DNA from: Candidatus Fraserbacteria bacterium
GTDB taxonomy: Bacteria; Bipolaricaulota; Bipolaricaulia; RBG-16-55-9; DRXL01
Assembly (NCBI GenBank): GCA_947085185.1
Contig: CAMTVK010000021.1
Span: 28,698 to 92,697 of the forward strand
Direction of reading: 5' to 3'
Length of the DNA stretch: 64,000 bases
Positions 1 through 64,000 of this stretch are shown here, piece by piece (within the stretch, counting starts at the first letter, position 1; the number at the start of each line of letters is the position of its first letter). The translations under genes and the position numbers were made by a program. Under the pieces are notes generated by a model that was not told the DNA's origin, ran no database searches, and saw only the letters and a program-made list of their open reading frames with translations.

Positions 1-2401
1 AAACGTCGGGCCATCCCCTCGACACCATACGTTTTTTGAAATGCTTGGCAATTTCTCATTTGGAGACTATTTCAAGCGCGAGGCGATCGCGTTCGCTTGG
101 GAGTTGCTCACGGAAGTCTACGGCTTAGACAAAGAACGCTTTCACTTTACGATCTATAAGGACGACGAGGAGTCCTGTGCGCTCTGGCAGGAGATCGCCA
201 AAGCTCCACACAAGCGCATTCACAGACTGGGCGAGAAGACAAATTTTTGGATGATGGGCGAGACCGGCCCCTGCGGTCCCAATACAGAACTGATCTGGGA
301 TCGCGGGAGGGAATTCTGCGATTGTAAGCGCCCAGATTGTTCCCCCAGCTTGGATAACGACTGCAATCGCTGGTTTGAGGTGTGGAATTTAGTATTTATG
401 CAGTTCAATCGTGAGCCTGACGGTGCGACCGTCCCGTTGCCCAAACCGGGCGTGGACACAGGGATGGGCTTGGAGCGCATCGTTGCAGTCTTGCAGAATG
501 TCCCAAGCACTTACGACACCGATCTCTTTGCTCCGATCTTTGAGGGACTGCGCGATTTGACAGGGCACTCCCGGCAGCAGATGCGCGAGGCGCTCGTGCC
601 CTATCGGGTCATCGCCGATCACGGGCGGGCGATGACGTTCTTAATTGCTGACGGCGTGCTTCCCAGCAACGAGAAACACGGCTATGTGCTGCGGATGATC
701 ATGCGTCGGGCTGTGCGATTTGGCAAGAAGCTTGGACTGCCCATGCCATTCTTGCCCAAGGTCGCCGAGCTGGTCATCGAGACAATGGGCGAGCACTACA
801 CAGAATTGAAAGCCCACAGAGCCGTGATTCTCAAAGCGGTCGCCCACGAAGAAGAGCGCTTCGAGCGCACCCTCGATCAGGGGCTTGAGCGTGCTGAGAA
901 GATCATCTCGGAACTGCAGCGCGCAGGTGAAAAGCTCATCCCTGGCCCAGAGGCGTTCTTCCTGCATGACACCTACGGGTTCCCAGTAGAGATGCTGGAA
1001 GACATTGCGCGCGAGCATGGGATACACGTAGACCGCGCGGGCTTTGCGCGCGAGATGGAGAAGCAGCGCGAAAGATCAAGAAGAGAGCTCGCTGGGAAGT
1101 CTTCAGAAACTCCCGAAGCGCTTTCCGTATCTCTTCCCCCCACACGGTTTATTGGGTATCAGCAGCTTGAGCAGGAGTCAGAACTGATTCAAGCTGGGGA
1201 AGAGCTTTTTGTCTTTGTCGAGACGCCCTTTTACGCTGAAGCCGGCGGCCAAGTCGCCGATACGGGCTGGATCGAAAATCTCTCGCGCCACGGCAGAGCC
1301 AGAGTTTTAGACGTTCAGAAAGACGAGCACGGCGTCTACCTCCATCGCGTGCAGATTACTGAGGGGAAGTTTCGTCAGGGAGATCGGTGCTTGCTCAAGG
1401 TCGACGCAGCACGCCGAGAACGCATTATGAGAAATCACACAGCGACGCATATTCTGCACGCCGCGCTCCGGAGGGTCTTGGGGTACTCCCAGGGGATCCA
1501 AGCGGGGTCGCTCGTGGCACCCGATGAGCTGCGCTTCGATTTTAAGCATCTTGCTCCATTAACAGAAGAAGAGATCACCAAGATCGAAGAGCTCGCCAAC
1601 CGTGTGATTCTCACAGATCTCCCGGTGACGATCACAGAAGAGCCCATAGAGAGCGCGAAGGCTCGCGGCGCCATGGCGCTCTTCCCCGAAGACTACGCGG
1701 GCAAAGAGCGCGTGCGTGTCGTGACGATTGACAGGCTGCCCGGTGAAGAAAGCCCCTTCAGTGTGGAGCTCTGTGGCGGCACGCACGTCCGGCATGCGGG
1801 CCAGATCGGGCTGTTTAAGATCATACGCGAGCAGGGCATCGCGGCTGGGGTCCGACGGGTGCACGTGGCCGTGGGCGAGAATCTCTTAGAGTATCTCAAA
1901 GAGCGCGAGAGTATAGAACATCAGCTCGCCCAGAGGCTCAAGACTTCCGAGAAGGAGATTTTGGGCAAGCTCGAAGCGCTGTTGGCCGAGCACGATGCTC
2001 TCTTACGCGAGCGCGAGGCCCTCAAGCGCCACGTGCTCCTTGGCGAAAGAGACAGAATCTTGCAACGCCGCCAAAAGATCAATCACGCTTCGCTTGTGTG
2101 CGCGCGGCTCGATCTACCAATAGAAGACTTAAAGACGCTCTCGGACTTCATCGAACCGGAGATCGCCCCAGGGGTGGCGTTGCTTGGCGGGGTCTCCCAT
2201 GGGAGGGTCTCGCTCGTCTGCAAGGTGAGCGAGGCGCTGACAAAGCAGCTTCACGCGGGGCAGATTATAAAAGCCCTCACCCCCTTGATCCGCGGTGGTG
2301 GCGGGGGAAACGCGCGCTTTGCTCAGGGTGGTGGCTCCAATCCCCAAGGATTAGACGAGGCCCTCCGGTGCGGCGAGGCAGAGATCCGTAAGAGACTCTG
2401 A
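1..2401 (+). CDS. alaS: alanine--tRNA ligase (5'-truncated by window edge)
   Basis: Frame open from position 2: NVGPSPRHHTFFEMLGNFSFGDYFK; also DTGMGLER, TPFYAEAGGQ, NHTATH and ELCGGTHV editing motifs and a C-terminal GGGGG DHHA1 domain. Confidence 0.98.
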   Translation, partial: NVGPSPRHHTFFEMLGNFSFGDYFKREAIAFAWELLTEVYGLDKERFHFTIYKDDEESCALWQEIAKAPHKRIHRLGEKTNFWMMGETGPCGPNTELIWDRGREFCDCKRPDCSPSLDNDCNRWFEVWNLVFMQFNREPDGATVPLPKPGVDTGMGLERIVAVLQNVPSTYDTDLFAPIFEGLRDLTGHSRQQMREALVPYRVIADHGRAMTFLIADGVLPSNEKHGYVLRMIMRRAVRFGKKLGLPMPFLPKVAELVIETMGEHYTELKAHRAVILKAVAHEEERFERTLDQGLERAEKIISELQRAGEKLIPGPEAFFLHDTYGFPVEMLEDIAREHGIHVDRAGFAREMEKQRERSRRELAGKSSETPEALSVSLPPTRFIGYQQLEQESELIQAGEELFVFVETPFYAEAGGQVADTGWIENLSRHGRARVLDVQKDEHGVYLHRVQITEGKFRQGDRCLLKVDAARRERIMRNHTATHILHAALRRVLGYSQGIQAGSLVAPDELRFDFKHLAPLTEEEITKIEELANRVILTDLPVTITEEPIESAKARGAMALFPEDYAGKERVRVVTIDRLPGEESPFSVELCGGTHVRHAGQIGLFKIIREQGIAAGVRRVHVAVGENLLEYLKERESIEHQLAQRLKTSEKEILGKLEALLAEHDALLREREALKRHVLLGERDRILQRRQKINHASLVCARLDLPIEDLKTLSDFIEPEIAPGVALLGGVSHGRVSLVCKVSEALTKQLHAGQIIKALTPLIRGGGGGNARFAQGGGSNPQGLDEALRCGEAEIRKRL

Positions 2402-2402
2402 A

Positions 2403-2525
2403 TTACTCGTCGTCTTCGTCCTCGTCGTCTTCGTCCCAGTCGTCGTCCCAGTCGTCTTCGTCCTCGTCGTCCTCATCCCAGGGTTTCTTCTTGAACTCGA
2501 TGTCATCGTCCCACCATGTAGTCAT
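2403..2525 (-). CDS. unannotated 40-aa highly acidic, Trp-rich small protein
   Basis: MTTWWDDDIEFKKKPWDEDDEDEDDWDDDWDEDDEDEDDE*; AAGGAG RBS upstream; clean ATG and TAA; not in the ORF track. Confidence 0.75.
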   Translation of the reverse strand: MTTWWDDDIEFKKKPWDEDDEDEDDWDDDWDEDDEDEDDE

Positions 2526-2581
2526 CGCCGATCACTCCTTCGCTATGGTGTGCCAGAGTTTAAAAAACTTTGGGGAAAAAT

Positions 2582-3019
2582 TCAAGGGGAGTTTTCTGGG
2601 GGTGGTTTGTGGGTGCGCCGGTGCTTGTGGAACGCTGGGAGGGCATGGGGGTCTTCGTGCAGGAAGCTCACCAAGTCGCGCAAACACTCCAGCGTGCGCG
2701 GGCTCAGATGATGCTCGATGCCCTCGACATCTTTTTGGATCGTCGCTTCGTCCACACCCAAGATCTTAAGAAACTCTTCGAGCTGGCGATGGCGGTTTTT
2801 CACGGACTTCGCAATGGCCTCGCCTTGAGGAGTGAGCACGATCCCTCGATACTTCTCGTACTTTACCAAGTGCTCGCTGTCGAGACGTTGCAACATCTTC
2901 GTGACCGATGACGACCGCACCTTGAGCGACGAAGCGATGTCAATGACGCGGGCATAGCCTTTCTGTTGGATAAGCTCATAGATGCGCTCAAGATAGTCTT
3001 CGGCACTGGGTGTGGGCAT
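2582..3019 (-). CDS. mntR: DtxR/MntR family metal-dependent transcriptional regulator
   Basis: SAEDYLERIY...ARVIDIA...SVTKML...RHRQLEEFL...DVEGIEHHLS. Confidence 0.92.
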   Translation of the reverse strand: MPTPSAEDYLERIYELIQQKGYARVIDIASSLKVRSSSVTKMLQRLDSEHLVKYEKYRGIVLTPQGEAIAKSVKNRHRQLEEFLKILGVDEATIQKDVEGIEHHLSPRTLECLRDLVSFLHEDPHALPAFHKHRRTHKPPPENSP

Positions 3020-3022
3020 AGG

Positions 3023-3472
3023 CTAGCGGCCGATGACAATAAAGCGTCCTCTCATTGTGGTGGGGTTGAGCGGGTCATAGTACGTAAATTCTCCGACCCG
3101 CGCCGCGACGAACTCCACAGTAGCTGATTGGTTGGGACGCAGATACTGCGCGAGGCTGACATCATGGTTGCTGATCTTAAAATCGTGCAGGATCAACTGG
3201 TCTTCTTTGTTTTTTAGAGTGATCTTCACCCGATCACCCACTTGCACGACGATATCCGGGTTTTCCGCCCCAGCAATGGCCAAGGGACTCTCCCCAATGA
3301 AGCGCATATTATTTATAATGAGCGAGAACTCTCGCGCCGCCCCTGGAGGAAGAGGTTCCGAGGGATTGCAGCCCACAAGCACTATTCCTACACCAATGAT
3401 CCCAAACACCAGCTGAACCCATCGAGAGCACGATTTCATTCGCAGTGTATCATCCCTTTTAAGTATGCTCAT
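3023..3472 (-). CDS. cupredoxin-fold lipoprotein (start may be 3439)
   Basis: LVGC lipobox; NPDIVVQVGDRVKITLKN...HDF...GEFTYY..M.G cupredoxin pattern. Confidence 0.75.
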   Translation of the reverse strand: MSILKRDDTLRMKSCSRWVQLVFGIIGVGIVLVGCNPSEPLPPGAAREFSLIINNMRFIGESPLAIAGAENPDIVVQVGDRVKITLKNKEDQLILHDFKISNHDVSLAQYLRPNQSATVEFVAARVGEFTYYDPLNPTTMRGRFIVIGR

Positions 3473-3638
3473 CCTTTACACGAAGACAGTATAACAAACC
3501 CGACTCTCTAAGGCAAATACCAGCAGATGGCTAAGGATTGTCAGTAGTTGCACCGGCTCGGCGCTTTTTCGTATAATGAGCGCAATCTCGTTCTGGAATC
3601 ACACGCATTGCCAAGACAAGGGGGTAGAGTAAGCAGGT

Positions 3639-5759
3639 ATGGATTTCGTTTACGCGTCGGGGATCGTTGCGGTGCTCACGCTCGGTTATGTGGGCTATTT
3701 AATCATCCGGCTGAGGGGCTTTGATGAGGGCGAGGAGAGAATTCGTCAGCTTGCTTCGTATATTCGCGAGGGCGCCGAGGCCTTCCTAAGGCGCCAGTAC
3801 TTGGTAGTGGCGATCTTCCTCCTCGCTCTTTTTGTCGTCCTGGTGCTGATGAGCCTGGGCGGACTGCTCAGCCCTTGGGCACCGTGGGCGTTTCTCACAG
3901 CTGGGGCGTTCTCCGGCTTGGCGGGGTATTTGGGGATGAAGATCGCTACGGCCAGCAACGGGCGCACGACGACTGCGGCCAAACAGAGCCTCAATGGAGC
4001 CTTGCGCGTCGCGTTCGAAGCCGGCAGCGTCATGGGATTTTCTGTCGTCGGGTTGGGATTGTTCTATATCACGCTCTGGTTCATCATTCTTCATAGTGCG
4101 GGGGTAGAGCTGCGGGAGATCGCCCAGGTGCTCCTGACGTCGGCGATGGGAGCCAGCTCCGTGGCGCTCTTTGCTCGTGTGGGTGGGGGCATCTTCACCA
4201 AGAGTGCGGACGTAGGTGCGGATCTCTCCGGCAAAGTCGAAGCGGGAATCCCCGAAGATGACCCGCGCAACCCCGCGGTGATCGCGGACCAAGTCGGCGA
4301 TAACGTCGGGGACGTCGCGGGCATGGGCGCCGACTTATATGAATCGTATGTCGGGGCGATCGTCGCGGCGGTAGCGTTGGGCGTCTCGGCGTTTGTTGGA
4401 ACCCCCAAGGTCTATCAAAGCATTGCGTATCCTATGCTCATTGCCGCGGTGGGCATTATCTGTTCTGTCTTTGGCAGTTTCTTGGTGCAAGCCCGCGAGG
4501 ACGCTTCCCAGGGCGAGCTCTTAAAAGCCCTGCGCCGCGGCGTCTACACCAGTTCGGCTTTGATCGCGATCTTTGGGTTTCTTGTGACTGTCCTGCTCTT
4601 TGGTCTGAGTTACTGGGGCTTGTACGTGGCGCTGCTGTTGGGATTGCTGACTGGGATCGTCATTGGGTTTTCTGCAGAGTTTTACACGTCGTCTCAGTAC
4701 AAGCCGACCCAGCTCATCTCTGCTACGGCACAGACCGGCCCGGCTACCGTGATGATCAGCGGGTTAGCGACGGGGATGCGTTCTACGGCGATCCCCGTCA
4801 TAGCGGTCGTCTTGGCGATTGTGCTCGGGTACTGGGCGGCGACGACCGCGGGCGGGGTGGCTTTTGGGCTCTATGGGATCGGCATGGCCGCGGTGGGGAT
4901 GCTCTCGACGCTGGGGATTACGCTCGCCAGCGACGCCTACGGCCCGGTGGCAGACAACGCCGGGGGTATCGCTGAGATGTCGCATCAGAAGCCAGAAGTA
5001 CGCAAGCGCACCGATGCGCTCGACGCCCTGGGCAACACCAACGCTGCTGTAGGGAAGGGCTTTGCCATCGGTTCGGCTGCCCTGACAGCCCTAGCGCTGA
5101 TCAACAACTATCACGACCAAATCTCGGCTATTCTTCGCGAGACCGGCGGGTCGCTGTCGACGCTGATCAGCAAGCGCCCTGTGCAAGCTCAATTCGATCT
5201 GACCGATCCGTATGTTCTGTTAGGGCTGTTCATCGGGGGAATGCTCCCCTTCTTGTTCTGTGCTTTGACGATGAGCTCCGTCGGTCGGGCTGCCGGAGCA
5301 ATCGTCGAAGAAGTGCGACGACAGTTCAGAGAGATCTCCGGGCTGTTGGAGGGCAAGGCCAAGGCAGACTACTCCAAAGCCGTCGAGATCGCGACAAAGA
5401 CGGCCCATCGTGAGATGATCCTGCCGGCCCTCTTGGCGATCATCTCTCCCATTGTTGTGGGAATCTTGTTTGGAGTTGCTGCCGTGATGGGCGTCTTGGT
5501 TGGGGCATTGGTCTCTGGGTTTGTGCTGGCGTTGCTCATGGCCAATGCCGGCGGGGCGTGGGATAACGCCAAAAAATTCATAGAAGAGGGCCAATACGGG
5601 GGCAAGGGCTCCCCAGCCCATAAAGCGTCCGTCGTCGGCGACACCGTGGGCGATCCGTTCAAGGACACTTCCGGACCGTCGCTCAATATTCTGATTAAGC
5701 TCATGTCTATGGTGGCGCTGGTCTTCGTCGGGTTTATTATCAGATTTACGCTCTTTTGA
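3639..5759 (+). CDS. hppA: membrane-integral pyrophosphatase, K+-dependent type (likely Na+-translocating)
   Basis: GGGIFTKSADVGADL, EDDPRNPAVIADQVGDNVGD and DTVGDPFKD motifs; GNTNAA has Ala rather than Lys, indicating the K+-dependent class. Confidence 0.95.
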   Translation: MDFVYASGIVAVLTLGYVGYLIIRLRGFDEGEERIRQLASYIREGAEAFLRRQYLVVAIFLLALFVVLVLMSLGGLLSPWAPWAFLTAGAFSGLAGYLGMKIATASNGRTTTAAKQSLNGALRVAFEAGSVMGFSVVGLGLFYITLWFIILHSAGVELREIAQVLLTSAMGASSVALFARVGGGIFTKSADVGADLSGKVEAGIPEDDPRNPAVIADQVGDNVGDVAGMGADLYESYVGAIVAAVALGVSAFVGTPKVYQSIAYPMLIAAVGIICSVFGSFLVQAREDASQGELLKALRRGVYTSSALIAIFGFLVTVLLFGLSYWGLYVALLLGLLTGIVIGFSAEFYTSSQYKPTQLISATAQTGPATVMISGLATGMRSTAIPVIAVVLAIVLGYWAATTAGGVAFGLYGIGMAAVGMLSTLGITLASDAYGPVADNAGGIAEMSHQKPEVRKRTDALDALGNTNAAVGKGFAIGSAALTALALINNYHDQISAILRETGGSLSTLISKRPVQAQFDLTDPYVLLGLFIGGMLPFLFCALTMSSVGRAAGAIVEEVRRQFREISGLLEGKAKADYSKAVEIATKTAHREMILPALLAIISPIVVGILFGVAAVMGVLVGALVSGFVLALLMANAGGAWDNAKKFIEEGQYGGKGSPAHKASVVGDTVGDPFKDTSGPSLNILIKLMSMVALVFVGFIIRFTLF

Positions 5760-5792
5760 GCACTTGCGAGGATGCAGCGTCATAGATATAGT

Positions 5793-5822
5793 GTAGGTGG
5801 GCCCAACGGCCGTTGGGCCCAC
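5793..5822. repeat. REP-like element: GTAG plus perfect 26-bp palindrome
   Basis: GTAG-GTGGGCCCAACGG|CCGTTGGGCCCAC in the hppA/NUDIX intergenic region. Confidence 0.65.
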
Positions 5823-5826
5823 TCTT

Positions 5827-6486
5827 ATGGAGCACTATTATCTTGAGCGAGACGGCCAGGTCTTTCTCATGAAAGAGGGCGGACGACTGCGATTCCCTAC
5901 GTCGCGCTCAGAGATTCCCTGCTCGTTCGAGCTCGTACACACTATGCTCCTCCAAGGCGAAAGGGTACATTACTGTAAGCCCCATCTGGACGTACATCCT
6001 CAGGATTGGTGGCACAAAGACGAGATCCCCGCTCTCGATGAGGCGCTTCCCATTGTCAGGCTCGCTGTCAGTGCCAGTCTGCCGCGCCTGACGGCAAAGA
6101 CGATCATACTGAAAGAGGGCAAACTCTTGATGGTGAAGCCCAAGCGCGGCTACAACGCGGGCCAGTGGGCGCTGCCTGGGGGATTCGTCAACTATGGAGA
6201 GACTCCTGAGGAGGCAGCCGCGCGAGAGACCGCTGAAGAGACCGGGGTTCCGTGTCGCATCATAAAATTTCTTGGCACCGAATCGCGCCTGGGGCGGACG
6301 ACCAGCTATCACTGGCACACGTTCTTCTACCAAGCCCAGCTCGAACACGAACGGTTTCAGCCGGCCTCCGATGAGATCGAAACGGTCGCTTGGATCGAGA
6401 TCGAAGCTGCCCTCTCCTCGGTAAGCTTCTACGAAAAGCTCCCAGAGAAGCTCCGTCAGCTGTCCCGCCTCCCCCAAAATATATAG
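5827..6486 (+). CDS. NUDIX hydrolase with N-terminal extension
   Basis: Nudix box WALPGGFVNYGETPEEAAARETAEETG; ATG at 5827 preferred over the GTG inside the palindrome. Confidence 0.88.
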   Translation: MEHYYLERDGQVFLMKEGGRLRFPTSRSEIPCSFELVHTMLLQGERVHYCKPHLDVHPQDWWHKDEIPALDEALPIVRLAVSASLPRLTAKTIILKEGKLLMVKPKRGYNAGQWALPGGFVNYGETPEEAAARETAEETGVPCRIIKFLGTESRLGRTTSYHWHTFFYQAQLEHERFQPASDEIETVAWIEIEAALSSVSFYEKLPEKLRQLSRLPQNI

Positions 6487-6530
6487 AAATCGCTATAGAT
6501 TCTACTATTTGGACAAGTTCCAGGGGGGAC

Positions 6531-6559
6531 TTGACAAGCTGGTAGAAAAAGTGTATAAT
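6531..6559 (+). promoter_or_regulatory. consensus sigma70 promoter
   Basis: TTGACA-17bp-TATAAT upstream of the 6630 ORF. Confidence 0.8.
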
Positions 6560-6629
6560 TCGACTATGGGTAGAATAACACAATGGATATAATTCTACTT
6601 GGCAGCCAAAGCAACATTGGTGAAGGACT

Positions 6630-6983
6630 ATGATGGACAAGAACCCAGAAGCCTATAAGACGATCAAAGTGCCGGCCTGGGTGTATATCAACGCCAAGGA
6701 GGCGGAGTTGGCGCTGATGCGCAAGGGGGTGAGTCGCCTCCCGGACTCGGTCTTGCAGCCGACCCGATGCCCTATATGCAAGTCCCCTCTGAACCTGCGC
6801 AAGATGGACGACACAGAGAAGACCTATCTCCAATGCCCCAACTGTGGCTATACTCAACCGAAGTTTGAAGGGAGCATGGAGGGGGTGGCCCTGGGCACGG
6901 CTATCGGCATGGGGTTGGTTCATCTCTTAAACACACTCTTTAGCAATGGTCAACAGGCGAAACCAGAAGTGGGGACCGGGTAG
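6630..6983 (+). CDS. small Zn-ribbon protein with possible N-terminal RHH-like segment and C-terminal TM helix
   Basis: YKTIKVPAWVY; CPIC...CPNC; hydrophobic GVALGTAIGMGLVHLL; GAAGGA RBS. Confidence 0.7.
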   Translation: MMDKNPEAYKTIKVPAWVYINAKEAELALMRKGVSRLPDSVLQPTRCPICKSPLNLRKMDDTEKTYLQCPNCGYTQPKFEGSMEGVALGTAIGMGLVHLLNTLFSNGQQAKPEVGTG

Positions 6984-7058
6984 CCCTCCTTAGGGTGGTG
7001 AGAGGAATGGGGGACTTTATCGCTGAGGAAGGCTGACCCGGTCCCCCTTCTTCTGGCT
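6960..7058 (-). ncRNA. candidate ~100-nt hairpin sRNA (or long terminator)
   Basis: ~30-bp imperfect inverted repeat with a C-rich loop on the minus strand; minus-strand TTGGAA-17-TATAAT (extended -10) at 7093-7065. Confidence 0.4.
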
Positions 7059-7094
7059 TCTAAAATTATATCACAGGGACACAGGACTTCCAAG

Positions 7095-8552
7095 TCAAGG
7101 GCGCGTGCTCCTTCCCATAGAATCTACAAACTCTCTCAGTAAGCGTTGGGCAGCCGCGAGGGCTTCCTCGCGGGTCGTGATCTTTCCTGCAAAAATTTGT
7201 TCATAGACGTTCTCTAAGATCGCTTTGATGGGAGGGCCAGGGGCCAGCCCCATCGCGATCAAGTCATGGCCGTCAATAAGTTTCCGGGCGCGTTCGCGCT
7301 CCGAGAGCTCTTTCAAGCGCAGCAGCAATGGGGGCAGCGCTTGCACCACCGGGAGCCACCCTGACGATTTGTGCGCGCTCGCTTCGCAATCGCAGACCAT
7401 CAGCGCAAAGAGCTTGGCAAAATACGAGAAGCGCTCAGCGGGACGCTCAAAAGATACGTCTGGGTTCTCGTGCGTTTTGAGCAGCGTCGCGCGCTTGCCG
7501 GGGCTCATCTCCGAAAATTTCCCGATGCGCAGATGCTCGCGCACCAGAAATTTTATCAACCTGATCTCGTCGGTACTGAAGCGCAGCCGACGACAGATTC
7601 TTTCTGCCATGCGCTCGCCGATTCTCTCATGGCCGCCTGCGTGCTCGCCGTTGTTCTTCTGGAGAGCTAGGGGCTTGCCCACATCGTGGAGGATCAGCGC
7701 GAATTTCACGAGCGGATCGCGCAGTATCCTATCAGCGCATTGGAGCGCTAGCAGCGTATGGGTATAGACATCGCCCTCGGGATGATACTTCTCTGGCTGG
7801 GATACACCCTGGCACTGCACGAGCTCCGGCAGGATGAGCTCTAAGATCCCGTGTTCGTCCAGAAGCTGCACCCCGCGCGCAGCGCGACGGGTCTTGAGGA
7901 TTCGCAAAAGCTCATCGCGGATGCGCTCCGCAGAAATCTGTTTTAGTCCTTCACGATGGCGTCGTATGGCTGCGCTTACCTCGGGGCAGATCGTCCCATC
8001 GAGATCGCAGGCGAGGCGGATCGCTCGCAAGATTCTCAGGTAATCTTCGGAGAAGCGCTTGGCAGGGGCGCCGATAGTGCGGATGCGTTTTGCTTGGAGA
8101 TCGGCGATCCCGCCGACACGATCAATGACTTCGCCTGAGAGCGTCGCGGCAAGGCCATTGACGGTCAGATCGCGGCGCTGGAGGTCTTCGTCGAGGGTGC
8201 GCACGAGTTCTACTTTCGTGGGCCAACGCCCGTCGTACTCGCCCTCGGTGCGGAACGTCGCGACTTCATAAGGGCGGCCATCGGGAGAGACAACCAACAG
8301 AACGCCGAAGGCTTCTCCCACTTCGAAGATAGTATATTCTTTGAAGAGCGCTTTGATCTCGTCGGGGCGGGCCGCCGTGGCGATATCAACTTCTTCAGGG
8401 ACGAACTCATAGTCAGGGTCGTACTGAGCGCGCAGGGCATCGCGTACGATCCCGCCGACCATGACGGTCTCAAAGCCTGCTGCGGTCAAGCGCTCTATGA
8501 TCGTACGGGCGAAGGGATGAGCCCGAAAGATCTCTTCAGTATCAATAGTCAT
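7095..8552 (-). CDS. cca: CCA tRNA nucleotidyltransferase with HD domain
   Basis: VGGIVRD...DIAT, DLQRRDLTVNGLA, EDYLRILRAIR, HPEGDVYTHT, LHDVGK. Confidence 0.93.
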   Translation of the reverse strand: MTIDTEEIFRAHPFARTIIERLTAAGFETVMVGGIVRDALRAQYDPDYEFVPEEVDIATAARPDEIKALFKEYTIFEVGEAFGVLLVVSPDGRPYEVATFRTEGEYDGRWPTKVELVRTLDEDLQRRDLTVNGLAATLSGEVIDRVGGIADLQAKRIRTIGAPAKRFSEDYLRILRAIRLACDLDGTICPEVSAAIRRHREGLKQISAERIRDELLRILKTRRAARGVQLLDEHGILELILPELVQCQGVSQPEKYHPEGDVYTHTLLALQCADRILRDPLVKFALILHDVGKPLALQKNNGEHAGGHERIGERMAERICRRLRFSTDEIRLIKFLVREHLRIGKFSEMSPGKRATLLKTHENPDVSFERPAERFSYFAKLFALMVCDCEASAHKSSGWLPVVQALPPLLLRLKELSERERARKLIDGHDLIAMGLAPGPPIKAILENVYEQIFAGKITTREEALAAAQRLLREFVDSMGRSTRP

Positions 8553-9340
8553 GGTCGCTGAATCTGAATGGGCTCGCCGGGGCGGGCGCGCAGGCGCTGG
8601 GCCGCGCTGTTGAGATACGCGGCGATCTCGACTTGGCCGTGGCTGCCCACCGTGACCACAAGATCGTTGGGTTCCGCCTCGCCATAGGTCTCCACACAGC
8701 GAGCTGATACAGATTTGCGCGAGGCTTCGATGACCACAGGTGTCCCTGGTTGAGCGAGGGCGTATAAGAGTTCGCCGGAGATATTCGTGATGACGTTCCC
8801 GAACGAGTCAATGTAGATGACCTCTCCTTCAAGGACGCGTCCGCGGCGGACGCCCTCCCCAAACGAGAGCTTTATATAGTCATGGATCTGAGGCCCAAGC
8901 TCCTGAGGAGAAAGCCCCATGGCCAAGTGGGCTGCGACCGGTGCAAAGATATCGCGCCCATGAAACGTCCGCGAGACCGGGGCGTGAAAGTATCGTGCGT
9001 TCTCGATCGAGTATACCGTAAACGCTCCCAAGCGCTGGGCTGCGGGGATCAAGAGCCCGTTGTCCGGCCCGATAAAGAGCTGTCCTCCTGAGGAGATCAC
9101 TATGGCCCGGCGTGCCGTGCCCACGCCGGGGTCAACTACGGCGCAGTGTACGGTCTTCTCTGGAAAGTAGGGCGCGACCATCCAGAGTAAAAACGCCCCT
9201 CCCCGGATGTGATGGCGCTCGACGTCATGGCTGATATCTAGAATATGAGCTGTGGGGCAGGTCTTGATGATGACGCCCTTCATCGCGGCGGGGTATCCCG
9301 ACGCTGAGCCAAAATCGCTGAGCAAGGTGATGAGAGCCAT
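8549..9340 (-). CDS. SAM hydroxide adenosyltransferase / chlorinase-fluorinase family (DUF62)
   Basis: ITLLSDFG, VVDPGVGTARR, GPDNGLL, TFHGRDIFAP, IDSFGNVITN; start at MALITLL. Confidence 0.92.
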   Translation of the reverse strand: MALITLLSDFGSASGYPAAMKGVIIKTCPTAHILDISHDVERHHIRGGAFLLWMVAPYFPEKTVHCAVVDPGVGTARRAIVISSGGQLFIGPDNGLLIPAAQRLGAFTVYSIENARYFHAPVSRTFHGRDIFAPVAAHLAMGLSPQELGPQIHDYIKLSFGEGVRRGRVLEGEVIYIDSFGNVITNISGELLYALAQPGTPVVIEASRKSVSARCVETYGEAEPNDLVVTVGSHGQVEIAAYLNSAAQRLRARPGEPIQIQRP

Positions 9341-9413
9341 ATAAATCATTGTAGAAACGTTTGTTTGCTCGTGCAAGCGTTGATGCGGGAGATCCCGTGT
9401 GGGATTACAGAGG

Positions 9414-10538
9414 TCAAAGCGTGCGCTCAATATATACTCGCGCGACGCGCTTCGAGAGCGCCGTAAGCACGACTTCGGTAAAATTTGCCCCGATCTTGCG
9501 CGCAATCTCTTCGGCCGTGATGTGGGGACCAATCAGTTCGACTTCATCCCCGACTTGCGCTTCGGGAACATCTGTCACGTCGACAGTAATCTGGTCCATC
9601 GAGATCGCGCCTACGATGGGGGCGCGCTTGCCGCCAATGACGACCTCTCCGACGTTGGCCAGCAGCCAGATCACTCCATCGGCGTAGCCCACGGGGATCG
9701 TGACGATCTTTGCCTGTCTCTTCGTGTGAAAGCGTCGCCCGTAGCCGATAAAGCTCCCCGGCGGCAGCTCGTTCATGGTCACGATCCAGCTGCGCATTCT
9801 CAGAATGGGCTTGATCGGCTCCGTCCACGCTCGACGCACTTCGGGATACCCATAGAGTAAGATCCCCGGACGGATCATATTATAATAGCCCGTGGTCACC
9901 TCGCTCTCGTACTGCACTAGTCCTGAGCTGTTGGCAATATGTCTCAAGGGGGGAAGAATCCCCTCGCGATCGAGTTGGGCTAGGAGCTCGTGGAAGACGG
10001 CGATCTGGTGTCGTGTGAATTGTTGGTCTTCTGCTTGTTCGCTGTACGAGCACGCAAAGTGCGAAAAGATCCCGGTGCATTCGAGTGAGGGCATAGCCGA
10101 GATCGCTCGACAGATCGTGATAGTATCTTTGGGGAGGGCGCCGTTGCGCCCCATCCCCGTGTCAACTTTGACCTGCACGCGGACTCTGCGGCCCTGGTGC
10201 TGCGCCTCTGCGGCAAGCGCTTGCGCGAATTCCAAGCTCGAGATAGTGATATCTACGTCGGTGCGCACCAGCTCAGCAAGATGAGCTATTCTCGAAGAAG
10301 CTAGGATCAGAATGGGGGTTTTAATGCCGGCCTCACGCAGCTCTTGAGCTTCGGCGATATTGGCGACCCCAAAGTAATCAACGCCGGCTTGCTCAGCAGC
10401 GCGTGCGACGCCCACCGCGCCATGCCCGTAGGCGTCGGCCTTCACCGGGAAGAGAATCTTTATGCGCTCTCCTACCCGCGCGCGCACCGTCGCGATGTTC
10501 TGGGCAAGCTGCTTGAGATCTATGATGGCCTCGGACAT
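9414..10538 (-). CDS. alr: alanine racemase
   Basis: PLP motif VKADAYGHG; KVDTGMGRNG, HIANS, RPGILLYG, GYADG, SMDQ. Confidence 0.95.
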   Translation of the reverse strand: MSEAIIDLKQLAQNIATVRARVGERIKILFPVKADAYGHGAVGVARAAEQAGVDYFGVANIAEAQELREAGIKTPILILASSRIAHLAELVRTDVDITISSLEFAQALAAEAQHQGRRVRVQVKVDTGMGRNGALPKDTITICRAISAMPSLECTGIFSHFACSYSEQAEDQQFTRHQIAVFHELLAQLDREGILPPLRHIANSSGLVQYESEVTTGYYNMIRPGILLYGYPEVRRAWTEPIKPILRMRSWIVTMNELPPGSFIGYGRRFHTKRQAKIVTIPVGYADGVIWLLANVGEVVIGGKRAPIVGAISMDQITVDVTDVPEAQVGDEVELIGPHITAEEIARKIGANFTEVVLTALSKRVARVYIERTL

Positions 10539-10681
10539 GCATGGGCGCATACCGTCGTCAGTATATGATCTTTTGGGCTGTGATCCAAGAGAGTTCGACC
10601 CTTGGGCACAAGACCAACTCCCGTGCTCATCAGGACGTGTGTCTCCTTCAGGAGGCGGTGTGCTGCGTACAATCAGCTCTC

Positions 10682-11422
10682 ATGAGCAATAAGACTATCG
10701 GGATTTTAGGCGGCATGGGACCGGCGGCCACGGTCGAGCTCTTCCGACGCATCGTGCTCTTGACGCCCGCACAGTGTGATCAAGATCACATTCCCGTCGT
10801 TATAGATAATAATCCCCAGATTCCCGATCGGGGGCCGTTCATCTTAGAAGGTGGGCCTGATCCTCGTCCGGCCCTCTGCCGCAGCGCAAGAAAGTTAGAG
10901 CGCATGGGCGCCAGCTTCATCGTCATGCCGTGCAATACGGCTCATGTCTTCTTGCCCTATCTGAGGAAAGCCGTTCGTATCCCGTTTATAGATATGGTCG
11001 CGGAGACGGCTCAGAGAATTTCAGAATCTCTCGTGGGGTTGCTTGCGACCGAGACGACCGTGCGCACGAGGCTCTATCACGACGCGTGTGCACCGTATGG
11101 GATTGAAGTCCTGACGCCCTTCGTGGACGACCAAGCCCGCGTGATGGAGATTATTTATGCGATCAAGGGTGGTGCGTTCGATCTCGTGATGAAGCGTGAT
11201 CTGCGCGCGATCGCCGCGCGCTTGCGCGAGCGTGGCGCCGCTGCGCTTATAGTGGGGTGCACCGAGCTCTCGCTTGTCATATGCCAAGACGATTTTGATG
11301 GGATAGTCTACGATGCTTTGGATATCTTAGCGCGCGCGGCAGTGCGCGAGGCTCTCTGGACTCACCAGACGAGGGAGCGCGTGCGCATGAGCGAAGCTGA
11401 TTGTACACGAAAGCTGCTATGA
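10682..11422 (+). CDS. aspartate/glutamate racemase family
   Basis: IGILGGMGPAAT, PCNTAH and GCTEL catalytic Cys motifs. Confidence 0.92.
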   Translation: MSNKTIGILGGMGPAATVELFRRIVLLTPAQCDQDHIPVVIDNNPQIPDRGPFILEGGPDPRPALCRSARKLERMGASFIVMPCNTAHVFLPYLRKAVRIPFIDMVAETAQRISESLVGLLATETTVRTRLYHDACAPYGIEVLTPFVDDQARVMEIIYAIKGGAFDLVMKRDLRAIAARLRERGAAALIVGCTELSLVICQDDFDGIVYDALDILARAAVREALWTHQTRERVRMSEADCTRKLL

Positions 11423-11838
11423 ATCTGAACTGGGAGTTAGCAGCACGACTCGTAGTGGCAGCGTTATTTGGGGCATTGATCGGCTGGGAGCGCGAGCGGG
11501 CCCAGCGCCCTGCGGGCTTGAGAACCTATATGCTTGTCGCTTTTGGCGCAGCGCTCTTTACGGTGCTCTCTCTCACGGGGTTTGGGCCTGGTGCCGATCC
11601 TGGGCGGTTGGCGGCGAACATCGCTGTAGGGATCGGGTTTTTAGGGGCAGGCACGATCTTTCGTGAGGGGGAAGTCGTGCGCGGGCTGACCACGGCTGCC
11701 GGGCTCTGGACTGTAGCAGCCATTGGGATGGCCGCTGGGGTTGGAGAATATCTCCTTGCGGGGATCTCAACCGCGATCGTGCTCGTTATATTAGGCGGCG
11801 TGCGCGTCTTAGAGACGCACAAGAACTCCAGGCTATAG
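11419..11838 (+). CDS. MgtC/SapB family membrane protein
   Basis: IGWERE..QRPAGLRT, GIGFLGAG, GLTTAAGLW; ATGA overlap with the upstream gene. Confidence 0.93.
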   Translation: MNLNWELAARLVVAALFGALIGWERERAQRPAGLRTYMLVAFGAALFTVLSLTGFGPGADPGRLAANIAVGIGFLGAGTIFREGEVVRGLTTAAGLWTVAAIGMAAGVGEYLLAGISTAIVLVILGGVRVLETHKNSRL

Positions 11839-12459
11839 TCTCCGGCTGAGCGCCATGCCGTCGCGCAACGGGACGATCACCGTCTCTAGGAATGGGTGCT
11901 TTTTGAGATATTCGTTGAACTCTCGGATCGCTTGGGTAGTAGCATCGGAGTCGTCTCCGACGACTCGGCCGCTCCAGAGGACGTTATCGGTCACGATGAG
12001 CGCGCCGCGCTTCAGCTTGGGGAGCGCTACTTCTAGCAGCGCTCTGTATTGATGCTTCTCGGCGTCGAGGAAGAGAAAATCGAATCTCCCTCGCAGGGTG
12101 GGGATCACGTCCATGCCATCGCCCACCAAGACGGTGACGCGGCGGCTCAAGCCCGCTTCGGCGATGTTGCGTCGGGCTTCTTCGGCTCTCTGCTCGTTGT
12201 ACTCAATAGTTATGAGGCGTCCGCTGTGGCAAGCTCGCGCCAGCCAGATCGTCGAGTACCCGATCGCCGTGCCGATCTCTAGGATTCTCTTTGCGCGTGC
12301 TAGGCGTGCTAAGAGATAGAGAAATCGTCCCGCATGCGGGCCAACGATGGGAATATTTCGGGCTTGGGCTTCTTGCTCTAAGCGCACCAAGATCGGATCG
12401 CGCGGGGGCAAGAGCTCATAGAGATACTGTTCTACAGCGGGGTTGGTGATGCCGTTCAT
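11833..12459 (-). CDS. O-methyltransferase (class I SAM, family 3)
   Basis: ILEIGTAIGYST, FDFLFLDAEK, DNVLWSG, DG. Confidence 0.92.
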   Translation of the reverse strand: MNGITNPAVEQYLYELLPPRDPILVRLEQEAQARNIPIVGPHAGRFLYLLARLARAKRILEIGTAIGYSTIWLARACHSGRLITIEYNEQRAEEARRNIAEAGLSRRVTVLVGDGMDVIPTLRGRFDFLFLDAEKHQYRALLEVALPKLKRGALIVTDNVLWSGRVVGDDSDATTQAIREFNEYLKKHPFLETVIVPLRDGMALSRRL

Positions 12460-12482
12460 ACATAGTATCATAGAGCAAGGGG

Positions 12483-13271
12483 ATGCCCAGCGCAAGCCCG
12501 ATGCGTATGTGCCCAGATCGTGATAGACCGATTCATCTGAAGCTTGTTCAGATCAGCAAGAGCTTTTCTCGTGATGGGCTGCGGTTGCCGGTGCTGGACA
12601 AGATCGATTTAGAAGTTCGAGCCGGGGAACTGGTCGCGCTGATAGGCCCCAGCGGCTGTGGCAAGACCACGCTCTTGCACATCATCGCTGGGGTGATCGC
12701 GCCAGATTCAGGGACGATCTATGTGAACGGCTCTCCGATCGTGGGGAACAGACAGGTCGCCTATATGCAACAGAAGGATCTGCTCTTGCCCTGGCGGACT
12801 GCTCTTGCGAACGCGATCCTTGGCCCGGAGATCGCCGGGGAAGACTTAAAAGAAGCTGAAGAGTGCGCACGGCAGCTCTTTGCAGAGTTTGGGCTTATGG
12901 GCTTTGAGAGTGCTTATCCAGCCCAGCTTTCCGCGGGGATGCGCCAGCGCGTCGCCCTCATCCGCACCTTGCTGTCTCGAAAAGAGATTCTCTTGCTCGA
13001 TGAGCCCTTCGGAGCGCTCGACGCCCTCACCCGAGCTGAGCTGCACGAATGGCTCTTGCGCGCTTGGGAAAAGTCTCCCCAGACGACGCTCTTTGTCACC
13101 CACGACGTCGAAGAGGCACTCAAGCTCGCTGACAGAGTCTATGTGCTCTCGGGGCGTCCCGCGCGCGTCAAAGCTCTCATTACGGTCTGTCTGGGGCGTC
13201 CACGTGACCCAACTCACCCTGATTTTGTCGCATTGAAAGCCGAGCTCTGGCGCGCGTTGCAGGCCTCTTGA
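12483..13271 (+). CDS. ABC transporter ATP-binding protein, NitT/TauT type
   Basis: GPSGCGKT, LLPWRT, LSAGMRQR, LLDEPFGALD, VTHD. Confidence 0.9.
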   Translation: MPSASPMRMCPDRDRPIHLKLVQISKSFSRDGLRLPVLDKIDLEVRAGELVALIGPSGCGKTTLLHIIAGVIAPDSGTIYVNGSPIVGNRQVAYMQQKDLLLPWRTALANAILGPEIAGEDLKEAEECARQLFAEFGLMGFESAYPAQLSAGMRQRVALIRTLLSRKEILLLDEPFGALDALTRAELHEWLLRAWEKSPQTTLFVTHDVEEALKLADRVYVLSGRPARVKALITVCLGRPRDPTHPDFVALKAELWRALQAS

Positions 13272-13296
13272 CAGGACCCATACAGAGTGCTATACT
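13268..13296 (+). promoter_or_regulatory. sigma70 promoter of the thi transport operon
   Basis: TTGACA-17-TATACT with extended -10 TG. Confidence 0.75.
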
Positions 13297-13305
13297 CTCT
13301 GTGTC

Positions 13306-13394
13306 ACAGGGGAGCTCGGGGAACCGGGCTGAGAGGGTCTCTACTCTGAGACCGACCCTTGGAACCTGATCCGGGTAATGCCGGCGTAGGGAAC
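13306..13394 (+). promoter_or_regulatory. TPP riboswitch (THI box)
   Basis: AGGGGAGC...GCTGAGAG...GACCCTTGGAACCTGATCCGGGTAATGCCGGCGTAGGGAA consensus, upstream of thiB. Confidence 0.96.
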
Positions 13395-13447
13395 CTTCAG
13401 CGTCCTCCCGAGATCTCTCCGAGAAACTCTCGAAGGAGGGATCTATC

Positions 13448-14479
13448 ATGCTGCGTCGCGTAGCGCTCGTCGCGCTGCTCAGCGGATTGGTGCTGGCTTG
13501 GGGAGACTCTTTGGCCCAAGTCGGCGAGGGCTCTAAGCTCGTCGTCTATACCTACGAGAGCTTCGTCGCATGGGGACCGGCAAAGTTCATCAAGACCGAG
13601 TTTGAAAAGCAACATCCTGGCCTTGAAGTCGAATTCGTGGCTGCGGGGCCAAGCCGAGCGATGTTTGCTCGCCTGGTCAACGAGACGATCTCCGGGGGTA
13701 CACCCGCCGATCTCTTCCTTGGCGAGATCAACGACGTGCCCCGAGCGAAAAAGTTCGGACTCTTTGCCCCAATCACCCCTCAAGAGATCCCTAATCTCCA
13801 GTTCGTCCCTCAAGAATTGTTGCTCGACCCAGATCTCACAATCGTCCCCTATGAGCATGGGTTCATCACGCTCGTCTACGATAGCACCAAGCTCCAGCCC
13901 CAAGAGCTGCCCAAGACGTTTGAAGACCTCACCAAGCCCCAGTACCGAAAGAAGCTCATCGTGCAGAATGCTCTGACATCGAGCGTGGGCCAGTCGTTCT
14001 TGTTCTGGACTATCTTTAATTATGGGGATGGCAAATATCTGGAGTACTGGAGGAGGCTCCTGCCCTCGATCCTAACGATTCAGCCCGGCTGGAGCGCGGC
14101 GTACAAGCTCTTCACCAAGGGCGAAGCCCCCATGGTCGTGAGCTTCTCCACCGATGCGTGCTTCGACGCGCGCTACCAGCCACTCTTGCTCAATTCCCAA
14201 GGATACCGCACAATCTTTGGGGCAAGTGTCGTCAAGAGCACAGACAACCCCAAGCTCGCCCGAGAGTTCATAAATTTCTTGCTCTCGGTCGCAGTCCAAG
14301 AGAAGCTGCCCGATACGGAAGTGATGTTCCCGGCAAACTCTCAAGCGAAGCTCCCCGAAAGATGGCGCACTTGTGCGGTCGTGCCCTCTGAGCCAGTGAT
14401 GATCCCCCTTAATTATGTAGCTGAGCATGCCGACCGCTGGCTGGAGGAGTGGGCCCGTTTGGTCGTGACAGGACGGTAG
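13448..14479 (+). CDS. thiB: thiamine ABC transporter substrate-binding protein
   Basis: Signal peptide; VYTYESF..WGP, GWSAAY.LF..GEAPMVVSFST; downstream of the TPP riboswitch. Confidence 0.9.
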   Translation: MLRRVALVALLSGLVLAWGDSLAQVGEGSKLVVYTYESFVAWGPAKFIKTEFEKQHPGLEVEFVAAGPSRAMFARLVNETISGGTPADLFLGEINDVPRAKKFGLFAPITPQEIPNLQFVPQELLLDPDLTIVPYEHGFITLVYDSTKLQPQELPKTFEDLTKPQYRKKLIVQNALTSSVGQSFLFWTIFNYGDGKYLEYWRRLLPSILTIQPGWSAAYKLFTKGEAPMVVSFSTDACFDARYQPLLLNSQGYRTIFGASVVKSTDNPKLAREFINFLLSVAVQEKLPDTEVMFPANSQAKLPERWRTCAVVPSEPVMIPLNYVAEHADRWLEEWARLVVTGR

Positions 14480-14482
14480 CTT

Positions 14483-16189
14483 GTGAGCGCGCGAAAGTGG
14501 GGAGGGGAGCAGGCTCTGCTCGCCCTCCCCTTGCTCTTCTTAGCGATCTTCTTCTATGGGCCCTTGGTGAACTTGCTGCGCCAGGGCCTCACCAGAGATG
14601 GAGCGCCTTCGCTGGACTTTATCCAAGCAGTCCTCACCGATGACTATTTTCAGCATGTCATTCTCTTTACGCTCGCTCAGGCGCTCCTGAGCACCCTGGC
14701 CAGCATTGCTCTTGGGCTGCCCTTGGCGTATCTCCTTGTGCACTATGACTTCCCCCTCAAGAGAGTCGTGCGCTCTTTGACGATTGTGCCCTTTGTGCTG
14801 CCGGCGATCACGGTCGCGCTGGGGTTCGCGTTGCTCTTTGGGCGCACTGGGTATCTCAATCGGTTCTTGATGGGGCTCTTTGAGCTGAGCGAGCCGCCCC
14901 TCCCCATTATGTATTCCCTGACGGGGATAGTGCTCGCGCATGCGTTTTATAACGCTCCGATCATCACGCGCGCGGTGCACGCCGCGTGGGAGCGCTTAGA
15001 CCCACGATATGAAGAGAGCGCGCGGGCTTTGGGAGCTTCGCGCTTTTATATCTTCAAAGATATCACCCTGCCCATGCTGCTGCCGGGGGTGCTCAGCGGC
15101 GCAGCGTTAGTATTTATCTTTTGCTTTCTGAGTTTTCCCATCGTATTATCCGTGGGCGGAGGACGATTCTCGACCATCGAAGTCGAGATCTATACGAGAG
15201 TTGTCACCCGGCTCGATCCCCAGTTTATAAATTACAAAATAGGCGCAGCGTTGGCGCTTGTTGGCCTTGTGATCTCTTTAGGGATGACGTATTTCTATGT
15301 GCGCTTGCAGGGGGAGTTTGCGCGTCAGGTGGAACACGTGCGCCCGCGGCCTACTGTGCCGCTCTTTCGGGGAGTTCGCGATCTTTTCCGTCCGACCAGG
15401 CTCGTGCTCTTTCTGTATGTGCTTGTCAGCGTGGTGCTATTTCTTGGCCCTATCCTTGCAGTCGTCGCGGATTCCCTCTGGGAGGACACTCCCGCAGGGG
15501 GCCGCTGGACCCTCCGCTGGTACTCATATATATTTGCGCCGGACTACGAAGCGCTCCTGGGGGATTCGCCCCTGCAGGCGATCTTCAACAGCATCGGCTT
15601 TGGTGTGGCCGCGACGCTCATCGCTCTGCCCATGGGAATGGTGTTCGCGTATGTCATTGCTCGGCTGCGCTGGAGGGGACAACGGCTCTTTGATGCGCTG
15701 CTTATGGCCCCGTTGGCGACGTCCTCGATCGTTGTGGCGTTTGCCCTGCTGCAGACGTTTAACGCGCCGCCGCTGCGGCTAGTCGGCACAGCCAGCGCCG
15801 TGATCATCGCGCACGCGGTCATTATCTTCCCGTTTATCGTGCGGGCGCTCGTGCCGGTCTGGGAGAATCTCGACTTCAAGCTTGTAGAGATGGCTCGCAG
15901 TTTAGGGGCGTCGCGCCTGCGGGCGCTGCGCGAGATTGAGCTGCCCCTCTTAGCTGGTGGGCTGCTTGCCGGAGCGGTCTTCGCCTTTGCCCTGAGTTTA
16001 GGGGAGATGAGCGCGACATTGATGCTTGCCCGACCGGGACTGAACACCATGCCCGTGGCGGTCTATAGATTTCTCAGCCAGCATGCGCTTGGGGCGCCCA
16101 GCGCCATGAGCACGGTGATGATCGTCGTCTCGGCGGTGGCGTTTATAGTATTGGAGCGCTGGGGGGAGCGAGCGCTTAAGCGCTTGTAG
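14483..16189 (+). CDS. thiP: thiamine ABC transporter permease (duplicated)
   Basis: Two EAA-type loops (ESARALGAS, EMARSLGAS), LAHAFYN; operon context. Confidence 0.87.
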   Translation: MSARKWGGEQALLALPLLFLAIFFYGPLVNLLRQGLTRDGAPSLDFIQAVLTDDYFQHVILFTLAQALLSTLASIALGLPLAYLLVHYDFPLKRVVRSLTIVPFVLPAITVALGFALLFGRTGYLNRFLMGLFELSEPPLPIMYSLTGIVLAHAFYNAPIITRAVHAAWERLDPRYEESARALGASRFYIFKDITLPMLLPGVLSGAALVFIFCFLSFPIVLSVGGGRFSTIEVEIYTRVVTRLDPQFINYKIGAALALVGLVISLGMTYFYVRLQGEFARQVEHVRPRPTVPLFRGVRDLFRPTRLVLFLYVLVSVVLFLGPILAVVADSLWEDTPAGGRWTLRWYSYIFAPDYEALLGDSPLQAIFNSIGFGVAATLIALPMGMVFAYVIARLRWRGQRLFDALLMAPLATSSIVVAFALLQTFNAPPLRLVGTASAVIIAHAVIIFPFIVRALVPVWENLDFKLVEMARSLGASRLRALREIELPLLAGGLLAGAVFAFALSLGEMSATLMLARPGLNTMPVAVYRFLSQHALGAPSAMSTVMIVVSAVAFIVLERWGERALKRL

Positions 16190-16193
16190 GGCT

Positions 16194-17270
16194 ATGCGCG
16201 TCACTCTCCACAAAATCACAAAACGCTTCGGCTCAACGGGTGCTCTCGAGGGCGTCTCTCTTGAGATAAACGATGGAGAGCTGCTGGCGCTGGTGGGCCC
16301 CAGCGGCTGCGGCAAGACGACTCTTCTGAGAGTAGTCGCGGGTTTAGAAACCCCCGACTCTGGAGATATTCTCTTTGACGGGCGGAGTGTGCTGAGCGTG
16401 CCACCGGAGCGGCGCGGGGTCGGATTAGTCTTTCAAAATTACGCGCTCTTCCCGCATATGACGGTCTTTCATAATATTGCGTATGGGCTGAAGTTTGCAA
16501 AAAATCTCCCAGTGAGTGTGCCAGGGCGAGTGCGAGAGCTTTTGAAGCTGATGGGGTTAGAAGGGCTGGAAGATCGGATGCCCTCGGAGCTCTCGGCGGG
16601 GCAGCAACAGCGCGTGGCGCTGGCGCGCGCGCTCGCCCCCAATCCCAACGTGCTCTTGCTCGATGAACCCCTCAGTGCTCTTGACGCGAAGCTGCGTGAG
16701 CGCCTCCGCGTAGAGATAAAGAAGATTCAAAGGGCTTTTAAGATCACAACGCTCTACGTCACCCACGACCAAGAAGAAGCCCTCGCTGTGGCGGATCGGG
16801 TCGCGGTCATGAGCGTCGCGCGTATTGAGCAGGTCGGAGCACCCACAGAGATTTATAACGCTCCCGCGACGGAGTTTGTCGCGCGCTTTATCGGCCGTGG
16901 GAATCTGCTTCAAGGGCGGGTCGTGCGCTGCGACCGCGAAGAGCTCGTGCTCTCCGTAGGGGATGGCTTCATTCGCACGCGCGCGGACGGCTCTCTCTGG
17001 GTCGGCCAAGCGATTGCTGTGTTGGTGCGGCCGGAGCGCATCCGGTTCGATCGCTACGCTGACAATATCTTGATGGGGACTGTTGTAGGAAGGGAGTTCG
17101 CTGGAGATGCCCTGTGGCTTCATATTGAGACGGCGGCTGGGGTCTTGGTGGTGAAGGCCGACGCTGCCCAGAGCACCATCGCCGATGGCGATGCCGTCCA
17201 GATAGGGTTTAGCGCTGCGGATGTCTGGGTCGTCACCGATCGAAGATTGCCATCCACACCGTCACGATGA
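16194..17270 (+). CDS. ABC transporter ATP-binding protein with TOBE domain (ThiQ/FbpC-like)
   Basis: GPSGCGKT, FQNYALFPH, LSAGQQQR, THDQEEA. Confidence 0.9.
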   Translation: MRVTLHKITKRFGSTGALEGVSLEINDGELLALVGPSGCGKTTLLRVVAGLETPDSGDILFDGRSVLSVPPERRGVGLVFQNYALFPHMTVFHNIAYGLKFAKNLPVSVPGRVRELLKLMGLEGLEDRMPSELSAGQQQRVALARALAPNPNVLLLDEPLSALDAKLRERLRVEIKKIQRAFKITTLYVTHDQEEALAVADRVAVMSVARIEQVGAPTEIYNAPATEFVARFIGRGNLLQGRVVRCDREELVLSVGDGFIRTRADGSLWVGQAIAVLVRPERIRFDRYADNILMGTVVGREFAGDALWLHIETAAGVLVVKADAAQSTIADGDAVQIGFSAADVWVVTDRRLPSTPSR

Positions 17271-17871
17271 GCGTTACGGCAATGAAGACCCAGACGTTGA
17301 GGAACCAGACAGCCGCGATCACGCTATAGATAAATCCGCGCCGTCCCAAGGTGTAACCGTCGCTGCCGCGCATGAACAGATCCGTCAGATATTGAGAGGG
17401 CTCGGTGCCCTCCATCTGGTGGAGCGTGGTGGGCGGAGCGCTGATGAGTATGGACAACAGATTGAAGTAGCGCAGTGCCACAAGGAAGCTGAAAAATGAG
17501 AGAGCCAGCGTGAAGATGATCGTCCAGATCGGGTAATCTTGGGGGCGCAGGCCCCGGCTGGGCAAGTGGGGCAGCTCGATGATCGCTTCCCAGACACCGC
17601 TGAAGCTGATAATAAACCCCAACAGGAGCACGCTCGCTGACGCTAAGAACGTCACGGACATAATAATATTGCGGAGCTGATGCACAACGAGCAGGTGATC
17701 CCCCGATTCGAGGGCGTTCATGAGGGCGCCAGCGACGGCGTGGCGCATCCGGCCCTTGCGCGTTGCGTGAGACCGTCGACGCGACAGATAAAAATACACA
17801 AAATGATACCCATAGAAGCATCCGAAGAACGTGACGAGAGCCACGATCGTCTCAGGGGTGAGGGTTTGCAT
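17233..17871 (-). CDS. DUF599-like membrane protein
   Basis: HQLRNIIMSVTFLASAS...SFFSFLVALRYFN...G.RGF pattern; start at MQTLTP. Confidence 0.75.
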   Translation of the reverse strand: MQTLTPETIVALVTFFGCFYGYHFVYFYLSRRRSHATRKGRMRHAVAGALMNALESGDHLLVVHQLRNIIMSVTFLASASVLLLGFIISFSGVWEAIIELPHLPSRGLRPQDYPIWTIIFTLALSFFSFLVALRYFNLLSILISAPPTTLHQMEGTEPSQYLTDLFMRGSDGYTLGRRGFIYSVIAAVWFLNVWVFIAVTLIVTVWMAIFDR

Positions 17872-17909
17872 AGTCTTATTTATACAGGGTCGCTGACGCT
17901 TGAGCAAGC

Positions 17910-17938
17910 TTGACAGGCCCTCACGGCGAAAGTAAAAT
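17910..17938 (+). promoter_or_regulatory. sigma70 promoter of lon
   Basis: TTGACA-17-TAAAAT. Confidence 0.7.
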
Positions 17939-17976
17939 CTCTTGGAACTCTCTGAAAGAAGGTAGGTGCCCCTTCT

Positions 17977-20349
17977 GTGAACTCGCTCGCACCTCCGGCA
18001 GGGTTTGAGTTGGTTGATACAAGCCGTGTGGAACTTCCCACGGTGTTGTCTATATTGCCTTTGAAAAATACGGTGGTCTTTCCTCACTCGGTCTTGCCTT
18101 TGACGGTGGGCCGCGAAAGCTCAGTCAAGCTTATCGAGGATGCGCTGGCGGGCACGAGGATCATCGGGGTACTCACGCAGCGCGATCCCAACGTCGAGCA
18201 TCCCACCCGTGAGGACGTCTATCATATCGGGACGATCTGCAAGATCGCGCGGGTGCTCAAGACCCCCAACAATGCGCTCTTGCTCTGGGTGCAGGGGCTG
18301 AGCCGTTTTGCTGTCGAGACGTTTACTCAAGAGACGCCCTACTTGGTCGCCCAGATCAAGCCGTTGGAATCGGTCGTCGAAGAAGATATTGAAACAGAAG
18401 CGCTGAGCAAGCAAGTCGCGGCGCTCTTCCAAAAGATGCTCTCCCTCATGCCCAACCCGCACATGGAGATCCATGCGATGGCCTCAAGCTTGAGCGATCC
18501 GGGGCATCTGGCGGACTTCATTACAGCGAATCTCGACGTGGAGGTCGAGGCCAAACAGCGGGTGCTCGAGACGCTCAACGTGAAGGAGCGTCTGACTTTC
18601 GTCTTACGGTTGCTCGAAGAAGAGAACGAGATTTTAGAAGTGGGCTCGCGCATCCACACCCGAGTTCAAGAGGAGATCGGTCGGTCCACACGAGAGAGGA
18701 TCTTGCGCGAGCAGATGGAGGCGATCAAGAAGGAGCTCGGAGAAGAAGAAGGCCCGGAGATCGAGGAGCTGCGCCGCAAGATCAAGCAAGCTAAGATGCC
18801 TAAGGACGCCGAGAAAGAAGCCCTGCGCGAGCTCGAGCGCCTGGCGCAGATGCACCCCAGCTCGGCGGAGTACACGGTCTCGCGTACGTATTTGGATTGG
18901 TTGATCGCGTTGCCGTGGTCGAAAGCGACCAAAGATATGCTCGATATTGCGCGCGCTCGCCAGATTCTCGATGAAGATCACTATAACTTAGAGAAGGTGA
19001 AAGAGCGCATCTTGGAGTACTTAGCGGTGCTCAAGCTCAAGAAGGACATGAAAGGGCCGATCTTGTGTCTGGTGGGGCCGCCGGGGGTGGGGAAGACGTC
19101 TCTGGGGCGCTCGATTGCCCGTGCGTTGGGGAGAAAATTCGTGCGCATCTCTTTGGGGGGCGTGCGCGATGAAGCTGAGATTCGTGGGCATCGGCGCACC
19201 TACGTGGGCGCACTGCCCGGACGGATTATTCAAGGGCTGCGCCGCGCCAACTCGAAAAACCCCGTGTTCATGCTCGATGAGATAGACAAGATGAGCAGCG
19301 ACTTTCGCGGCGATCCCGCCTCGGCCTTGCTCGAGGTCCTCGACCCAGAGCAGAACAATAATTTCACGGATCACTACTTAGATCTGCCGTTCGATCTGTC
19401 GCGGGTGCTCTTCATCACGACAGCCAATGTGTTATATACTATTCCCAGCCCCTTGCTCGACCGCATGGAGGTGCTCGAGCTGCCTGGGTACTCTGAGGAC
19501 GAAAAGATTCAGATCGCCCAGAGATATTTGATCCCTAAGCAGATCAAAGCGCATGGGTTGCGGGCGCATCACGTGGAGTTCAGCGACGCGGCGCTGCGCC
19601 AGATCATTCGCGACTACACCCACGAAGCAGGGGTGAGAAATCTGGAGCGCGAGATCGGCGCAGTCTGTCGGAAGATCGCTGTGCAGGTCGCTGAGAAGAA
19701 AGATCGCTCCAGGCGATTCATTGAGCCAGCCGACGTGAGCAAGATGCTTGGGCCACCACGGTACTTTTCAGAGGTGTCCGAGCGCTTGACGAAGTCCGGC
19801 GTGGCCATCGGCATGGTGGTCACCCAAGTCGGCGGGGATATTGTCTTCATCGAGGCGACCAAGATGAAGGGCAAAGGCGAGCTCAAGCTCACCGGGCAGC
19901 TTGGGGAGGTGATGCGCGAGTCCGCGCAAGCCGCGCTCAGCTACATTCGTGCTCATGCTGAACAGTTCGGGATTGATCCAGACTTCTTTGCCACCCATGA
20001 TATTCATATTCACGTGCCTGAGGGGGCCATCCCCAAGGACGGCCCCTCGGCGGGCGTGACGCTCGTGACGGCGTTGGTGTCGCTCTTGACCGATACGCCA
20101 GTGCAGCCCGATTTAGCTATGACCGGCGAGATCACCCTGCGCGGCAAGGTCCTGCCCGTCGGTGGGATCCGGGAGAAGGTGCTTGCGGCTCATCGCACGG
20201 GGATCAAGACCGTGATCTTGCCCAAGCGCAACGAAAAAGATTTAGAAGAGCTACCGCAGAACGTCAAAGACGCGTTGCGCATTGAGTTTGTCGAAGAGAT
20301 CTCAGAGGTCTTAGAGATCGCGCTCCCTCGCTATGCCGAAGTCTCCTAA
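17977..20349 (+). CDS. lon: Lon protease (endopeptidase La)
   Basis: LON N-domain, [17 protein letters not shown] catalytic Ser, GGIREK. Confidence 0.98.
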
Positions 20350-21196
20350 GCGACGCGTGGTGGTGATAGCGCCGCATCCCGACGACGAGGTGCTTGCTAC
20401 CGGCGGAGTCATCCAAGAGCATCTGCGCAAGGGGCACATCGTCACAGTGATATTGGTGACGTGCGGGGATGGGCAGCGACGCGGGCTGCTCCTGCCACCA
20501 CGACACTTCCGACGCTTGGGGGAGCGCCGCTATCGCGAGTCAATAGAAGCCCTCAGATTTTTAGGATTACCGGAGAAATACGTGATCGCGTTGGGGTATC
20601 CTGACCGTGGCTTGGCCCATCTGTGTGGCGATGGAGTCTATACGTCGCGCTACACGAAAGTCTGTGCGGTCCCCTATGAGTGGGCCTACAGCCCCGGCGC
20701 GCCGTACACCCGAGAGTCCGTGCTGCACGATCTGAGGAAGATCATAGAGCGCGAGCGCCCTCACGTCATCTATCTGCCCCACCCCAGCGATCGCCATAGC
20801 GATCATCGGGCGACGTATCTGTTGACCCATACAGCCCTCGGTGCAGAGTGCTCAACGCTCTCACAGCTCATATCGTATCGGTACTATCTTATTCATTATG
20901 GGGCGTGGCCGCTGCCGGCAGGCCACTATCCCCAGCGGCGCTTGCTGCCTCCTCGGGCCTTGCGCGCCGGCGCGACCTGGATGGAACACCCTCTCCGCCC
21001 GGAGCAGATCGAGCGCAAAGGCCAAGCGATCCGATACTATCGCAGCCAGACCCAATATATCGCCGACCATCTGTTGAGCTTTGTACGGTGCAATGAGCTG
21101 TTTGATCTCAATCCCTCTCTCCAGAACGAGATTCGTCTTCCAAGACTGCTAATTGATCTTCGTCGAGTCCAAAGTAGTGTCCAATCTCGTGAATGA
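20333..21196 (+). CDS. PIG-L/LmbE family deacetylase
   Basis: APHPDDE, GYPD, D.HSDH, Y.SQ. Confidence 0.9.
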   Translation: MPKSPKRRVVVIAPHPDDEVLATGGVIQEHLRKGHIVTVILVTCGDGQRRGLLLPPRHFRRLGERRYRESIEALRFLGLPEKYVIALGYPDRGLAHLCGDGVYTSRYTKVCAVPYEWAYSPGAPYTRESVLHDLRKIIERERPHVIYLPHPSDRHSDHRATYLLTHTALGAECSTLSQLISYRYYLIHYGAWPLPAGHYPQRRLLPPRALRAGATWMEHPLRPEQIERKGQAIRYYRSQTQYIADHLLSFVRCNELFDLNPSLQNEIRLPRLLIDLRRVQSSVQSRE

Positions 21197-21473
21197 CCGT
21201 GAGACGAACCTGATGGCGGATCTCTTCTTCGTCGCCCCCAGAGACAGCTTCAATGTTTTTCTGAAAGATATAGATGACATCGGGTTGCATCGGATCGGTG
21301 AAGACCGAGCGTTCGGTCAACGGAACCCCATCATAGAGCCCTAAGAGGGTCTCATCAGGGGGATCGGGACGATCTTTGATGACGATCATCACGTTCTGGA
21401 GACGATCTTTGAAGAACTGAGGGAGGCTCTCCACTGCTTGCCAGACGAGCTTTTCAAACTGTGCGCGGGTCAT
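21108..21473 (-). CDS. minimal zincin-like metallopeptidase (DUF1025)
   Basis: LLGLYDGVPLTER, TVIHEIGHYFG. Confidence 0.9.
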   Translation of the reverse strand: MTRAQFEKLVWQAVESLPQFFKDRLQNVMIVIKDRPDPPDETLLGLYDGVPLTERSVFTDPMQPDVIYIFQKNIEAVSGGDEEEIRHQVRLTVIHEIGHYFGLDEDQLAVLEDESRSGERD

Positions 21474-21564
21474 TGGGGATCACGCTCTTGCGCAGAGTAT
21501 ATCGGAGTCTGGTACTTCTGACAAGCTCGTTGCACGATGTGAGTTTCCTTGCTACACTCAATGT

Positions 21565-22161
21565 ATGCGCGTGCTCGTGGGTGTGATAGTGTGTGTGGCG
21601 CTCTCTGGGGGATCGGGCGTATTTGCTCAGAATCAGCCGAGTGATTTTTTTATGGAGGAGTTCACATTTGGGTTGCTGGGGGGGCTGGTGGGCGGCCCGG
21701 TGCTCGAGCTGATCTATGTGAGCACCCTCTGCCGTGAAGCGCCTAATCCTGTGTTGTGTCAAGAACTGGGCATAGCGACCATGCAGCTTGTCGTGTATCT
21801 TATTACGTTGCCTGCGGGCGTGAGCGCAGGGGTGATCATCGCCGGTTGGTGGCGTGGTGTGGAGAACTCCCTGAGGGGGTATCTGTTGACTTATACGTTC
21901 GCGGCGGTGGGCTCAGTGACGGGCTGGCTCAACGCTGCTGGCATCATTCAAGTCATGGACTTTCTTATGGTGACGCTGGGGTGGGATTTGAGCGACTACG
22001 TGGCGGACATCTACACGCTTACCCGTGTGGCGCTGCCCATACTCTATGCGTCTTTTTTGGGAACGGTGTGGTTCAACACCAACGCACGAATGCGTCAGAC
22101 GTCTTCTGTAGTAGCTCCGTCGTCTCTCTGGAAGATCCCACTCTTTGCGGTGCGCTTCTAG
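21565..22161 (+). CDS. hypothetical membrane protein
   Basis: Signal peptide and several Gly-rich TM helices; no recognised family. Confidence 0.65.
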   Translation: MRVLVGVIVCVALSGGSGVFAQNQPSDFFMEEFTFGLLGGLVGGPVLELIYVSTLCREAPNPVLCQELGIATMQLVVYLITLPAGVSAGVIIAGWWRGVENSLRGYLLTYTFAAVGSVTGWLNAAGIIQVMDFLMVTLGWDLSDYVADIYTLTRVALPILYASFLGTVWFNTNARMRQTSSVVAPSSLWKIPLFAVRF

Positions 22162-23468
22162 CAATCTGGGATCGCCGGCAGCGCAAGCTTTACGTGTTCG
22201 ATCTCGATATCCCATGGCGTAGGCGCGAGCACAAGCAGCGCTGCTGGCACCATCTCTAGGGGCATGAGCGTCGAGCCGACCGCTCCCCCAAGCGCAAAAG
22301 TGACGTCTTTGCCATAGATATCGAAGAGATAGCCGTCCGCATCTTGAGAGGATTTCAGAATCTCTTTGAGAGTGTTGACGACCCCGGCGCGACAGAAGGT
22401 CTCGCCCTCAAGGTAGACTTCGATCTTGGCGATCCGATAGTTCTTGCACGCCGGGCATTTGGGGGTATCTGGGGCTAAAATCTTGCGATCCATGCGATAC
22501 CCATAGACGACGGGCGCTGTGCCCGCTAGATACTTTTCGTTAAGAAGAACTTGTGCTTGCGCACCGGCTTCCCACGTCAGCACGCCAAGAAAGTGCGCAT
22601 AGTCGCTGGGCGACATGAAATTATTCTTACTCTCGGCGAAGAGCCAAATATGTAACGCTCCCACGCGCGCTCCCCTTCGTAATCGCGCAAGCGCATCGGT
22701 GAGCACTCTCTCGATCTGCTCGCGGCTGAGACGTTTCGGACGATCTAAGACATAGCGATAGAGCCATGACGGCCCGTGCTCGGTTGAGCCGATCTCGTGT
22801 CTATCGTAGAGACGATATGTGATATCTTCGACGGCAAACACAGTGGGCTCCGGCGCTCTGACTTCGATCCTGACGGAGGTATCTTGAGTGGTGGCCCCAT
22901 GATCGTCGGTGACGGTGAGCGTGACCTCGTAGATGCCAGGCTCGGTGTACGTATACGTTGAATTTGGTTCGGTGCTTGTTGTGTTATTGCCGAAGTCCCA
23001 CAGATATGCTGTGATGGAGCCGTCGGGGTCTTTGGAGGCGCTGCTGGAGAACTGCACGGTGAGCGGGGGCTCGCCGGAGACGTATTTACTGGGGACGCTC
23101 TCTGGGGAGTCGGGGAGCTTGACGGTCGCAAAGGCGATGGGCTCTTGATTGATAGAGAAAGTGACGCGAGCGCTCGTCTTGGTGTTCTTATTATCGGTCA
23201 CGGTCAGCTCGACGGTGTAGCGGCCGCCCGTGGGGTAGGTGTGTTGTGGAGACGCTTCGGTGCTGGTGGAGCCATCGCCGAAGTTCCATAGAATAGATTG
23301 AATTTCGCCGTCGGGGTCGGACCATTCTCCCGAAAACTGCACGGTGCGCTCGGTGAAGAAGGCGCCATCGGTTGGGCGGGTGATGCGTGCGGTGGGCGGT
23401 TTATTTGAAGCACAGCTGGTGACGATGAGTGCGACAAGCAGAGCTAGTATTTTGAGTCTTCTTGGCAT
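22158..23468 (-). CDS. PKD-domain lipoprotein
   Basis: VTSC lipobox; two PKD repeats (DPDG..WNFGDG..PQHTY; WDFGN...YTY..PG.Y.V.LTVTDD). Confidence 0.85.
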   Translation of the reverse strand: MPRRLKILALLVALIVTSCASNKPPTARITRPTDGAFFTERTVQFSGEWSDPDGEIQSILWNFGDGSTSTEASPQHTYPTGGRYTVELTVTDNKNTKTSARVTFSINQEPIAFATVKLPDSPESVPSKYVSGEPPLTVQFSSSASKDPDGSITAYLWDFGNNTTSTEPNSTYTYTEPGIYEVTLTVTDDHGATTQDTSVRIEVRAPEPTVFAVEDITYRLYDRHEIGSTEHGPSWLYRYVLDRPKRLSREQIERVLTDALARLRRGARVGALHIWLFAESKNNFMSPSDYAHFLGVLTWEAGAQAQVLLNEKYLAGTAPVVYGYRMDRKILAPDTPKCPACKNYRIAKIEVYLEGETFCRAGVVNTLKEILKSSQDADGYLFDIYGKDVTFALGGAVGSTLMPLEMVPAALLVLAPTPWDIEIEHVKLALPAIPDC

Positions 23469-23570
23469 AGCGATCCCTTTGTCGGCTCAATCATAGTGCA
23501 TGCTGAGCCCGGTGTGCAAGTGAGCGATTTGCTCTTGTGTGCTCCGTAGTGTATTGTAATGCAGGGGGTG

Positions 23571-23642
23571 ATGAATGTGCGCAAGAGTGCGCGTCGTCGC
23601 ACGAAGAGACTGAAACGTTCTCAGGGGAAGCGCAAGGGCTAA
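23571..23642 (+). CDS. unannotated 23-aa highly basic peptide
   Basis: MNVRKSARRRTKRLKRSQGKRKG*; GGGGGTG RBS; TTGCTC-17-TATTGT promoter at 23529-23557. Confidence 0.6.
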   Translation: MNVRKSARRRTKRLKRSQGKRKG

Positions 23643-23666
23643 GCTTGCCCTTAGGAAGAATCAATA

Positions 23667-23723
23667 GGCTCCAATGACGCTACAATCAAGCTGTGGGACA
23701 TCAGCGATCTGGTGGGGAGGTGA
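23667..23723 (+). pseudogene. C-terminal remnant of a WD40-repeat protein gene
   Basis: GSNDATIKLWDISDLVGR* preceded by an in-frame stop, with no start codon. Confidence 0.65.
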
Positions 23724-23725
23724 GC

Positions 23726-23956
23726 ATGAGCAAGAAGCAGAAAGAAATCTTAAGATTGCTCGTCACCCTGGAGCCGGGCGAGGATGGCTATATCATCGCC
23801 GAATGCCCGGCCATCCCCGGGTGTATGACTCAGGGGAAGACGGAAGCCGAGGCCCTGGCCAATATTAAAGAGGCCATTATCGGCTGTCTGAAGGTCCGCC
23901 AGGAGATGGGCCTGCCGCTCACTGTGGAGACCCGCGAAGTCGAGGTGACCCTGTGA
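23726..23956 (+). CDS. hicB: HicB-family antitoxin
   Basis: GYIIAECPAIPGCMTQGKTEAEALANIKEAI. Confidence 0.9.
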   Translation: MSKKQKEILRLLVTLEPGEDGYIIAECPAIPGCMTQGKTEAEALANIKEAIIGCLKVRQEMGLPLTVETREVEVTL

Positions 23957-24062
23957 GTGGCACGCCTGCCTGTCGTGAGCGGGCGCGGGGCAGTTCGCGC
24001 GTGGCTTGATTCGCAAGGCGGGCTTGACGGTCGAAGAGTTCGTGAAGCTCCTGAAGTCCTAG
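23957..24062 (+). pseudogene. hicA: hicA toxin pseudogene (internal deletion plus frameshift)
   Basis: N-terminal MARLPVVSGRGAVRA joined out of frame to C-terminal RGLIRKAGLTVEEFVKLLKS*; the GSH core is missing. Confidence 0.8.
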
Positions 24063-24144
24063 GGCCTCCGGCTCCTTGACAATGCCCTTCTGAGAGAGCT
24101 ACAATAGAATTGCTTGAGGCCCGGCCTACGGCAAAGGAGAGATC

Positions 24145-24822
24145 ATGGGCCTCAAGCACAAGATAGAAAGATCGTTTGATTCGCTGAGAACAGCAGTTTG
24201 TTCTGTTCTTCAGCGATTTTGTTCTTCTAGAGATCTTGCACCATCTGGCCCGCGCCAGCTGCTTGGCCCCTGGGAAGTCGGTTGGTCCCTCGAGCTTTAT
24301 AGTTATCGTTTGGGAAGGACAAGGCGGCTGAGCGAGCTGGGGCGATTGGTGCGAAAGTACAAGTATCGTGGGCGGATTGATCTTGCGGATCGTTTGGTAG
24401 GTCGCATCTTGGCTTTTATGGAGCAGCACCCTGATCTGAAAGCGATAGACGGCATCATACCCGTACCGCCGTCGACAGAACGTCTGTACGATCCCGTGAG
24501 CTTGTTAGGACAAGTGCTGGCGCGACGCTTAGGCGTTCCCTTGCTCAGTGGGGCTTTGCGCAAGACCCGCACGACAGCTCGCCAGAAAGATATGCACTCC
24601 CGCTCACAGAAGCGCACGAACATCTCAGGCGCGTTCGTTGTTTGTGGCGACGTTCGCGGGAAATCGCTGTTAGTTCTAGATGATCTCTACGACTCCGGCG
24701 AGACGCTGAGGGAGGTGACGCGCGTGCTCAAGCGCGCTGGAGTACGTTCAGTGAAAGTCTTGACGCTGACACGCACGCGGTATTATGAGCACACTGCATT
24801 GGCTGGCTCTCACCAAAGTTGA
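24145..24822 (+). CDS. ComF-like phosphoribosyltransferase-domain protein
   Basis: IIPVPPS, LLVLDDLYDSGETL PRPP-binding loop; no N-terminal double zinc ribbon. Confidence 0.85.
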   Translation: MGLKHKIERSFDSLRTAVCSVLQRFCSSRDLAPSGPRQLLGPWEVGWSLELYSYRLGRTRRLSELGRLVRKYKYRGRIDLADRLVGRILAFMEQHPDLKAIDGIIPVPPSTERLYDPVSLLGQVLARRLGVPLLSGALRKTRTTARQKDMHSRSQKRTNISGAFVVCGDVRGKSLLVLDDLYDSGETLREVTRVLKRAGVRSVKVLTLTRTRYYEHTALAGSHQS

Positions 24823-25675
24823 CGGTCTAGGTGGGGCGCGGGCGCGCCGTCTGGTCGAGCACTTCGGCAGTGCCGAAGCTCTCTGGCACGCTGATATCGA
24901 GACGCTCGTGCACGTGACGGGACTGCCGTCAGAGAATTTCATGGCTCTCCGGCAGATCTCTCTGGAAGAGATTGCGCAAGAATTGCAAGCTCTTCGTCAG
25001 GAGGGGATCGCAGTCCTGACGCCCGACGACGCTGAGTACCCCATACTGTTGAGAGACCTCCGCGACGCCCCGCCGGTGCTCTATCTGCGTGGCTCGTTGG
25101 AGGTTCGAGATCAGTATGCCGTAGCTATTGTGGGCAGCCGCCTTGCCGATCCTGGCTCAGGCGATAAGAAGATGGCCTGGACGCACGCTTTAGCCAAAAC
25201 TTTAGCCGAGTGGGGGATCACCATTGTGAGCGGGTTGGCGCACGGAGTAGATTCGTGGGCGCACAGCGGGGCACTCGACGCTCGCGACGGCCGGACGATC
25301 GCGGTGCTGGGCTGCGGGCTGCGGCGCGTCTATCCCAAGCACAATACAGCGCTGGCAGATCGCATCGTTGCGCGTGGGGCGTTGCTCTCGGAGCTAGAAC
25401 CTAATGCGGGCACGTGCGGACAATTTCTGATGATGCGCGACCGACTCATCGCGGCGCTCTCGCACGCTGTGATCGTGATCGAAGCGCATGATCCCAGCGG
25501 AAGCCTCGACACAGCACAGCACGCTTTAAAACTCAAGCGTCGTGTGCTGGCAGTGCCGGGCAGCCCAGGGACGGAGAGGCTCATCGCTGAGGGCGCGGAG
25601 AAGATCGAGATCACTAAAATAGATGCAGATGAGCTCGCTCAGAGCATTCTCTGCGTGGATGGTGGGGGACGATGA
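24785..25675 (+). CDS. dprA: DprA/Smf-family protein
   Basis: AIVGSR, IVSGLAHGVD.WAH, RDRLIAALS, SGSLDTA, AVPG; lacks the C-terminal winged helix. Confidence 0.9.
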   Translation: MSTLHWLALTKVDGLGGARARRLVEHFGSAEALWHADIETLVHVTGLPSENFMALRQISLEEIAQELQALRQEGIAVLTPDDAEYPILLRDLRDAPPVLYLRGSLEVRDQYAVAIVGSRLADPGSGDKKMAWTHALAKTLAEWGITIVSGLAHGVDSWAHSGALDARDGRTIAVLGCGLRRVYPKHNTALADRIVARGALLSELEPNAGTCGQFLMMRDRLIAALSHAVIVIEAHDPSGSLDTAQHALKLKRRVLAVPGSPGTERLIAEGAEKIEITKIDADELAQSILCVDGGGR

Positions 25676-26466
25676 ACGGCTCAGTATATTATGGGCCGCC
25701 GACGGCGCTTGTGGCTATTATGAACAACAAAGCTGATTTCGCGCGTGCTCGGCACGAGCACTGGTACAGAATCCCGGTGCGCAGCGCGCCGCCGCGCGTC
25801 GATTTCTCTCAGTTGGTGCGTTTGGCGTTCTATCAAACCAAGATCTTCGGAGAGGAGAAATGGGCCGTGAACTATCACGCTGAGGTGCGCAGCGTTGATC
25901 GAGCCAAGCGCATCGAGCTGCTTCCTGACGAACGCGACCACCCTCGCGCCCAAGACGAGTATTATCGCCTCCAGATTGGCGATCTTGAGCGACTGCCCAA
26001 GCCCATTCCCAGCCGGCGCTGGCGCCGTATCGTCTTCATCCCAACAACGACGGAGAAGCTCTTTCAAGCTGAAGAGATCAACGACCTCTATCATGAAAGC
26101 CCCTTAGAGGACGAGCTGTGGCGTCATCTCAAGAGAGTTGGCATTCATGCGGAACGGCAGTTCTATATCGGCAAGCGAGATCGCATCTATTGTTTAGACT
26201 TTGCGATCTTCTGCGCGCGGGGGAACCTCAACGTCGAATGTAATGGTGAAGAATGGCACTCCGATCCAGAAGCGCAAGCGCGGGATGAGCAGAGAGACGC
26301 TGACCTGGCACAATGGGGCTGGTCGGTGTTGCGCCTGACGACGCATCAGATTCGCAGCCGGATGAACCAATCTCTCAGCTTGATTCAAGAGCATATTCTC
26401 GGCCTTGGTGGGCTCAAAGAACCGTCATCTGGACCCAAGCGCTCATCTCTCTCCCCATTCCCTTAA
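25672..26466 (+). CDS. DUF559/Vsr-like endonuclease with uncharacterised N-terminal domain
   Basis: ESPLE..LW, LDFAI, VECNG.EWH, RD..RD..L...GW.VLR. Confidence 0.8.
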   Translation: MNGSVYYGPPTALVAIMNNKADFARARHEHWYRIPVRSAPPRVDFSQLVRLAFYQTKIFGEEKWAVNYHAEVRSVDRAKRIELLPDERDHPRAQDEYYRLQIGDLERLPKPIPSRRWRRIVFIPTTTEKLFQAEEINDLYHESPLEDELWRHLKRVGIHAERQFYIGKRDRIYCLDFAIFCARGNLNVECNGEEWHSDPEAQARDEQRDADLAQWGWSVLRLTTHQIRSRMNQSLSLIQEHILGLGGLKEPSSGPKRSSLSPFP

Positions 26467-27585
26467 TCATGGCGGGAGCTGCTTGGGGAAGTTTATATCG
26501 CTCAACCCCGACGACGTCACGATGCGCCCATCGTCCGTGACTACGATGGCTTCAACGTTGGGCAGGCTCTCGATGAGCTCCATTCCCTTCTGCGCCCCCA
26601 AGACGAAGACCGCGGTGCTGAGCGCGTCGGCTTCCATCGCTGTGGGGGCGAGGATCGTCGCGCTGATGGTGCCGCGCGCCGGCATCCCCGTCTTGGGATC
26701 AATGATGTGATGATAGCGAATCTTGCCGGGCTCGTCCGCGTAGTGACACGGGAAGATATTCCCTAAAAAATCTGCGAAAAAGCATCGCTGATAGTCCCCG
26801 GAGGTCGCCAGCGCCCGATCTCCCCAAATCTCTAAAATTCCCAAAATCTTCTGCTCATCGCGGGGGTGTTGGACGGCTATGCGGAACGGTCGCCGATCCT
26901 CCCACCACAAGACTTTTCTGGGACGATCATTGAAGACCCGAATGTTCCCACCAGCATCAACGAGCGCGCGCTCGATCTCATGCTCTTTGAGGATTTCTAC
27001 GACTCGATCGACGATATACCCCTTGGCAATGCCCCCCAAGTCAACCTCGACGGTAGCGCTGGAGAGCCGAGCAGTCTGGGAGGGCCTATCGAGAATGATC
27101 TCGCGCGGCTCTTCTATCAATGGGTGCAGGGATGCTGGCGCGGGGATGCGCCCGACTCCGGAGCGATCCCAGTCTTGCGTGAACCCCCACAGATTGACGA
27201 TCTTTCCCAGGGTGGGATCGAACGCGCCCGCACTGAGAGCGCGATAGGCGAGAGCCGCTTCTAACACGGTGAAGACGTCTCGTGAGAGCGGGACCGGCTC
27301 GCGCGCGCCACGACGGTTGAGCTCCCCCAGCGATCCCGTCCCAATGCGACTGAACTCCTCCGAAAGTCTTTTGGCTTCAGCGAACGCTGCGCGCACGGCT
27401 TGCTGCGCGTGCTCGTGGGAGCGACTCTGCGCTTTGATGCGAAAATATGTGCCCAAAAGATACTGTTCTTCTTGGACAACGGCGACCCGTCCTTGGAGAT
27501 AGAGCAAGACGAGCGAGAGCGCCACAATGATACAGAGAGAGATCTTTAAAACAGAGAGCGCGCGTCGCACCGTTAGCCGATCCAC
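26467..27585 (-). CDS. apbE: FAD:protein FMN transferase
   Basis: GAFDPT, DLGGIAKGY, ATSGDYQR, YHHIIDPKTG, ADALST. Confidence 0.94.
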   Translation of the reverse strand: MDRLTVRRALSVLKISLCIIVALSLVLLYLQGRVAVVQEEQYLLGTYFRIKAQSRSHEHAQQAVRAAFAEAKRLSEEFSRIGTGSLGELNRRGAREPVPLSRDVFTVLEAALAYRALSAGAFDPTLGKIVNLWGFTQDWDRSGVGRIPAPASLHPLIEEPREIILDRPSQTARLSSATVEVDLGGIAKGYIVDRVVEILKEHEIERALVDAGGNIRVFNDRPRKVLWWEDRRPFRIAVQHPRDEQKILGILEIWGDRALATSGDYQRCFFADFLGNIFPCHYADEPGKIRYHHIIDPKTGMPARGTISATILAPTAMEADALSTAVFVLGAQKGMELIESLPNVEAIVVTDDGRIVTSSGLSDINFPKQLPP

Positions 27586-29189
27586 TCCCGGGGGATCGTG
27601 CTGTAATCTTCATCGAGCCGGATCTCTTTCACTTCGTCGGGGCTGAGCGCGAGTTCTCGCAAGCTCTCCCCGTCGTAGCGCAACAGCACCCCTTGCTCTT
27701 CGGTGACCGCCGTCAGGGGGCGTTCGGGATGGATGCGGTTGCGCGTGGGGTCGGGATCTTTCACTTTTCTCTTGATGATCGTCTTGAGGTTGACTGGGCG
27801 ACCCCACATCGAGTAAATATTCTTGAGCACTTCTTTGGCCTCTTCAAGATGCAATCCTACGCCGTTATAGAAGTGCAAGAGCAACAGCTCCCCCTTGTTG
27901 CCGTAGTTGCCTGTGGCTACTTTAATAATAGGTCGTCCAAGATTTGTATGTTGGAAGAGCAGCTTCTTCTTGACGTCGGTAAAGTCACGCGACGTGATGT
28001 GATACGCTCCGGTTTCGGGGATATACTCATACGCGAAGAGCTTGAGCTTCTCGAAGAGCTCTTCTGTGAAAAATTCCGAGAGGAACATCACGTCATTATA
28101 GGTGCGTCGGACTTCGAAGATCTTCTCTGTGCCGAGATTGGCTTTGGTGTCCCACTTTTTTTTCTTCTGTGGGTCTGTGCACAATTCCCAGTCGCGTCCA
28201 AAGCGCCCTTTGTCCCAGCGCTCTTTGATGTCCTCCCAGATCAGCTTCCCCAGGGCATAGGGGTTGAGAGCGCCACCGGCTAAGACTTTGCTGACCATAT
28301 CGGCATGGTCTATGAACTCGTTGGGCTGAGCGAATTCCGACATGAGCTTGGCTTGCCACAGCATCGCCCAGCCTTCATTCATGATCTTCGTCTGAATCTG
28401 TGGGACGAAATAGTACGACTCCTCGCGGATCATCGCTAAGATATCTTTTTGCCAGTTCTCCAAGCGCCCGTACTTCATAAGAAACCCAAGGAGGTCTTTC
28501 TGGGGTTTGACTAAGTCGGTCTCGTCGCGGGGCTGGCGGGCGCGGGCTTGCTGGAGGCGCGCACGCCGCTCTTGTAGCCATTGGGGGGGATTGACGAAGC
28601 GATCCATGTAGTCCCGCTTGACCGGGATGCGCACAGGTTCTTTCTCGCGCCCGTCTTCCTCGACGCGATGCCATGAGCGCTTGATGAACGGCGCATATTG
28701 ATCAATTTCGTACTCCAGAGAGAGCGCCTTGTCAATGAAAGATTCCACTTCGGTGATGCCGTATTTGCCCATGTACTCTTCGATGCGCTCGGCATGGGTG
28801 TGCATCACTTTGATCATATCTTTGGGGGTTTTGGAGAACCAGCGATTGTTCTTGAAAAAGTCCACGTGCGCGTAGACGTGGAGCATGACCCCTTTGTTTT
28901 CCACGGGGGTGTTGCTCTCGCGCAGATACGCGATAGCCGGGTTGGTGTTCAAGACCAACTCGTAGGTCCACCAGCCCGAATATGCGGAGCGCTTGCGAAA
29001 GTAGTCATAACTCATGCCGAACGACCAGTGGGGAAATCGTTCGGGGAAGCCGTCATAGGCAGAATACTCATTGAGTTGGTCGTGGTCAACGACGCCGAAG
29101 ATGACCGGCCAGGGGTCAAGCCCTGCGGATTCCGCGAGCGCTCGCGCCTCGGCGCGGAGCCTCTCCAGCTCACGAATCTTTTTTGACAT
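27573..29189 (-). CDS. SpoVR/YcgB family protein
   Basis: FPHWSFG, YELVLN, HVYAHVDFFKNN, QTKIMNEGWA. Confidence 0.94.
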   Translation of the reverse strand: MSKKIRELERLRAEARALAESAGLDPWPVIFGVVDHDQLNEYSAYDGFPERFPHWSFGMSYDYFRKRSAYSGWWTYELVLNTNPAIAYLRESNTPVENKGVMLHVYAHVDFFKNNRWFSKTPKDMIKVMHTHAERIEEYMGKYGITEVESFIDKALSLEYEIDQYAPFIKRSWHRVEEDGREKEPVRIPVKRDYMDRFVNPPQWLQERRARLQQARARQPRDETDLVKPQKDLLGFLMKYGRLENWQKDILAMIREESYYFVPQIQTKIMNEGWAMLWQAKLMSEFAQPNEFIDHADMVSKVLAGGALNPYALGKLIWEDIKERWDKGRFGRDWELCTDPQKKKKWDTKANLGTEKIFEVRRTYNDVMFLSEFFTEELFEKLKLFAYEYIPETGAYHITSRDFTDVKKKLLFQHTNLGRPIIKVATGNYGNKGELLLLHFYNGVGLHLEEAKEVLKNIYSMWGRPVNLKTIIKRKVKDPDPTRNRIHPERPLTAVTEEQGVLLRYDGESLRELALSPDEVKEIRLDEDYSTIPREWIG

Positions 29190-29191
29190 AG

Positions 29192-30313
29192 CTACTTTCC
29201 CTTCCCCAAGAACTCTTTAATAGACTGCAAGATATCTTGGCGATCCGAGATGATGGACGTGACCAGACGGTCGTGCTCTGCCAGACGCTCTTTGAGTTTC
29301 ATCAGATGGAGTCCAGGCGAGCGCCGCCCCGGGGTCACCTGCCCGTAGCAGAAGAGATTGACTTTAGGGAGCAACTGATCATGCAAGAGCGGCACACAGG
29401 CATCTTCGGTGTCGCCGATCCAGTTCTCCCCATCGCTGAAGTGGAACACGTAGATATTCCAAGAGTGGGGGGGATAGCGCCGATCAATGATGCGGTTGCA
29501 CAGCTCGTATGCGGAGCTGATGCGCGTGCCCCCGCCCGTGCTCAAACTATAGAAGTCATCTTCGTTGACTTCTTGCGCTTCGTAGTCATGGAGGATATAG
29601 ACTCGGTCTACGTTCTTGTAGTTGGTGCGGAGCCAGAGATCAATCCACCAGTTCTCTTGGCGGATGATCTCGGTCTTCTCGCCGGACATCGAGCCGGAGG
29701 CATCTCGGATGAAGAGGATGACGCAGTTGGCTTCTGGGGACTCGCTGGGGGTGCCGTGGAGATAGCGCATGTCTTCTTTGATCGGGGTCACGATGATCGT
29801 ATCGGAGGGGCCAGAAGATGGGGTCAAGAGCATATGGCGCAGGAGTCCTCTCCGAAAGGCGCGGCGCTTCATGAGCAAGGCCTCCGGCCCCACGGTGGCG
29901 ACGTCCTCGTACTCCTCGCTCCCGCTGAGGACGTGCTTATGGCCCTTGGGTTGGATTTTAGGCAGCTCCAGCTCTTCTCCCAAGATCTCCGCGAGCTCCC
30001 TGATCTCGATCTCGACCTCGCGGAAGTGCGGGCCGGGCCCGTAGCCGGCGTGGCCGTTCCCGTTCCCATCTTGTGTGGGAGCGAGCTGGATCGGCTCACC
30101 GATCTCGCCCTCGCCTGCCCCGATGCCTCCTTGCTCGCGAGGGTCGTAGCGAAATTGCGGGATGCGAATAGATTTTATGGGGACTCGCACGATTCGTGAG
30201 CCCTTCTGGCCCACGATCGAGCCATTCTCGATCAGCTCTTTCAGATTCTTGCGGATCTCCCCGCGCACGATCTTCTTAAAGCGTTCTAAGTCTTTGAGAA
30301 TGCGCTTGGGCAT
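29192..30313 (-). CDS. YeaH/YhbH (DUF444) VWA protein
   Basis: DASGSM, GGTRISSAY, WNIYVFHFSDGEN; start at MPKRIL. Confidence 0.93.
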   Translation of the reverse strand: MPKRILKDLERFKKIVRGEIRKNLKELIENGSIVGQKGSRIVRVPIKSIRIPQFRYDPREQGGIGAGEGEIGEPIQLAPTQDGNGNGHAGYGPGPHFREVEIEIRELAEILGEELELPKIQPKGHKHVLSGSEEYEDVATVGPEALLMKRRAFRRGLLRHMLLTPSSGPSDTIIVTPIKEDMRYLHGTPSESPEANCVILFIRDASGSMSGEKTEIIRQENWWIDLWLRTNYKNVDRVYILHDYEAQEVNEDDFYSLSTGGGTRISSAYELCNRIIDRRYPPHSWNIYVFHFSDGENWIGDTEDACVPLLHDQLLPKVNLFCYGQVTPGRRSPGLHLMKLKERLAEHDRLVTSIISDRQDILQSIKEFLGKGK

Positions 30314-30318
30314 AGGCT

Positions 30319-32385
30319 TCACACTCTGCGGCTCTCGCGTTCCTCCAGCTCTTCGCGGGCGACCTCCGCGCCGGCATAGTCGATGACGTTCTCGGCGCAG
30401 ACGTCGCAGTAGCCGTATTCGCTCTTGAGACGCTCGATCCATTCGGCTTTGCGGCGCTTGTGTTCAGGATCGGTCGTCTTGTCGCTGACCATCGCCGTGA
30501 AGTTAATATTGTGCTTCTTATCTTCCCAGAGTTTCTTCTCGAGAGCTCTTCTTAAGCGATCGTTCTGTTCGGGGTTGAACGGCTCGCCCTTGCGGGCGCG
30601 CTCGCTGATCCAGTTGGAGATCTCTTGTCTGAAGTCGTCCTTCTGCGCTTCGGTGATCCCGATCTGCTTCTCGATAGAACGCATGAACTCTTCGTCCGGC
30701 TCCATCTCTTCTCCCGTATAGCGATCTTCGACTTTCTCGTCGTTGAGATAGGCCATGACGTGATCTAAATATTTCTGTCCGACTTGGCGCAGTTCGTCGG
30801 GGTCGTGGCTGATGACGCGACGGACTTCTTCTTGACAGATGGCCGACAGCTCTTCTTTGACTTGCTCGATATATTCTTTGTACTCTTCAATGCGGTTCTC
30901 GTCCACCCCAGGGTGATGAGCTAAGTTGTCTTCGAGCATGGCCAGGACGCGATAGGGGTTGATGCAGCCCTCCACGTCGTTGACGAGCGCCTTGCTGATC
31001 ATGTCAATGACGTAGCGGGGGCTGATGCCGAAGAAGCCCTCTTCGCCTTTGGCCTCTTCCATAATCTTCTTGACGTCCACGGTGCGATTGGGGATAGATT
31101 CCCCATCGTAGATTTTGGCCTTCTGCAAGATCGAGATATCTGCACCTGGCTCCTCAAGGCGCGTCAAGACCGCCCAGAGCGCGGCCATCTCCAGCGTATG
31201 CGGCGCGATATGCTTGCCCCACACACGATTCTTGCCGAAGAATTTTCTGTAGATGCGCTCTTCGTCGGACTTGCGCAAGACGTATGGGATATCGATCTTG
31301 CGGGTGCGGTCGTTGAACGCTTCCATCTTTTCGTTGCTTTTGACGCGCTTGTATTCGGGGCTGTTGGTGCGCCCCAAAATGACCGTGTCGATATCGATGC
31401 GTGGGTTTTTCTTGGGCTTGATCACGTGCTCTTGGGTGGCGTGCAAAAAGTCATAGAGAAATTCTTCTTGGAGCTTGAGCAGCTCTTCGCCGTCGAAGAT
31501 GCCCCGGTTGGCGACACAGAGTTCTCCATCGTAGTTAAACGCTCGTGGGTCGGAGTCGCTGCCGTAGACCTGCACCAATCTCCAATTGAGCCCGCCGGTC
31601 AGTTCCTCTTCGTCTTGGTTCTTTTTATCTTTGGGCTCGAAGGTCGCGATGCCCCGACGATCCTTTTCGCTCAAGATAAGCCGTCGCACCGTCACGTGCT
31701 TGAGGACTTTCTCTAAGTCATCTTCATACAGTCTCATAAAGCGATTGAAGTAGAACCGGCACTTGGGGCACAGATCTCCCTCGACGCGCAGCTCGTATTC
31801 GCCGTGATATTTCTCTTTGAAGATGCGGTTGAGATCGGTTAGGATCTTTTGGCGCATCTCCATGGGGATGAGCCGCAGGGGCTCTTCGAAGATCGGGCAG
31901 GGGACGACATCGGTGGGTTCGTCGTCGAAGTCTGAGACGTCCCATTCGAAGGTGTAGAGCCGGCCCTCATCGGTCTTGGAATACTCTTCGAGGCCACGGC
32001 GGAAGAGCCGCCCGATGGTGGACTTGCTGGTCGCAACAGGCCCATGCAGCAAGATAACCCGACGATCCGGCCCTAATCCCTTCGCGGCGGCGTTGAGCGT
32101 GTCCACGAGATTTTTCAGAGATTCGTCGATCCCATAGATGGCGTCCTCGCCCTTGCCGAAGGGATCATCGAAGAGGTTATAGCGAATCACTTCCTTGTCG
32201 TGGACTTTGGCGATATGAGTGCCGTGGCTGAGGATCATGTCATAGAGCCGTTGGTACGCATTGCGCACCAACCGTGGATCCTCAAAGACCATCTGCAGAT
32301 ACTCTTCAAACGAAATCGGACGATACTTATCGCGGACTTGGGTCTCTTTGAGCTCCCGCGTGATCTCGCGCACGATGCTCTCCAT
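30319..32385 (-). CDS. prkA: PrkA/YeaG family AAA serine protein kinase
   Basis: LLHGPVATSKST, DPRAFNYDGEL..ANRG, MEAFNDR, GISPRY. Confidence 0.94.
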   Translation of the reverse strand: MESIVREITRELKETQVRDKYRPISFEEYLQMVFEDPRLVRNAYQRLYDMILSHGTHIAKVHDKEVIRYNLFDDPFGKGEDAIYGIDESLKNLVDTLNAAAKGLGPDRRVILLHGPVATSKSTIGRLFRRGLEEYSKTDEGRLYTFEWDVSDFDDEPTDVVPCPIFEEPLRLIPMEMRQKILTDLNRIFKEKYHGEYELRVEGDLCPKCRFYFNRFMRLYEDDLEKVLKHVTVRRLILSEKDRRGIATFEPKDKKNQDEEELTGGLNWRLVQVYGSDSDPRAFNYDGELCVANRGIFDGEELLKLQEEFLYDFLHATQEHVIKPKKNPRIDIDTVILGRTNSPEYKRVKSNEKMEAFNDRTRKIDIPYVLRKSDEERIYRKFFGKNRVWGKHIAPHTLEMAALWAVLTRLEEPGADISILQKAKIYDGESIPNRTVDVKKIMEEAKGEEGFFGISPRYVIDMISKALVNDVEGCINPYRVLAMLEDNLAHHPGVDENRIEEYKEYIEQVKEELSAICQEEVRRVISHDPDELRQVGQKYLDHVMAYLNDEKVEDRYTGEEMEPDEEFMRSIEKQIGITEAQKDDFRQEISNWISERARKGEPFNPEQNDRLRRALEKKLWEDKKHNINFTAMVSDKTTDPEHKRRKAEWIERLKSEYGYCDVCAENVIDYAGAEVAREELEERESRRV

Positions 32386-32581
32386 GCCTGTCACCTCCTG
32401 TGCTCTATTATAGCAGAACTCGGGAGTCCTGGGACGCTGAGCCTGCTTGCTCGCCGGCCTATCATAGCTATTATATATCGCTTATGCAGGACGAAGTTCC
32501 CTCCTCTGCCGAGACAAATTTCTGAGGGAGGGGGTTGACTTTCTCTGTGACTTGCGCTACTCTTACACCGATGAGGTGGAT

Positions 32582-33796
32582 GTGATTCAGAGCCGGAGAA
32601 GACGAGCCGAACAACGACATCGCGTGCTCAGTCTTGTGCTCCTTCTTGTTGGTTCTCTTGCCGTGAGTGCGGCCGGCTACTGGTGGTACACGAGCCGGAT
32701 CGCTTCTGCTCCGCTGCCGGAGCGTGTCCACGTCTTAGTGTTAGGCCTGGACTATGTGCCGGGAGCCGCGGCGCGCCGCAGCGATACGATCTTCGTGGCC
32801 AGCCTCCGCCAAGGCGATGTGCGCCTGTTGGCCATCCCTCGAGATACCCACATGAAATTCCCCGATGGGCGCGTGGAGAAAGTCAACGCGGCGTATGCGC
32901 TGGGGGGAGCAGAGCTGGCGCGCCGGGTCATCTCCAATTTTTTGGGGATCGAGATCAAATATTATATCGTCATTGATTACGAGGGCTTTGAGAAGCTGGT
33001 GGACTTAGTCGGCGGGGTGACGATCTCTGTCGAAAAGCCCTTAAAAGACGACAAGACCAAGCCCCCTATTGACATTGCGGCGGGGACGCAGAAGCTCGAT
33101 GGGAAGAGGGCGCTCGCCTATGTTCGGTATAGGGATACCCTCACGGGCGATCTGGGGCGGCTGCAGCGCCAGCGCCAGCTCTTAGAAGCCCTCCTGAAAG
33201 AACGCGATAGGTCCCTCAGCAACCTCCAGCAGCTCGTCACGACCGCGCAGAAGTTCATCGAGACCAACCTTGCGCCGGTCTTGTTGTATCGCTTGGTGCA
33301 GCGCTTGCAAGACCTCCGTCCTGAGCAAGTACAGATCAAGCAGATTCCTGGGGAGGCCATCTGTAAATCAGCTCAAGAAGGGGGCTGCTATGTTGAGCCG
33401 GATCCGGTGCGCACGGCGCAGCTGGTCAATAAGATGCTGCGCGGGCTGGATGTGGTCACGGCTGATGAGGTTCGCATTAAAGTCTTAAACGGCTCCGGGG
33501 TGACAGGGATAGCACGGCGCGTCAGCGAGCTGTTGCGCAACGAAGGGTTCTCTGTAGTATATACGGGCAACGCGGACCGATTCGATTACACGCAAAGTTA
33601 TATGATAGACATCACGGGTGATGCGAGGAAGATCGAGCTGGTGCGGGAGCGCAGCCTGCGGAGTCTGTGGAAGGTGGTCAAGCCAGACGAGCTGGCCGCA
33701 ACGATGAAGGGGTTGGCGGCCAAGGGCGTCACCGGTGCTGGCGCCGATCTTTTGCTCATCATCGGGCAAGATTTTCAGCTCCCTGAGAAAAAATAA
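32582..33796 (+). CDS. LCP (LytR-CpsA-Psr) family protein with LytR_C domain
   Basis: TM helix, RSDT, IPRD, KVNAAY, YVRYR, DLGR.QRQ, VLNGSG. Confidence 0.9.
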   Translation: MIQSRRRRAEQRHRVLSLVLLLVGSLAVSAAGYWWYTSRIASAPLPERVHVLVLGLDYVPGAAARRSDTIFVASLRQGDVRLLAIPRDTHMKFPDGRVEKVNAAYALGGAELARRVISNFLGIEIKYYIVIDYEGFEKLVDLVGGVTISVEKPLKDDKTKPPIDIAAGTQKLDGKRALAYVRYRDTLTGDLGRLQRQRQLLEALLKERDRSLSNLQQLVTTAQKFIETNLAPVLLYRLVQRLQDLRPEQVQIKQIPGEAICKSAQEGGCYVEPDPVRTAQLVNKMLRGLDVVTADEVRIKVLNGSGVTGIARRVSELLRNEGFSVVYTGNADRFDYTQSYMIDITGDARKIELVRERSLRSLWKVVKPDELAATMKGLAAKGVTGAGADLLLIIGQDFQLPEKK

Positions 33797-34176
33797 TGAA
33801 ATCTCCAGCCCTCGAACTGGATACGGAGAGAACCTTGCGAGAGCTCGTGGCGCTCATCGCCGAGAAGAAGGGCGAGCAGACGGTCATCTTAGACATGCGG
33901 GGGTTTTCGATCCCTACGGATTTCTTCATCATCACGCATGGGGAAAACCCCAAGCACGTGAAAGCCATTGCGGAGAACATCGTGGAGAAATTCCCCAAGG
34001 AGATCGTGCGTTCGGAGGGGTGGGAGTCCAAGAATTGGATCGTCTTAGACTACGGGGACATGATTATCCATATCTTTCAGAAGGAGCTACGACGCTTCTA
34101 TGACTTAGAGGGGCTATGGGGGGATGTTCCTGTGCACCTTGGCTTAGAGAGTGATTCCCCCAAGCTCGTCGCATAA
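33796..34176 (+). CDS. rsfS: ribosome silencing factor
   Basis: KKG...LD, DFFII, WIVLDYGD.IIHIF...RRFYDLE.LW. Confidence 0.93.
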   Translation: MKSPALELDTERTLRELVALIAEKKGEQTVILDMRGFSIPTDFFIITHGENPKHVKAIAENIVEKFPKEIVRSEGWESKNWIVLDYGDMIIHIFQKELRRFYDLEGLWGDVPVHLGLESDSPKLVA

Positions 34177-34190
34177 AAAAGTAGCGGGCC

Positions 34191-34219
34191 TTGACAAGCT
34201 CCTCCCCCCATGGTATAAT
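34191..34219 (+). promoter_or_regulatory. rRNA promoter
   Basis: TTGACA-17-TATAAT with extended -10; boxA-like GTTCTTT at ~34248. Confidence 0.85.
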
Positions 34220-34902
34220 ACCAGCACCCCACGCTCGGGATATGGGCGTTCTTTCGATCCTTGAAAAGTGAATAGAGTGCATCACATCGCGCAAACTCAG
34301 TACGGGCGGATGGTGGATGCCTTGGCAGCTGGAGGCGATGAAGGGCGTGGCAGACTGCGATAAGCCACGGGGAGCCGTCGAGCAGGCGTTGATCCGTGGA
34401 TGCCCGAATGGGGGAAACCCACCGCACGGAAGGTGCGGTATCTCTCCCCCAATTCATAAGGGAGAGAGGCGAACCGGGGGAAGTGAAGCATCTCAGTACC
34501 CCGAGGAAAAGAAATCAATAGACACAAAGCTCTCTTCTCTGCGCTCGACCTCGAGCACAGGAAAGATGGCTTTGGAGATTCCGTCAGTAGCGGCGAGCGA
34601 ACGCGGAACAGCCTAAACCCTCGTAGCGGAATAGACTGCCTTCGTTGTTACGAGGGGGTTGCAGGCCGGCCTTCCCACGGGAGGCAGACCGTGGCAGAGG
34701 TTACAAAGATTGGCTCTAGCCGAACAGCTAGTAAAGCCACTGGAAAGAGCGACCAGAGAGGGTGACAGTCCCGTAGGCGAAAGGGTCAGTCCCTCTGGGG
34801 CCGTGCCTAAGTAGCGTCGTACCCGTGTTACGGCGTGAAGCTGGGAGGACCACCTTCCAAGGCTCAATACTACCAGCTGACCGATAGTGGACCAGTACCG
34901 CA

Positions 34903-34939
<37 letters not shown>

Positions 34940-36394
34940 CAGAACCTGAAACCATCCGCTCACAGACAGTCGGAGGGTCCCGCCGACCCTTTGCCTTGGG
35001 CATCGCAAGATGCCCTATGGCAGAGCCGGCGGCCTGACGGCATGCCTTTTGCAGTATGATCCTGCGAGCTACCGTGCGTGGCCAGGCTAAGTCTCGTTGG
35101 TGGGACGCAGCCGCAGCGAAAGCGAGTCCGAACAGGGCGACCAGTCACGTGCGGTAGGCACGAAGCCGAGCGATCTACCCATGGCCAGGCTGAAGCGTGG
35201 GTAACACCACGTGGAGGGCCGAACCCGTGAACGTGGAATAGTTCTGGGATGAGTTGTGGGTAGCGGTGAAAAGCCAGACGGGCCTCGGTGATAGCTTGTT
35301 CTCCTCGAAATAGTTTTGGGACTAGCCTCGGCAGTTAAGCCGTGGGGGTAGAGCACTGGATGGATGCGGGGCAACCCAATTCCAACCAAACTCCGAATAC
35401 CATGGCGCACCTGCCGGGAGTCAGACGATAGGGGATAACCTTTATCGTCGAGAGGGAAACGGCCCAGATCGTCGGCTAAGGCCCCAAAGACCGAGCTAAG
35501 TCAGGAAGGATGTGCCCCTGCTTAGACAGCTGGGAGGTTGGCTTAGAAGCAGCCATCCTTTAAAGAGTGCGTAATAGCTCACCAGTCGAGCGGGAGTGCG
35601 CCCAAGATTCAGCGGGAGTTAAGCTCGGCGCCGAAGCCACGGGAGAGTCTCCGTCTCCGACGGAGGCTACGGTAGAGGAGCATTCCGCCTTAGGCCGAAG
35701 TCGTGCCGGAAGGCACGGCGGACGAAGCGGAAGAGAGAATGCAGGAATGAGTAGCGCGAGGTGAGCGAGAAACTCACCCACCGTAAGTCTCAGGGTTCCT
35801 GGGGAAGGCTCATCCACCCAGGGTTAGGCGGCCCTAAGCTCAACCCGCAAGGGGTAGGCGATGGACAGCCGGTTAATATTCCGGCCCCTCTCTGTGGCGA
35901 TGACCAAAGGGGGGACGCATCAGGTCGCTTCAGCGGGCGGACGGATGTGCCCGTGTCAAAGACGAGGCATCCGGGCGTAGGCAAATCCGCGCCCGGGTCA
36001 AGTCGAGTCGAGACGGAGGTCCTACGGGACCGAAGGAAGAGCGATCAGGTGCCGAGAAAATCCTCTAGGGAGCCACAGAGAGCCCGTACCGCAATCCGAC
36101 ACAGGTAGACGGGCAGAGTATGCTCAGGTGGGCGAGAGAACCATGGTCAAGGAACTCGGCAAAATGCTCCCGTACGTTCGCAAGAAGGGAGGCCCCGCGT
36201 AGGGCAGCGATGTCCGAGGGGGCCGCAGAGAGCAGGCTGGGGAGACTGTTTATCAAAAACACAGCACCCTGCTAACTCGAAAGAGGACGTATAGGGTGTG
36301 AGACCTGGCCACTGCTGGAAGGTCAAGGGGAGGGGTTCACGCCCCAAACTGAAGCCCCAGCGAAGGCCGGCGGTAACTATAACTGTCCTAAGGT

Positions 36395-36665
36395 TCAAAG
36401 CGAGCCTTAGTAAAACCCGGCTATATGCTGGAAACTCCGGTGAGTATCCCACGCTACCTTCTCTACATGGCGAAGGTGACAATGCGATGGGTGCGGACAA
36501 CCAGCAGGAAAGGTTGCCGCTTGAACGGCAACTTCCTCAGAGACTGTACGCCGGGCTCCGCGAAGAGCGGATGAAGATACAGTCCGAGCTGCACGGCGAC
36601 GTGCAGAGTCTGGTTCGCGCCAGACCGCCTTGCCAAAAGCAAGGTCAACCAAAGTAACAGATCTG
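36395..36665 (+). mobile_element. group I intron at 23S position ~1931 (271 nt, no ORF)
   Basis: Splits CCTAAGGT^AGCGAAA; P1 with U.G pair (CTAAGGT/GCCTTAG); ATGCTGG/CCAGCAG P4, GACTG/CAGTC P7; terminal G. Confidence 0.93.
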
Positions 36666-36685
36666 AGCGAAATTCCTTGTCGGGT

Positions 36686-37022
36686 AAGTTCAGTTGCCCG
36701 TACCGGCTTATAACGGTGAAGCCCTCACTCGTTGCGGTCGCAAGGAGCCGTGCTCAAGAGTGGGTAACACCGTGGGAAGTCGGACTCAAGAGAGTCTTGA
36801 CCCCGTAACGACTGAGGTCGCAAGACCGAGATAGCAGCCCTGTCTCGACAGAGACAAATTTAAGCTGCTATAATACGCCGGCACTGCTTTGAGTTTGCTT
36901 GGCCAGTGAGGTGAGGTCGAGATCATCGAGCTGATCTTCACCATTAACACTGGCAAGCGGAAATATCCAAAAGAAGCAGTGAAGATATAGTCTACGCCTC
37001 TGGAGAACAGAGGGAGAACGTG
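36686..37022 (+). mobile_element. group I intron at 23S position ~1951 (337 nt, homing endonuclease remnant)
   Basis: Splits GTCGGGT^AAGTTCCGAC; P1 CGGGT/GCCCG; ACGGTG/CACCGT P4, CCCGTAACGACT and ATAGTC P7; terminal G. Confidence 0.92.
36910..36990 (+). pseudogene. C-terminal remnant of a homing endonuclease gene inside the L1951 intron
   Basis: GAGGTGAG RBS-like motif followed by VEIIELIFTINTGKRKYPKEAVKI*. Confidence 0.55.
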
Positions 37023-37333
37023 AAGTTCCGACGCGCATGAATGGTATAACTATCCCAGCGCTGTCTTGACCATGGGCTCGGTGAAATTGAAGCACCGGTG
37101 AAAACGCCGGTGACTCGCGGCAGGACGGAAAGACCCCGTGGAGCTTTACTGGAACTTGGCATTGGGTCTCGACGTTCGTTGTGTAGGATAGGTGGGAGCC
37201 GGAGAAGTCTCCGCGCTAGCGGGGATGGAGGCGTCCTTGAAATACCACCCTTCGTTCGTTGCGACTCTAACCCACGGCTGTACAGCAGTCGGGGGACCGT
37301 GCTAGGTGGACAGTTTAACTGGGGCGGTTGCCT

Positions 37334-38235
37334 CAACAGTGGGGCAACGCAAATCCGGCTATATGCTGGGAAGTCCGTCCCCTCACAGGGGTGCAGTGTC
37401 CGGCGCTACTAGTCTGAGACTAGTGAAAACGCGCGCGGCGCGGACAATCAGCAGGGAAGTCTTGGGAAGACCCCTCAACGACTGCACGCCGGACGGCACA
37501 GGTGTGCCGATGATACAGTCTGAACTTCCCGGCGACGGGAAGCCGTCTTAGGACGGGGTTCGGTCTAAAGAGGTGAGCTGCGTGCGGTCTCGACAGATCG
37601 AGATGTATAAGCAGAAGCTCGCCCTCACAGATATCCAACGAGAGATACTCGTTGGCCTGCTGCTTGGCGATGCCTGCCTTGAAACACAGAATCGGGGCAG
37701 GACCTATAGGCTCAAGATCGAGCACAGCGTTGCTCAAGCCCAGTATGTGCAGCACCTCTATGAAGTTTTTCGGGAGTGGGTGCTGGGTGGACCGCAGGTC
37801 AAGAGCCAACGGATCGCGGGCAAGATCTATCACAAGCTGTGGTTCAATACTGTGAGCCATAGCGCCTTCCGATTCTATGCTCAGCAGTTCTATCGGAACG
37901 GGGTGAAAGTCGTGCCTAAGCTGATCCATCGGTTTCTGACTGCACGGGGCTTGGCATACTGGTTCATGGACGATGGCTCGATCAAGTCGAAGGAGTCCAA
38001 AGCAGTGCTCTTCAACACCCAGGGTTTTGGCAACCACGATATAGCCAGGCTCATTGGGGTGTTGCAAGGGAAGTTTGGGCTGGAGGCCAAGCGCAGGTCT
38101 CAGCCGGAAGGGCAGCAGATCTATCTCTCTGGGAGATCCTATGAGCGTTTCTGTACGCTCGTCGAACCCTATGTGATCCCCCAGATGCGCTACAAGCTGC
38201 CTGAAAAAAGAAGCAGACCGAACTTAACGGAATTG
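37334..38235 (+). mobile_element. group I intron at 23S position ~2262 (902 nt) carrying a homing endonuclease gene
   Basis: Splits GGGGCGGTTGCCT^CCTAAAGAGTAACGG; P1 GTTGCCT/GGGCAAC; core ATGCTGG/TCAGCAG, GACTG/CAGTC; terminal G. Confidence 0.93.
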
Positions 38236-38247
38236 CCTAAAGAGTAA
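37582..38247 (+). CDS. double-motif LAGLIDADG homing endonuclease
   Basis: ILVGLLLGDACL and GLAYWFMDDGS motifs; AGAGGTG RBS; located in the intron 3' region. Confidence 0.93.
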   Translation: MRSRQIEMYKQKLALTDIQREILVGLLLGDACLETQNRGRTYRLKIEHSVAQAQYVQHLYEVFREWVLGGPQVKSQRIAGKIYHKLWFNTVSHSAFRFYAQQFYRNGVKVVPKLIHRFLTARGLAYWFMDDGSIKSKESKAVLFNTQGFGNHDIARLIGVLQGKFGLEAKRRSQPEGQQIYLSGRSYERFCTLVEPYVIPQMRYKLPEKRSRPNLTELPKE

Positions 38248-38399
38248 CGGAGGCGCGCAAAGGTCGGCTCAGCCGGGTTGGCGATCCGGCGGGGAGTGCA
38301 TGGGCATAAGCCGGCTTGACTGTGACCCCGACAGGGGGAACAGGTGCGAAAGCAGGCCCAAGTGACCCGGTGGCTCTGTGTGGAAGGGCCATCGATCAT

Positions 38400-38430
<31 letters not shown>

Positions 38431-38917
38431 AGTACCGCCCGAGAGTACACATCGACGGCGGTGTTCGGCACCTCGATGTCGGCTCAACTCATCCTGGGGC
38501 TGAAGCAGGTCCCAAGGGTCCGTCTGTTCGCCGGTTAAAGAGTTACGTGAGCTGGGTTCAGACCGTCGCAAGACAGGTCGGTCCATATCCGCCGCGAGCG
38601 CAAGAGGCTTGAGGGGCACTCTCCCTAGTACGAGAGGACCGGGAGGGCTGGACCTCTGGTGTACCAGCTGTTCTGCCAAGAGCACCGCTGGGTAGCTATG
38701 TCCGGACGGGATAAGCGCTGAAGGCATCTAAGCGCGAAGCCCACCCCAAGATGAGGCCTCTGAGAGCCCTGGGAGAACACCAGGTTGATAGGCCGCAGGT
38801 GTACGCGCAGCAATGCGTTCAGCCGAGCGGTCCTAATCGCTCCGTCGTTTGCGCGACGCACTCTATTCACTTTTGAGGGATCGAGGCGCCTGGGGGGCGT
38901 GGCGGTCCCTAAGAGAT

Positions 38918-39037
38918 TTCAGGTGGCCCAATAGCGGCGGGGAAACACCCGTTCCCATCCCGAACACGGCCGTTAAGCCCGCCTGCGCCGATGGTAGTGG
39001 GCTCGCGAGGGCCCGCAAGAGTAGGGCGCCGCCTGGA
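38918..39037 (+). rRNA. rrf: 5S rRNA
   Basis: ACACCCGTTCCCATCCCGAACACGG..GTTAAG...GCCGATGGTAG...GAGTAGG; terminal stem. Confidence 0.96.
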
Positions 39038-39113
39038 TTTTTTTCTGAGCAAAGTCATGGTGTCAGTGGCTCGATTGCAAGCATACCTTCGCCATAGTGC
39101 TCAACAGCAATAA

Positions 39114-39437
39114 GAATTGGGATCTGAAATCGAAAATCTTGTGCTGCGAGGCGTCTTGGAGAATCTCTTCACTTTTGATGGTCGGCTGGGACATGAGATC
39201 GTATTTGTGTACGAAGGCGAGCTTGTAGATAAGTCTCTGTACGCCCTTGATCAATTCCAAGCCCAAGAGAACGGGCAGCCGTTCATGGCGATCTGGCTCG
39301 ATCTGAAGGAGCTAGGAACAGGCGCGCTCGAGCTCGTCCCTGAAGGGCTTCTTCCCTTAGTACAAGGCGGGACAGGCGAAGAGTACCGCCCATCTTCCCA
39401 GACTTCCCCAAGAGCAGCCGCTCCATCGGGCGTGTAG
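39114..39437 (+). pseudogene. 5'-truncated NUDIX hydrolase fragment
   Basis: Begins at ELG (end of the Nudix box) after an in-frame TAA; LENLFTF.G..GHEIVFVY. Confidence 0.6.
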
Positions 39438-39610
39438 ACCCGCTCTTCGCCCCGGCGGTCCAAGGTCTTGGGTCTTCTCCCGTTCCGAAGGAGCCGGATG
39501 GCGGACTATGGTAACCGGTCGGTAACAGTTTCAATGAGTCAACTCGCCCCCTTGCCCATTCCCCACACTATACGCTATAATCTTTCAAATTCTCTAGTGC
39601 CGGAGGTGCT

Positions 39611-40393
39611 ATGAGCTCGGAGGTCTTGCTCGAGGTGCGCGAGCTCGTGAAAGACTTTGGCGGCCTGCGCGCCGTCAACAAGTGCTCTCTCGCAGTGAAG
39701 CGCGGCACGATCACAGGCTTGATCGGCCCAAACGGCGCGGGCAAGACCACGCTGTTTAATCTCATCACGGGCTTCTACAAGCCCGATAGCGGGCACGTGA
39801 TATTCCGGGGGGAAGAGATCACGGGATTACCTCCTCATCGAATCTTTCACAAGGGGCTCTGCCGCACCTTCCAGATCCCTCGGGAATTCAAGCAGATGAC
39901 GGTCCTGGAGAACTTAATGTTGGTGCCGGCGGGGCAGCGCGGAGAGAATATCTTCTACTCATGGTTTCTGCCCCATCTGGTGCGCCGCCAAGAGCGCGAG
40001 ATTCGCGAGAAAGCGCTCTCGGTCTTAGAGTTCGTCAATCTTATTCACTTGAAAGACGAGTATGCGGGGAACCTCTCAGGGGGGCAGAAGAAGCTCTTGG
40101 AGCTCGCGCGCACACTGATGGCTGACCCCCAGTTGGTCTTATTAGACGAGCCCGGTGCGGGGGTCAATCCCACTCTGATGAAGCGCCTAGCAGCGAATAT
40201 TCAATATCTGTGCGAGGAGAAAGGCATTACTTTCTTATTGATCGAGCATGACATGGACTTGGTGATGAATCTCTGCAATCCCGTCATTGTAATGAGCGAG
40301 GGGAGCAAGCTCGCGGAGGGCACCCCCGAGGAGATCAAAAAGAATCAGAGCGTCTTAGAGGCTTATCTGGGAGGGCAGTATGTCGCCCAATAA
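39611..40393 (+). CDS. livG: branched-chain amino acid ABC ATPase
   Basis: GPNGAGKTT, RTFQ, LSGGQKK, IEHDM, EAYLG. Confidence 0.92.
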   Translation: MSSEVLLEVRELVKDFGGLRAVNKCSLAVKRGTITGLIGPNGAGKTTLFNLITGFYKPDSGHVIFRGEEITGLPPHRIFHKGLCRTFQIPREFKQMTVLENLMLVPAGQRGENIFYSWFLPHLVRRQEREIREKALSVLEFVNLIHLKDEYAGNLSGGQKKLLELARTLMADPQLVLLDEPGAGVNPTLMKRLAANIQYLCEEKGITFLLIEHDMDLVMNLCNPVIVMSEGSKLAEGTPEEIKKNQSVLEAYLGGQYVAQ

Positions 40394-41132
40394 TACAGTT
40401 AGCAAGTTGGCAAGTTGGCAAGTTGGCAAGAATTTGCTCAAGGTTGAAAAAGTCACCGGCGGCTACGGCGATATGGAGGTGCTCCACGAGGTTTCCATTG
40501 AAGTGAAAGAAGGCGAGATCGTCTCGATCATCGGCCCTAACGGGGCAGGCAAATCAACTCTGATGAAGATGATCTTCGGTCTGCTTCGTCCCTGGCAGGG
40601 ACACATCTCTTTTAACGGCAGAGAGATCACGGGGTTGGAACCCGATCGAATCGTGCGCCTTGGATTATGCTACGTGCCCCAGATCGAGAACGTCTTTCCT
40701 TCGCTGACCGTGCAAGAGAATTTAGAGATGGGGGCCTTTATTTTAGACGGCGATATCACAGATAGATTGGAGCGGGTTTTTGCTCTCTTTCCATTACTCA
40801 AAGAACGTCGCAAGCAGCGGGTGGGCAAGATGTCCGGAGGGGAGCGTCAGATGGTGGCCATGGGGCGTGCGCTCATGCTTGACCCCAAATTATTATTGCT
40901 CGATGAGCCCTCGGCGGGCCTGGCGCCCAAGCTCGTGGAGATGATCTTCGAAAAGATTTTAGAGATTAACAAGAGCGGAGTAGCGCTCTTAATCGTGGAG
41001 CAGAACGCCAAGAAATCACTAGAGCTAGCCCATCGCGGCTATGTGCTGGCCAACGGACAGAACCGCTTCGAAGGCACGGGCAAAGAATTATTAAACAATC
41101 CCGACGTGGGGCGGCTGTATCTGGGGGGCTGA
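40380..41132 (+). CDS. livF: branched-chain amino acid ABC ATPase
   Basis: GPNGAGKST, MSGGERQM, VEQNA, YLGG. Confidence 0.92.
   Translation: MSPNNTVSKLASWQVGKNLLKVEKVTGGYGDMEVLHEVSIEVKEGEIVSIIGPNGAGKSTLMKMIFGLLRPWQGHISFNGREITGLEPDRIVRLGLCYVPQIENVFPSLTVQENLEMGAFILDGDITDRLERVFALFPLLKERRKQRVGKMSGGERQMVAMGRALMLDPKLLLLDEPSAGLAPKLVEMIFEKILEINKSGVALLIVEQNAKKSLELAHRGYVLANGQNRFEGTGKELLNNPDVGRLYLGG
40402..40430 (+). repeat. 8-bp tandem repeat (GCAAGTTG)x3.6 in the livF 5' end
   Basis: gcaagttg gcaagttg gcaagttg gcaag. Confidence 0.85.
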
Positions 41133-42191
41133 ATGAAGCGCAAGTCTAATCCCGCGGCAGCCCAGATAGAGAGACGGGCGCGCTATGAGCTTGGTCTCAG
41201 GGGCCTCAAAAAGGCGTTGGGGGCGCTTTTGTTGGCGGCGCTTATAGGACTGTTAGTCTGGGCTGCGCGGATCCAGGGAACCAGCGCCGAGCTACTGCTG
41301 TCGCTTAGCGTCTGGGGGGTGATGCTGGGCAGCATCATCGCTTTGGGTGCAATCGGGCTGTCTTTAGTTTATGGGGTTTTGCGGTTTGCCAACTTCGCCC
41401 ATGGGGACCTGATGACGGTGGGGGCCTATGCGGCTTTTGCCATCATGCCCCTCTTGCCTCAGGGGGCGCCGCTGGCGCCTTTTTCATTCGGCTGGGAGTT
41501 TTTAGTGGCGCTGCTTTTGGCCATGCCGATCGCGGGGCTGGTGGCCTTTGGGGCAGATCGGGTGCTTTATAAGCCGTTGCGAAGGCGGAGAAGCTCTTCG
41601 GTGATCTTAGCGATGGCCTCGCTGGGAGCGGCCTTCTTTGTGAGAAGCATAATCTATTTGGCTTGGGGGGCCGACTTTGAGTTCTATTATCAGCGGCCGA
41701 GACCCGCGCTCGAGCTGCCCTTAGGCGTTCGGGTCCGGCCGGATCAGTTCTTCATTCTTGGGCTGGCCCTGCTTTTGATTTTTTTGATCTATCTTTTGCT
41801 CGAGAGAACCAAGATGGGCAAGGCGATGCGGGCCACGGCGGACAACCCCGAGCTGGCTCGTGTCACGGGCATTAACACCGAGCGCGTGATTCTGTGGACG
41901 TGGGTAATCGGAGGGGCGCTGGCCGGGGCCGGCGGGGTGATGCTCGCCCTCGATTCGTCGCTTCGCCCAGAGATGGGCTGGTCCTTCCTTTTGCCGATGT
42001 TCGCCGCCGTCATCTTAGGCAGCATCGGCAACCCTTATGGAGCACTAGTAGGCGGACTGATCATCGGGGTCGTGATTCAAGTCTCGGCCGCCTTCTTAAA
42101 CCCCGCCTACGGGCCGGGAGTGGCCTTTCTCATCATGATCATCATTCTCTTAGTGCGCCCCCAGGGGATCTTCGGCAAACCGGGAGGTTAA
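41133..42191 (+). CDS. livH: branched-chain amino acid ABC permease
   Basis: ANFAHGD, GKAMRATADN, RPQGIFG. Confidence 0.9.
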   Translation: MKRKSNPAAAQIERRARYELGLRGLKKALGALLLAALIGLLVWAARIQGTSAELLLSLSVWGVMLGSIIALGAIGLSLVYGVLRFANFAHGDLMTVGAYAAFAIMPLLPQGAPLAPFSFGWEFLVALLLAMPIAGLVAFGADRVLYKPLRRRRSSSVILAMASLGAAFFVRSIIYLAWGADFEFYYQRPRPALELPLGVRVRPDQFFILGLALLLIFLIYLLLERTKMGKAMRATADNPELARVTGINTERVILWTWVIGGALAGAGGVMLALDSSLRPEMGWSFLLPMFAAVILGSIGNPYGALVGGLIIGVVIQVSAAFLNPAYGPGVAFLIMIIILLVRPQGIFGKPGG

Positions 42192-42195
42192 TTGA

Positions 42196-43392
42196 ATGGA
42201 ACCTATCGTGAAGATCTTTCTCATCGCGATTCCGCTGGCTATCCTAGCTGGGCGTCTCCTCCCTCTGAAGTGGGTTTGGCGGCTGCCGCTTGGGGCCGCC
42301 ATCGGCTTGGGTTTAGCCTTCCTCTTCACTTGGCTGGTGCCCCCAGGGATCACAGCCTATCTGGTCTCGTTTGCGATCATGGCCTCTATCTTTGCGATCT
42401 TCAGCCTGGGGCTCAACGTGCAGTGGGGCTACACGGGGCTGTTTAATATTGGGATTGCGGGCTTCTTTGCCATTGGGGCCTTCACATCGGCCTTGTTTAC
42501 GAAGGCCATGCCTCCCCCTGAACTCGCGCCTTGGGTCAAACAGGCCTTCGGGCTAGAGATGCCGTTTTTAGTAGGGGTTTTAGCTGCCGCGGTCGTCTCA
42601 GGCCTAATTGCTCTCCTCATCGGGATCCCCACGCTCAAACTTCGCGAGGACTATTTGGCCATTGCCACCATCGGGATCGCGGAGATTATTCGTTTGATCT
42701 TTCAGAACGAGCGCTGGTTGGCCAACGGCCCCCAGCCCTTGATCGGCATCCCCCAGCCGCTGTACTGTCTCGTGCAGGATCCCCCGTGCGCTTGGCTACC
42801 CGCGCCCTTGCAAACTTTGTTTGCGCCCCTGGAGCCTCGTGACTACACCTACATCTATCTCGCGATTGTGGTGCTCTTTGTGGTACTCATTTATTTAGCC
42901 ATCGAGCGGGCCATTCGATCTCCCTGGGGGCGAGTGCTCAGAGCCATCCGCGAAGAAGAGACTTCTGCCGCCATGAGTGGCAAGGCGATTTTCGCCTTCA
43001 AGATGCAGGCTTTGATCATCGGGGCCATGATCATGGGGATGGGCGGGGCGCTCTATGCCCACTACATTGCCTCGATCGACTATGGGCACTTCACCCCGCT
43101 CTATGCCACATTTATTATTTGGGTCATGCTGATGCTGGGGGGCAGCGGCAACAACAAAGGGGCCATGTTGGGGGCATTCGTCATCTGGGGGGTGTGGATG
43201 GGCAGCGCGTTTCTCACGGATTGGCTGCGGCCACTTTTGCAGGCCATCTCGCCCGATCTACCTGCCCGCAGCCCCTATATTCGCTATCTTTTGATTGCGG
43301 TGCTTTTGGAGCTTATTTTGCTCTTTCGGCCCCAGGGGCTTTTAGTGGAGGAAAAGCGGGTGTCAAAGCTCCTCGAAGAGAAACGGGGCTGA
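42196..43392 (+). CDS. livM: branched-chain amino acid ABC permease
   Basis: GLNVQWGYTGL, LREDYLAIAT, SPWGRVLRAIRE, GGSGN. Confidence 0.9.
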   Translation: MEPIVKIFLIAIPLAILAGRLLPLKWVWRLPLGAAIGLGLAFLFTWLVPPGITAYLVSFAIMASIFAIFSLGLNVQWGYTGLFNIGIAGFFAIGAFTSALFTKAMPPPELAPWVKQAFGLEMPFLVGVLAAAVVSGLIALLIGIPTLKLREDYLAIATIGIAEIIRLIFQNERWLANGPQPLIGIPQPLYCLVQDPPCAWLPAPLQTLFAPLEPRDYTYIYLAIVVLFVVLIYLAIERAIRSPWGRVLRAIREEETSAAMSGKAIFAFKMQALIIGAMIMGMGGALYAHYIASIDYGHFTPLYATFIIWVMLMLGGSGNNKGAMLGAFVIWGVWMGSAFLTDWLRPLLQAISPDLPARSPYIRYLLIAVLLELILLFRPQGLLVEEKRVSKLLEEKRG

Positions 43393-43487
43393 AGTCAGCG
43401 CACCCACAGCATCGCCACGCTTATGATAGGCCAGATCGCGAATGAGCTGCTTTGCCGGAGGATTGGAGAAGCTTTGGGTAAGAAAAC

Positions 43488-43518
43488 CAAAGCGGGGGCC
43501 TCGCTTGAGACCCCCGCT
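43488..43518 (-). terminator. intrinsic terminator of the SBP gene
   Basis: AGCGGGGG...CCCCCGCT hairpin followed by T residues on the minus strand. Confidence 0.6.
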
Positions 43519-43550
43519 CACTCGATTCCGTCCGTTGGGTCTATTTGAGC

Positions 43551-44864
43551 TTACTCCGGCGGGATCTCGTCGGCCTTTCTGATTAGCACCGTCTTGATGG
43601 TGCCGCCGGTGTACATCCAGATCGCTTGAGGCGTGACCACGTCGCCGTTTTTGTCGAAGTCCTGCTCTCCCGCCGCGCCGGAGTAGTTAATGTCTGCCGG
43701 TGGCGTCTTCTTAAGCTCATCGAAGGCTTTCTTGAACTCGTCTACGCCCACAATCGCCCCAGGCGGGTTAGAGACGATGCGCAGCCGGTCACGCAGAGCC
43801 GTCCCCGTAATGGCAGCTCTGTCTACGATGGCCTTGGCGATAGAGAGCCCGATGACCGCCACGGCGTCGTAGGCCGAGTCCATGAAGGGCAACGGAGGCT
43901 TGGTGCCATACTTCTTCTCATAAGCCCCTGAGAACGCCTTGAAGCCTCCCCGCTCGGGGTCGGAACCTGGAGACGTCCCCAGCTTGCCTTCTAAGTCCTT
44001 GGCTCCGATCGCCTTGATGATCTCCTCTGACTGCGTGCCGTCCACAAACTGCCAGCTCGTGTATTTGAAGATGTCGCGGGACTCCTTCAAGTAGACGGTG
44101 GCATGGCCCGGATAGCCGATGGCCAAGAGCACTTCGGGATCGTCCTTTAAGGCCAGTGCTAGCTCTGACGTGTAAGTGGGCTTGGGCTCCTCAGGGTGAG
44201 GCACCTGAGCCGTCACCACGCCGCCCCTAAGCTGGAAGGAGCGAGCGAAGACGTTGCTCAACCCCTGGCCGTATGGGTTGTTCACGTATATCGTCGCAGC
44301 GGTCCTGTACTTCTTGCCGATGGGCAGGAACTCGCCGCGGGCCAGCTGGGCGGCTACGACGCCCTGAAACGCATCGGAGGCTGTGGTGCGGAACAGAAAA
44401 TCTTGGCCCACATCGGCGGGCAGGATGGTGATGAGCGGCGAAGTGGATGCGGGTGAGATTTGCAACACCTTATTCGGGATCGTCACTGTCGTGGCAATAG
44501 GGATGGTCACACCGCTGGCGAGTGAGCCCACGATGGCCGGAACCTTATCGACCTCCACGAGCTTCTTGGCCTTGTCAACGCCGATGGCCGCTGTGGTGCC
44601 TGAGTCCTCGTGGATCAGCCTGATGATCGGTCCGCCGAGGACGGCTCTGGCGGCTTCGTTGATCTGCTCCGCTGCCAGCTCAGCAGCGTTGCGGAAGGGC
44701 GGGCCGAACTCTGCCAACGCTCCCGTATAGTCAAATAGCGTACCCACGGGCACGACCGGCGGCTGGGCGGCGAAGATCGGCCCTCGCAAGACCCCGCTCA
44801 ACGTGGCCGTCCCAACAGCAAGCCCAATCCCCTTCAAGAACGTACGGCGTTTGAGAGCTTTCAT
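43551..44864 (-). CDS. ABC substrate-binding protein (Leu/Ile/Val-binding fold), Tat-exported
   Basis: Tat motif KRRTFLKG; TGALAEFG, ISPASTSP, FRT..SD, YGQG. Confidence 0.88.
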   Translation of the reverse strand: MKALKRRTFLKGIGLAVGTATLSGVLRGPIFAAQPPVVPVGTLFDYTGALAEFGPPFRNAAELAAEQINEAARAVLGGPIIRLIHEDSGTTAAIGVDKAKKLVEVDKVPAIVGSLASGVTIPIATTVTIPNKVLQISPASTSPLITILPADVGQDFLFRTTASDAFQGVVAAQLARGEFLPIGKKYRTAATIYVNNPYGQGLSNVFARSFQLRGGVVTAQVPHPEEPKPTYTSELALALKDDPEVLLAIGYPGHATVYLKESRDIFKYTSWQFVDGTQSEEIIKAIGAKDLEGKLGTSPGSDPERGGFKAFSGAYEKKYGTKPPLPFMDSAYDAVAVIGLSIAKAIVDRAAITGTALRDRLRIVSNPPGAIVGVDEFKKAFDELKKTPPADINYSGAAGEQDFDKNGDVVTPQAIWMYTGGTIKTVLIRKADEIPPE

Positions 44865-45018
44865 CAAAACACCCCCTAAAGTTTTGGCGTTGGAGCCGTC
44901 GAGCACCGCAAAAAATAACTACACTCAGATTCCTCCATTATTTTTTGCCAACCACCTCCTGGCATCTGATTTTCGTCAGCTGTTCTTCCGGCGCTCGACG
45001 GCTTTTTGAGTGAGCAAT

Positions 45019-45047
45019 ATTATATATCTGTCCCTTTGGGGAGTCAA
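45019..45047 (-). promoter_or_regulatory. sigma70 promoter of the SBP gene (~150-nt structured leader)
   Basis: TTGACT-17-TATAAT on the minus strand. Confidence 0.75.
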
Positions 45048-45105
45048 GACCCCCCCTGAGCGTCATTTGCTAGTTGAGCCTCGGCTATGCTATGCTTAAA
45101 TATCA

Positions 45106-45669
45106 ATGAAAGAACACAAAGCGATAGCTGATCTCGTGCGGCGTTTGCTCGCTCATATTGGGGAGGATCCCCAGCGCGAGGGCCTGCGCCAGACCCCACA
45201 ACGCTTCACAGAGATGCTCGAAGCGCTCACCATGGGCTATCGCCAAGATCCAAAAGAGATCATCTCCGGGGCGATCTTCCCCGTAGCCTACGACCAGATG
45301 ATCGTCGCCAAAGATATTCTCTTTTACAGTTTGTGCGAGCATCATATCCTGCCCTTCTTCGGCAAAGCTCATGTGGGCTATATCCCCGACGGCAGGGTGC
45401 TGGGCATGAGCAAGATCCCCCAGATCGTCGAACACTTCTCGAAGAGGCTGCAAATACAAGAGCGCATGAGCGAGGAGATCGCCGATTTCTTAATGGAAGC
45501 GCTCACTCCCAAGGGGGTCGGCGTCGTCGTCGAGGGCTTTCATCTGTGTATGGCCATGCGAGAGCTCCAAAAAGACGCATGGCTTGTCACCAGCGCTGTC
45601 AGGGGCCTCTTCAAGAGAGATCCGCGCACCCGCGCGGAGTTCATGGAGCTTATTGGGCGACGCTTATGA
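45106..45669 (+). CDS. folE: GTP cyclohydrolase I
   Basis: REGLRQTPQR, SLCEHHILPF, RLQIQER, HLCM. Confidence 0.95.
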   Translation: MKEHKAIADLVRRLLAHIGEDPQREGLRQTPQRFTEMLEALTMGYRQDPKEIISGAIFPVAYDQMIVAKDILFYSLCEHHILPFFGKAHVGYIPDGRVLGMSKIPQIVEHFSKRLQIQERMSEEIADFLMEALTPKGVGVVVEGFHLCMAMRELQKDAWLVTSAVRGLFKRDPRTRAEFMELIGRRL

Positions 45670-46049
45670 GACGGCATCAAGACTGGCTTCGTCAAGCCAA
45701 GCGCAAGCTGGAGTCAGCTCAGTGGGCTATCCAAGGGCAGTTCTACGAAGATGCGTGCTTCGCTGCCCAGCAAGCAGCAGAGCTCGCCGCCAAAGCCCTT
45801 TTAGAGAGCCAAGGACGGATCGAGCTCGGCCATTCTGTGCTGCAACTGCTCAAGGCTGCCGGAGTGCGCCAGCGCAAGATCCTCGCCGCGGCTCGCCTCC
45901 TGGATCGGTATTATATACCCACACGATACCCTAACGGCTTTGCTCAAGGGGCTCCTATGGATTATTATGATAAGCCCACAGCCCAGGAGGCGGTACGCCG
46001 TGCGCAGGATATCGTGGACTTCGTGGAAACCCAGATTAGCAGCGTATAA
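45666..46049 (+). CDS. HEPN domain protein
   Basis: ACFAAQQAAELAAKA, GHS, LDRYYIPTRYP; ATGA-coupled to folE. Confidence 0.9.
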   Translation: MRRHQDWLRQAKRKLESAQWAIQGQFYEDACFAAQQAAELAAKALLESQGRIELGHSVLQLLKAAGVRQRKILAAARLLDRYYIPTRYPNGFAQGAPMDYYDKPTAQEAVRRAQDIVDFVETQISSV

Positions 46050-46053
46050 GCAC

Positions 46054-46464
46054 GTGGCAGCGCTCGAGGCCTTCCTGCAACGCGCCCAAAGCCACCTCCA
46101 CCCAGCTGCCCTCATTCTCTTCGGCTCGCTTGCTAAAGACGATTATCACCAACAGAGCGACGCCGATGTCTGCGTCATCTTAGATCACCCCTCGGTGGAC
46201 TTCTTTGCAGGGTACGATCGCGTCGCACGCTTAGACCCAGAGGGCATCGTCCAGCCCGTCGTCTTTGGCACAAAGCAATTTCTTGAGCAGATATCTGCGG
46301 CCAACGCGCTCGCCTTGGAGATCTGTCATGATGGCATCGTCTTGGCTGGGCGTGAAGACTATCTCGATCAAGTAGCGTTGAGCTTCGCTCGTGTCCGCTA
46401 CGCCAAGACTGCTACGGGCTGGATTAAAATCCCGCACCGTCGCTCGGCGTATACGAGATCGTGA
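46054..46464 (+). CDS. minimal nucleotidyltransferase (MNT) antitoxin (start uncertain)
   Basis: ILFGSLAK......SDADV motif, next to the HEPN gene. Confidence 0.8.
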   Translation: MAALEAFLQRAQSHLHPAALILFGSLAKDDYHQQSDADVCVILDHPSVDFFAGYDRVARLDPEGIVQPVVFGTKQFLEQISAANALALEICHDGIVLAGREDYLDQVALSFARVRYAKTATGWIKIPHRRSAYTRS

Positions 46465-47101
46465 ATTCTGCTAAAAATCCACTAAAATCCCGAGGCGGCC
46501 CAGGGACTCTCTCAGAGAAATGCTCCCATGCCCCAGACCAGGGCGACCAACTGTACCCCAGCGACGCCCTCAGCGTAATCACATCGGTCAGCACGAACTC
46601 GATCCCACCCCGCAGCACTATCGCCAAGAACATGCGACGTAAGAGCGTGTCGTGGGCCGTCTGCAGGAGACTTTCAAACGTCTCTTCAGTGATGGCACGC
46701 ACCCCCAAGAGCAACGTCGCCGTGCCCACACCAAGACCGCCGCTCCCAAAGGCGCGCAGCGCCGGAACTCTCTCCGAGAGCGCCCAACGACGATCTACAA
46801 ACGCACTAAAATAGAAGAGCGTGAGGCTCACCCGGCGCGCTCCGCGCTCCGCGCCCACAGAACCCTCGGCAATAGACAATCCTAAGGGAAGCCATGCGAC
46901 TGCGCGCACCCGCGTCCAGCTCCCTGTCATGGCGATGGGCGCAGAGATTTTCGGGAAGTCACTCTTCTCCAAAAGCCCATTGAGATCGCTCAGATTCACA
47001 TAGAACAGCGCGGAGACCGGCTCAAAAGTCGGCCACGGCTCTTGGGCGCAGGCAGCCCCCGCCCACACGAGAACCCCCAACAGACCGAGCAGCTTGTTCA
47101 T
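46424..47101 (-). CDS. hypothetical exported protein, possibly outer-membrane beta-barrel
   Basis: Signal peptide; alternating beta-strand pattern (GGLGVG, GGIEF, ASLGY). Confidence 0.55.
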   Translation of the reverse strand: MNKLLGLLGVLVWAGAACAQEPWPTFEPVSALFYVNLSDLNGLLEKSDFPKISAPIAMTGSWTRVRAVAWLPLGLSIAEGSVGAERGARRVSLTLFYFSAFVDRRWALSERVPALRAFGSGGLGVGTATLLLGVRAITEETFESLLQTAHDTLLRRMFLAIVLRGGIEFVLTDVITLRASLGYSWSPWSGAWEHFSERVPGPPRDFSGFLAEFTISYTPSDGAGF

Positions 47102-47113
47102 GATCGAACCTCC

Positions 47114-47148
47114 TTCAACTTGGAACTTCGAACTTGCAACTGTGAACT
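47114..47148. repeat. five degenerate heptamer tandem repeats (NNNAACT)
   Basis: ttcaact tggaact tcgaact tgcaact gtgaact, intergenic. Confidence 0.75.
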
Positions 47149-47151
47149 GTT

Positions 47152-48042
47152 CTAATGCTCATACCCCCGATCGGGCAGAGTATAGCTTTCTGGGCCAAGC
47201 TGTAGAGTTATGCCCTGGTCTTTGGACACGACTCGCCCGATCACCGTGAATTCACAGACCCGCCGCGCCTCAAAGAGTTTCTCTTGAGGGAGCGTAAAGA
47301 GCAGCTCAAAGTCTTCCCCGAAAAAGAGCCCCATCTCGAAGATCTCGTCTTGATCGCGCGCCAGCTCTTCGACTTCGAGGGCGAACGGGATCGCCGTCGC
47401 GTCAATCTTGAACCCAACTTGACTGGCTTCGCCAAGCTGATAGAGCGAGCGCGCCAGCCCGTCAGAGATATCTATCATACTGCTGGCGAGGGGTGCGAGG
47501 GCCTGACCCTGGCGCACTCGGGGCAGAAAGCGCAACAGCTCATTGGCTTGCTCAAAGTCCTTCTCTGTGAGGAGCTGCAAGGCTGCCGCCGTCCGCCCCA
47601 GATCGCCCGTCACGCAGACTAAGTCCGCGACGCGAGCACCGGAGCGCAAGACGGGTCTGGGCGCCTCCCCAAGTGCCGTCGTCACAACTGTGAACTCACT
47701 ATGCCGATCAGTGTCCCCGCCCAAAAGGGGAGTCTGGCACGCGGTGCAGCACGCCAGCGCTCCATCCAAAAACTCCTTGAGAAATTTCCGATCAAACTGC
47801 GGCGCCCCAAGGGCGATCACAACCCCTATGGGCCGCCCGCCCATCGCGGCGATGTCGCTCAACGAGACAGCTACAGTGCGCCACCCCATCGTATAGGGCG
47901 CCATCCCTTCGGGAAAATCCGTCTGACGGTGGAGCATATCGGTGGTCAGCAAGAGATTGGTCTTCTTAAACGGAACGACGGCGCAATCGTCGCCGATGGG
48001 GAGTCTCTCGCGTAAGAGCTTGATGACGTCGCGCTCGCGCAT
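47152..48042 (-). CDS. thiL: thiamine-monophosphate kinase
   Basis: IGDDCA, SDIAAMGG, GGDT, DISDGL, GEDFELLFT. Confidence 0.94.
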   Translation of the reverse strand: MRERDVIKLLRERLPIGDDCAVVPFKKTNLLLTTDMLHRQTDFPEGMAPYTMGWRTVAVSLSDIAAMGGRPIGVVIALGAPQFDRKFLKEFLDGALACCTACQTPLLGGDTDRHSEFTVVTTALGEAPRPVLRSGARVADLVCVTGDLGRTAAALQLLTEKDFEQANELLRFLPRVRQGQALAPLASSMIDISDGLARSLYQLGEASQVGFKIDATAIPFALEVEELARDQDEIFEMGLFFGEDFELLFTLPQEKLFEARRVCEFTVIGRVVSKDQGITLQLGPESYTLPDRGYEH

Positions 48043-48057
48043 GGGCTTACTATACAC

Positions 48058-48816
48058 TCACGGCGACCTCTTGTCCATGTCGCCCATAATGGCCGCGATG
48101 TGCCTCTCTAATTTGGGGTAGTGCGTGCCGCGCCAGTAGGGCTTCTGGCAGCTTGTACAGATAAGAAACTCATCGTGCTCGACGGCGACCCGCGGGGGGA
48201 TGTGGGAGAGAATCTGTTCTTTGGCGATGGGCTCAAGCAGCCCGTTGCACACCAAGCACCGTCGGAACGGGTCGATGAGCGCTTCTAAGTTGAAGCGTCG
48301 CACGACGGCACGGGCTTGCTTGAGGGGATCGGTCGAGCGCAGCCAATAGCCGTGAGTGACGGCGTTGTGCTTGAGCAGATCGCGGTCGCGCGTGAGTACG
48401 ATCCGCCCCTCTGCCGCCGCGATAGCTACAAGCTCCCTGTCTTCGTAGGAGTTTGAGTGCAGGGTGTCGAACCCCAAAAGCCGCAACAGACGCGCCAACT
48501 TCCCCAAGTGCACATCAGCAATGAACGCCATCTGTCTGAGTGGCTTCTCCCGCAGCTGCACGATGGGCGAGATGTCGAAGCTCTCGAAGACTGGGTAGAC
48601 CGCAACGCGATCCCGATCGCTCAAACGATACAAAAACCCTACGGACTGCCCATTGACAATGATGAGATCAACTTCGGTGTGCGGCACCCCTAGGGCTTCA
48701 ATAGCGTCCTTCACTGCCGGAGTGTTCTGAAATCTGTACTCGATATCACACTGGCGGTGTTTGGGCGGGAGGAAGTCGTTGAGTTCGCCGTAGAACCGAA
48801 AGACTGCTGTACTCAT
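48058..48816 (-). CDS. Mut7-C ubiquitin + RNase (PIN-like) domain protein
   Basis: RFYGELNDFL, GVPHTEV, DVHLGKLARLLRLLGFD, LTRD, CxxC...CxxC..YW.GTH. Confidence 0.9.
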   Translation of the reverse strand: MSTAVFRFYGELNDFLPPKHRQCDIEYRFQNTPAVKDAIEALGVPHTEVDLIIVNGQSVGFLYRLSDRDRVAVYPVFESFDISPIVQLREKPLRQMAFIADVHLGKLARLLRLLGFDTLHSNSYEDRELVAIAAAEGRIVLTRDRDLLKHNAVTHGYWLRSTDPLKQARAVVRRFNLEALIDPFRRCLVCNGLLEPIAKEQILSHIPPRVAVEHDEFLICTSCQKPYWRGTHYPKLERHIAAIMGDMDKRSP

Positions 48817-49684
48817 GGTCTGGGATGTATTTTACCAAGTTGGCACGCGTGAGCACAGTACGCTACACTCAATTCAGTGCAGGGCGGTCTTCCTTGACCG
48901 CTGGGATGGCACGTGTCCGCCGTGCGATGCAGCCATCAGCGCGGGATTGCAGCTGATTCTCACCGTGCGTGCCAACGGCGGCCCCCGCCTTCCCACAGCA
49001 CCCCCAGCTCATCTTCATGCCTACCAAACGGCTCTTGCGGCGGTCCTCGATCGGTATCGCCCTGCAGTGCTCGTTGTGGAGAACGAAGAGAATTCGGCCC
49101 TGTTTTACTCCGGCACCCCGGAAGAATACGGCGTCCAAGTGCAAGCGGCCTGCGACGTTGCCCATCACAAACATATCCCCTGCACCAACGGAGGCTTGGT
49201 GAGTACGTTGGTAGCTCTCTTAGTGTACGATTATTACTTGTCCACAGGGCAGCTTTCTGCGGCTCGGGACTTTGCCTCACGAGCGTTCACCGCGGAGCAG
49301 CAACAGCAGCTTGGGAGTGCCCAAGCTCAGGAGCAGATTCGCAAGGGCAAGGCACTACTTGCGGCTTACCGCGCCGCAGGTGTGGATTTTGTGAACTTTC
49401 ATTGGTACATAGCCGATCCGGGCGCGCTGAAAGAAGCCGTAACGTATCTGCGGGCTCAGCTTGGCCGCCCTGTCATCACGAACGAAGTCGGGCAATTCAC
49501 TGATGATCCCACTGAGACGTGGAGCAAGATGAATACGATTGTGGAGCTGGGCCTGCCCATGGCCGTGTGGTTTGCCCAAGACGGGCCACAGGCCCGCGGG
49601 CTCGTCAACCCAAACGGCTCTCTGCGCCCAACAGGCGAAGCATTCCGACGCTTCATCGCCCAGACTTTTGGGACCAAACCATGA
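48815..49684 (+). CDS. glycoside-hydrolase-like TIM-barrel protein, probably N-truncated
   Basis: VENEE, DFVNFHWY and PVITNEVG resemble the clan GH-A catalytic Glu pair; no signal peptide. Confidence 0.5.
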   Translation: MVWDVFYQVGTREHSTLHSIQCRAVFLDRWDGTCPPCDAAISAGLQLILTVRANGGPRLPTAPPAHLHAYQTALAAVLDRYRPAVLVVENEENSALFYSGTPEEYGVQVQAACDVAHHKHIPCTNGGLVSTLVALLVYDYYLSTGQLSAARDFASRAFTAEQQQQLGSAQAQEQIRKGKALLAAYRAAGVDFVNFHWYIADPGALKEAVTYLRAQLGRPVITNEVGQFTDDPTETWSKMNTIVELGLPMAVWFAQDGPQARGLVNPNGSLRPTGEAFRRFIAQTFGTKP

Positions 49685-49725
49685 CGCTTGACAGAGCTCG
49701 CTCAGAGAGCTACAGTAAGAGTGCT

Positions 49726-50322
49726 ATGGGAGAGTCGGCCAAGACCAGGCTCAGCTACGAGGAGTTCTTAAAGCTCTACGACGAAGACGTCCACGCCGAG
49801 TGGATGGACGGCGAGGTGATTCTGTTGTCCCCAGCATCGAGTCGTCATCAAGATCTCTCAGATTTCTTAACAGCCATCTTGAGAGCGTATGTGGAAGCCA
49901 AGCGGCTTGGTGTCGTGCGATCAGCACCCTTCCAGATGCGCCTTGGGCTTTCTGGGCGCGAGCCCGATCTGCTCTTTGTAGCCCAAGAACATATAGAGCG
50001 CCTCCAAGAGAACTATCTTGACGGCCCAGCAGATCTCGTCATTGAGATCGTCTCACCGGAGAGCCGCCTGCGCGACCGAGGCGAAAAATTAGCTGAATAT
50101 GAGCTCTCTGGCGTGCGTGAGTATTGGCTCATTGACCCCGAGGAGAAGCGCGCCGATTTTTATATTCTCGGCGATGACGGGCGCTATGACCGCCGTCGGT
50201 CTGGACCTGAGGGGCGCTATCGCTCCGAAGTCTTGAAGGGCTTTGAGCTGGACACAAACTGGCTCTGGCGTTCTCCTCTGCCCCCGGTGCTCGAGGTCCT
50301 GCGGGAGCTCCGGCTCGTCTAA
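49726..50322 (+). CDS. Uma2 family (DUF820) endonuclease
   Basis: EPDLLFV, GPADLVIEIVSP, D.GEK..Y...GVREYWLIDP. Confidence 0.9.
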   Translation: MGESAKTRLSYEEFLKLYDEDVHAEWMDGEVILLSPASSRHQDLSDFLTAILRAYVEAKRLGVVRSAPFQMRLGLSGREPDLLFVAQEHIERLQENYLDGPADLVIEIVSPESRLRDRGEKLAEYELSGVREYWLIDPEEKRADFYILGDDGRYDRRRSGPEGRYRSEVLKGFELDTNWLWRSPLPPVLEVLRELRLV

Positions 50323-50346
50323 AGCTCGCGTGTTCCCCTCAAACAC

Positions 50347-50390
50347 TTGACAAAATCTTTGTTTGCCCATATAATTAGGACTCCTAATTA
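50347..50390 (+). promoter_or_regulatory. sigma70 promoter with overlapping 19-bp palindromic operator
   Basis: TTGACA-17-TATAAT; TAATTAGGA-C-TCCTAATTA at 50372-50390. Confidence 0.85.
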
Positions 50391-50417
50391 AATCTCGCAA
50401 CGCTCAGGAGGTTCGCT

Positions 50418-50996
50418 ATGACGACTATTCCCGGCTACGCCTACGGGAGCGCCGCTCCCTCGCCCGTCACAATGAAAGAGCTCAATGAGCTCAAGCAAGC
50501 CGTGCTCTTCACCCCCGAAGACGAAAGATATCTCAAGATGGCCGGCGAAGTCCTCAAAGACCAGATCGAAGAAGTGCTCGATCTGTGGTACGGCTTTGTG
50601 GGGTCCCATCCCCACCTGGTCTATTATTTCTCTGGGCCAGACGGCAAGCCCGACGCAAATTATCTTGCTGCGGTGCGCAAGCGCTTCGGCCAGTGGATCT
50701 TGGACACGTGCACCCGTCCGTATGATCAGACTTGGCTGAACTATCAGCACGAGATCGGGCTGCGCCACCACCGCACCAAGAAGAACCAAACAGATAGAGC
50801 TCGTTCAGTGCCCATCGTCCCATTACGATATCTCATTGCGTTCATCTATCCCATCACGGCGACGATCAAGCCCTTCTTGGCCAAGAAGGGGCACAGTCCC
50901 GAAGATCTTGAGAAAATGCATCAGGCATGGTTCAAGTCGGTGACGCTCCAAGTGGCGTTGTGGAGCTTCCCCTATGCGAAAGATCGAGATTTCTGA
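50418..50996 (+). CDS. protoglobin
   Basis: IPGYAYG, WYGFVGSHPHL, RFGQWILDT, YQHEIGLRHHRTKKNQTD; matches protoglobin signatures. Confidence 0.93.
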   Translation: MTTIPGYAYGSAAPSPVTMKELNELKQAVLFTPEDERYLKMAGEVLKDQIEEVLDLWYGFVGSHPHLVYYFSGPDGKPDANYLAAVRKRFGQWILDTCTRPYDQTWLNYQHEIGLRHHRTKKNQTDRARSVPIVPLRYLIAFIYPITATIKPFLAKKGHSPEDLEKMHQAWFKSVTLQVALWSFPYAKDRDF

Positions 50997-51586
50997 TGAG
51001 TGAACTCGACGAGAAGCTGGTGGCGGCGCTGGAGCGGCTCTCGCATGTGATGCGAACGCTTCTGTGGGAAGAGGCTGTGCAGAGCCGCCTCAGCCCCATT
51101 CAGATTCAGACGCTGATCTATCTGAGTTCACATCCGGAAGAGCTTTGCCGGGTAGGGCAGCTCGCCCACGAGTTCGGGCTCACCCCAGCGACCATCAGCG
51201 ATGCTGTGGATGCCCTCGCAGAGAAGGGTCTTCTTGTACGTCGGCCCTGGCCTGAAGACGGGCGCGTCTTGACGTTGTGCTTAACGACCGAGGGCCAGCG
51301 TCAAGCGCAAAGGCTTTCGCGTTGGACCGAAGCGCTTCAAGAGCAGATCGCGCCCTTCCCCCTCGCAGAGAAGGAGCGTGCCTTGAGGTTCTTCTTGGAG
51401 CTCATCGAGCGGCTCTATCGCGCGGGGATCATCACAGTTGCGCGGGTGTGCTTGACGTGCCGGTTCTTCCGCGCGAACGCCCATCCCAACTCGCAGACCC
51501 CGCACCATTGCGCATTAATGGACAAGCCCTTGGCCGAGAGCAAGCTGCGCGTCGATTGCCCCGAGCATGAAGCGGCTCATTGCTGA
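50996..51586 (+). CDS. MarR-family regulator with C-terminal Cys/His cluster
   Basis: LSPIQIQ..LAHEFGLTPATISDAV..L..KGL...DGR; CLTC...HHC...DCPEH; TGATG-coupled to protoglobin. Confidence 0.88.
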   Translation: MSELDEKLVAALERLSHVMRTLLWEEAVQSRLSPIQIQTLIYLSSHPEELCRVGQLAHEFGLTPATISDAVDALAEKGLLVRRPWPEDGRVLTLCLTTEGQRQAQRLSRWTEALQEQIAPFPLAEKERALRFFLELIERLYRAGIITVARVCLTCRFFRANAHPNSQTPHHCALMDKPLAESKLRVDCPEHEAAHC

Positions 51587-52134
51587 GCGCTCCTAGAGCT
51601 TTTTGCCAACAGCCAGATCACTCCCACCCCTAACAGCACATCCCCCACGCTGAACGCATTAGCAAACGGCACCCAGCTTGGCACCCAAAAGATATCTCCC
51701 AAAAGATTGAGCTTCGTCTGATCGCTCATCATGATGACATTCCCGAAGACGCCTTCTGTCAGCAATCTCTCGACTGTGGCTGTTCTGCCCGCAGCCCGCA
51801 GGGCTTCAAGGGACGCTGGCATATGCCCCCCATTGACGGTAATGACAAGAAAATTCGAGAGCATCCCCAGGGCCATCAACCACAGGGCCTTCTCGCGATA
51901 ATTGAGCCCCACAAAGAGCAGTAAGAGCAGATACGACCCTATGTGTAAAAACTCCATGCCCCAAGTGACGAGGGGCTTCGATCCTGCCCCTAGGGGCAGG
52001 ATCAGAATTTGCACGAGCACAGCGAGCAGCACCAGCCAGCTTGCACGCAGTTTCAGCTCTGCTAAATGGGCTATCCCTCGATGGCGTACTAGTCCAACGA
52101 GAAGCCCTAAGAGAATCGCCCAGAGGAGAACCAT
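51577..52134 (-). CDS. DUF5317 family membrane protein
   Basis: SNFLVITVNGGHMP, LGDIF and FSVGD motifs; about 5 TM segments. Confidence 0.82.
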   Translation of the reverse strand: MVLLWAILLGLLVGLVRHRGIAHLAELKLRASWLVLLAVLVQILILPLGAGSKPLVTWGMEFLHIGSYLLLLLFVGLNYREKALWLMALGMLSNFLVITVNGGHMPASLEALRAAGRTATVERLLTEGVFGNVIMMSDQTKLNLLGDIFWVPSWVPFANAFSVGDVLLGVGVIWLLAKSSRSAQQ

Positions 52135-53414
52135 AGGGGTTCTTTCAGTTCATCGGAGATGACGCGCACGAGCGCCTCGACGACCTTTGGGTCGAACTGG
52201 CGGCCGCTTTCTGCTTGGATGAGGCGCACGGCCTCGGCGGGCTCGTAGTGTCTGGGTTTCCCTTGGGATTCGCGATACAGACGATCGCTCGTCAGAGCAT
52301 GGTAGACATCAGCGACGTGGATGATGCGTGCGCCCAGGGGGATCTGTTCGCCCTTGAGGCCGTCGGGGTAGCCGGAGCCGTCCCAGCGCTCATGTTCGTA
52401 TTTGACCAAGTGGGCGGCTTCGCTGTACATCTCTAAGTTTTTGAGCAGATCGAAGCCGATGACGGTGTGTTGTTTGACGAGCTGCCATTCGGGGTCATTG
52501 AGGGGGCCGGGCTTATTGAGGATATCGTCGGGGATGCCGACCTTGCCGATGTCATGGACGAGTGCGGCGGTGCGGATCGTCTCGATTTGGTCTTCGGGGA
52601 GTTCCATCTCGCGCGCGATCTTTTCGGCCAAGTCCGCGACTTCTTCGGAGTGTTCTGCCGTGTAGGGATCGCGCTCGTGGAGCATTTTGACCATGGTTTC
52701 GATGGTGCGTTGGGTTTCCCTGCGGAGCTTGGAGTAGCCGCGCAGGGTGAGGTGGACGCCGACGGCAGGGATGAGCACCAAGAGCGTCTGCCAGGGAGCT
52801 TGGACGTAGACGACAGCAGTCAAGATCGCAATGATGCCGATAGCAAGAACTTGGAAGGGGAGATGACGAATATGGAAGGTCACGAGTTTTGAGAACCTGA
52901 TGCGCTGAGTTAGGTGAAGGATCCCAGAAACGAGGATTGTATTTGTTGCCGCGTAGCCGGCATAAGCGAGAACGAGCGGAACTATCTCAGCCAACGATTT
53001 ATACGGTGGCGAATGGCCGCCAAATGCCTGAAAGATCAAGACAGCTGCCCAACTGCTGAGTACTATTTGGCTTGTGTTGAAAGCAACACGAGAGAAAAAA
53101 TATAGCGGATCCTCTCGTAAACGATACCATCGCAAGACGATCTCAGCAAAGAGCGTTCCTAGTAGGACGCTCCAGAGCATTGCTGGCGGCCCGGCGATGA
53201 ACAGTACGGCACAGTATATGATCTCAGATGTTGACATACTGCGCCGTGAAGCAATTTCGACTTCGAAGAGGTCAGCCAAAAACGCAAGGATCGTAGCGAT
53301 CAGCACCAGCATTATCGGTGTCGGATCGTTCTGGATGCGAGGCAAATAGAAACTAAGCGGGGCAAAACTTAGAAGGACGACAAACCAGACATACACTCTT
53401 ACTTGCCAACTCAT
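52107..53414 (-). CDS. multi-TM sensor HD-GYP phosphodiesterase
   Basis: About 6-7 TM N-terminus; DPYT.EHS, HDIGK, HERWDGSGYP, GRQFDP; start at MSWQ. Confidence 0.92.
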   Translation of the reverse strand: MSWQVRVYVWFVVLLSFAPLSFYLPRIQNDPTPIMLVLIATILAFLADLFEVEIASRRSMSTSEIIYCAVLFIAGPPAMLWSVLLGTLFAEIVLRWYRLREDPLYFFSRVAFNTSQIVLSSWAAVLIFQAFGGHSPPYKSLAEIVPLVLAYAGYAATNTILVSGILHLTQRIRFSKLVTFHIRHLPFQVLAIGIIAILTAVVYVQAPWQTLLVLIPAVGVHLTLRGYSKLRRETQRTIETMVKMLHERDPYTAEHSEEVADLAEKIAREMELPEDQIETIRTAALVHDIGKVGIPDDILNKPGPLNDPEWQLVKQHTVIGFDLLKNLEMYSEAAHLVKYEHERWDGSGYPDGLKGEQIPLGARIIHVADVYHALTSDRLYRESQGKPRHYEPAEAVRLIQAESGRQFDPKVVEALVRVISDELKEPLWFSSGRFS

Positions 53415-53435
53415 GTTGGCAGCATTATATGCAAA

Positions 53436-53466
53436 ATAAAAAAGGGAGTCCAATCCGGACTCCCTT
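53436..53466 (-). terminator. intrinsic terminator after the peptide gene
   Basis: AAGGGAGTCC-GGATT-GGACTCCCTT followed by TTTTATTTT on the minus strand. Confidence 0.85.
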
Positions 53467-53487
53467 GGGGAATTTCAGAGTTTGAGC

Positions 53488-53631
53488 TTATGTCCACTTC
53501 TGACCGGCACCGCTCATGAGCACGAAGGCGCTGATGATAGCGAGAATATAGAGCACCCGCGCCCCGATCTTCTCCTTCACCCAACCGGCTACTCGCTCTG
53601 CTACCTGCCCGTTGTATTCTCCCCACTTCAT
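53488..53631 (-). CDS. unannotated 47-aa membrane peptide (putative signal precursor)
   Basis: MKWGEYNGQVAERVAGWVKEKIGARVLYILAIISAFVLMSGAGQKWT*; AAAGGAGG RBS 8 nt upstream; own promoter and terminator. Confidence 0.85.
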   Translation of the reverse strand: MKWGEYNGQVAERVAGWVKEKIGARVLYILAIISAFVLMSGAGQKWT

Positions 53632-53667
53632 GGTCGTTGCCTCCTTTATGTTGTTGTTGATGGCCAT

Positions 53668-53696
53668 ATTTTATATGCACTTGTATGTTTTGTCAA
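53668..53696 (-). promoter_or_regulatory. sigma70 promoter of the peptide gene
   Basis: TTGACA-17-TAAAAT on the minus strand. Confidence 0.8.
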
Positions 53697-53728
53697 GAGC
53701 TATAACAAAAATCGCGAGTGATTCTTTT

Positions 53729-55114
53729 TTAAGAGGGCCGAAATTCCCGCCGAAAGACCCGCTCACCCCCAGTATCAATGTACTCCACCGTGAGCCGCCC
53801 GTCGCCTAAGACCGTGATCTGCCCGAAATTCCAATGCTGATTGCTCCCGAAAATCCGCGTGGGATTGAGCGTTTCATCGAGCTGCCCCATGTACGACGTC
53901 AGGGCGCTCAGCGGCCCCGCAGTAAACTCATAAAAGTCTATCGCCCCATCGCGATTGGGATCATAGTGAATGACATCGATGAGGTGCTCGTCCCCGGTGA
54001 GCCAGACGACGTTCTTGATCTTGTTCTGCATGATGAAATCGCTGATCTCGATGAGCTCGCGCTCAAAGCCCGTCTCGCTCTCGCCGTTGGCCCAGCTGTC
54101 GCACGCCGCCGGACAATCCGAAGGGAACGAGAGCTTGACTGTCGAGGCAATGAACTTCCAGGTCGCGTTGGAGGTGCGCAGGCTCTCTTTGAGCCACGCA
54201 AGCTGCTCTCGGCCGAGCATGGTCTTATCTGGGCCATCGGGGCGCTTATTGTCGCTACGGTACTGCCGTGTGTCCAAGATAAAGATCTCGACGTGCTGGC
54301 CCCACCGGAACGAACGATATAAACGATGGGGATCTTGGGGGTTCACCGTGATGGGGAAGAACTCGAAGAAGACTTGCCGACCGATAGCTAATCTCTGGGG
54401 ATCTACGGTCGTGCCCGAAAAGTTATTGATCACCTCGTGATCGTCCCAGATCATATACAGGCTCGTAGCGGCGCGCGCTTTTTGATAGGGCTTATCGGCA
54501 AGCTGATATTTCTGCTTGGCCCGATATTCTTCTAGCGTGTTGGCGACGAACTCACTGCCGGGGGCATTGGGCGGACTAGGGCAGCGCTCGTCGTTATACA
54601 CCGTGTCGCCGAGGAAGAGAAAGAAATCGGGCTGGGCTTCAGTCAAGTGATTGAAGATAAAATACTCTGGGCGGCGGCACATGCCCTGACCCCCCAAGTC
54701 AGCGCTCCAGGCGAATTTCACGGGACTAGGGGCGTTGGCTTGTGGAGCCGTGATGAACGTCCCGGCGACGGGCGCGCTCTGCTCACTCCCCAATACTTGG
54801 CGCACGCGATAGGAATAGCGTGTCGCTGGAGTAAGCCCCGTGAGCACGACCTTGCCGGTGAAGTCCGACTCTGGCTTGAGGACAACAGGCTCGGCGCGCT
54901 GCACGTCGCGGAAGTCCTCGCTGGTGCTGTACTCCACCACGAGCGTTGAGTTGGGGGCTTCCGCCCCGCGCGCCCAGATGATCGCGCTCTGGGGGGTGAC
55001 GTCGCCGGAAGAGACCCCATGGGTGATCGCAAGTTTGGCGCCCGCTCCCACACTGAAAGGAGCAAGAGCCCCGCCGATGAACAACAGAACCCCGACTCTG
55101 AAGAGATTTTTCAT
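53729..55114 (-). CDS. phoD: alkaline phosphatase D family protein
   Basis: HGVSSGD, FLGDTVY, WDDHE, LDTRQYR, LTGDEH; signal peptide from MKNLF. Confidence 0.9.
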   Translation of the reverse strand: MKNLFRVGVLLFIGGALAPFSVGAGAKLAITHGVSSGDVTPQSAIIWARGAEAPNSTLVVEYSTSEDFRDVQRAEPVVLKPESDFTGKVVLTGLTPATRYSYRVRQVLGSEQSAPVAGTFITAPQANAPSPVKFAWSADLGGQGMCRRPEYFIFNHLTEAQPDFFLFLGDTVYNDERCPSPPNAPGSEFVANTLEEYRAKQKYQLADKPYQKARAATSLYMIWDDHEVINNFSGTTVDPQRLAIGRQVFFEFFPITVNPQDPHRLYRSFRWGQHVEIFILDTRQYRSDNKRPDGPDKTMLGREQLAWLKESLRTSNATWKFIASTVKLSFPSDCPAACDSWANGESETGFERELIEISDFIMQNKIKNVVWLTGDEHLIDVIHYDPNRDGAIDFYEFTAGPLSALTSYMGQLDETLNPTRIFGSNQHWNFGQITVLGDGRLTVEYIDTGGERVFRREFRPS

Positions 55115-55203
55115 AGTCCTGCACCTCCTGAGAGAGATTATAGCCATACTGTGGCGATCTGCCAAATGAGTCGGCAGCCCAATGGAGCATGCGCTCATAA
55201 GCT

Positions 55204-55413
55204 TCATAAATATTTTTTGAACTCTTCTTCAGTCATGCCGATCTGCTTCAGGATAGCCCGATAGAGCCCAGACTTTAGCTCTCGGCTATGGACTGGCACG
55301 GTTGTCCATCGTCCATCAGGATGGGCATAGATAGCCTCACTGCCCTTCTGGCGTTTGCGGCGAAACCCCAGCTTTTCTAGGGCCTTCTGCACCTCAGGGG
55401 AGCGCGGCGGCAT
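55204..55413 (-). CDS. hicA: HicA-family toxin (catalytic His replaced by Glu)
   Basis: LEKLGF..RQKGSE..Y.HPDGR.TTVPVH. Confidence 0.88.
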   Translation of the reverse strand: MPPRSPEVQKALEKLGFRRKRQKGSEAIYAHPDGRWTTVPVHSRELKSGLYRAILKQIGMTEEEFKKYL

Positions 55414-55609
55414 AGTCTGGTTCTGGGATGGGCTGCCCAGCTTCCCTCAAATGCTCGATGACAAGCTCCATCGCATCAAGGACGTTCTGCAAGGTCTCTT
55501 CATATGTTTCGCCCTCAGCGAAACATCCTGGAAGTGCAGGGACTTCCGCCCAAAAGCCCCCCTCTGGCGCAGGGTGAATGACGACTCTATACCGGCGCTC
55601 GCTGCTCAT
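55394..55609 (-). CDS. hicB: HicB-family antitoxin
   Basis: EGGFWAEVPALPGCFAEGETYEE. Confidence 0.9.
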   Translation of the reverse strand: MSSERRYRVVIHPAPEGGFWAEVPALPGCFAEGETYEETLQNVLDAMELVIEHLREAGQPIPEPDYAAALP

Positions 55610-55622
55610 GTATGATCATCTC

Positions 55623-56531
55623 CTAGCGCATCAAGAGCACGAGCACAGCTTTTTGCGCGTGGAGTCTGTTTTCGGCTTCGTCGAAGATCGCGCTCTGCGG
55701 CCCGTGCGCGACTTCGTGCGTGATCTCCTCCCCATAGTGCGCCGGCAGACAGTGCATAACTAGAGCATCGGGCTTGGCCAGCTTGAGCAGCTCTTGATTG
55801 ATCTGAAAGTCTCTAAATCTCTTGCGGCGCTCTTCGGCTTCACGCTCTTGGCCCATCGAGGTCCACACGTCGGTGTAGAGAATATCGGCTCCTTGAGCAG
55901 CCAGCTTGGGAGCGTGAACGATCTCGACTCTGCCCAGGCGCCGCGCTCGATCTAAGATCTGTGCGTTCGGCTCATGCCCTGTAGGGCACGCGACTATGAT
56001 CTCCATGCCGAGCTTGGGCCCGGCTTCCAGCCAGGAATTGCACACATTGTTCCCGTCGCCGATCCACCCGAGCTTCAGCCCCTCCAATCTGCGCTTCTTC
56101 TCATAGACCGTCAGCAGATCCCCCAAAATCTGACAGGGGTGCAGCAGATCCGAAAGCCCGTTGATCACGGGCACGTCAGAGTATTTCGCAAGCTCCTCGA
56201 CGATCTCATGGCCGAAGACCCGCGCCATGATCCCGTCGCAGTACCGAGAGAGCACTTTGGCGATATCCTCGATCGTCTCGCGCTGGCCGAGCTTAATATC
56301 GTCTGGGCCCAGATAGATCGCATGGCCTCCAAGCTGGGTCATGCCCACTTCGAACGAGACCCGTGTGCGCAGTGACGGCTTCTGAAAGATCATGGCGAGC
56401 GTCTTGCCCGCCAGCATGCTATGGGCGATGCCGGCGCGGTGCTCCCGCTTGAGCTGCACCGCCGTCTCCAGAAGCTCCCACACGTCTTCAGCCGTATAGT
56501 CAGCAAACGAGATGAGATGCCTATGGCGCAT
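55623..56531 (-). CDS. argF: ornithine carbamoyltransferase
   Basis: KPSLRTR, HPCQ, DVWTSMG, HCLP, AENR. Confidence 0.96.
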   Translation of the reverse strand: MRHRHLISFADYTAEDVWELLETAVQLKREHRAGIAHSMLAGKTLAMIFQKPSLRTRVSFEVGMTQLGGHAIYLGPDDIKLGQRETIEDIAKVLSRYCDGIMARVFGHEIVEELAKYSDVPVINGLSDLLHPCQILGDLLTVYEKKRRLEGLKLGWIGDGNNVCNSWLEAGPKLGMEIIVACPTGHEPNAQILDRARRLGRVEIVHAPKLAAQGADILYTDVWTSMGQEREAEERRKRFRDFQINQELLKLAKPDALVMHCLPAHYGEEITHEVAHGPQSAIFDEAENRLHAQKAVLVLLMR

Positions 56532-56634
56532 ATCTCGCCTCCTTCTGCTAGGATGATACTGGAATCCGACCGAGGCGCCAAGTTGATTTTTTCGCGCCCG
56601 TGCTTTAGAGTGAAATCTCAGAAGGAGGCGAGCG

Positions 56635-57513
56635 ATGAAGGTCTATCTCAACGGCGAGTTCGTCCCCGAAGAAGAAGCAAAGATTAGCGTCTTCGATCAC
56701 GGCTTGCTCTACGGCGACGGGGTCTTTGAGGGCATCCGAGCCTATGACGGCTACGTCTTCAAGCTCGAGCGACATATGGATCGGCTCTACGACAGTGCTC
56801 AAGCTATTGCGCTGGAGATCCCGCTTGGTCGAGAGCAGATGACCCAAGCTATCCTTGAGACGTTACGGGTCAACAGGCTGCGCAGCGCGTATATTCGCCC
56901 GATCGTGACGCGCGGGCCTGGAGACTTAGGGGTGGACCCACGCCGCTGCCACGGCAAGCCCTCAGTGATTATCATCGTCAAGGAATGGAGATCGCTCTAT
57001 GGGGAAGAAAAGATGCGCACCGGCCTGCGAGCGATCGTTGCCCACACCCGCGCCCGCTCCCCTGATAGCCTCTCGCAGAATATTAAATCTCTGAATTACT
57101 TATCGAACATTATGGCCAAGATCGAGGCCAATCACGCCGGAGCTGATGAGGCGATCATGCTTGATAGCAACGGCTTTGTTGCCGAGGGCACTGCCGACAA
57201 CGTCTTTATAGTAAAGCGCGGCACGATCTTCGTGCCCCCAACAGTCACGAATCTCCCCGGCGTCACCCGCGAGACGGTGATCGAGCTTGCCCAAAGAGAG
57301 CAGATTCCCGTGCGTGAGGAGTTCTTCGGGGTCCCAGCGCTCTATGGGGCTGATGAGTGTTTTATCACCGGGACGGCCGCGGAGATCGCACCGATCGTCG
57401 AGATCGACAAAAGAGTGATTGGGACGGGCAAGCCCGGTCCGATCACGCAAAGGCTGATGGAGCGATTCCGAGCGATCACGGGCATCCCTGAGACAGGCAC
57501 GCCCATCTATTGA
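56635..57513 (+). CDS. ilvE: branched-chain amino acid aminotransferase
   Basis: [30 protein letters not shown]. Confidence 0.95.
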
Positions 57514-57563
57514 AAGCGCTGCTGGGCTTGGAATCTCAAAGTGCACTGTGTATACTTCATCCT

Positions 57564-57806
57564 ATGAAGGCGAAGGTTCAGAAGTGGGGCAATAGTTTGG
57601 CTCTACGCATTCCGAAGGCTTTTGCTGCCGAGGTCGGCTTGTTTAACGAAGCCACGGTCGAAGTGACAGTTAAAGGCCGTAAACTCATCGTTGAACCACT
57701 GAAGCAGCCGGGCTGGACCCTGCACCAGCTTCTCAAAGGAGTTACGAGAAAGAACTTGCACGCAGAGATTGCCACCGGCCTGCCTCAAGGGAATGAAGCG
57801 TGGTAA
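57564..57806 (+). CDS. mazE: MazE antitoxin
   Basis: VQKWGNSLALRIP AbrB fold; C-terminal G.EAW. Confidence 0.92.
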   Translation: MKAKVQKWGNSLALRIPKAFAAEVGLFNEATVEVTVKGRKLIVEPLKQPGWTLHQLLKGVTRKNLHAEIATGLPQGNEAW

Positions 57807-58144
57807 CGGGTGTGTCTCCAGTGCCTGATCGTGGCGACATCGTCTGGATCTTACTGAGTCCGCAAGTAGGTCATGAACAAGCAGGGAGGCGACCGGCGCT
57901 GGTGCTCTCACCTGCGGCTTATAATCGCAAAGTAGGCTTGGCGCTCCTTTGCCCTATAACAAGCCAGGTCAAGGGCTATCCTTTTGAAGTGCGCCTACCT
58001 CAAGGATTGCCCGTGGCTGGTGTGATCTTATCTGACCAAGTCAAAAGTCTAGATTGGAGGGCGCGAAAGGCTGAGATAGTTTGTAAAGTACCTGATGAGA
58101 TCGTCCAGGAAGTGTTGTTGAAGTTAGGGACCCTGCTCTCTTGA
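57800..58144 (+). CDS. mazF: MazF endoribonuclease toxin
   Basis: PDRGDIVW, GHEQAGRRPA, CPITS, DQVKSLDWRAR. Confidence 0.95.
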   Translation: MVTGVSPVPDRGDIVWILLSPQVGHEQAGRRPALVLSPAAYNRKVGLALLCPITSQVKGYPFEVRLPQGLPVAGVILSDQVKSLDWRARKAEIVCKVPDEIVQEVLLKLGTLLS

Positions 58145-58165
58145 GAGCGAGCTAGGAGGTGATCT

Positions 58166-59611
58166 ATGGGGGTTCGAGTTCGGTTTGCCCCAAGCCCAAC
58201 GGGGGAATTACACGTCGGGGGAGCGCGCACCGCGCTCTTCAATTGGCTCTTCGCACGCAAGCACCAGGGCGTCTTTATTCTGAGATTCGAAGATACTGAT
58301 ATTGAGCGCAATCGCCTGGAGCTGATCGAGCCCATCTTAGAAAGTTTGCGGTGGCTTGGACTGCTCTGGGACGAAGGGCCGTACTTCCAGAGCCAACGCT
58401 TGAGCCTCTATCAAGAGTGGGCCAAGCGACTGCTCTCCGAGGGGAAGGCGTATAAGTGTTACTGTACTCCTGAAGAGCTGGAGAAGAAGCGCCAAGCTGC
58501 GCTCGCTGCCAAACAGAAGCCTCGCTACGACGGGCACTGCCGAGCTCTCACCCCCTCCCAAGAGCAGAGGTTCATCAGCGAAGGGCGCAAGCCCGCTCTG
58601 CGACTGAAGATCCCTCAATCGGGCACGATCGTCGTCGAGGACGTCATTCGCGGGCGGGTCGAGTTCGATCTCGCCGAGCTCGACGATTTTATCATCCTTC
58701 GTTCTGATGGCCGGCCGACATATAATTTTGCCGTCGTCGTAGACGACGTCACGATGGGCATCACCCACGTCATCCGCGCCGACGAGCATCTCAACAACAC
58801 TCCAAAACAGATCCTGATCTATCACGCGTTTGGAGAAGGTCTGCCCGTCTTCGCTCATGTTCCCATGGTCTTGGCCAAAGATCGGAGTAAGCTGTCCAAG
58901 CGCCACGGCGCGACGGCGGTGTTTGAGTTTCGCGACCGTGGGATTTTGCCAGAAGCGCTCGTCAATTATCTGGCTCGTTTAGGCTGGTCGCACGGCGACC
59001 AAGAGATCTTTACTGTCCAAGAGCTGATCGAGAATTTTTCGCTTTCGGCTGTCCACCCCTCCGCGGCAATCTTCGACGAAGAGAAATTATGTTGGGTGAA
59101 TCAGCACTATCTCAAGACGAGCGATCCCCATGGTCTGGGGGAGCTCTTACGCCCGTTCTTGGTGAAGCTCAATATTATGAGCGAGGCTGAGGCCCACGCT
59201 GTGCCCAGTGGAAGACTCGCGCAGATCGTGGTGCTCTTTCGGGAGCGGGCCAAGACGCTCATCGAGCTGGCCGAGCCGGCTCGGTATCTGCTGACAGATA
59301 CTGTTTCGTATGAACCGGAGGCGGTGCAGAAGTTTCTCACCCCAGAGAAGATTGAGCTTGTGCGTGGGCTGGCGGAGGCGCTCGCTGTGGTGGAGCCGTT
59401 TACGGCGTCGGAGCTAGAGAGGGCCACGCGGGCATATCTTGAGCAGCAAGGCAAGGCGCTCAAAGATATGGCGCAGGCGTGTCGGGTGGCGCTGACGGGG
59501 CGAACGGCAGGGGCGGGGCTCTTCGAGACGATGGAGCTGATCGGGCGAGAGCGAGTCATTGCCCGACTGCGGCAGGCGAGCGCCAAGCGGCTAGAGCAGT
59601 TTCACGTATAG
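58166..59611 (+). CDS. gltX: glutamate--tRNA ligase
   Basis: RFAPSPTG.LHVGG, LRFEDTD, KLSKR. Confidence 0.97.
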   Translation: MGVRVRFAPSPTGELHVGGARTALFNWLFARKHQGVFILRFEDTDIERNRLELIEPILESLRWLGLLWDEGPYFQSQRLSLYQEWAKRLLSEGKAYKCYCTPEELEKKRQAALAAKQKPRYDGHCRALTPSQEQRFISEGRKPALRLKIPQSGTIVVEDVIRGRVEFDLAELDDFIILRSDGRPTYNFAVVVDDVTMGITHVIRADEHLNNTPKQILIYHAFGEGLPVFAHVPMVLAKDRSKLSKRHGATAVFEFRDRGILPEALVNYLARLGWSHGDQEIFTVQELIENFSLSAVHPSAAIFDEEKLCWVNQHYLKTSDPHGLGELLRPFLVKLNIMSEAEAHAVPSGRLAQIVVLFRERAKTLIELAEPARYLLTDTVSYEPEAVQKFLTPEKIELVRGLAEALAVVEPFTASELERATRAYLEQQGKALKDMAQACRVALTGRTAGAGLFETMELIGRERVIARLRQASAKRLEQFHV

Positions 59612-59919
59612 ACAATGCCGTCGCGGGCGGCATTTTCTAAGAAGGCCCACTCCCCATGCGCCCACTCCTCGGGCGTGACCCCAAAAGCTTCAATGGGCTC
59701 TAAGATGCGCGCTGCGGCTACTCCCAACAGCTCTAGGCGCTCCCGCAAATCCTTGCCTGCAAAGTCTTGAGAGATGACGACGAGATCAATGTCACTCCAG
59801 GCCTCATTGTGACCGCGTGCACAGGAACCGAATAAGATCAAACGCTCAGGCCGCACACCCATGATGATCAATTGTTGCTTGAACCGCTCGAGGACTGAGG
59901 CAATTGTGTCTTCAGCCAT
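59602..59919 (-). CDS. minimal nucleotidyltransferase (MNT)
   Basis: ILFGSCARG....WSDIDLVVIS. Confidence 0.9.
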   Translation of the reverse strand: MAEDTIASVLERFKQQLIIMGVRPERLILFGSCARGHNEAWSDIDLVVISQDFAGKDLRERLELLGVAAARILEPIEAFGVTPEEWAHGEWAFLENAARDGIVYT

Positions 59920-60278
59920 CGTAGTACCTCCTTGGTTTTCTTGAGATATTCTTGAGTCACACGCCGGGGATAGGCTCGTATAGCTTTTTGCAGGTCTTCC
60001 GGGTAGCGTGTCACCACACTGGCGTCATTGAGCTTACCGATGAAATCGAGCAGTTCTTGGGGCACGAGCAAAGCCAACTCTTTGATGAAAAAGAGCAAGC
60101 TATGCGTCCTGGGTGGAAACCGCCCTGTGAACTCCCAATAGAGTGCCTTGAGCGCTTTCTCAGTTGCCAGATGGCACATAAAGATGCAGTACACATAGCG
60201 TCGAGAACGGAACATCACCTGAGCCGTTTTCCAGTCGTAGTCAGACATCTCCAGCCATTTGCGTGTCTGTTCTTTCAT
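59868..60278 (-). CDS. HEPN domain protein
   Basis: FMCHLATEKALKA, PPRTHSL, TRYP; start at MKEQT. Confidence 0.9.
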   Translation of the reverse strand: MKEQTRKWLEMSDYDWKTAQVMFRSRRYVYCIFMCHLATEKALKALYWEFTGRFPPRTHSLLFFIKELALLVPQELLDFIGKLNDASVVTRYPEDLQKAIRAYPRRVTQEYLKKTKEVLRWLKTQLPQSSSGSSNN

Positions 60279-60331
60279 ACCGGAGCCTTCTTGCATTTGC
60301 AATAAGATCATGACGGATCGGGTAGGCTTTG

Positions 60332-60604
60332 TCAAACTTCAGGCGAGAGCGAGTCATTGCCCGACTGCGGCAGGCGGGGGCTTGAGCACAGCAAAAGGCG
60401 CTTTTGTAAGCGCTTAACCTCTTTTTGGCGAATGCGAATCTCTTTCTTCCAGTAGGTGATAAGCCGTTGATTGGGGTGAGCTTTTTTCTGCTCTTCTGAG
60501 AGCTTGCGTTGGTGCTCCCGGATGGTCTCTTGCAAGCCTGCTATGCGTTTTTTGAGTGCCTTGCGGCGTCGGTGTTGGTCACGCTTGCTCAAAGCTCTCC
60601 TCAC
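60332..60604 (-). CDS. small basic helical hypothetical protein
   Basis: IREHQRKL...PNQRLITYWKKEI; second gene of a two-gene unit. Confidence 0.6.
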   Translation of the reverse strand: MRRALSKRDQHRRRKALKKRIAGLQETIREHQRKLSEEQKKAHPNQRLITYWKKEIRIRQKEVKRLQKRLLLCSSPRLPQSGNDSLSPEV

Positions 60605-60612
60605 AGAGCGAA

Positions 60613-60855
60613 TTAAGCTTCAAGTTCAACGCGGTCCCACTCCTTGATGAGGGTGGACAGATCATGCTGTAGAGAGATGAGGCGGCCGTAGAGAGAACTT
60701 TCAAGTCGTTGGTGAAGCTTGCTGTTTGGCTTTGTCTTCTTCAGTTGCTCGAGCAACCGAAGGGTTTCTCGGCATTCGCTTTCAAATTCCTTGACCAAAC
60801 CGTCGAGGAACTCATGAGAAGTAGAGAGCACCTGGCATGGTGAGTTTGCAGCCAT
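60613..60855 (-). CDS. small helical hypothetical protein
   Basis: GAGGTG RBS; 80 aa; first gene of a two-gene unit. Confidence 0.65.
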   Translation of the reverse strand: MAANSPCQVLSTSHEFLDGLVKEFESECRETLRLLEQLKKTKPNSKLHQRLESSLYGRLISLQHDLSTLIKEWDRVELEA

Positions 60856-60978
60856 TGTGTGTCACCTCGCGCTGATATTGTGTCAAAGAGGAGGGCCGTT
60901 GTCAACTTCAAAAATCCGCCATCGGCTCGTCGGTTGCATCTCCGCCCTACTCAAGCTACAATGACCTCCTGAACGACT

Positions 60979-62676
60979 ATGAGCCAAGCCCCCAAAGACT
61001 TCATCCGCGAGATCATCGAAAACGATAGAAAAATGGGCAAGTACGGGGGAAGAGTCCACACGCGCTTTCCCCCTGAACCCAATGGATACCTGCACATCGG
61101 CCACGCCAAAAGCGTCTTGCTCAATTACTGGATCGCCCAAGAATTCGGAGGCAAGTTCAACCTGCGCTTCGACGACACCAACCCCGAAAAAGAAGAGCAA
61201 GAGTACGTGGACGCCATCAAACGCGACCTGCGCTGGCTTGGCATCGACTGGGAAGATCGCGAATTCTACGCCTCGGATTATTTCGAGCAGCTCTATCAGT
61301 GGGCCGAAGAGCTCATCAAGAAGGGCAAAGCGTACGTGTGCGATCTCTCCCCACAAGAGATCAGCGAATACCGAGGCAAAGCGATCGTTCAAGACGGCAA
61401 GATCATCACCCCGCCGGGCAAAGAGAGCCCCTATCGGAATCGCTCCGTCGAAGAGAATCTCGAGCTGTTTCGGCGAATGCGCGCCGGAGAATTCCCCGAC
61501 GGTGCCAAAACGCTGCGCGCCAAGATCGACATGGCCCACCCGAACTTAAATATGCGCGACCCCGTCATGTATCGCATCATGCACGTCCCACACTATCGCA
61601 CCGGCACGCAATGGTGCATCTATCCGACCTATGACTGGGCGCACGGACAGTCGGACTCCATCGAAGGGATCACGCACTCCATCTGCACGTTAGAATTCGA
61701 AGATCATCGGCCCTTGTACGACTGGTTCTTGGAGCAGTTGGGGATTCATCATCCGCGACAGATCGAGTTCGCCCGGCTTAATCTCACGTATACCGTGATG
61801 AGCAAACGTCTGCTCTTGCAGCTCGTGCAGGAGGGCTACGTGCGCGGCTGGGATGATCCCAGAATGCCCACGCTCGCCGGGATGCGCCGGCGCGGCTACA
61901 CCCCCGAAGCAATCCACGAATTTGTCCGACGCGTTGGGGTCTCCAAGCGCGAGAGCATCACCGAGATAGAGCTGCTGGAGCACTGCGTCCGACAAGACTT
62001 AAATAAGCGCGCCCCGCGTCGCCTGGCCGTGCTCGACCCGCTCAAAGTCGTCATCACCAACTACCCCGACGGCCAAGTCGAATGGCTCGAGGCTCTCAAT
62101 AACCCCGAAGACCCTGGGGCCGGCACACGCAAGGTCCCGTTCTCTAAAGTCTTATATATCGAACGCGACGATTTTATGGAGAACCCACCGAAGGACTTCT
62201 ATCGCTTGGCCCCCGGACGCGAAGTGCGCCTGCGCTATGCGTACTTCATCACGTGCGTGGACGTCCTCAAAGATTCCCAAGGGAACGTGATGGAGCTGCT
62301 CTGCACCTACGATCCGGCGACGCGCGGGGGAGACGCGCCCGACGGGCGCAAAGTGAAAGCGACGATTCACTGGGTCTCAGCGCAGCACGCCGTCGACGCT
62401 GAAGTTCGTCTGTATGACCGTCTCTTCACCAAGCCCGATCCGTTGGATGTGCCCCAGGGCCACGACTGGAAGGAGAATATCAACCCCAATTCGCTCATAG
62501 TGCTGCAAAACTGCAAGCTCGAGCCAAGCCTCACCGACGCCACAGTCGGAGATCGCTTCCAGTTTGAGCGCAAAGGGTACTTCTGCGTCGATCCGGATTC
62601 GACGGAGAAAAGGCTCATCTTCAACCGCACGGTGACGCTCAAGGGGGAATGGGAGAAAGTCAAACAGTCCAGCTAG
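60979..62676 (+). CDS. glnS: glutamine--tRNA ligase
   Basis: [43 protein letters not shown]. Confidence 0.97.
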
Positions 62677-62709
62677 CCCCGCGCGCTTCTTTGGAGTACA
62701 ATACCCTCG

Positions 62710-63477
62710 ATGCGTGCGATCTCGATTGCCCCTGGACTGACACTGATAGACCTGGCGCTCTTCTTGCCCACCGAGGGAGTGCTGGCCATTGCCGACGTGC
62801 ATTTGGGAATCGAAGACGCCCTTCGAGACGAGGGCATCCTCGTGCCCAGAGCCCATCTTGCTCAAGTGCAGCAGCGACTGGCGCGGATCTTCCAGGAGCT
62901 GCACATCACGCCCTCGCATCCTCTGCGCAAGATTCTTATCAACGGCGACCTGCGCCATCAGTTTGGGCCATGGTCGCGCATCGAACACCGGGAGTCCCAA
63001 GAATTCTTGCGTTGGCTGGAGCACTGGGCAGACCAGATCATTCTCGTTGAGGGCAACCATGATCGCTCGCTCCAGAGATGGGGCAGCGAGCGTGTGACCG
63101 TCGTCAAGAGTCATATCGAGAACGATTGTTGGTTCGTGCATGGGGATGGGGAAGTCTCCCCTCCCCGTGTCAGGGAGGGGCTGGGGGAGAGGTCTCCATG
63201 GATCGTCATCGGCCATGAGCATCCCGCCGTCGGATTGAGAGACCCCATCACGCGGCGCGTCGAAGTCTACAAGTGCTTTCTTGTCGGAAGATTTGCGCAA
63301 AAAAATCTCGTGGTGTTGCCCTCGTTCAATCAGCTCGTTCGGGGAAGCGACGTGCTCACAGAACAGCCCCTCTCGCCGTTTGTGCAGCAGAGCGATCTCG
63401 AAGATTTTTCGGTCTACGTCGTCTCTGACGCCGGGGATATCTATGAATTTGGCCCGCTGCGCCGATTGCTCTTATGA
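62710..63477 (+). CDS. metallophosphoesterase (calcineurin-like)
   Basis: ADVHLG, NGDL.H, GNHD, HG, GHEHP, LPSF. Confidence 0.88.
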   Translation: MRAISIAPGLTLIDLALFLPTEGVLAIADVHLGIEDALRDEGILVPRAHLAQVQQRLARIFQELHITPSHPLRKILINGDLRHQFGPWSRIEHRESQEFLRWLEHWADQIILVEGNHDRSLQRWGSERVTVVKSHIENDCWFVHGDGEVSPPRVREGLGERSPWIVIGHEHPAVGLRDPITRRVEVYKCFLVGRFAQKNLVVLPSFNQLVRGSDVLTEQPLSPFVQQSDLEDFSVYVVSDAGDIYEFGPLRRLLL

Positions 63478-64000
63478 CCTACGAAGCGATGTTCCAGAAG
63501 CTCTATAATCTTAAGGGGGCTGGGCTGGATCTGGAGCGCATCTTAAGCGCTCTTGGCGCCCCACACAAGAGCTTTCGCGCGGTGCGCGTGGCGGGCACGA
63601 ACGGGAAGGGCTCCGTCTGCGCGTTTCTCGCTCAGATCCTCCAAGAGTCTGGGTTCCGAGTAGGGCTCTTCACATCGCCCCATCTGGTGCGCCCTGAGGA
63701 GCGCATTCGTATCAACAATCGCGAGATCTCACCCCAAGAGTTTCACGCGCAGTTCGAGCGCATCTGGGCAGCAATTGAAGCGTTCTATGGGAGCGCCAGT
63801 GAACACTATGCGCGCTTCTTTGAAGTGCTTACGTTGATGGCCTTAGATTACTTTCGCAGCCAGAGCGTAGACTGGGCGGTGATCGAGTGTGGGGTGGGGG
63901 CGCGCAAAGACGCCACGCGCGTCGTCTCTTCTGCAATCTCGGTCTTGACCAACGTCGAGCTCGATCATCGCGATTCGCTGGGGGAGACGATCGCGCAGAT
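63474..64000 (+). CDS. folC: folylpolyglutamate synthase / dihydrofolate synthase (3'-truncated)
   Basis: VAGTNGKGS, FTSPHL...ERI, FE, ECGVG..DAT, LDH. Confidence 0.92.
   Translation, partial: MTYEAMFQKLYNLKGAGLDLERILSALGAPHKSFRAVRVAGTNGKGSVCAFLAQILQESGFRVGLFTSPHLVRPEERIRINNREISPQEFHAQFERIWAAIEAFYGSASEHYARFFEVLTLMALDYFRSQSVDWAVIECGVGARKDATRVVSSAISVLTNVELDHRDSLGETIAQ

Follow-up and report, generated by a model that had tools for sequence, protein, structure and literature searches.

How does a bacterium with a single recovered 23S rRNA gene make ribosomes when that gene carries three large insertions, two of them only 20 nucleotides apart? The question is raised by a 64,000-nucleotide stretch of DNA from a Candidatus Fraserbacteria bacterium of the phylum Bipolaricaulota, referred to here as a whole as the window, in which the following elements are found.

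34289-38856, forward strand: 23S rRNA gene, split by three introns (Rfam RF02541, 2349 bits, model positions 1-2925)
36395-36665, forward strand: intron 1, group I, site L1931, 271 nt, without an endonuclease gene; terminal G at 36665
36666-36685, forward strand: micro-exon of 20 nt, E. coli positions 1932-1951, with introns 1 and 2 on either side
36686-37022, forward strand: intron 2, group I, site L1951, 337 nt; terminal G at 37022
37334-38235, forward strand: intron 3, group I, site L2262 in helix 81 adjoining the P-loop, 902 nt; terminal G at 38235
38919-39037: 5S gene, downstream of the 23S rRNA gene

The reading favored here, to which we assign a probability of roughly 0.85, is that this single 23S rRNA gene holds three group I introns at the canonical large-subunit (LSU) sites L1931, L1951 and L2262, with splicing and mobility predicted from sequence.

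The insertion sites were located by a MAFFT alignment of 34289-38856 with the annotated E. coli 23S gene (L079:650-3553), against which the gene has three large insertions, of 271 nt after position 1931, 337 nt after 1951 and 902 nt after 2262. A preliminary description of this DNA had placed inserts of these lengths at approximately these sites, with 20 nt of exon at 36666-36685 between the first two, and the alignment confirms its coordinates and lengths to the base. Once the three inserts are taken out, the gene has no large gaps relative to the bacterial LSU model or, over domains IV and V and through positions 1900-2300, to the E. coli gene, and the joined exon sequence is an exact match to intron-less relatives such as G009. 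Repeated letters permit several cut positions at each site, of which one alone yields both a U at the end of the 5' exon and a G at the end of the intron. With these boundaries, all three introns have the exon U paired to a guide G in P1 and a terminal G, as the preliminary description had stated; both features are read directly from the sequence. P1 joins exon 36388-36394 (CUAAGGU) to 36404-36410 (GCCUUAG) in intron 1, exon 36681-36685 (CGGGU) to 36696-36700 (GCCCG) in intron 2, and exon 37327-37333 (GUUGCCU) to 37342-37348 (GGGCAAC) in intron 3. The U.G pair is kept throughout the family alignments, both for L2262 (25/25 sequences) and for L1951 (21/21). For introns 1 and 3, inspection by eye found no convincing P10, the pairing of the start of the 3' exon with the guide region.

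The search with a group I covariance model that the preliminary description had proposed as a check gave a divided result. Introns 1 and 3 score 55.9 and 61.6 bits with Rfam Intron_gpI (RF00028), above the gathering score of 50 bits, the ribozyme core of intron 3 spanning 37334-37566. Intron 2 stays below that threshold, at 29.3 bits (E = 4.9e-5), and at 24.6 bits in a whole-genome search. The alignment has long insertions in the P8 loop as well as between P7 and P3, a feature that the general model penalises and to which the low score can be attributed; between P7 and P3, intron 2 has extra helices of the P7.1 and P7.2 type. Covariation was assessed in the L2262 family and, for the 5' part from P1 through the 3' strand of P3, in the L1951 family. 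Compensatory changes occur in 18 of 33 predicted pairs of the L1951 family (21 sequences), and the intron in the window forms every one of the 33 consensus pairs. For the L2262 family the corresponding figure is 42 of 69 predicted pairs (25 sequences). Intron 3 forms 61 of these; the other eight are one mismatch and seven pairs in P2, a hairpin that it lacks and that is present in most members of the family. P7, P8 and P9 of intron 2 were assigned from the Rfam alignment and by eye. Intron 2 qualifies as a predicted group I intron on its U.G and terminal-G boundaries and on the covariation of its family, not on its Rfam score. Elsewhere in the genome, outside the window, there is a further weak Intron_gpI match (22.9 bits), which is an intron in the tmRNA gene.

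The genomic setting bears on whether any one cell carries all three introns. The 23S rRNA gene is the single LSU match across the 1.72-Mb assembly by Rfam, and no 16S gene occurs within the 64-kb window, one being found on a separate contig. Since the assembly is 96.8% complete, the cell can be taken to depend on this gene; estimated contamination is 0.09%. It is the metagenome assembly that places all three introns on one molecule, and rRNA genes are a common place of misassembly in metagenome-assembled genomes (MAGs). The gene could therefore be a chimera in which introns from different strains were stitched together. Intron content does vary among close relatives, as the nine other genus members described below illustrate, and a DNA run from another study (X4) yielded a 1675-nt contig in which intron 3 is continuous with its exons (1656 nt aligned with 47 differences and 9 gaps), with a 10-letter loose end that fits a relative without the L1951 intron. 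Set against this, introns 1 and 2 lie closer together than the usual assembly word is long, so that sequence spanning both and the exon between them must exist in the data; the contig around the gene exceeds 64 kb, and the sequence flanking the gene on both sides is unique; and the assembly has one 23S gene and little estimated contamination. A chimera is accordingly very improbable. One DNA run contains 0.99 of the sampled words of the stretch; it may be the source sample and hence not independent.

Given three introns in one gene, the next issue is how a functional rRNA could be obtained. The gene would be transcribed with its introns, each of which would fold independently. An internal guide would pair with the last 5-7 bases of the exon, placing a U.G wobble at the splice site, free guanosine would attack the 5' splice site, the terminal G would then take its place, and the exons would be ligated, restoring helices 69-71 and the helix 81 that adjoins the P-loop. 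The last five bases of the micro-exon are the exon strand of P1 of intron 2, and the 20-nt exon is long enough for this scheme because P1 of intron 2 uses only those five bases and P1 of intron 1 uses none of them.

Alternatively, the inserts might be excised without ligation or left in place. The 23S rRNA would then be in pieces or enlarged, as happens with the intervening sequences of bacteria. Fragmentation of 23S rRNA by excision of intervening sequences is known in bacteria, and Tsurumaki et al. 2024 (PMC11270868) mention such sequences at other 23S sites. In all three inserts here, however, the group I core is complete and the boundaries are of the U.G and terminal-G type. The helices affected, 69-71 and 81, lie at the subunit interface and next to the P-loop, where neither a break nor an insert of 271-902 nt is likely to be tolerated. 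Introns at L1931 and L1951 are moreover known from Thermotoga, Simkania, Synechococcus and Coxiella, as listed in PMC1995217.

There are also RNA contigs with exact exon-exon joints, which are not attributable to this organism. In metatranscriptome contigs from two studies (two contigs from X15 and four from X17), 37333 is linked to 38236 with precisely 902 nt missing, and in one contig from X16, 36394 is linked to 36666 with precisely 271 nt missing; for intron 2, the joints listed for the three runs include none. The shorter side of these joints has 22-26 matching letters, where fewer than 30 calls for caution. The joints lie in nearly universal rRNA sequence, and the same signal is expected from any intron-less bacterium in those communities. 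In the three runs, depth is nil or almost nil in bins that contain intron sequence alone; the runs consist of mixed-community contigs, and this lack is uninformative for this organism. The RNA thus points only weakly to splicing. Taken with the ribozyme cores and the sites, the evidence leaves excision without ligation or retention extremely improbable, and splicing with ligation of the exons is the expected fate of all three introns.

The three introns differ in what they encode. Intron 1 aligns with the 700-nt L1931 intron of the genus-mate G003 at 83% identity over 270 nt with one 412-nt gap, and the reading frame of the G003 intron has a LAGLIDADG_1 match at 4.5e-21. P6 of intron 1 is a short hairpin at the spot where relatives have the endonuclease gene. 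The preliminary description had called this intron ORF-less; it has no endonuclease gene, but the term is slightly too strong, as the start codon and first ten codons (MGADNQQERL) of the lost gene remain, kept because they overlap the ribozyme core. Gene-less L1931 introns occur also in G022, G027 and G035. Intron 1 appears to be a gene-loss derivative, a deletion that the alignment does not prove: an ancestral gene-less form with a later insertion in G003 would align identically.

Intron 2 has a closer counterpart, the 705-nt L1951 intron of G016, to which it is 91.6% identical over 335 nt with one 368-nt gap. What is left of its gene is the following.

36919-36990, forward strand: LAGLIDADG_1 remnant within intron 2, made up of the 23 final codons and the TAG stop, without a start codon

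The remnant matches residues 124-146 of the 146-aa G016 protein at 21 of 23 positions by BLASTP, and the G016 protein itself has a LAGLIDADG_1 match at 3.7e-25. The remnant reading frame claimed for this intron is thus substantiated as 23 C-terminal codons, detectable only through comparison with G016. Its 3' end overlaps strands of P8 and P7, and the deleted gene had occupied the P8 loop. Four open reading frames, 43-75 aa long and overlapping intron 2 on one strand or the other, were also considered and set aside, none having a Pfam match at E <= 1; the remnant is the start-less tail.

Loss of their proteins might also mean that introns 1 and 2 are decaying, that is, self-splicing inefficiently and relying on host proteins or on a maturase acting in trans. 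Some LAGLIDADG proteins double as maturases, according to Tsurumaki et al. 2024 (PMC11270868), and the general Rfam model gives intron 2 a poor score. Yet intron 2 retains the full set of family consensus pairs, intron 1 scores above the Rfam threshold and has gene-less counterparts in the three genomes named above, and the sole 23S gene must give a working rRNA, which implies that splicing is still efficient by some route. Decay of this kind is improbable.

Intron 3, by contrast with the gene-loss state of the other two, carries an intact gene, together with two complementary strands that flank most of it.

37582-38247, forward strand: homing endonuclease gene, I-SceI family (LAGLIDADG_2), Pfam PF03161
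37557-37566, forward strand: 5' strand of a long-range helix, GGUUCGGUCU, complementary to 38215-38224 over 10 bp
38215-38224, forward strand: 3' strand of the helix, AGACCGAACU, within the last codons of the gene and 11 nt before the 3' splice site

The encoded protein is 221 aa long from GTG at 37582, the form present as a called protein (P0001), or 214 aa from ATG at 37603. It matches PF03161 at 1.4e-45 (155.7 bits against a cut-off of 25) over profile positions 1-168 of 168, and, along almost the entire chain, the structure of I-SceI (PDB 1r7m), which the mitochondrial omega intron of yeast encodes (E = 1.2e-31, residues 2-203), bearing out the earlier claim of an intact endonuclease in the third intron. 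Two motifs lie in one chain, GLLLGDA corresponding to GLILGDA of I-SceI and YWFMDDGS to YWFMDDGG, with the acidic residues aligned; we take the motif Asp residues to be the catalytic ones of I-SceI. I-SceI itself is located at L2449 and recognises a different sequence. Full-length homologues (P0003-P0007) of 212-222 aa share 82-86% identity.

The gene extends beyond its intron. Its TAA stop at 38245-38247 falls 10-12 nt into the 3' exon, and an exonic stop is shared by 23 of 47 members of the L2262 family, the copy in the window among them, with the TAA in conserved exon sequence. Because the frame crosses the 3' splice site, the excised intron would be an mRNA without a stop, and a terminated protein would come only from unspliced pre-rRNA. 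The long-range helix closes the loop that contains the endonuclease gene, and homologues keep the helix with different sequences; RNAduplex gave a mean of -21.4 kcal/mol for the cognate 5' and 3' strands of 47 L2262 members, against -16.4 kcal/mol for 2162 non-cognate pairs. That the L2262 family might in this way make endonuclease production depend on the unspliced precursor, as a built-in switch between splicing and endonuclease, is a doubtful suggestion. In the duplex predictions for several members of the family, the conserved Tyr-Lys-Leu-Pro codons also pair with purine-rich sequence that precedes the start codon.

Read together, the three introns correspond to the three stages of the homing cycle that the preliminary description had proposed, a claim that holds up: introns 1 and 2 match gene-bearing introns of about 700 nt minus 412 and 368 nt, respectively, and the gene of intron 3 is full-length. 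The monomeric two-motif enzyme of intron 3 would presumably cut intron-less 23S genes at position 2262, whereupon the intron would be copied in. Introns 1 and 2 probably descend from endonuclease-bearing introns whose gene was lost by internal deletion, and would persist as immobile ribozymes. With one rrl copy, they could be removed only precisely, and the ribosome would need their continued splicing. This homing-cycle reading is supported by the comparisons between relatives, with endonuclease activity and the direction of change remaining predictions.

How unusual the arrangement is can be judged from relatives, whose 23S genes were found with a 311-nt exon DNA query and covered over roughly 1.5 kb to each side of it. 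In the genus, nine further members for which 23S data exist have introns at L1917, L1923, L1931 or L2262 in varied combinations, one of them having none, so that five 23S sites are occupied across the ten genus genomes with data, this genome included. The rarity that had been implied for three introns in one gene and for the micro-exon does not survive the comparison. Of the 49 other L1951 loci examined, 15 appear to have the same L1931 and L1951 pair around an identical 20-nt exon, only 6 nt of exon separate the L1917 and L1923 introns of the genus-mate G007, and a precedent with a 14-nt exon dates from 2007. Site 2262 had likewise been described as reported mainly from algal chloroplasts. 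It is a named site in organellar rnl genes, as PMC13449250 attests, but the implied rarity in bacteria fails, because L2262 introns with an I-SceI-type endonuclease were found at 46 of the 53 bacterial MAG loci fetched, across many phyla. The L2262-type enzyme returned 1853 protein clusters at E <= 1e-10, and two of the L2262 loci (L040 and L046) come from MAGs of candidate phyla radiation (CPR) bacteria.

The arrangement is therefore real but of a known kind, and it leaves the understanding of these elements unchanged. It adds Bipolaricaulota as a non-CPR phylum with 23S intron hot spots; the literature search gave no paper on 23S introns under the name Acetothermia. One gene exhibits three states of an endonuclease intron, each with a close relative that documents an earlier state, and L2262 introns with an I-SceI-type enzyme are widespread in uncultured bacteria. 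No paper pairing the label L2262 with a group I intron emerged from the same literature search, nor any for position 2262 of rrl, site 2262 itself being named in the eustigmatophyte paper PMC13449250. A genus with five sites in ten genomes would be a natural non-CPR system for the study of rRNA intron gain, decay and loss. On the practical side, such introns lengthen and break rRNA genes in assemblies and can defeat rRNA-based annotation, and they offer heat-adapted ribozymes and new LAGLIDADG specificities.

Several known systems resemble this gene in part. Organellar L2262 introns share the site, the likeness being one of site name, and differ in that the host here is bacterial; sites 2262, 1931 and 1951 are standard in the mitochondrial rnl of eustigmatophytes, where all nine introns encode LAGLIDADG enzymes (PMC13449250). 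The earlier attribution of L1931 introns to Thermotoga and L1951 introns to Coxiella agrees with Table 1 of Haugen et al. 2007 (PMC1995217). The introns listed there at L1931 in Thermotoga and Simkania and at L1951 in Coxiella burnetii occupy the same sites and measure 654-700 and 720 nt, compared with 700 and 705 nt for the full-length relatives described above. The copies in the window, likened to them by site and size, have probably been shortened by deletion, to 271 and 337 nt, and have no working gene.

Closer in overall plan is the LSU gene that Synechococcus sp. C9 carries, for which Haugen et al. 2007 (PMC1995217) give three group I introns, at L1917, L1931 and L2593. Both genes thus have three introns, one of them at L1931, and LAGLIDADG genes, the 14-nt exon of Synechococcus C9 following by arithmetic from the sites, and PMC1995217 also notes reading frames that enter the ribozyme core. 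The systems differ in that all three Synechococcus introns carry a single-motif LAGLIDADG gene (PMC1995217), whereas here there is one gene, of the two-motif I-SceI type. The remaining sites are also different, L1917 and L2593 as opposed to L1951 and L2262, as are the phyla, Cyanobacteria as opposed to Bipolaricaulota (PMC1995217).

The 23S genes of CPR bacteria, with up to 16 inserts per gene, offer the remaining parallel. Tsurumaki et al. 2024 (PMC11270868) describe many group I introns in these genes, clustered at 1917, 1931 and 1952 and at sites around the peptidyl transferase center, and gene-bearing and gene-less copies at one site that are near-identical outside the reading frame, much as introns 1 and 2 relate to their longer counterparts. 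The same paper counts 62 LAGLIDADG_2 reading frames in CPR 23S inserts and gives the usual length of CPR LAGLIDADG_2 proteins as about 210 aa, close to the 221 or 214 aa of the intron 3 enzyme. The host described here, however, belongs to Bipolaricaulota and not to the CPR.

The window's 23S rRNA gene was aligned to the annotated E. coli 23S gene (L079:650-3553), and this alignment defines the insertion sites.

Large-subunit rRNA gene of the window and its introns (Rfam; alignment to E. coli 23S)
34289-38856, plus strand: bacterial LSU rRNA gene, with the 5S gene coming next
36395-36665, plus strand: intron 1, 271 nt, inserted after E. coli 1931
36666-36685, plus strand: 20-nt exon between introns 1 and 2
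36686-37022, plus strand: intron 2, 337 nt, inserted after E. coli 1951
37334-38235, plus strand: intron 3, 902 nt, inserted after E. coli 2262

The lengths, coordinates and 20-nt exon of the preliminary description are thereby reproduced, and its observation of three introns in one bacterial 23S gene is right, as judged from the alignment, Rfam and relatives. In introns 2 and 3, letter repeats permit more than one cut position, and a single choice in each leaves the 5' exon ending in U and the intron ending in G. Guide pairings read from the sequence bear out the P1 U.G pair and terminal G described for every intron: exon CUAAGGU pairs with internal guide GCCUUAG in intron 1, CGGGU with GCCCG in intron 2 and GUUGCCU with GGGCAAC in intron 3, each with the U.G wobble at the splice site.

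A search with the Rfam Intron_gpI model (threshold 50 bits) recovers introns 1 and 3 as group I introns (55.9 and 61.6 bits), but intron 2 falls below threshold (29.3 bits, E = 4.9e-5). The poor score of intron 2 is explained by its long P8 loop and by two additional hairpins inserted between P7 and P3, features which the general model accommodates badly. Homologues of intron 2 were gathered with the protein that a full-length intron in a relative encodes, and 49 of 58 loci carry an L1951 intron; across 21 of these, compensatory changes occur at 18 of 33 predicted pairs, and intron 2 itself makes all 33. In 15 of the 49 loci, non-exon sequence stands directly before the 20-nt exon and is read as a putative second intron at L1931. 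Homologues of intron 3, gathered via its own protein, have the same-site intron with both junctions in 46 of 53 loci from bacterial genome records. The preliminary description placed reports of the ~2262 site mainly in algal chloroplast rrl genes rather than cultured bacteria; the rarity this implies is not supported by the 46 bacterial loci. The portion of PMC13449250 consulted names 1931, 1951 and 2262 as the three standard intron sites filled in the mitochondrial rnl genes of eustigmatophytes. An RNAalifold consensus of 25 intron 3 homologues predicts P1-P9, with compensatory changes at 42 of 69 pairs. Intron 3 makes 61 of the 69, the other eight comprising one mismatch and seven pairs from a P2 hairpin that is also absent from its two closest relatives. 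Intron 1 is assigned to group I from its Rfam score and its relatives.

Long, gene-bearing versions in close relatives support the proposal that the three introns represent stages of a homing cycle. The L1931 intron of genus-mate G003 is 700 nt long, and its ORF matches LAGLIDADG_1 at 4.5e-21; intron 1 aligns to the G003 intron at 83% identity across 270 nt, with a single 412-nt gap in P6, and retains the start codon and first ten codons in a region of overlap with P5 and P4. In G016, which belongs to the same family as the window's genome, the L1951 intron measures 705 nt, and its P8 contains a LAGLIDADG_1 gene for 146 aa. Intron 2 is 91.6% identical to this intron across 335 nt, with a single 368-nt gap that takes out the start and 123 codons and leaves the last 23 (21 of 23 identical). 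Because some retained codons fall outside the ribozyme core, intron 2 is a deletion product; the direction of change is less sure for intron 1.

The open frame of intron 3 ends at 38247 and matches Pfam LAGLIDADG_2 across the whole profile (1.4e-45). Its protein aligns with the solved I-SceI structure over residues 2-203 (E = 1.2e-31), including both LAGLIDADG motifs and the acidic residues, and belongs to a very large family (1853 protein clusters, E <= 1e-10). The gene is called in the protein collection as 221 aa from a GTG at 37582; homologues align from an ATG at 37603. It follows P9 and occupies a loop. The 10-bp helix that closes this loop (37557-37566 / 38215-38224) is kept in homologues despite differing sequences (mean -21.4 kcal/mol for cognate strand pairs vs -16.4 for 2162 non-cognate pairs). 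The frame runs over the 3' splice site to a TAA stop 10-12 nt inside the exon, as in 23 of 47 family members. These are the most unusual details, an endonuclease frame ending in the exon and a helix made by its last codons, and both are family traits.

Adjoining this helix on the inside, a purine-rich stretch before the endonuclease start (37568-37578) can pair with 38197-38203, the conserved Tyr-Lys-Leu-Pro codons near the gene end; duplex predictions give the same pairing in four homologues (L019, L020, L025, L026). Such pairing may mask the site of ribosome binding once the intron has folded. Outside the phylum, partial endonucleases in a Thermodesulfobacteriaceae MAG (L050) and a protein named Pseudothermotoga sp. 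(P0019) are 77-79% identical to the window enzyme, near the 79-84% of the two nearest Bipolaricaulota genome loci. This similarity hints that the gene has passed recently from one phylum to another.

Window 35900-38700 was compared with contigs from one DNA run and from three runs of metatranscriptome data. RNA contigs join 37333 to 38236, leaving out exactly 902 nt, in X15 (two contigs) and X17 (four), and in X16 the joint of a single contig, from 36394 to 36666, leaves out exactly 271 nt; in the DNA run X4, a 1675-nt contig has intron 3 in place. The shorter side of the RNA joints is just 22-26 letters of near-universally conserved rRNA. Since intron-less bacteria in the samples would yield the same joints, these are compatible with splicing but no proof of it.

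A search of the whole assembly, which totals 1.72 Mb in 32 contigs at 96.8% completeness, finds one 23S gene in all. From their intact structure and the cell's dependence on this single gene, we infer splicing of the three introns and activity of the endonuclease.

Rfam finds no 16S gene within the window. The 23S-5S pair (34289-39037) is unlinked to 16S: the 34 kb that precede it hold none, and the sole copy is on another contig (C5). Four more insertions of 32-59 nt relative to E. coli lie in domain I (34519-34572, 34622-34680, 34694-34725 and 34980-35025, after E. coli 227, 276, 289 and 543) and may be variable-helix expansions or alignment artefacts. A TPP riboswitch occupies 13298-13406 (64.9 bits, Rfam).

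On the same contig, outside the window, lies a tmRNA gene (Rfam tmRNA, 134 bits; L004 = G000:C21:122743-126031, minus strand, ~2543 down to 1474). A 710-nt insert (2202-1493) divides its T-loop, with GGGUUCGAU on one side and UCCCGCC on the other; the insert is preceded by U, ends in G, and has a weak Intron_gpI match (22.9 bits) and a LAGLIDADG-like frame. ARAGORN did not detect the intron-split tmRNA gene. Among 883 intron-bearing tmRNA gene sequences in PMC11915505, 4.1% have an endonuclease gene and no intron >700 bp was found.

Introns are found in all but one of the nine other genus members with 23S data.

Introns in the 23S genes of genus-mates
G003: L1931
G004, G005: L1917
G011: L1917 and L2262
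G007 (L087): L1917 and L1923, separated by a 6-nt exon, AACGGU, a shorter micro-exon than the window's
G001, G012: L1923
G013: L2262
G009: no intron

Within the phylum, strong matches on both gene sides show the L1951 intron in 4 of 183 genomes besides the window's, and in 0 of the 13 genus-mates searched. Farther afield, the sections of Haugen et al. 2007 (PMC1995217) consulted report introns at L1917, L1931 and L2593 in Synechococcus sp. C9, the first two 14 nt apart by arithmetic from the sites. They also list L1931 for Thermotoga and Simkania and L1951 for Coxiella, in agreement with the precedents first cited for these sites. In the corresponding sections of Tsurumaki et al. 2024 (PMC11270868), 82% of CPR 23S genes have inserts, up to 16 per gene, at sites including 1917, 1931 and 1952; copies with and without a gene coexist, and 62 LAGLIDADG_2 ORFs lie in 23S inserts. 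The counts given above for L1951 loci and genus-mates agree with these papers. The three-intron gene is a fresh example of this well-described phenomenon, found in a phylum not associated with it.

Follow-up and report, generated by a model that had tools for sequence, protein, structure and literature searches.

In the window (the whole 64,000-nucleotide stretch of a Candidatus Fraserbacteria contig analysed here), a small ORF for a 47-aa peptide is followed directly by a membrane HD-GYP gene and a DUF5317 gene, and this order, peptide → MASE9-type HD-GYP → DUF5317, recurs in Bipolaricaulota, Atribacterota, Thermotogota, Actinomycetota and Thermaceae. The conserved gene order points to an undescribed peptide-controlled second-messenger switch. 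The reading preferred here, to which roughly an even chance is given, has the peptide remain in the membrane, where it would be a ligand or partner to the MASE9 domain and tune the hydrolysis of c-di-GMP. The features of the locus, in order of transcription, are as follows.

53668..53696, minus strand: sigma-70-type promoter-like site of the peptide gene (TTGACA-17-TAAAAT, 11/12 consensus matches)
53640..53647, minus strand: Shine-Dalgarno sequence AAAGGAGG, with the ATG 8 nt further on
53488..53631, minus strand: 47-aa peptide ORF (ATG at 53631, stop at 53490-53488)
53432..53466, minus strand: intrinsic-terminator-like hairpin and T run, 3′ of the peptide gene (hairpin 53466-53442, 11-pair stem, 6 G-C)
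53424..53452, minus strand: second promoter-like site (TGGACT-17-TATAAT, 10/12 matches)
52107-53414, minus strand: HD-GYP gene (Pfam HD_5, E 7e-40; start taken as ATG 53414)
52710..53414, minus strand: multi-pass membrane domain at the N-terminus of the HD-GYP protein (approximately residues 1-235), read as a divergent MASE9
52107..52709, minus strand: cytoplasmic HD-GYP domain (HD_5 137 bits; predicted c-di-GMP phosphodiesterase) and stop codon
51577..52134, minus strand: DUF5317 membrane protein, 185 aa (PF17248 at 131.8 bits, cut-off 25; the match covers profile positions 2-150 of 151)

The small gene and its HD-GYP neighbour

The preliminary description had claimed a 47-aa ORF with its own promoter, ribosome-binding site and terminator, followed by a membrane HD-GYP gene and an overlapping DUF5317 gene. 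Every one of these elements was found on the minus strand at the positions it gave, and the first 28 nt of DUF5317 lie within the end of the HD-GYP gene. Promoter-like sites of this type number 2 in the 3.2-kb region, versus 1.4 ± 0.9 in shuffled sequence, and the −10 and −35 elements of the peptide gene are kept in the genus-level loci that were compared; the site at 53668..53696 may act as the promoter of the small gene. In the homologous loci compared, a GGAGG-type site stands ahead of the conserved start, and hairpins comparable to the terminator are seen in eight genus-level loci (L001-L008). A longer 59-aa reading from ATG 53667 was rejected, because this ATG abuts the −10 box and the homologues begin with MKWG behind the GGAGG site. 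As for the second promoter-like site, its −35 lies within the 3′ arm of the terminator and its −10 ends 9 nt ahead of the HD-GYP ATG; the genus-level loci have TATAAT in the same position. No Shine-Dalgarno sequence was found ahead of that ATG, and an HD-GYP mRNA from this site would be nearly leaderless. The TTG at 53453, given as the HD-GYP start by the ORF lister, was rejected because it falls within the terminator.

From a hydrophilic N-terminal part that begins MKWG, the 47-aa product runs through a transmembrane helix and a small-residue hinge (SGA) to the tail GQKWT; it contains no Cys. The ORF is kept as a protein in 35/61 relatives at E≤1; a profile found relatives in 118/184 Bipolaricaulota genomes (E≤0.01), often as 2-6 tandem copies; there are arrays with a separate start for every copy, and identical copies occur. 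The median dN/dS is 0.18 (28 pairs from 8 genus-level copies). Judged by these comparisons, the 47-aa ORF is a true gene under purifying selection. In alignment A1, the residues invariant in at least 90% of 20 homologues are K2, W3, G4, G23, L27, L30, F36, A42, K45 and W46, while the positions most variable within the genus (43, 44 and 47) are all in the tail. What the phyla have in common is the transmembrane helix, the hinge of small residues and a short tail, in nearly all cases with a Trp. The peptide had no match in Pfam or NCBIfam; each of its 126 database clusters goes by the name "hypothetical protein" and lacks a Pfam family, and an ESM Atlas look-up returned unnamed clusters only (best score 0.91). 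As a side observation, the case shows that a signalling operon can open with a conserved gene of 25-50 codons that annotation has passed over.

The HD-GYP protein belongs to its family by an HD_5 (PF13487) score well over the Pfam cut-off of 27.2, and both the HD (H287, D288) and the GYP residues (G348, Y349, P350) are invariant over 21 aligned sequences; its phosphodiesterase activity is predicted from the family. Against the MASE9 profile (PF20972), the window protein reaches 18.5 bits (E 0.0021), which is below the cut-off of 24.3 bits. However, 8/21 homologues match MASE9 at E≤0.01 (best 1.1e-12), and homologues in the same gene order score 218 bits in Thermotogota, 81.6 in Thermaceae and 31.2 in Actinomycetota, and we read the window domain as a divergent member of MASE9. 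The polar membrane residues E91, N113 and Q116 are invariant in the homologue alignment. The founding description of MASE9 argues from sequence for ligand binding within the membrane (10.1101/2021.11.05.467447).

Gene order across phyla

The arrangement is kept in at least five phyla. In 20 of the 20 loci taken from around the small ORF, the next gene downstream, in the same orientation, is an HD-GYP homologue. When a single filter was applied (a hydrophobic small ORF with a W/F tail), such an ORF was found upstream of the MASE9-type HD-GYP gene in 24/25 Bipolaricaulota, 19/19 Atribacterota, 5/10 Thermotogota and 4/9 loci of other phyla, versus a background of 13/327 (about 4%) for the other ORFs in those loci. 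By the same filter, no such ORF precedes the MASE9-type HD-GYP gene in three Chloroflexota loci, three Acidobacteriota loci or the other 5/10 Thermotogota loci.

DUF5317 can also sit apart from the other two genes, among unrelated ones. In the genomes G022, G037, G158 and G159 and for the second locus of G045, DUF5317 is encoded elsewhere, and the peptide or its array still precedes the HD-GYP gene; in one Bacillota genome (completeness not given) with the peptide and HD-GYP, DUF5317 had no match. Comparison of the loci supports a functional tie between the small ORF and the membrane HD-GYP protein, which in most genomes extends to DUF5317, and the link between peptide and HD-GYP is, by gene order, the tightest of the module.

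Membrane-resident or released peptide

The proposal is that the three genes make up a single signalling module in the membrane, through which c-di-GMP levels are set. The 47-aa product would cross the membrane once as a helix, its N-terminus being cytoplasmic and its short K-W tail exposed on the outer side, and the uncleaved peptide would then pack on the MASE9-type domain, as a small-protein subunit or intramembrane ligand switching or tuning c-di-GMP hydrolysis; the topology, the binding, the direction of the effect and the non-cleavage are all inferred. Since the small gene would have its own strong promoter, RBS and terminator here, and is present in tandem copies in other lineages, the cell could adjust how much peptide it makes without changing the amount of enzyme. 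DUF5317, presumably translationally coupled to the HD-GYP gene, would be the third membrane component and a co-sensor, whose module with two invariant Asp would face outward, near the expected position of the peptide tail.

When the three chains were predicted as a complex with the peptide as partner, the score was 0.48 and that of the best of 3 controls 0.01, which amounts to weak support, given that the mark was reached by 58/80 solved complexes and 2/110 mismatched pairs, with only 7/80 and both mismatches at ≤0.60. At least 79% of contacts are shared between runs, with a partner pLDDT of at least 63, and the score dropped to 0.01 in a control that retained DUF5317 but had another chain in place of MASE9. 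A caveat on this score is that hydrophobic helices are easily placed against membrane domains. Since L27, L30 and F36 are invariant in Bipolaricaulota, and the Atribacterota helix is near-identical even though the HD-GYP proteins of those loci share between 39 and 82% identity with the reference, the whole helix, and not the tail alone, is constrained as judged from these alignments. In addition, DUF5317 is in some genomes the N-terminal membrane domain of a fusion with PAS-GAF-GGDEF, still downstream of the peptide and HD-GYP genes, and this is the behaviour of membrane sensor modules.

Several observations argue against a membrane-resident peptide. It looks like a signal peptide, with a basic N-region, a helix, small residues and then 4-9 residues with Trp; the tail holds the positions most variable within the genus, as the mature part of a signalling peptide does; arrays of up to six copies and an intervening terminator are seen more often with secreted peptide precursors than with the subunits of an enzyme; and the filter found no upstream ORF in the three Chloroflexota loci, the three Acidobacteriota loci and half of the Thermotogota loci. 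This signal-peptide-like layout makes cleavage conceivable. The small ORF would then be a precursor that is cut at its hinge on the outer face by DUF5317 or signal peptidase I, and a Trp peptide of 4-9 residues would accumulate outside and be sensed by MASE9 or DUF5317, turning cell density into c-di-GMP hydrolysis; this is considered unlikely, though more probable than the other rivals. The "SGAG" motif near which the preliminary description had placed the cut is not itself conserved; the conserved pattern is [G/A/S]-[A/E]-small-x-K-W. The Atribacterota C-termini read A-[G/S]-G-A at W-7 to W-4 in 19/19, and in the Bipolaricaulota tails W-4 is A in 38/56 and W-5 is G, A or S in 52/56, so that by residue pattern a site of the signal-peptidase-I type fits 19/19 Atribacterota ([G/S]-G-A) and 38/56 Bipolaricaulota tails. 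However, 10/56 of the latter have Glu at the would-be −1 position, which signal peptidase I, by its established specificity, does not accept. Release is likewise favoured by the invariant K-W standing among the most variable positions in the tail, by the identical tandem copies and by the separate promoter and terminator, whereas the helix, and in Bipolaricaulota the N-terminal MKWG, are conserved as much as the tail.

The processing role that the preliminary description had assigned to DUF5317 found no backing. The AlphaFold model (pLDDT 88) shows five helices, with a small alpha/beta module inserted after the fourth and before the fifth, and N78, N94, M105, P106, D147, S162, G164 and D165 are invariant over five phyla; by the positive-inside rule on the model, the module with D147 and D165 should face outward, on the side of the tail, as release would have it. 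A Pfam scan at E≤0.1 gave PF17248 alone, the AgrB family and Peptidase_A8 (PF01252) being unmatched, and NCBIfam gave no match. Foldseek returned nothing at E≤0.001 (5dir_C ranked 4, E 3.5), and its matches to polyprenyl synthases at E >1 were judged chance helical matches. In a fold comparison, the full model resembles 6ryp_A (Z 5.3) and 5dir_A (Z 5.1) with 91 residues aligned and 19-21% identity, a weak, non-significant likeness that these chains share with others among 64 at Z≥5; the two entries, whose titles do not name the enzyme, are taken to be signal peptidase II. The likeness speaks faintly for release, but hhalign of DUF5317 with LspA alignments gave probabilities of 0.7% and 1.5%, and the C-terminal half folded alone (pLDDT 96.8) reached a top Z of 4.5, with 6ryp and 5dir not among the best 50 matches listed. 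The candidacy of DUF5317 as an LspA-like aspartyl peptidase was dropped after hmmsearch against PDB sequences, hhalign and this C-terminal-half search; a separate LspA is encoded in the same genome. In short, no Pfam, NCBIfam, fold or profile search linked DUF5317 significantly to AgrB, LspA or other peptidases. Its fusions to PAS-GAF-GGDEF and, in some genomes, to an MFS transporter also stand against a processing enzyme, as do the Bacillota genome and the split loci, where the peptide keeps with HD-GYP and not with DUF5317. The most specific form of release, in which the small ORF encodes an extracellular Trp oligopeptide, DUF5317 cuts the hinge as a new outward-facing two-aspartate membrane peptidase and MASE9 reads the peptide back, is held to be more doubtful still.

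The small ORF could also be mainly a cis-acting leader, whose translation, through a Trp codon near the stop, would control the hairpin and hence read-through into HD-GYP and DUF5317, the peptide itself being functionless. A Trp codon does lie 0-8 codons ahead of the stop in most copies, and a terminator-like hairpin separates peptide and HD-GYP in 21/37 Bipolaricaulota loci (4.0 expected) and 7/20 Atribacterota loci. This reading is nevertheless very improbable, for selection acts at the protein level over the whole length (dN/dS as above), the helix is kept across phyla while the DNA diverges, terminator-like sites occur in 0/6 Thermotogota and 0/4 other loci, there are arrays in which every copy has a start of its own, and the HD-GYP gene of the window has its own promoter-like site past the terminator. 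The earlier proposal that a separate promoter and terminator supply peptide in excess is in keeping with the Bipolaricaulota loci, where a promoter or terminator of the peptide's own and the tandem copies fit it. Short hydrophobic peptides with a strong promoter, a terminator and tandem arrays are also typical of type I toxin loci, but an unrelated selfish or antimicrobial peptide (toxin or bacteriocin-like) merely beside HD-GYP is scarcely credible, since its place upstream of one gene family is fixed in five phyla, other genes standing at the background rate of the filter, and selfish elements do not keep such synteny.

Known systems and biological meaning

Agr quorum sensing consists of the AgrD precursor, the AgrB membrane peptidase and the AgrC receptor kinase. 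The Agr-like layout seen in the preliminary description holds insofar as a real small gene, precursor-sized at about 46-47 aa and with a membrane-associating part, adjoins two membrane proteins. However, the locus has no AgrB or AgrD family match, no Cys or Ser in the peptide tail for a thiolactone or lactone ring, and no histidine-kinase receptor: the HD-GYP protein lacks a kinase domain, and the genes flanking the locus are PhoD and MarR. In other words, the receptor candidate is an HD-GYP enzyme instead of an HPK10 kinase with AgrA, and the candidate mature part lies at the extreme C-terminus, whereas that of Agr lies in the middle.

Comparable to the membrane-resident peptide preferred here are the small membrane-protein regulators of sensors, such as MgrB with PhoQ and SafA with EvgS. 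In both cases the proposal is that a single-pass protein of <50 residues contacts a sensor in its membrane or periplasmic part and alters its output, and the expression of the small protein is separable from that of the sensor. Unlike them, the partner in the module is a MASE9 c-di-GMP phosphodiesterase and not a histidine kinase, and the peptide, unrelated in sequence, is encoded directly upstream of its partner, conserved across phyla and often present in several copies.

In the DSF signalling of Xanthomonas, RpfC acts with the HD-GYP regulator RpfG, and a cell-cell signal likewise ends in c-di-GMP hydrolysis by an HD-GYP domain, so that a quorum signal with c-di-GMP output is not unprecedented. 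The DSF signal itself, a fatty acid, is detected by a histidine kinase distinct from the REC-HD-GYP protein that this kinase phosphorylates, while the HD-GYP protein of the module has its own membrane sensor domain and its candidate signal is a gene-encoded peptide. The SHP/Rgg systems and enterococcal sex pheromones of Firmicutes use short hydrophobic or signal-peptide-derived peptides; they resemble the module in their tiny ORFs, with a basic N-terminus, a hydrophobic stretch and active C-terminal residues, but depend on release by an Eep-type metalloprotease, re-import and cytoplasmic regulators, and no such genes accompany the module.

To our knowledge, HD-GYP enzymes are the least understood c-di-GMP enzymes, no MASE9 ligand is known, and MASE9 and DUF5317 are both widespread membrane domains without a known ligand or function. 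The same MASE9-HD-GYP architecture is found in TM1467 of T. maritima, the protein from which it was defined, and in HdgA of Streptomyces venezuelae, and the 218-bit Thermotogota protein is a module member; the upstream small ORF and DUF5317 go unmentioned in the accessible parts of 10.1101/2021.11.05.467447 and PMC6205966. In the literature searched (TM1467/HdgA, small membrane proteins with c-di-GMP phosphodiesterase, Bipolaricaulota c-di-GMP), no description of the module was found; DUF5317 did not appear in it, and MASE9 was mentioned only by its defining description (10.1101/2021.11.05.467447), which also treats RpfG.

A peptide genomically locked to MASE9 and DUF5317 in at least five phyla is a concrete candidate for the ligand or partner of these domains, and the phyla with the module include groups of cultivable thermophiles, Thermotogota and Thermaceae. 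If DUF5317 were a two-aspartate peptidase and MASE9 read the peptide back, a peptide autoinducer circuit would be wired directly to c-di-GMP turnover with neither kinase nor transcription factor, and it would be conserved in phyla that branch deeply and are for the most part uncultured (Bipolaricaulota, Atribacterota, Thermotogota, Thermaceae, Actinomycetota). If the peptide is released by whatever enzyme, a peptide signal would be read directly as c-di-GMP turnover; and if it acts within the membrane, regulation by small proteins would extend from histidine kinases to the enzymes of second messengers.

Gene layout of the module

The module is encoded on the minus strand of the window, where a small ORF (hereafter the peptide) is followed by the genes of a membrane HD-GYP protein and of an overlapping DUF5317 protein. 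The small ORF with its promoter, RBS and terminator, as well as the two membrane protein genes, had been noted in the preliminary description, and each of these observed details is confirmed here by the window sequence and by Pfam:

53696-53668, minus strand: promoter-like site TTGACA-17-TAAAAT, 5′ of the peptide ORF (11 of 12 matches)
Minus strand, 8 nt 5′ of the peptide-ORF ATG: AAAGGAGG
53631-53488, minus strand: 47-aa small ORF (peptide), by ORF reading
53466-53442, minus strand: 11-pair hairpin and T run, 3′ of the peptide ORF
53452-53424, minus strand: second promoter-like site TGGACT-17-TATAAT, ahead of the HD-GYP gene
ATG at 53414, minus strand: HD-GYP protein, 435 aa (HD_5, E 7e-40)
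Minus strand: DUF5317 protein, 185 aa (PF17248, 131.8 bits)

The HD-GYP protein consists of a multi-pass membrane domain and then the HD-GYP domain, and the DUF5317 gene begins 28 nt ahead of its stop codon. The -35-like hexamer of the second promoter-like site sits within the 3′ arm of the peptide-gene hairpin, and its TATAAT, which is kept genus-wide, ends 9 nt ahead of the HD-GYP ATG. Since the TATAAT lies so close and no Shine-Dalgarno sequence was found ahead of the ATG at 53414, the mRNA of HD-GYP and DUF5317 may have almost no leader. The module is flanked by a PhoD-like phosphatase gene and by a convergent MarR regulator with a protoglobin gene ahead of it. The latter two occupy 50418-51586 on the plus strand, the MarR-family regulator carrying a Cys-rich C-terminal extension, and the 3′ ends of the convergent MarR and DUF5317 genes overlap by 10 nt.

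Conservation of the peptide and of the gene order

The small ORF is a genuine gene and is conserved. It was found in 35 of 61 relatives by six-frame search (E ≤ 1) and in 118 of the 184 genomes of the phylum Bipolaricaulota, also known as Acetothermia, by a profile built from 20 copies (E ≤ 0.01). In the alignment of 20 homologues (A1), K2, W3, G4, G23, L27, L30, F36, A42 and K45 are invariant and W46 is present in at least 90%. The median dN/dS of eight genus-level copies is 0.18 (28 pairs), and the columns that vary most among them are 43, 44 and 47, on either side of the constant K-W. Many genomes contain 2-6 tandem copies, whose tails are mostly alike within one genome. The family corresponds to 126 clusters in the protein database, none with a Pfam family, and the named clusters are all "hypothetical protein" apart from one weak match labelled aconitase B. 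In addition, the N-terminus M(L)KWG of the Bipolaricaulota peptides (residues 1-4, invariant in 20/20 of A1) gives them a second K-W motif at the end opposite to the tail; the peptides of Atribacterota and Thermotogota are shorter and lack this N-terminus.

In all 20 loci fetched around peptide matches, an HD-GYP homologue lies directly downstream of the peptide, and DUF5317 comes next wherever the locus extends far enough. The order of one to six peptides, HD-GYP and DUF5317 is also kept in 20 more distant loci with three exceptions: one is without DUF5317, one has lost the peptide to a contig end, and in the third the ORF filter passed over the peptide, which the profile search did find. DUF5317 itself occurs in 155 of 184 Bipolaricaulota genomes. 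Among the 95 genomes with listed places for both, 70 have the peptide on the contig and strand of DUF5317, 0-3.5 kb upstream of it; the remaining 25 include many contig breaks, and true separations in four (G022, G037, G158 and G159), where the detached DUF5317 stands among unrelated housekeeping genes and the peptide remains with HD-GYP.

The expectation that a conserved small ORF would recur near DUF5317 and HD-GYP in other genomes holds for Bipolaricaulota, Atribacterota, Actinomycetota, Thermaceae and part of Thermotogota. In Atribacterota, DUF5317 is present in 73 of 81 genomes and adjoined by HD-GYP in 30 of 31 loci, and each of 20 wider loci has an ORF of 25-54 codons directly upstream of HD-GYP; its product has a basic N-terminus, then a helix, the residues A-[G/S]-G-A and a tail of 4-6 residues, with Trp in 19/20 tails. 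The same triad is seen in two Actinomycetota loci and one Thermaceae locus, the Thermaceae tail having Phe in place of Trp, and in one of the two Actinomycetota loci (Gaiellales, L232:1241-3076) the enzyme in the middle of this order is a MASE9-GGDEF-HD-GYP hybrid. In Thermotogota, the HD-GYP gene is directly upstream of DUF5317 in 11 of 20 DUF5317 loci, and a Trp-ending small ORF precedes it in six of those 11. Moreover, in a Bacillota MAG (G268, locus L158; completeness not given) a MASE9-type HD-GYP gene is preceded by a 32-aa ORF with the hinge A-G-G-A and then S-W; a search of this MAG gave no match to DUF5317. When one single filter was applied throughout, an upstream small ORF passed it for 52 of 63 MASE9-type HD-GYP genes; among the other ORFs of these loci that are 250 aa or longer, 13 of 327 had one. 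This difference supports the link between peptide and HD-GYP.

The HD-GYP enzyme and the DUF5317 protein

As the HD and GYP motifs are intact in 21 of 21 aligned sequences, the HD-GYP protein is, judged by its family, probably an active c-di-GMP phosphodiesterase. Its membrane domain is read as a divergent MASE9, a membrane sensor domain (PF20972): the window protein scores 18.5 bits, under the cut-off of 24.3, 8 of 21 homologues match (best E 1.1e-12), and a Thermotogota homologue whose locus has the same gene order reaches 218 bits. MASE9 was defined from T. maritima TM1467, and its authors consider that the ligand is probably bound within the membrane; DUF5317 does not occur in the main text of that paper (10.1101/2021.11.05.467447).

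The predicted model of DUF5317 (pLDDT 88) has five helices and, inserted between the fourth and the fifth, a small alpha/beta module; N78, N94, M105-P106, D147, S162, G164 and D165 do not vary among the five phyla compared. The positive-inside rule would place this module, which carries the two Asp, on the outer side. The proposal that DUF5317 cuts the precursor is not supported, for sequence, profile and fold searches reveal no significant link to peptidases. Pfam and NCBIfam gave nothing besides DUF5317 itself, and Foldseek with the full model gave no match at E ≤ 0.001. The full-library structural scan placed generic helical hairpins on top (Z 6.2), followed at ranks 36 and 49 by 6ryp (Z 5.3) and 5dir (Z 5.1), which we take to be signal peptidase II, with 91 residues aligned at 19-21% identity. 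Three further results gave this LspA lead no backing. Firstly, hmmsearch over PDB sequences returned nothing relevant; secondly, comparison by hhalign with LspA alignments of the same phyla gave probabilities of 0.7% and 1.5%; thirdly, the C-terminal half folded alone (pLDDT 96.8; top Z 4.5) has neither 6ryp nor 5dir among the 50 structural matches listed, Foldseek giving 5dir_C only at E 3.5. The only point left for a peptidase is the two invariant Asp.

The company that DUF5317 keeps also counts against a processing enzyme, that is, its fusions, its panC neighbourhood and its detached copies. In one Bipolaricaulota lineage it is the membrane domain at the N-terminus of a PAS-GAF-GGDEF protein (L059:309-3839, minus strand), and equally long fusions exist in four more genomes (L074, L076, L077 and L078), the Pfam scan covering L059 alone; these proteins of ~920-1180 aa are still encoded downstream of peptide and HD-GYP, so that this operon would supply a phosphodiesterase together with a cyclase. 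Three proteins of ~700 aa (P0121-P0123, one named source being Gaiellaceae) join DUF5317 to MFS transporter domains. Nine of the 20 Thermotogota loci (L238-L243, L246, L247 and L251) have DUF5317 next to, or overlapping, the 3′ end of a gene of 281-314 aa, and the three such genes scanned are all panC (pantoate-beta-alanine ligase).

Possible modes of action and relation to known systems

The link of the peptide to MASE9-HD-GYP is the tightest and most general within the module. The peptide helix is constrained along its full length, in Atribacterota more strongly than the neighbouring enzymes. In addition, a complex of three chains, in which the peptide was the partner, was predicted with a score of 0.48, the best of three controls scoring 0.01 (contact agreement at least 79%, partner pLDDT at least 63); this is weak support. 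Of 80 solved complexes, 58 reach the mark, as do 2 of 110 mismatches; at scores ≤ 0.60 these are only 7 of the solved complexes and the two mismatches. The control with the MASE9 chain swapped out and DUF5317 kept also scored 0.01. These three points favour a reading to which we give about an even chance: the peptide would stay in the membrane as a small-protein partner or intramembrane ligand of MASE9 and would tune c-di-GMP hydrolysis by the HD-GYP enzyme, with DUF5317 acting as co-sensor.

It is doubtful, if conceivable, that the peptide is instead secreted, in which case the module would resemble peptide pheromone systems. Such a role would suit the layout resembling a signal peptide, the variable tail positions beside the fixed K-W, the tandem copies, and the terminator between peptide and enzyme. 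Such a terminator is present in 21 of 37 loci in Bipolaricaulota, where 4.0 were expected, and in 7 of 20 in Atribacterota, where 0.6 were expected; none was found in the six Thermotogota loci or the four others. However, Glu occupies the would-be -1 position in 10 of 56 Bipolaricaulota tails, which argues against a simple signal peptidase I site. That the small ORF is purely a leader-peptide attenuator, or a selfish toxin-like peptide, is unlikely.

As a membrane-resident partner, the peptide would make the module work most like MgrB and SafA, small membrane-protein regulators of sensor kinases. The module does not belong to the Agr family, as none of the three defining Agr parts is present. 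In the DSF, RpfC and RpfG system, a quorum signal ends in HD-GYP activity, so a quorum signal with this output is not new in itself. In the literature searched (articles without their supplementary material), no description of the peptide/MASE9-HD-GYP/DUF5317 module and no mention of "DUF5317" were found, and MASE9 was found solely in its defining paper. The apparent novelty lies in the fixed association, across phyla, of a gene-encoded single-helix peptide with a MASE9-HD-GYP enzyme and DUF5317.

Follow-up and report, generated by a model that had tools for sequence, protein, structure and literature searches.

Signal peptidase II, LspA (MEROPS A8, PF01252), is a validated antibiotic target and, to our knowledge, the sole family of its peptidase clan. 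In Agr, the AgrD precursor is accompanied by a membrane peptidase (AgrB) and a membrane sensor (AgrC). Signal peptides or short hydrophobic peptides give rise, by cleavage, to enterococcal sex pheromones (via LspA and Eep) and to SHP/XIP (via Eep), and MgrB and SafA are small membrane proteins that regulate the sensor PhoQ. Structures of LspA are available from S. aureus (PDB 6RYP, 6RYO) and P. aeruginosa (5DIR). According to PMC6952399, the S. aureus enzyme (LspMrs) carries the catalytic pair Asp118/Asp136, 18 residues apart, Arg110 touches the inhibitor backbone, and helices H2-H4 are the proposed seat of the signal peptide. MASE9, a membrane domain of wide occurrence that serves c-di-GMP enzymes as a sensor, was defined on T. 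maritima TM1467, with S. venezuelae HdgA as another example, and its signal is described as unknown (10.1101/2021.11.05.467447). The term DUF5317 has no occurrence in that paper, and our literature searches found no paper on DUF5317 or on the module described below.

We analyzed a 64,000-nucleotide stretch of a Candidatus Fraserbacteria genome from the phylum Bipolaricaulota (contig CAMTVK010000021.1; hereafter the window), following up an earlier note that had read a DUF5317 gene as encoding a divergent LspA-like membrane enzyme dedicated to a neighboring non-lipoprotein peptide. The gene belongs to a module in which one to five genes for KW-tailed micropeptides come first, a gene for a MASE9-like sensor enzyme follows, and DUF5317 takes third place (Table 1). 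Because DUF5317 resembles LspA and is inherited with a tiny signal-peptide-like gene and a c-di-GMP-degrading membrane enzyme, it is possibly a new peptide-cleaving enzyme that supplies a sensor widespread in bacteria.

Table 1. Features of the module, in the order in which they occur along the window.
Feature	Position in window	Strand	Basis
DUF5317 gene	51577..52134	minus	ORF of 185 aa, ATG start; Pfam match
Membrane c-di-GMP phosphodiesterase gene (MASE9-like + HD-GYP)	52107..53414	minus	Pfam and profile comparison
Terminator-like hairpin, then TTTTATTTTG	53432..53466	minus	11-bp stem, 6 G-C pairs, 3-nt loop
Micropeptide gene, 47 aa (MKWGE...VLMSGAGQKWT)	53488..53631	minus	ORF, start codon and Shine-Dalgarno
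Shine-Dalgarno AAGGAGG	53640..53646	minus	8 nt before micropeptide ATG
Sigma-70-like promoter TTGACA-17-TAAAAT	53668..53696	minus	Consensus scan, 11/12 matches, 5' of micropeptide gene

The DUF5317 gene lies at exactly the coordinates first assigned to it, and its identity as a DUF5317 membrane protein was confirmed by a match to PF17248 (E 2.6e-38; 131.8 bits, cut-off 25; covering positions 2-150 of the 151 in the profile), with nothing found in NCBIfam at E <= 0.01. It is the genome's single copy of a family that comprises 6,679 clusters at 50% identity (E <= 0.001). Five membrane helices are predicted, plus an outward-facing loop domain of about 60 residues. By K+R counts under the positive-inside rule, the Asp-bearing loop faces outward, with loop 1, loop 3 and the C-tail on the inner side. 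The three motif blocks that the earlier note had pointed to are present and in LspA-like order: LGMLSNFLVITVNGGHMP (89-106), LLGDIFWVP (144-152) and AFSVGDVLLGVG (160-171). When conservation of the two motif aspartates was checked, D147 and D165 were invariant in two successive alignments (69/69, then 149/149 relatives), as were N78, G90, N94, N101, P106, P152, S162 and G164.

Directly upstream, the 3' end of the HD-GYP gene overlaps the start of DUF5317 by 28 nt. Its start was revised to ATG 53414, as the TTG at 53453 of the mechanical ORF falls within the terminator-like hairpin. In the protein, a MASE9-like membrane domain (about 235 aa) occupies the N-terminal part and is followed by HD-GYP, the latter matched by the Pfam families HD_5 (7e-40) and HD (2.4e-25). 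MASE9 itself matched at E 0.0039 and 17.6 bits, under the Pfam cut-off of 24.3 (E 0.0011 in the genome search). We assigned the domain as MASE9-like because profile-profile comparison links it to the corresponding domains of GGDEF-EAL partners from Actinomycetota (hhalign 99.3%, E 8.9e-21, 220 columns), five of which match MASE9 at E <= 1e-5. Among 14 control genomes, MASE9 rose above its cut-off in two, T. thermophilus and T. maritima, and the same two carried DUF5317. The earlier note had overlooked this gene, which sits between the peptide gene and DUF5317.

The neighboring peptide, noted before as having an LMSG/SGA stretch and no Cys, is encoded by a real gene. The ORF was listed as 53488..53667 (minus), but the gene begins at ATG 53631, with the Shine-Dalgarno 8 nt ahead of it; a GGAGG-type site precedes 20/20 of the peptide ORFs examined. 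The peptide is built from a basic N-part, one membrane helix with G-A at its outer end and a four-residue tail with K-W. In an alignment of 18 Bipolaricaulota copies (36-51 codons), K2, W3 and K45 are invariant and G41 and A42 are conserved in at least 90%. None of the 18 (0/18) contains Cys. More generally, the peptides have four to seven K/R in the N-part and one or two in the tail, and the tail motif, G-A-x-x-K-W, is followed by zero to three residues and the stop. That this is a conserved gene for a Cys-free peptide with signal-peptide topology speaks for the earlier reading, and the lack of Cys rules out a lipoprotein precursor.

The micropeptide gene appears to have control elements of its own. 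The promoter match is suggestive only, since two sites were found against 1.4 +/- 0.9 in shuffles. The hairpin separates the stop codon of the micropeptide from the start of the HD-GYP gene; the 70 nt downstream of the micropeptide gene fold at -20.4 kcal/mol (z -3.6), and a similar hairpin with a T-run follows the last peptide copy in about 10/16 other peptide-bearing loci (folds judged by eye). This hairpin may act as an attenuator. No Rfam family matched positions 51000-55500 at E <= 1, so no riboswitch was detected. Judged from the DNA, the strong promoter-like site, the perfect Shine-Dalgarno, the terminator-like hairpin and the tandem copies found in some genomes suggest the gene anatomy of a substrate.

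Within Bipolaricaulota, DUF5317 occurs in 52 of 61 genomes, and an HD-GYP gene lies directly upstream of it in 29/30 loci and, in a set of ten-kb loci, in 19/20. Micropeptide genes were found in 16 of these 20 ten-kb loci and in 45/61 genomes, in one to five copies that are in tandem where multiple. Presence and absence of DUF5317 and the MASE9-like domain coincide in most of the 61 genomes (both in 48, neither in 8, DUF5317 only in 4, MASE9 only in 1). In one genome (G020) the genes are separated: all four peptide copies accompany the MASE9 gene and none accompanies DUF5317; the micropeptide is tied most tightly to the MASE9-like gene. We sought a conserved fourth gene, such as an exporter, downstream of DUF5317 in 18 loci and found none: the neighbors vary, with DUF3352 in four, MFS in one (L087) and unrelated genes in the rest. 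The genome encodes its own Lgt and LspA (L001:1465-1974, minus), which rules out DUF5317 as an LspA replacement or as the housekeeping enzyme.

The module extends beyond the phylum. A narrower alignment found 80 DUF5317 loci elsewhere, mostly in Actinomycetota, and 58 of the 60 large ORFs adjacent to DUF5317 in these loci were GGDEF-EAL (57) or GGDEF-HD-GYP (1). In ten further loci the partner was a GGDEF, EAL-containing or histidine-kinase protein, and one of these had a MASE9 match; L051 and L109 had such signaling partners too. At least 70/80 loci from other phyla show the pairing of DUF5317 with a sensor gene that is seen in the window. The sensor is a histidine kinase in two loci (L035, L105). 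HD-GYP is the sensor output here; in Actinomycetota it is GGDEF-EAL, GGDEF or a histidine kinase. ORFs of the form TM-G-A-[GP]-x-K-[WF]-stop gave 47 matches in 9,766 frames, against none in reversed and none in shuffled frames. Such ORFs are present in 41/80 loci, 37 of the 47 immediately precede the sensor gene, and the tail motif is nearly invariant across phyla.

How does this module compare with the described systems? The gene upstream of DUF5317 shares with the MASE9 enzymes the architecture of a MASE9-like domain plus HD-GYP, and the actinobacterial partners are MASE9-like GGDEF-EAL proteins, a combination also listed in the MASE9 paper (10.1101/2021.11.05.467447). The likeness to Agr is one of architecture only: a small precursor-type peptide gene, a polytopic possible processor and a polytopic sensor with cytoplasmic output. 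There is no AgrB/AgrD homology, Pfam at E <= 0.01 finding only DUF5317 in the protein, and whereas Agr builds a thiolactone, the micropeptide has no Cys for one; the module's output is mostly c-di-GMP turnover, and its tail is nearly invariant and not diversifying. Like the pheromones, the micropeptide is proposed to have a signal-peptide-like helix, processing in the membrane, informative C-terminal residues and aromatics in the tail, but it has no mature protein behind it, its tail is only 3-8 residues long, and the sensor is a membrane domain and not a cytoplasmic Rgg/PrgX-type receptor. With MgrB and SafA it shares a one-helix protein of 30-50 residues encoded beside, or controlling, a membrane sensor; those systems have neither a third, LspA-like component nor a C-terminal G-A-x-x-K-W.

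DUF5317 has in common with LspA an invariant Asp pair at a spacing of 18 on the outer face, and the genome's own LspA carries GGALGNLIDR, VIDFL and FNFAD in the order of the DUF5317 motifs, with D113/D131 spaced as D147/D165. The V/L-x-D and F-x-x-x-D contexts are alike as well, L145-x-D147 matching V116-x-D118 of LspMrs and F161-S-x-G-D165 matching F132-N-x-A-D136. The preceding helix holds a G...N pair in both, and the G90...N94 spacing agrees with G102...N106 of LspMrs, a pairing that comes solely from a low-confidence hhalign extension. In the presumed substrate, likewise, small residues sit at the outer end of a membrane helix. DUF5317 differs from LspA in having five helices and not four, in an inserted loop domain of about 45 residues (invariant N-G-G-x-M-P) that follows the G...N helix and precedes the first Asp, and in its candidate substrate: LspA substrates have a lipobox with a diacylglyceryl-Cys, and the micropeptide has none, so that DUF5317 could recognize no diacylglyceryl group.

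Sequence comparison did not establish homology. Against LspA, hhalign gave a probability of 5.6-10% (10% with 46 LspA sequences; pairwise E 0.003-0.007), which is not significant, and confidently aligned the last helix alone, over about 24-29 columns; bigger or more diverse alignments raised the probability to LspA no higher. A PDB sequence-profile search with DUF5317 returned no match at E <= 10. PF01252 (Peptidase_A8) did not match the window protein at E <= 0.01 and was seen in 3/69 DUF5317 members in a scan at E <= 10, with a best E of 0.04. Six of 14 conserved LspA residues (LspMrs Asp21, Lys25, Asn52, Gly54, Asp109 and Arg110) have no aligned DUF5317 counterpart. Invariant in the 46 LspA sequences are D16, Q17, K20, N47, G49, A51 and F52, and neither the helix-1 D-x-x-x-K nor the beta-cradle N-x-G-A-A-F has an aligned counterpart in DUF5317. 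The invariant N101 and near-invariant G103 of DUF5317 (N-G-G) sit after helix 4, and their equivalence with the beta-cradle residues would be speculation. The G-x-x-x-N-x-x-D-R motif is incomplete, its D-R positions being V97 and I98, of which I98 is conserved in at least 95% of 149 DUF5317 sequences. The profile comparison and the six missing residues indicate that DUF5317 is not a member of family A8, and the motif likeness, taken by itself, is not significant.

We then compared structures, using a full-length DUF5317 model (pLDDT 91.6, pTM 0.84) and a model of residues 55-185 alone (pLDDT 94.5). VIA-align of the latter against 48,161 solved chains ranked S. aureus LspA first (6ryp_A; Z 6.1, rmsd 3.0, 88 aligned, 18% identity) and P. 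aeruginosa LspA fourth (5dir_A; Z 5.2, rmsd 3.2, 85 aligned, 22% identity). Just 7 of the 48,161 chains reached Z >= 5, and within the top ten matches the two LspA chains had the highest identities (18% and 22%; 4-11% for the others). In rank, this placing is far from random. The matched LspA range, 60-156, corresponds to H2-H4, and the model suggests that the last three DUF5317 helices and the hairpin between them resemble this part of LspA, with helix directions and packing in common. The first two helices and the loop domain are unlike LspA, helices 1-2 having no counterpart there. The one pointer to D147 and D165 being juxtaposed is the hairpin in the predicted secondary structure. The tool's own note gives 8 as a safe Z, or about 13 where helical bundles are compared; at Z 6.1 the match could also reflect a common three-helix arrangement. 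With the full-length model LspA ranked only 42nd (Z 5.1). Foldseek against the PDB gave no significant match, with a best E of 1.4 for the full model, where LspA was not among the matches listed, and 6ryp at rank 41 of 42 (E 9.9) for residues 55-185; when its 42 chains were re-scored, 6ryp had Z 6.1 and the next chain 2.7. The ESM Atlas held no usable match. The idea of a divergent LspA-like enzyme therefore stands in part: an invariant, outward-facing Asp pair at spacing 18 and 6RYP as best fold match speak for it, but sequence homology was not established, Z is modest, and Foldseek, like hhalign at 10% or below, was not significant.

These results lead us to propose, tentatively and at somewhat under an even chance, that DUF5317 is a candidate aspartyl peptidase whose cleavage of the micropeptide near GA-x-x-KW would set the input of the sensor. 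The analysis shows which genes are present, how they are conserved and linked, which residues are invariant, the positive-inside topology and LspA as best fold match; catalysis, substrate, cleavage site and coupling to MASE9 we infer. The micropeptide would insert in the membrane with its N-terminus in the cytoplasm, and DUF5317 would cut it near G-A at the outer end of its helix, freeing or removing the short K-W tail. The MASE9 domain would read this change in the tail inside the membrane, and its reading would set c-di-GMP breakdown by HD-GYP. The micropeptide's topology and small-residue motif are those expected of a substrate with an LspA-type site. A wider reading, rather unlikely as a whole, is that DUF5317 founds a second LspA-fold family of aspartyl peptidases, acting at the membrane surface on free-standing, Cys-less signal peptides, and that together with the micropeptide and MASE9 it forms an Agr-like, self-contained input device. 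Across thousands of lineages from several phyla, such a device would drive c-di-GMP turnover or, in some of them, a histidine kinase.

The main rival, unlikely in our judgment while still a serious contender, is that DUF5317 is a non-catalytic subunit or co-receptor in a stable complex with the micropeptide and MASE9, its Asp pair binding the tail Lys, a cation or a ligand, without cleavage. Near-invariance of the tail would be expected of a recognition site or structural contact no less than of a cleavage site, and tail and Asp pair are both nearly invariant across phyla, as they would be for a fixed contact. The exact LspA spacing and the F-x-x-x-D context, however, are unexpected for a mere salt bridge, and the Asp-bearing part has LspA as its best fold match among 48,161 chains. 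Such a complex would have precedent in the established class of small membrane proteins by which sensors are regulated, such as MgrB with PhoQ. Also in its favor are the tightest link of the peptide being with the MASE9 gene (G020) and the constancy of the three membrane parts while outputs vary (HD-GYP, GGDEF-EAL, GGDEF, HisKA), as for an input module. A promoter, a hairpin and one to five tandem copies instead suggest an excess of peptide, as for a consumed substrate. The LspA Asp-Arg pair and beta-cradle residues are absent from DUF5317, which speaks for the rival, but further invariant polar residues in or near the membrane (N78, N94, N101, S162) look active-site-like. The MASE9-defining paper argues for ligand binding within the membrane (10.1101/2021.11.05.467447), again in keeping with a complex.

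It is quite improbable that DUF5317 is instead a membrane hydrolase or transferase acting on another substrate (a lipid, an envelope intermediate or the MASE9 protein), with MASE9 sensing its product or activity and the micropeptide being only a regulator or subunit of MASE9. In G020, DUF5317 does stand apart from the peptide and MASE9 genes, yet within the phylum its presence and absence track them (48 genomes with both, 8 with neither). Longer DUF5317 forms are rare, six being found: four fused with MFS, one with HD-GYP and GGDEF, and one without another Pfam domain. The MFS fusions and the MFS gene downstream at L087 would suit another substrate, but the 18 loci hold no conserved fourth gene able to supply one. 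The size of the family and the DUF5317-specific invariants N-G-G-x-M-P and N78, which have no aligned LspA equivalent, also lend themselves to this reading; against it, the peptide's topology and small-residue motif match an LspA-type substrate. Weakest, and very improbable, is a coincidental or convergent likeness to LspA, in which three packed helices and a hairpin are common, the motifs arose by chance and DUF5317 merely shares an operon: the hhalign and Foldseek results, Z values of 5.1-6.1 within the tool's warning range and the 42nd rank with the full-length model would allow it, but LspA had been named before any search and both its cluster representatives then came first and fourth of 48,161, the aligned parts hold invariant residues at matching spacings, membrane side and helix directions agree with LspA H2-H4, and synteny with a signal-peptide-like gene is independent support.

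If DUF5317 is a distant LspA relative that processes a non-lipoprotein peptide, the known scope of this catalytic design widens, and a peptide-processing input device of this kind would provide the first ligand for MASE9 and the first function for DUF5317. The two obligate genomic partners are testable candidates for the input of MASE9. At 36-51 codons, the micropeptide genes may be missed by gene callers, in which case the module may go unseen in many annotations.

The 185-residue reading frame reported in the earlier note is present as described and matches PF17248 (DUF5317) with an E value of 2.6e-38; no NCBIfam model was found for the protein, and a profile search of the genome returned a single DUF5317 copy. 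The motifs claimed to follow the order seen in lipoprotein signal peptidase II (LspA, peptidase A8) were found in that order. Among 69 diverse relatives, 13 columns are invariant (N78, G90, N94, N101, G103, P106, G116, D147, P152, F161, S162, G164 and D165). In a broader DUF5317 alignment, comprising the window protein and 148 of the best-scoring representatives at mutual identities of 50% or less, N78, G90, N94, N101, P106, D147, P152, S162, G164 and D165 are each present in 149/149 sequences. The aspartates that had been equated with the catalytic pair of LspA, D147 and D165, are therefore both conserved in 69/69 sequences of the first alignment and 149/149 of the second.

Features of the DUF5317 locus (window coordinates, or residues of the DUF5317 protein)
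Feature	Position	Strand	Remarks
Protoglobin gene	50418-50996	+	PF11563, 2.9e-37; overlaps MarR-type gene
MarR-type regulator gene, 219 aa	50927-51586	+	C-terminal third Cys/His-rich (CLTCRFF...HHCAL...CPEHEAAHC)
DUF5317 gene, 185 aa	51577-52134	-	ORF and Pfam PF17248
Motif LGMLSNFLVITVNGGHMP	residues 89-106		first of three in order
Motif LLGDIFWVP	residues 144-152		second of three
Motif AFSVGDVLLGVG	residues 160-171		third of three
MASE9-like + HD-GYP (sensor) gene	52107-53414 (revised start)	-	membrane domain of ~235 residues; 3' end overlaps DUF5317 start by 28 nt
Hairpin, 11 bp, G+C-rich, with T-run	53466-53432	-	past micropeptide stop codon
Micropeptide gene, 47 aa	53488-53631	-	start ATG 53631, 8 nt past AAGGAGG
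Sigma-70-like site TTGACA-17-TAAAAT (11/12)	53696-53668	-	upstream of perfect Shine-Dalgarno
Overlapping pair of small ORFs, 69 and 71 aa	55204-55413, 55394-55609	-	translations judged by eye

The genome's own LspA is normal, and Lgt is likewise present. Across 46 LspA sequences the invariant aspartates (D113 and D131 in the numbering of the genome's own protein) are 18 residues apart, a spacing shared by D147/D165 of DUF5317 and by Asp118/Asp136 of S. aureus LspA (PMC6952399). That paper gives 14 conserved LspA residues, eight of which have a positional analogue in DUF5317 with equal internal spacing: V116/D118 correspond to L145/D147, F132/N133/A135/D136 to F161/S162/G164/D165, and G102/N106 to G90/N94, the last pairing coming only from a stretch over which the profile alignment was extended at low confidence. 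The other six (D21, K25, N52, G54, D109 and R110) have no analogue. Profile comparison of the two families with hhalign gave a probability of 10% (pairwise E 0.0032) over 29 columns of the last helix only, and 5.6-7% with larger or more diverse alignments. The DUF5317 profile matched 0 of all PDB sequences at E <= 10, and Peptidase_A8 was the commonest secondary Pfam match, yet for 3/69 DUF5317 members only (best E 0.04). By these statistics a sequence link to LspA is not established.

An AlphaFold2 model of full-length DUF5317 (pLDDT 91.6, pTM 0.84; 69-sequence alignment) has five helices (2-18, 32-45, 60-77, 82-100 and 163-177) and, between helices 4 and 5, a loop domain with short strands at 147-150 and 160-162. 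D147 is the first residue of one strand and D165 lies three residues past the other, so a hairpin would place the two aspartates together. A match to A8 peptidase structures, of the kind anticipated in the earlier note, emerged with modest scores for part of the protein. With the full model, Foldseek found nothing significant in the PDB (best E 1.4), and VIA-align returned mostly helical hairpins on residues 29-80, with S. aureus LspA (6ryp_A) at rank 42 only (Z 5.1, rmsd 3.3, 90 aligned, 17% identity). When residues 55-185 were modeled alone (pLDDT 94.5) and compared with 48,161 representative chains, 6ryp_A ranked first (Z 6.1, rmsd 3.0, 88 aligned, 18% identity, chain residues 60-156) and P. 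aeruginosa LspA (5dir_A) fourth (Z 5.2, rmsd 3.2, 85 aligned, 22% identity), with only seven chains at Z 5 or more. Foldseek itself placed 6ryp at E 9.9 and TM 0.42; rescoring its 42 candidates gave 6ryp Z 6.1 and the runner-up chain 2.7. These Z-values lie below the aligner's safe range, so the fold match alone is no proof, but it carries weight in that the LspA family was named before the search and both representatives fell in the top four. What is new here is that LspA becomes the top structural match once the first two helices of DUF5317 are removed.

The LspA region matched is H2-H4, the signal-peptide site proposed in PMC6952399. By the positive-inside rule, K+R counts assign loops 1 and 3 and the C-tail to the cytoplasmic side and the loop with the two aspartates to the outer side, and the helix directions therefore agree with those of LspA H2-H4. 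We conclude that DUF5317 carries a putative catalytic core like that of LspA, built on another scaffold, and that it falls outside family A8.

The neighboring micropeptide is, as had been claimed, a real ORF without Cys (mechanical limits 53488-53667, end VLMSGAGQKWT). Eighteen aligned micropeptides have in common MKW at the N-terminus, a run of basic residues, a single helix and the motif L-[LM]-S-G-A-x-x-K-W. The predicted peptide is laid out like a free-standing signal peptide: its N-part carries 4-7 K/R, its helix spans 14-22 residues with the small residues G-A at the outer end, and its tail of 3-8 residues includes an aromatic residue and a Lys that is invariant. GGAGG-type sites precede 20/20 micropeptide ORFs and, in our reading of computed folds, hairpins with T-runs like that in the window lie past the last copy at about 10 of 16 other loci. 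We infer what looks like a strongly expressed short micropeptide transcript, part of which would read through into the genes for the sensor and DUF5317, in the manner of precursor-peptide genes. Among the sequencing runs listed for the locus, five are of DNA and none of RNA.

The earlier note had overlooked the gene between the micropeptide and DUF5317, which encodes a MASE9-like membrane domain and HD-GYP (Pfam HD_5, 7e-40; MASE9, 0.0039, below cut-off). Its mechanical start, TTG 53453, falls within the terminator-like hairpin; translation more likely begins at ATG 53414 (MSWQV...). The hairpin is also overlapped by a second promoter-like site (TGGACT-17-TATAAT, 10/12; 53452-53424), from which a sensor mRNA would be almost leaderless.

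Names borne by close relatives put the organism in Candidatus Bipolaricaulota/Acetothermia. Across 61 Bipolaricaulota genomes, DUF5317 occurs in 52, the MASE9-like domain in 49 and the micropeptide in 45, at 1-5 copies each. DUF5317 and the MASE9-like domain are both present in 48 genomes and both missing from eight, with four carrying only DUF5317 (the locus runs into a contig end in 3/4) and one only the MASE9-like domain; because the genomes are related and hence not independent, we report counts and give a Fisher p-value no weight. An HD-GYP gene lies immediately upstream of DUF5317 in 29/30 loci (19/20 ten-kb loci), and one or more micropeptide genes lie immediately upstream of the HD-GYP gene in 16/20, the remaining four being two contig-edge loci, one without an HD-GYP gene and one without a detected micropeptide. 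In one genome (G020), DUF5317 stands alone between unrelated genes (L127, contig C5), and four tandem micropeptide copies sit with the MASE9-like gene on another contig (C11:10066-11619), so the micropeptide's tightest tie is to the sensor.

Scanning one genome per species outside the phylum gave 80 loci, nearly all from Actinomycetota plus one from Bacillota. The 60 large ORFs adjoining DUF5317 comprised 57 GGDEF-EAL proteins, each with an N-terminal membrane part of ~230 residues, one GGDEF-HD-GYP protein and two unrelated proteins; five of the 60 matched MASE9 at E <= 1e-5. Further loci carry membrane GGDEF proteins, GGDEF-EAL pieces or membrane histidine kinases, and L051 and L109 have signaling partners of like kind, bringing the loci with a partner of this type to at least 70 of 80. 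The Bipolaricaulota HD-GYP proteins and the actinobacterial GGDEF-EAL proteins have homologous membrane domains (hhalign probability 99.3%, E 8.9e-21, 220 columns). At two actinobacterial loci (L035 and L105) the neighbor is a membrane histidine kinase (HisKA + HATPase_c; MASE9 1.3e-6 in L035), and the module is therefore not confined to c-di-GMP outputs. Small frames with a basic N-part, a helix and a [VLI]-G-A-[GP]-x-K-[WF] end numbered 47 in 9,766, compared with 0 in reversed and 0 in shuffled controls; the pattern was set after the first matches were seen, and its weight rests on the controls and on position. Such frames were found in 41/80 loci, and 37/47 immediately precede the sensor gene in the same orientation. 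Micropeptides across phyla share G-A-x-x-K-W at the outer end of the helix, and in the loci compared the three membrane parts persist while the output domain varies. Of 14 control genomes, Thermus thermophilus and Thermotoga maritima alone exceeded the cut-off for DUF5317, and the same pair did so for MASE9. Rare long forms (P0241-P0244) are putative fusions of DUF5317 to an MFS transporter (PF05977/PF07690), possibly gene-call artefacts; one actinobacterial locus (L087) has a separate MFS gene (4570-5901) just downstream of DUF5317, and in four others (L043, L053, L059 and L088) DUF5317 is followed by a protein of ~530-610 residues that matches DUF3352 (E 1e-11 to 1e-12).

By positive-inside counts, the Asp pair of DUF5317 lies at the same membrane face as the G-A end of the micropeptide. 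The simplest reading, which we put forward tentatively from sequence and models, is that DUF5317 would cut the micropeptide close to G-A, and the MASE9 domain would sense the micropeptide's state as its input within the membrane. The MASE9-defining paper (10.1101/2021.11.05.467447), the one relevant MASE9 paper found, argues for intramembrane ligand binding and contains 0 occurrences of DUF5317. Since the tail scarcely varies between phyla and does not diversify as in classical pheromone systems, the module would be more a processing-dependent input device than such a system. The main rival, under which all three parts form a stable complex, the aspartates hold the lysine of the tail and no cleavage takes place, seems to us somewhat less likely; it is favored by G020, where the micropeptide copies stay with the MASE9 gene and away from DUF5317. 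Action of DUF5317 on another substrate we regard as improbable. Slightly more improbable still is a chance likeness to LspA: hhalign probabilities of at most 10% and the six LspA residues without an analogue tell against the divergent LspA-like enzyme originally proposed, and the invariant, identically spaced Asp pair and the ranks of both LspA structures speak for it.

A literature search found no paper naming DUF5317, PF17248 or 'LspA-like', and nothing relevant that ties c-di-GMP phosphodiesterases to small membrane proteins or micropeptides; a Streptomyces c-di-GMP enzyme survey (PMC6205966) has 0 occurrences of 'small membrane', and 12 passages of it name no partner protein.

The protoglobin and MarR-type genes are convergent with DUF5317 (10-nt overlap) and keep their place next to the module within the genus; they may form a haem- or redox-linked regulator pair. 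The two small ORFs farther along resemble, by the look of their translations, a HicA/HicB-type toxin-antitoxin pair. At one locus (L130, G039:C10, 6942-7409), three identical tandem micropeptides have a variant tail, LLMSETLKWRPG, without the G-A pair, and DUF5317 of the same genome keeps both aspartates with Met for Phe at position 161; this genome might offer a natural test of whether the micropeptide and DUF5317 co-vary.
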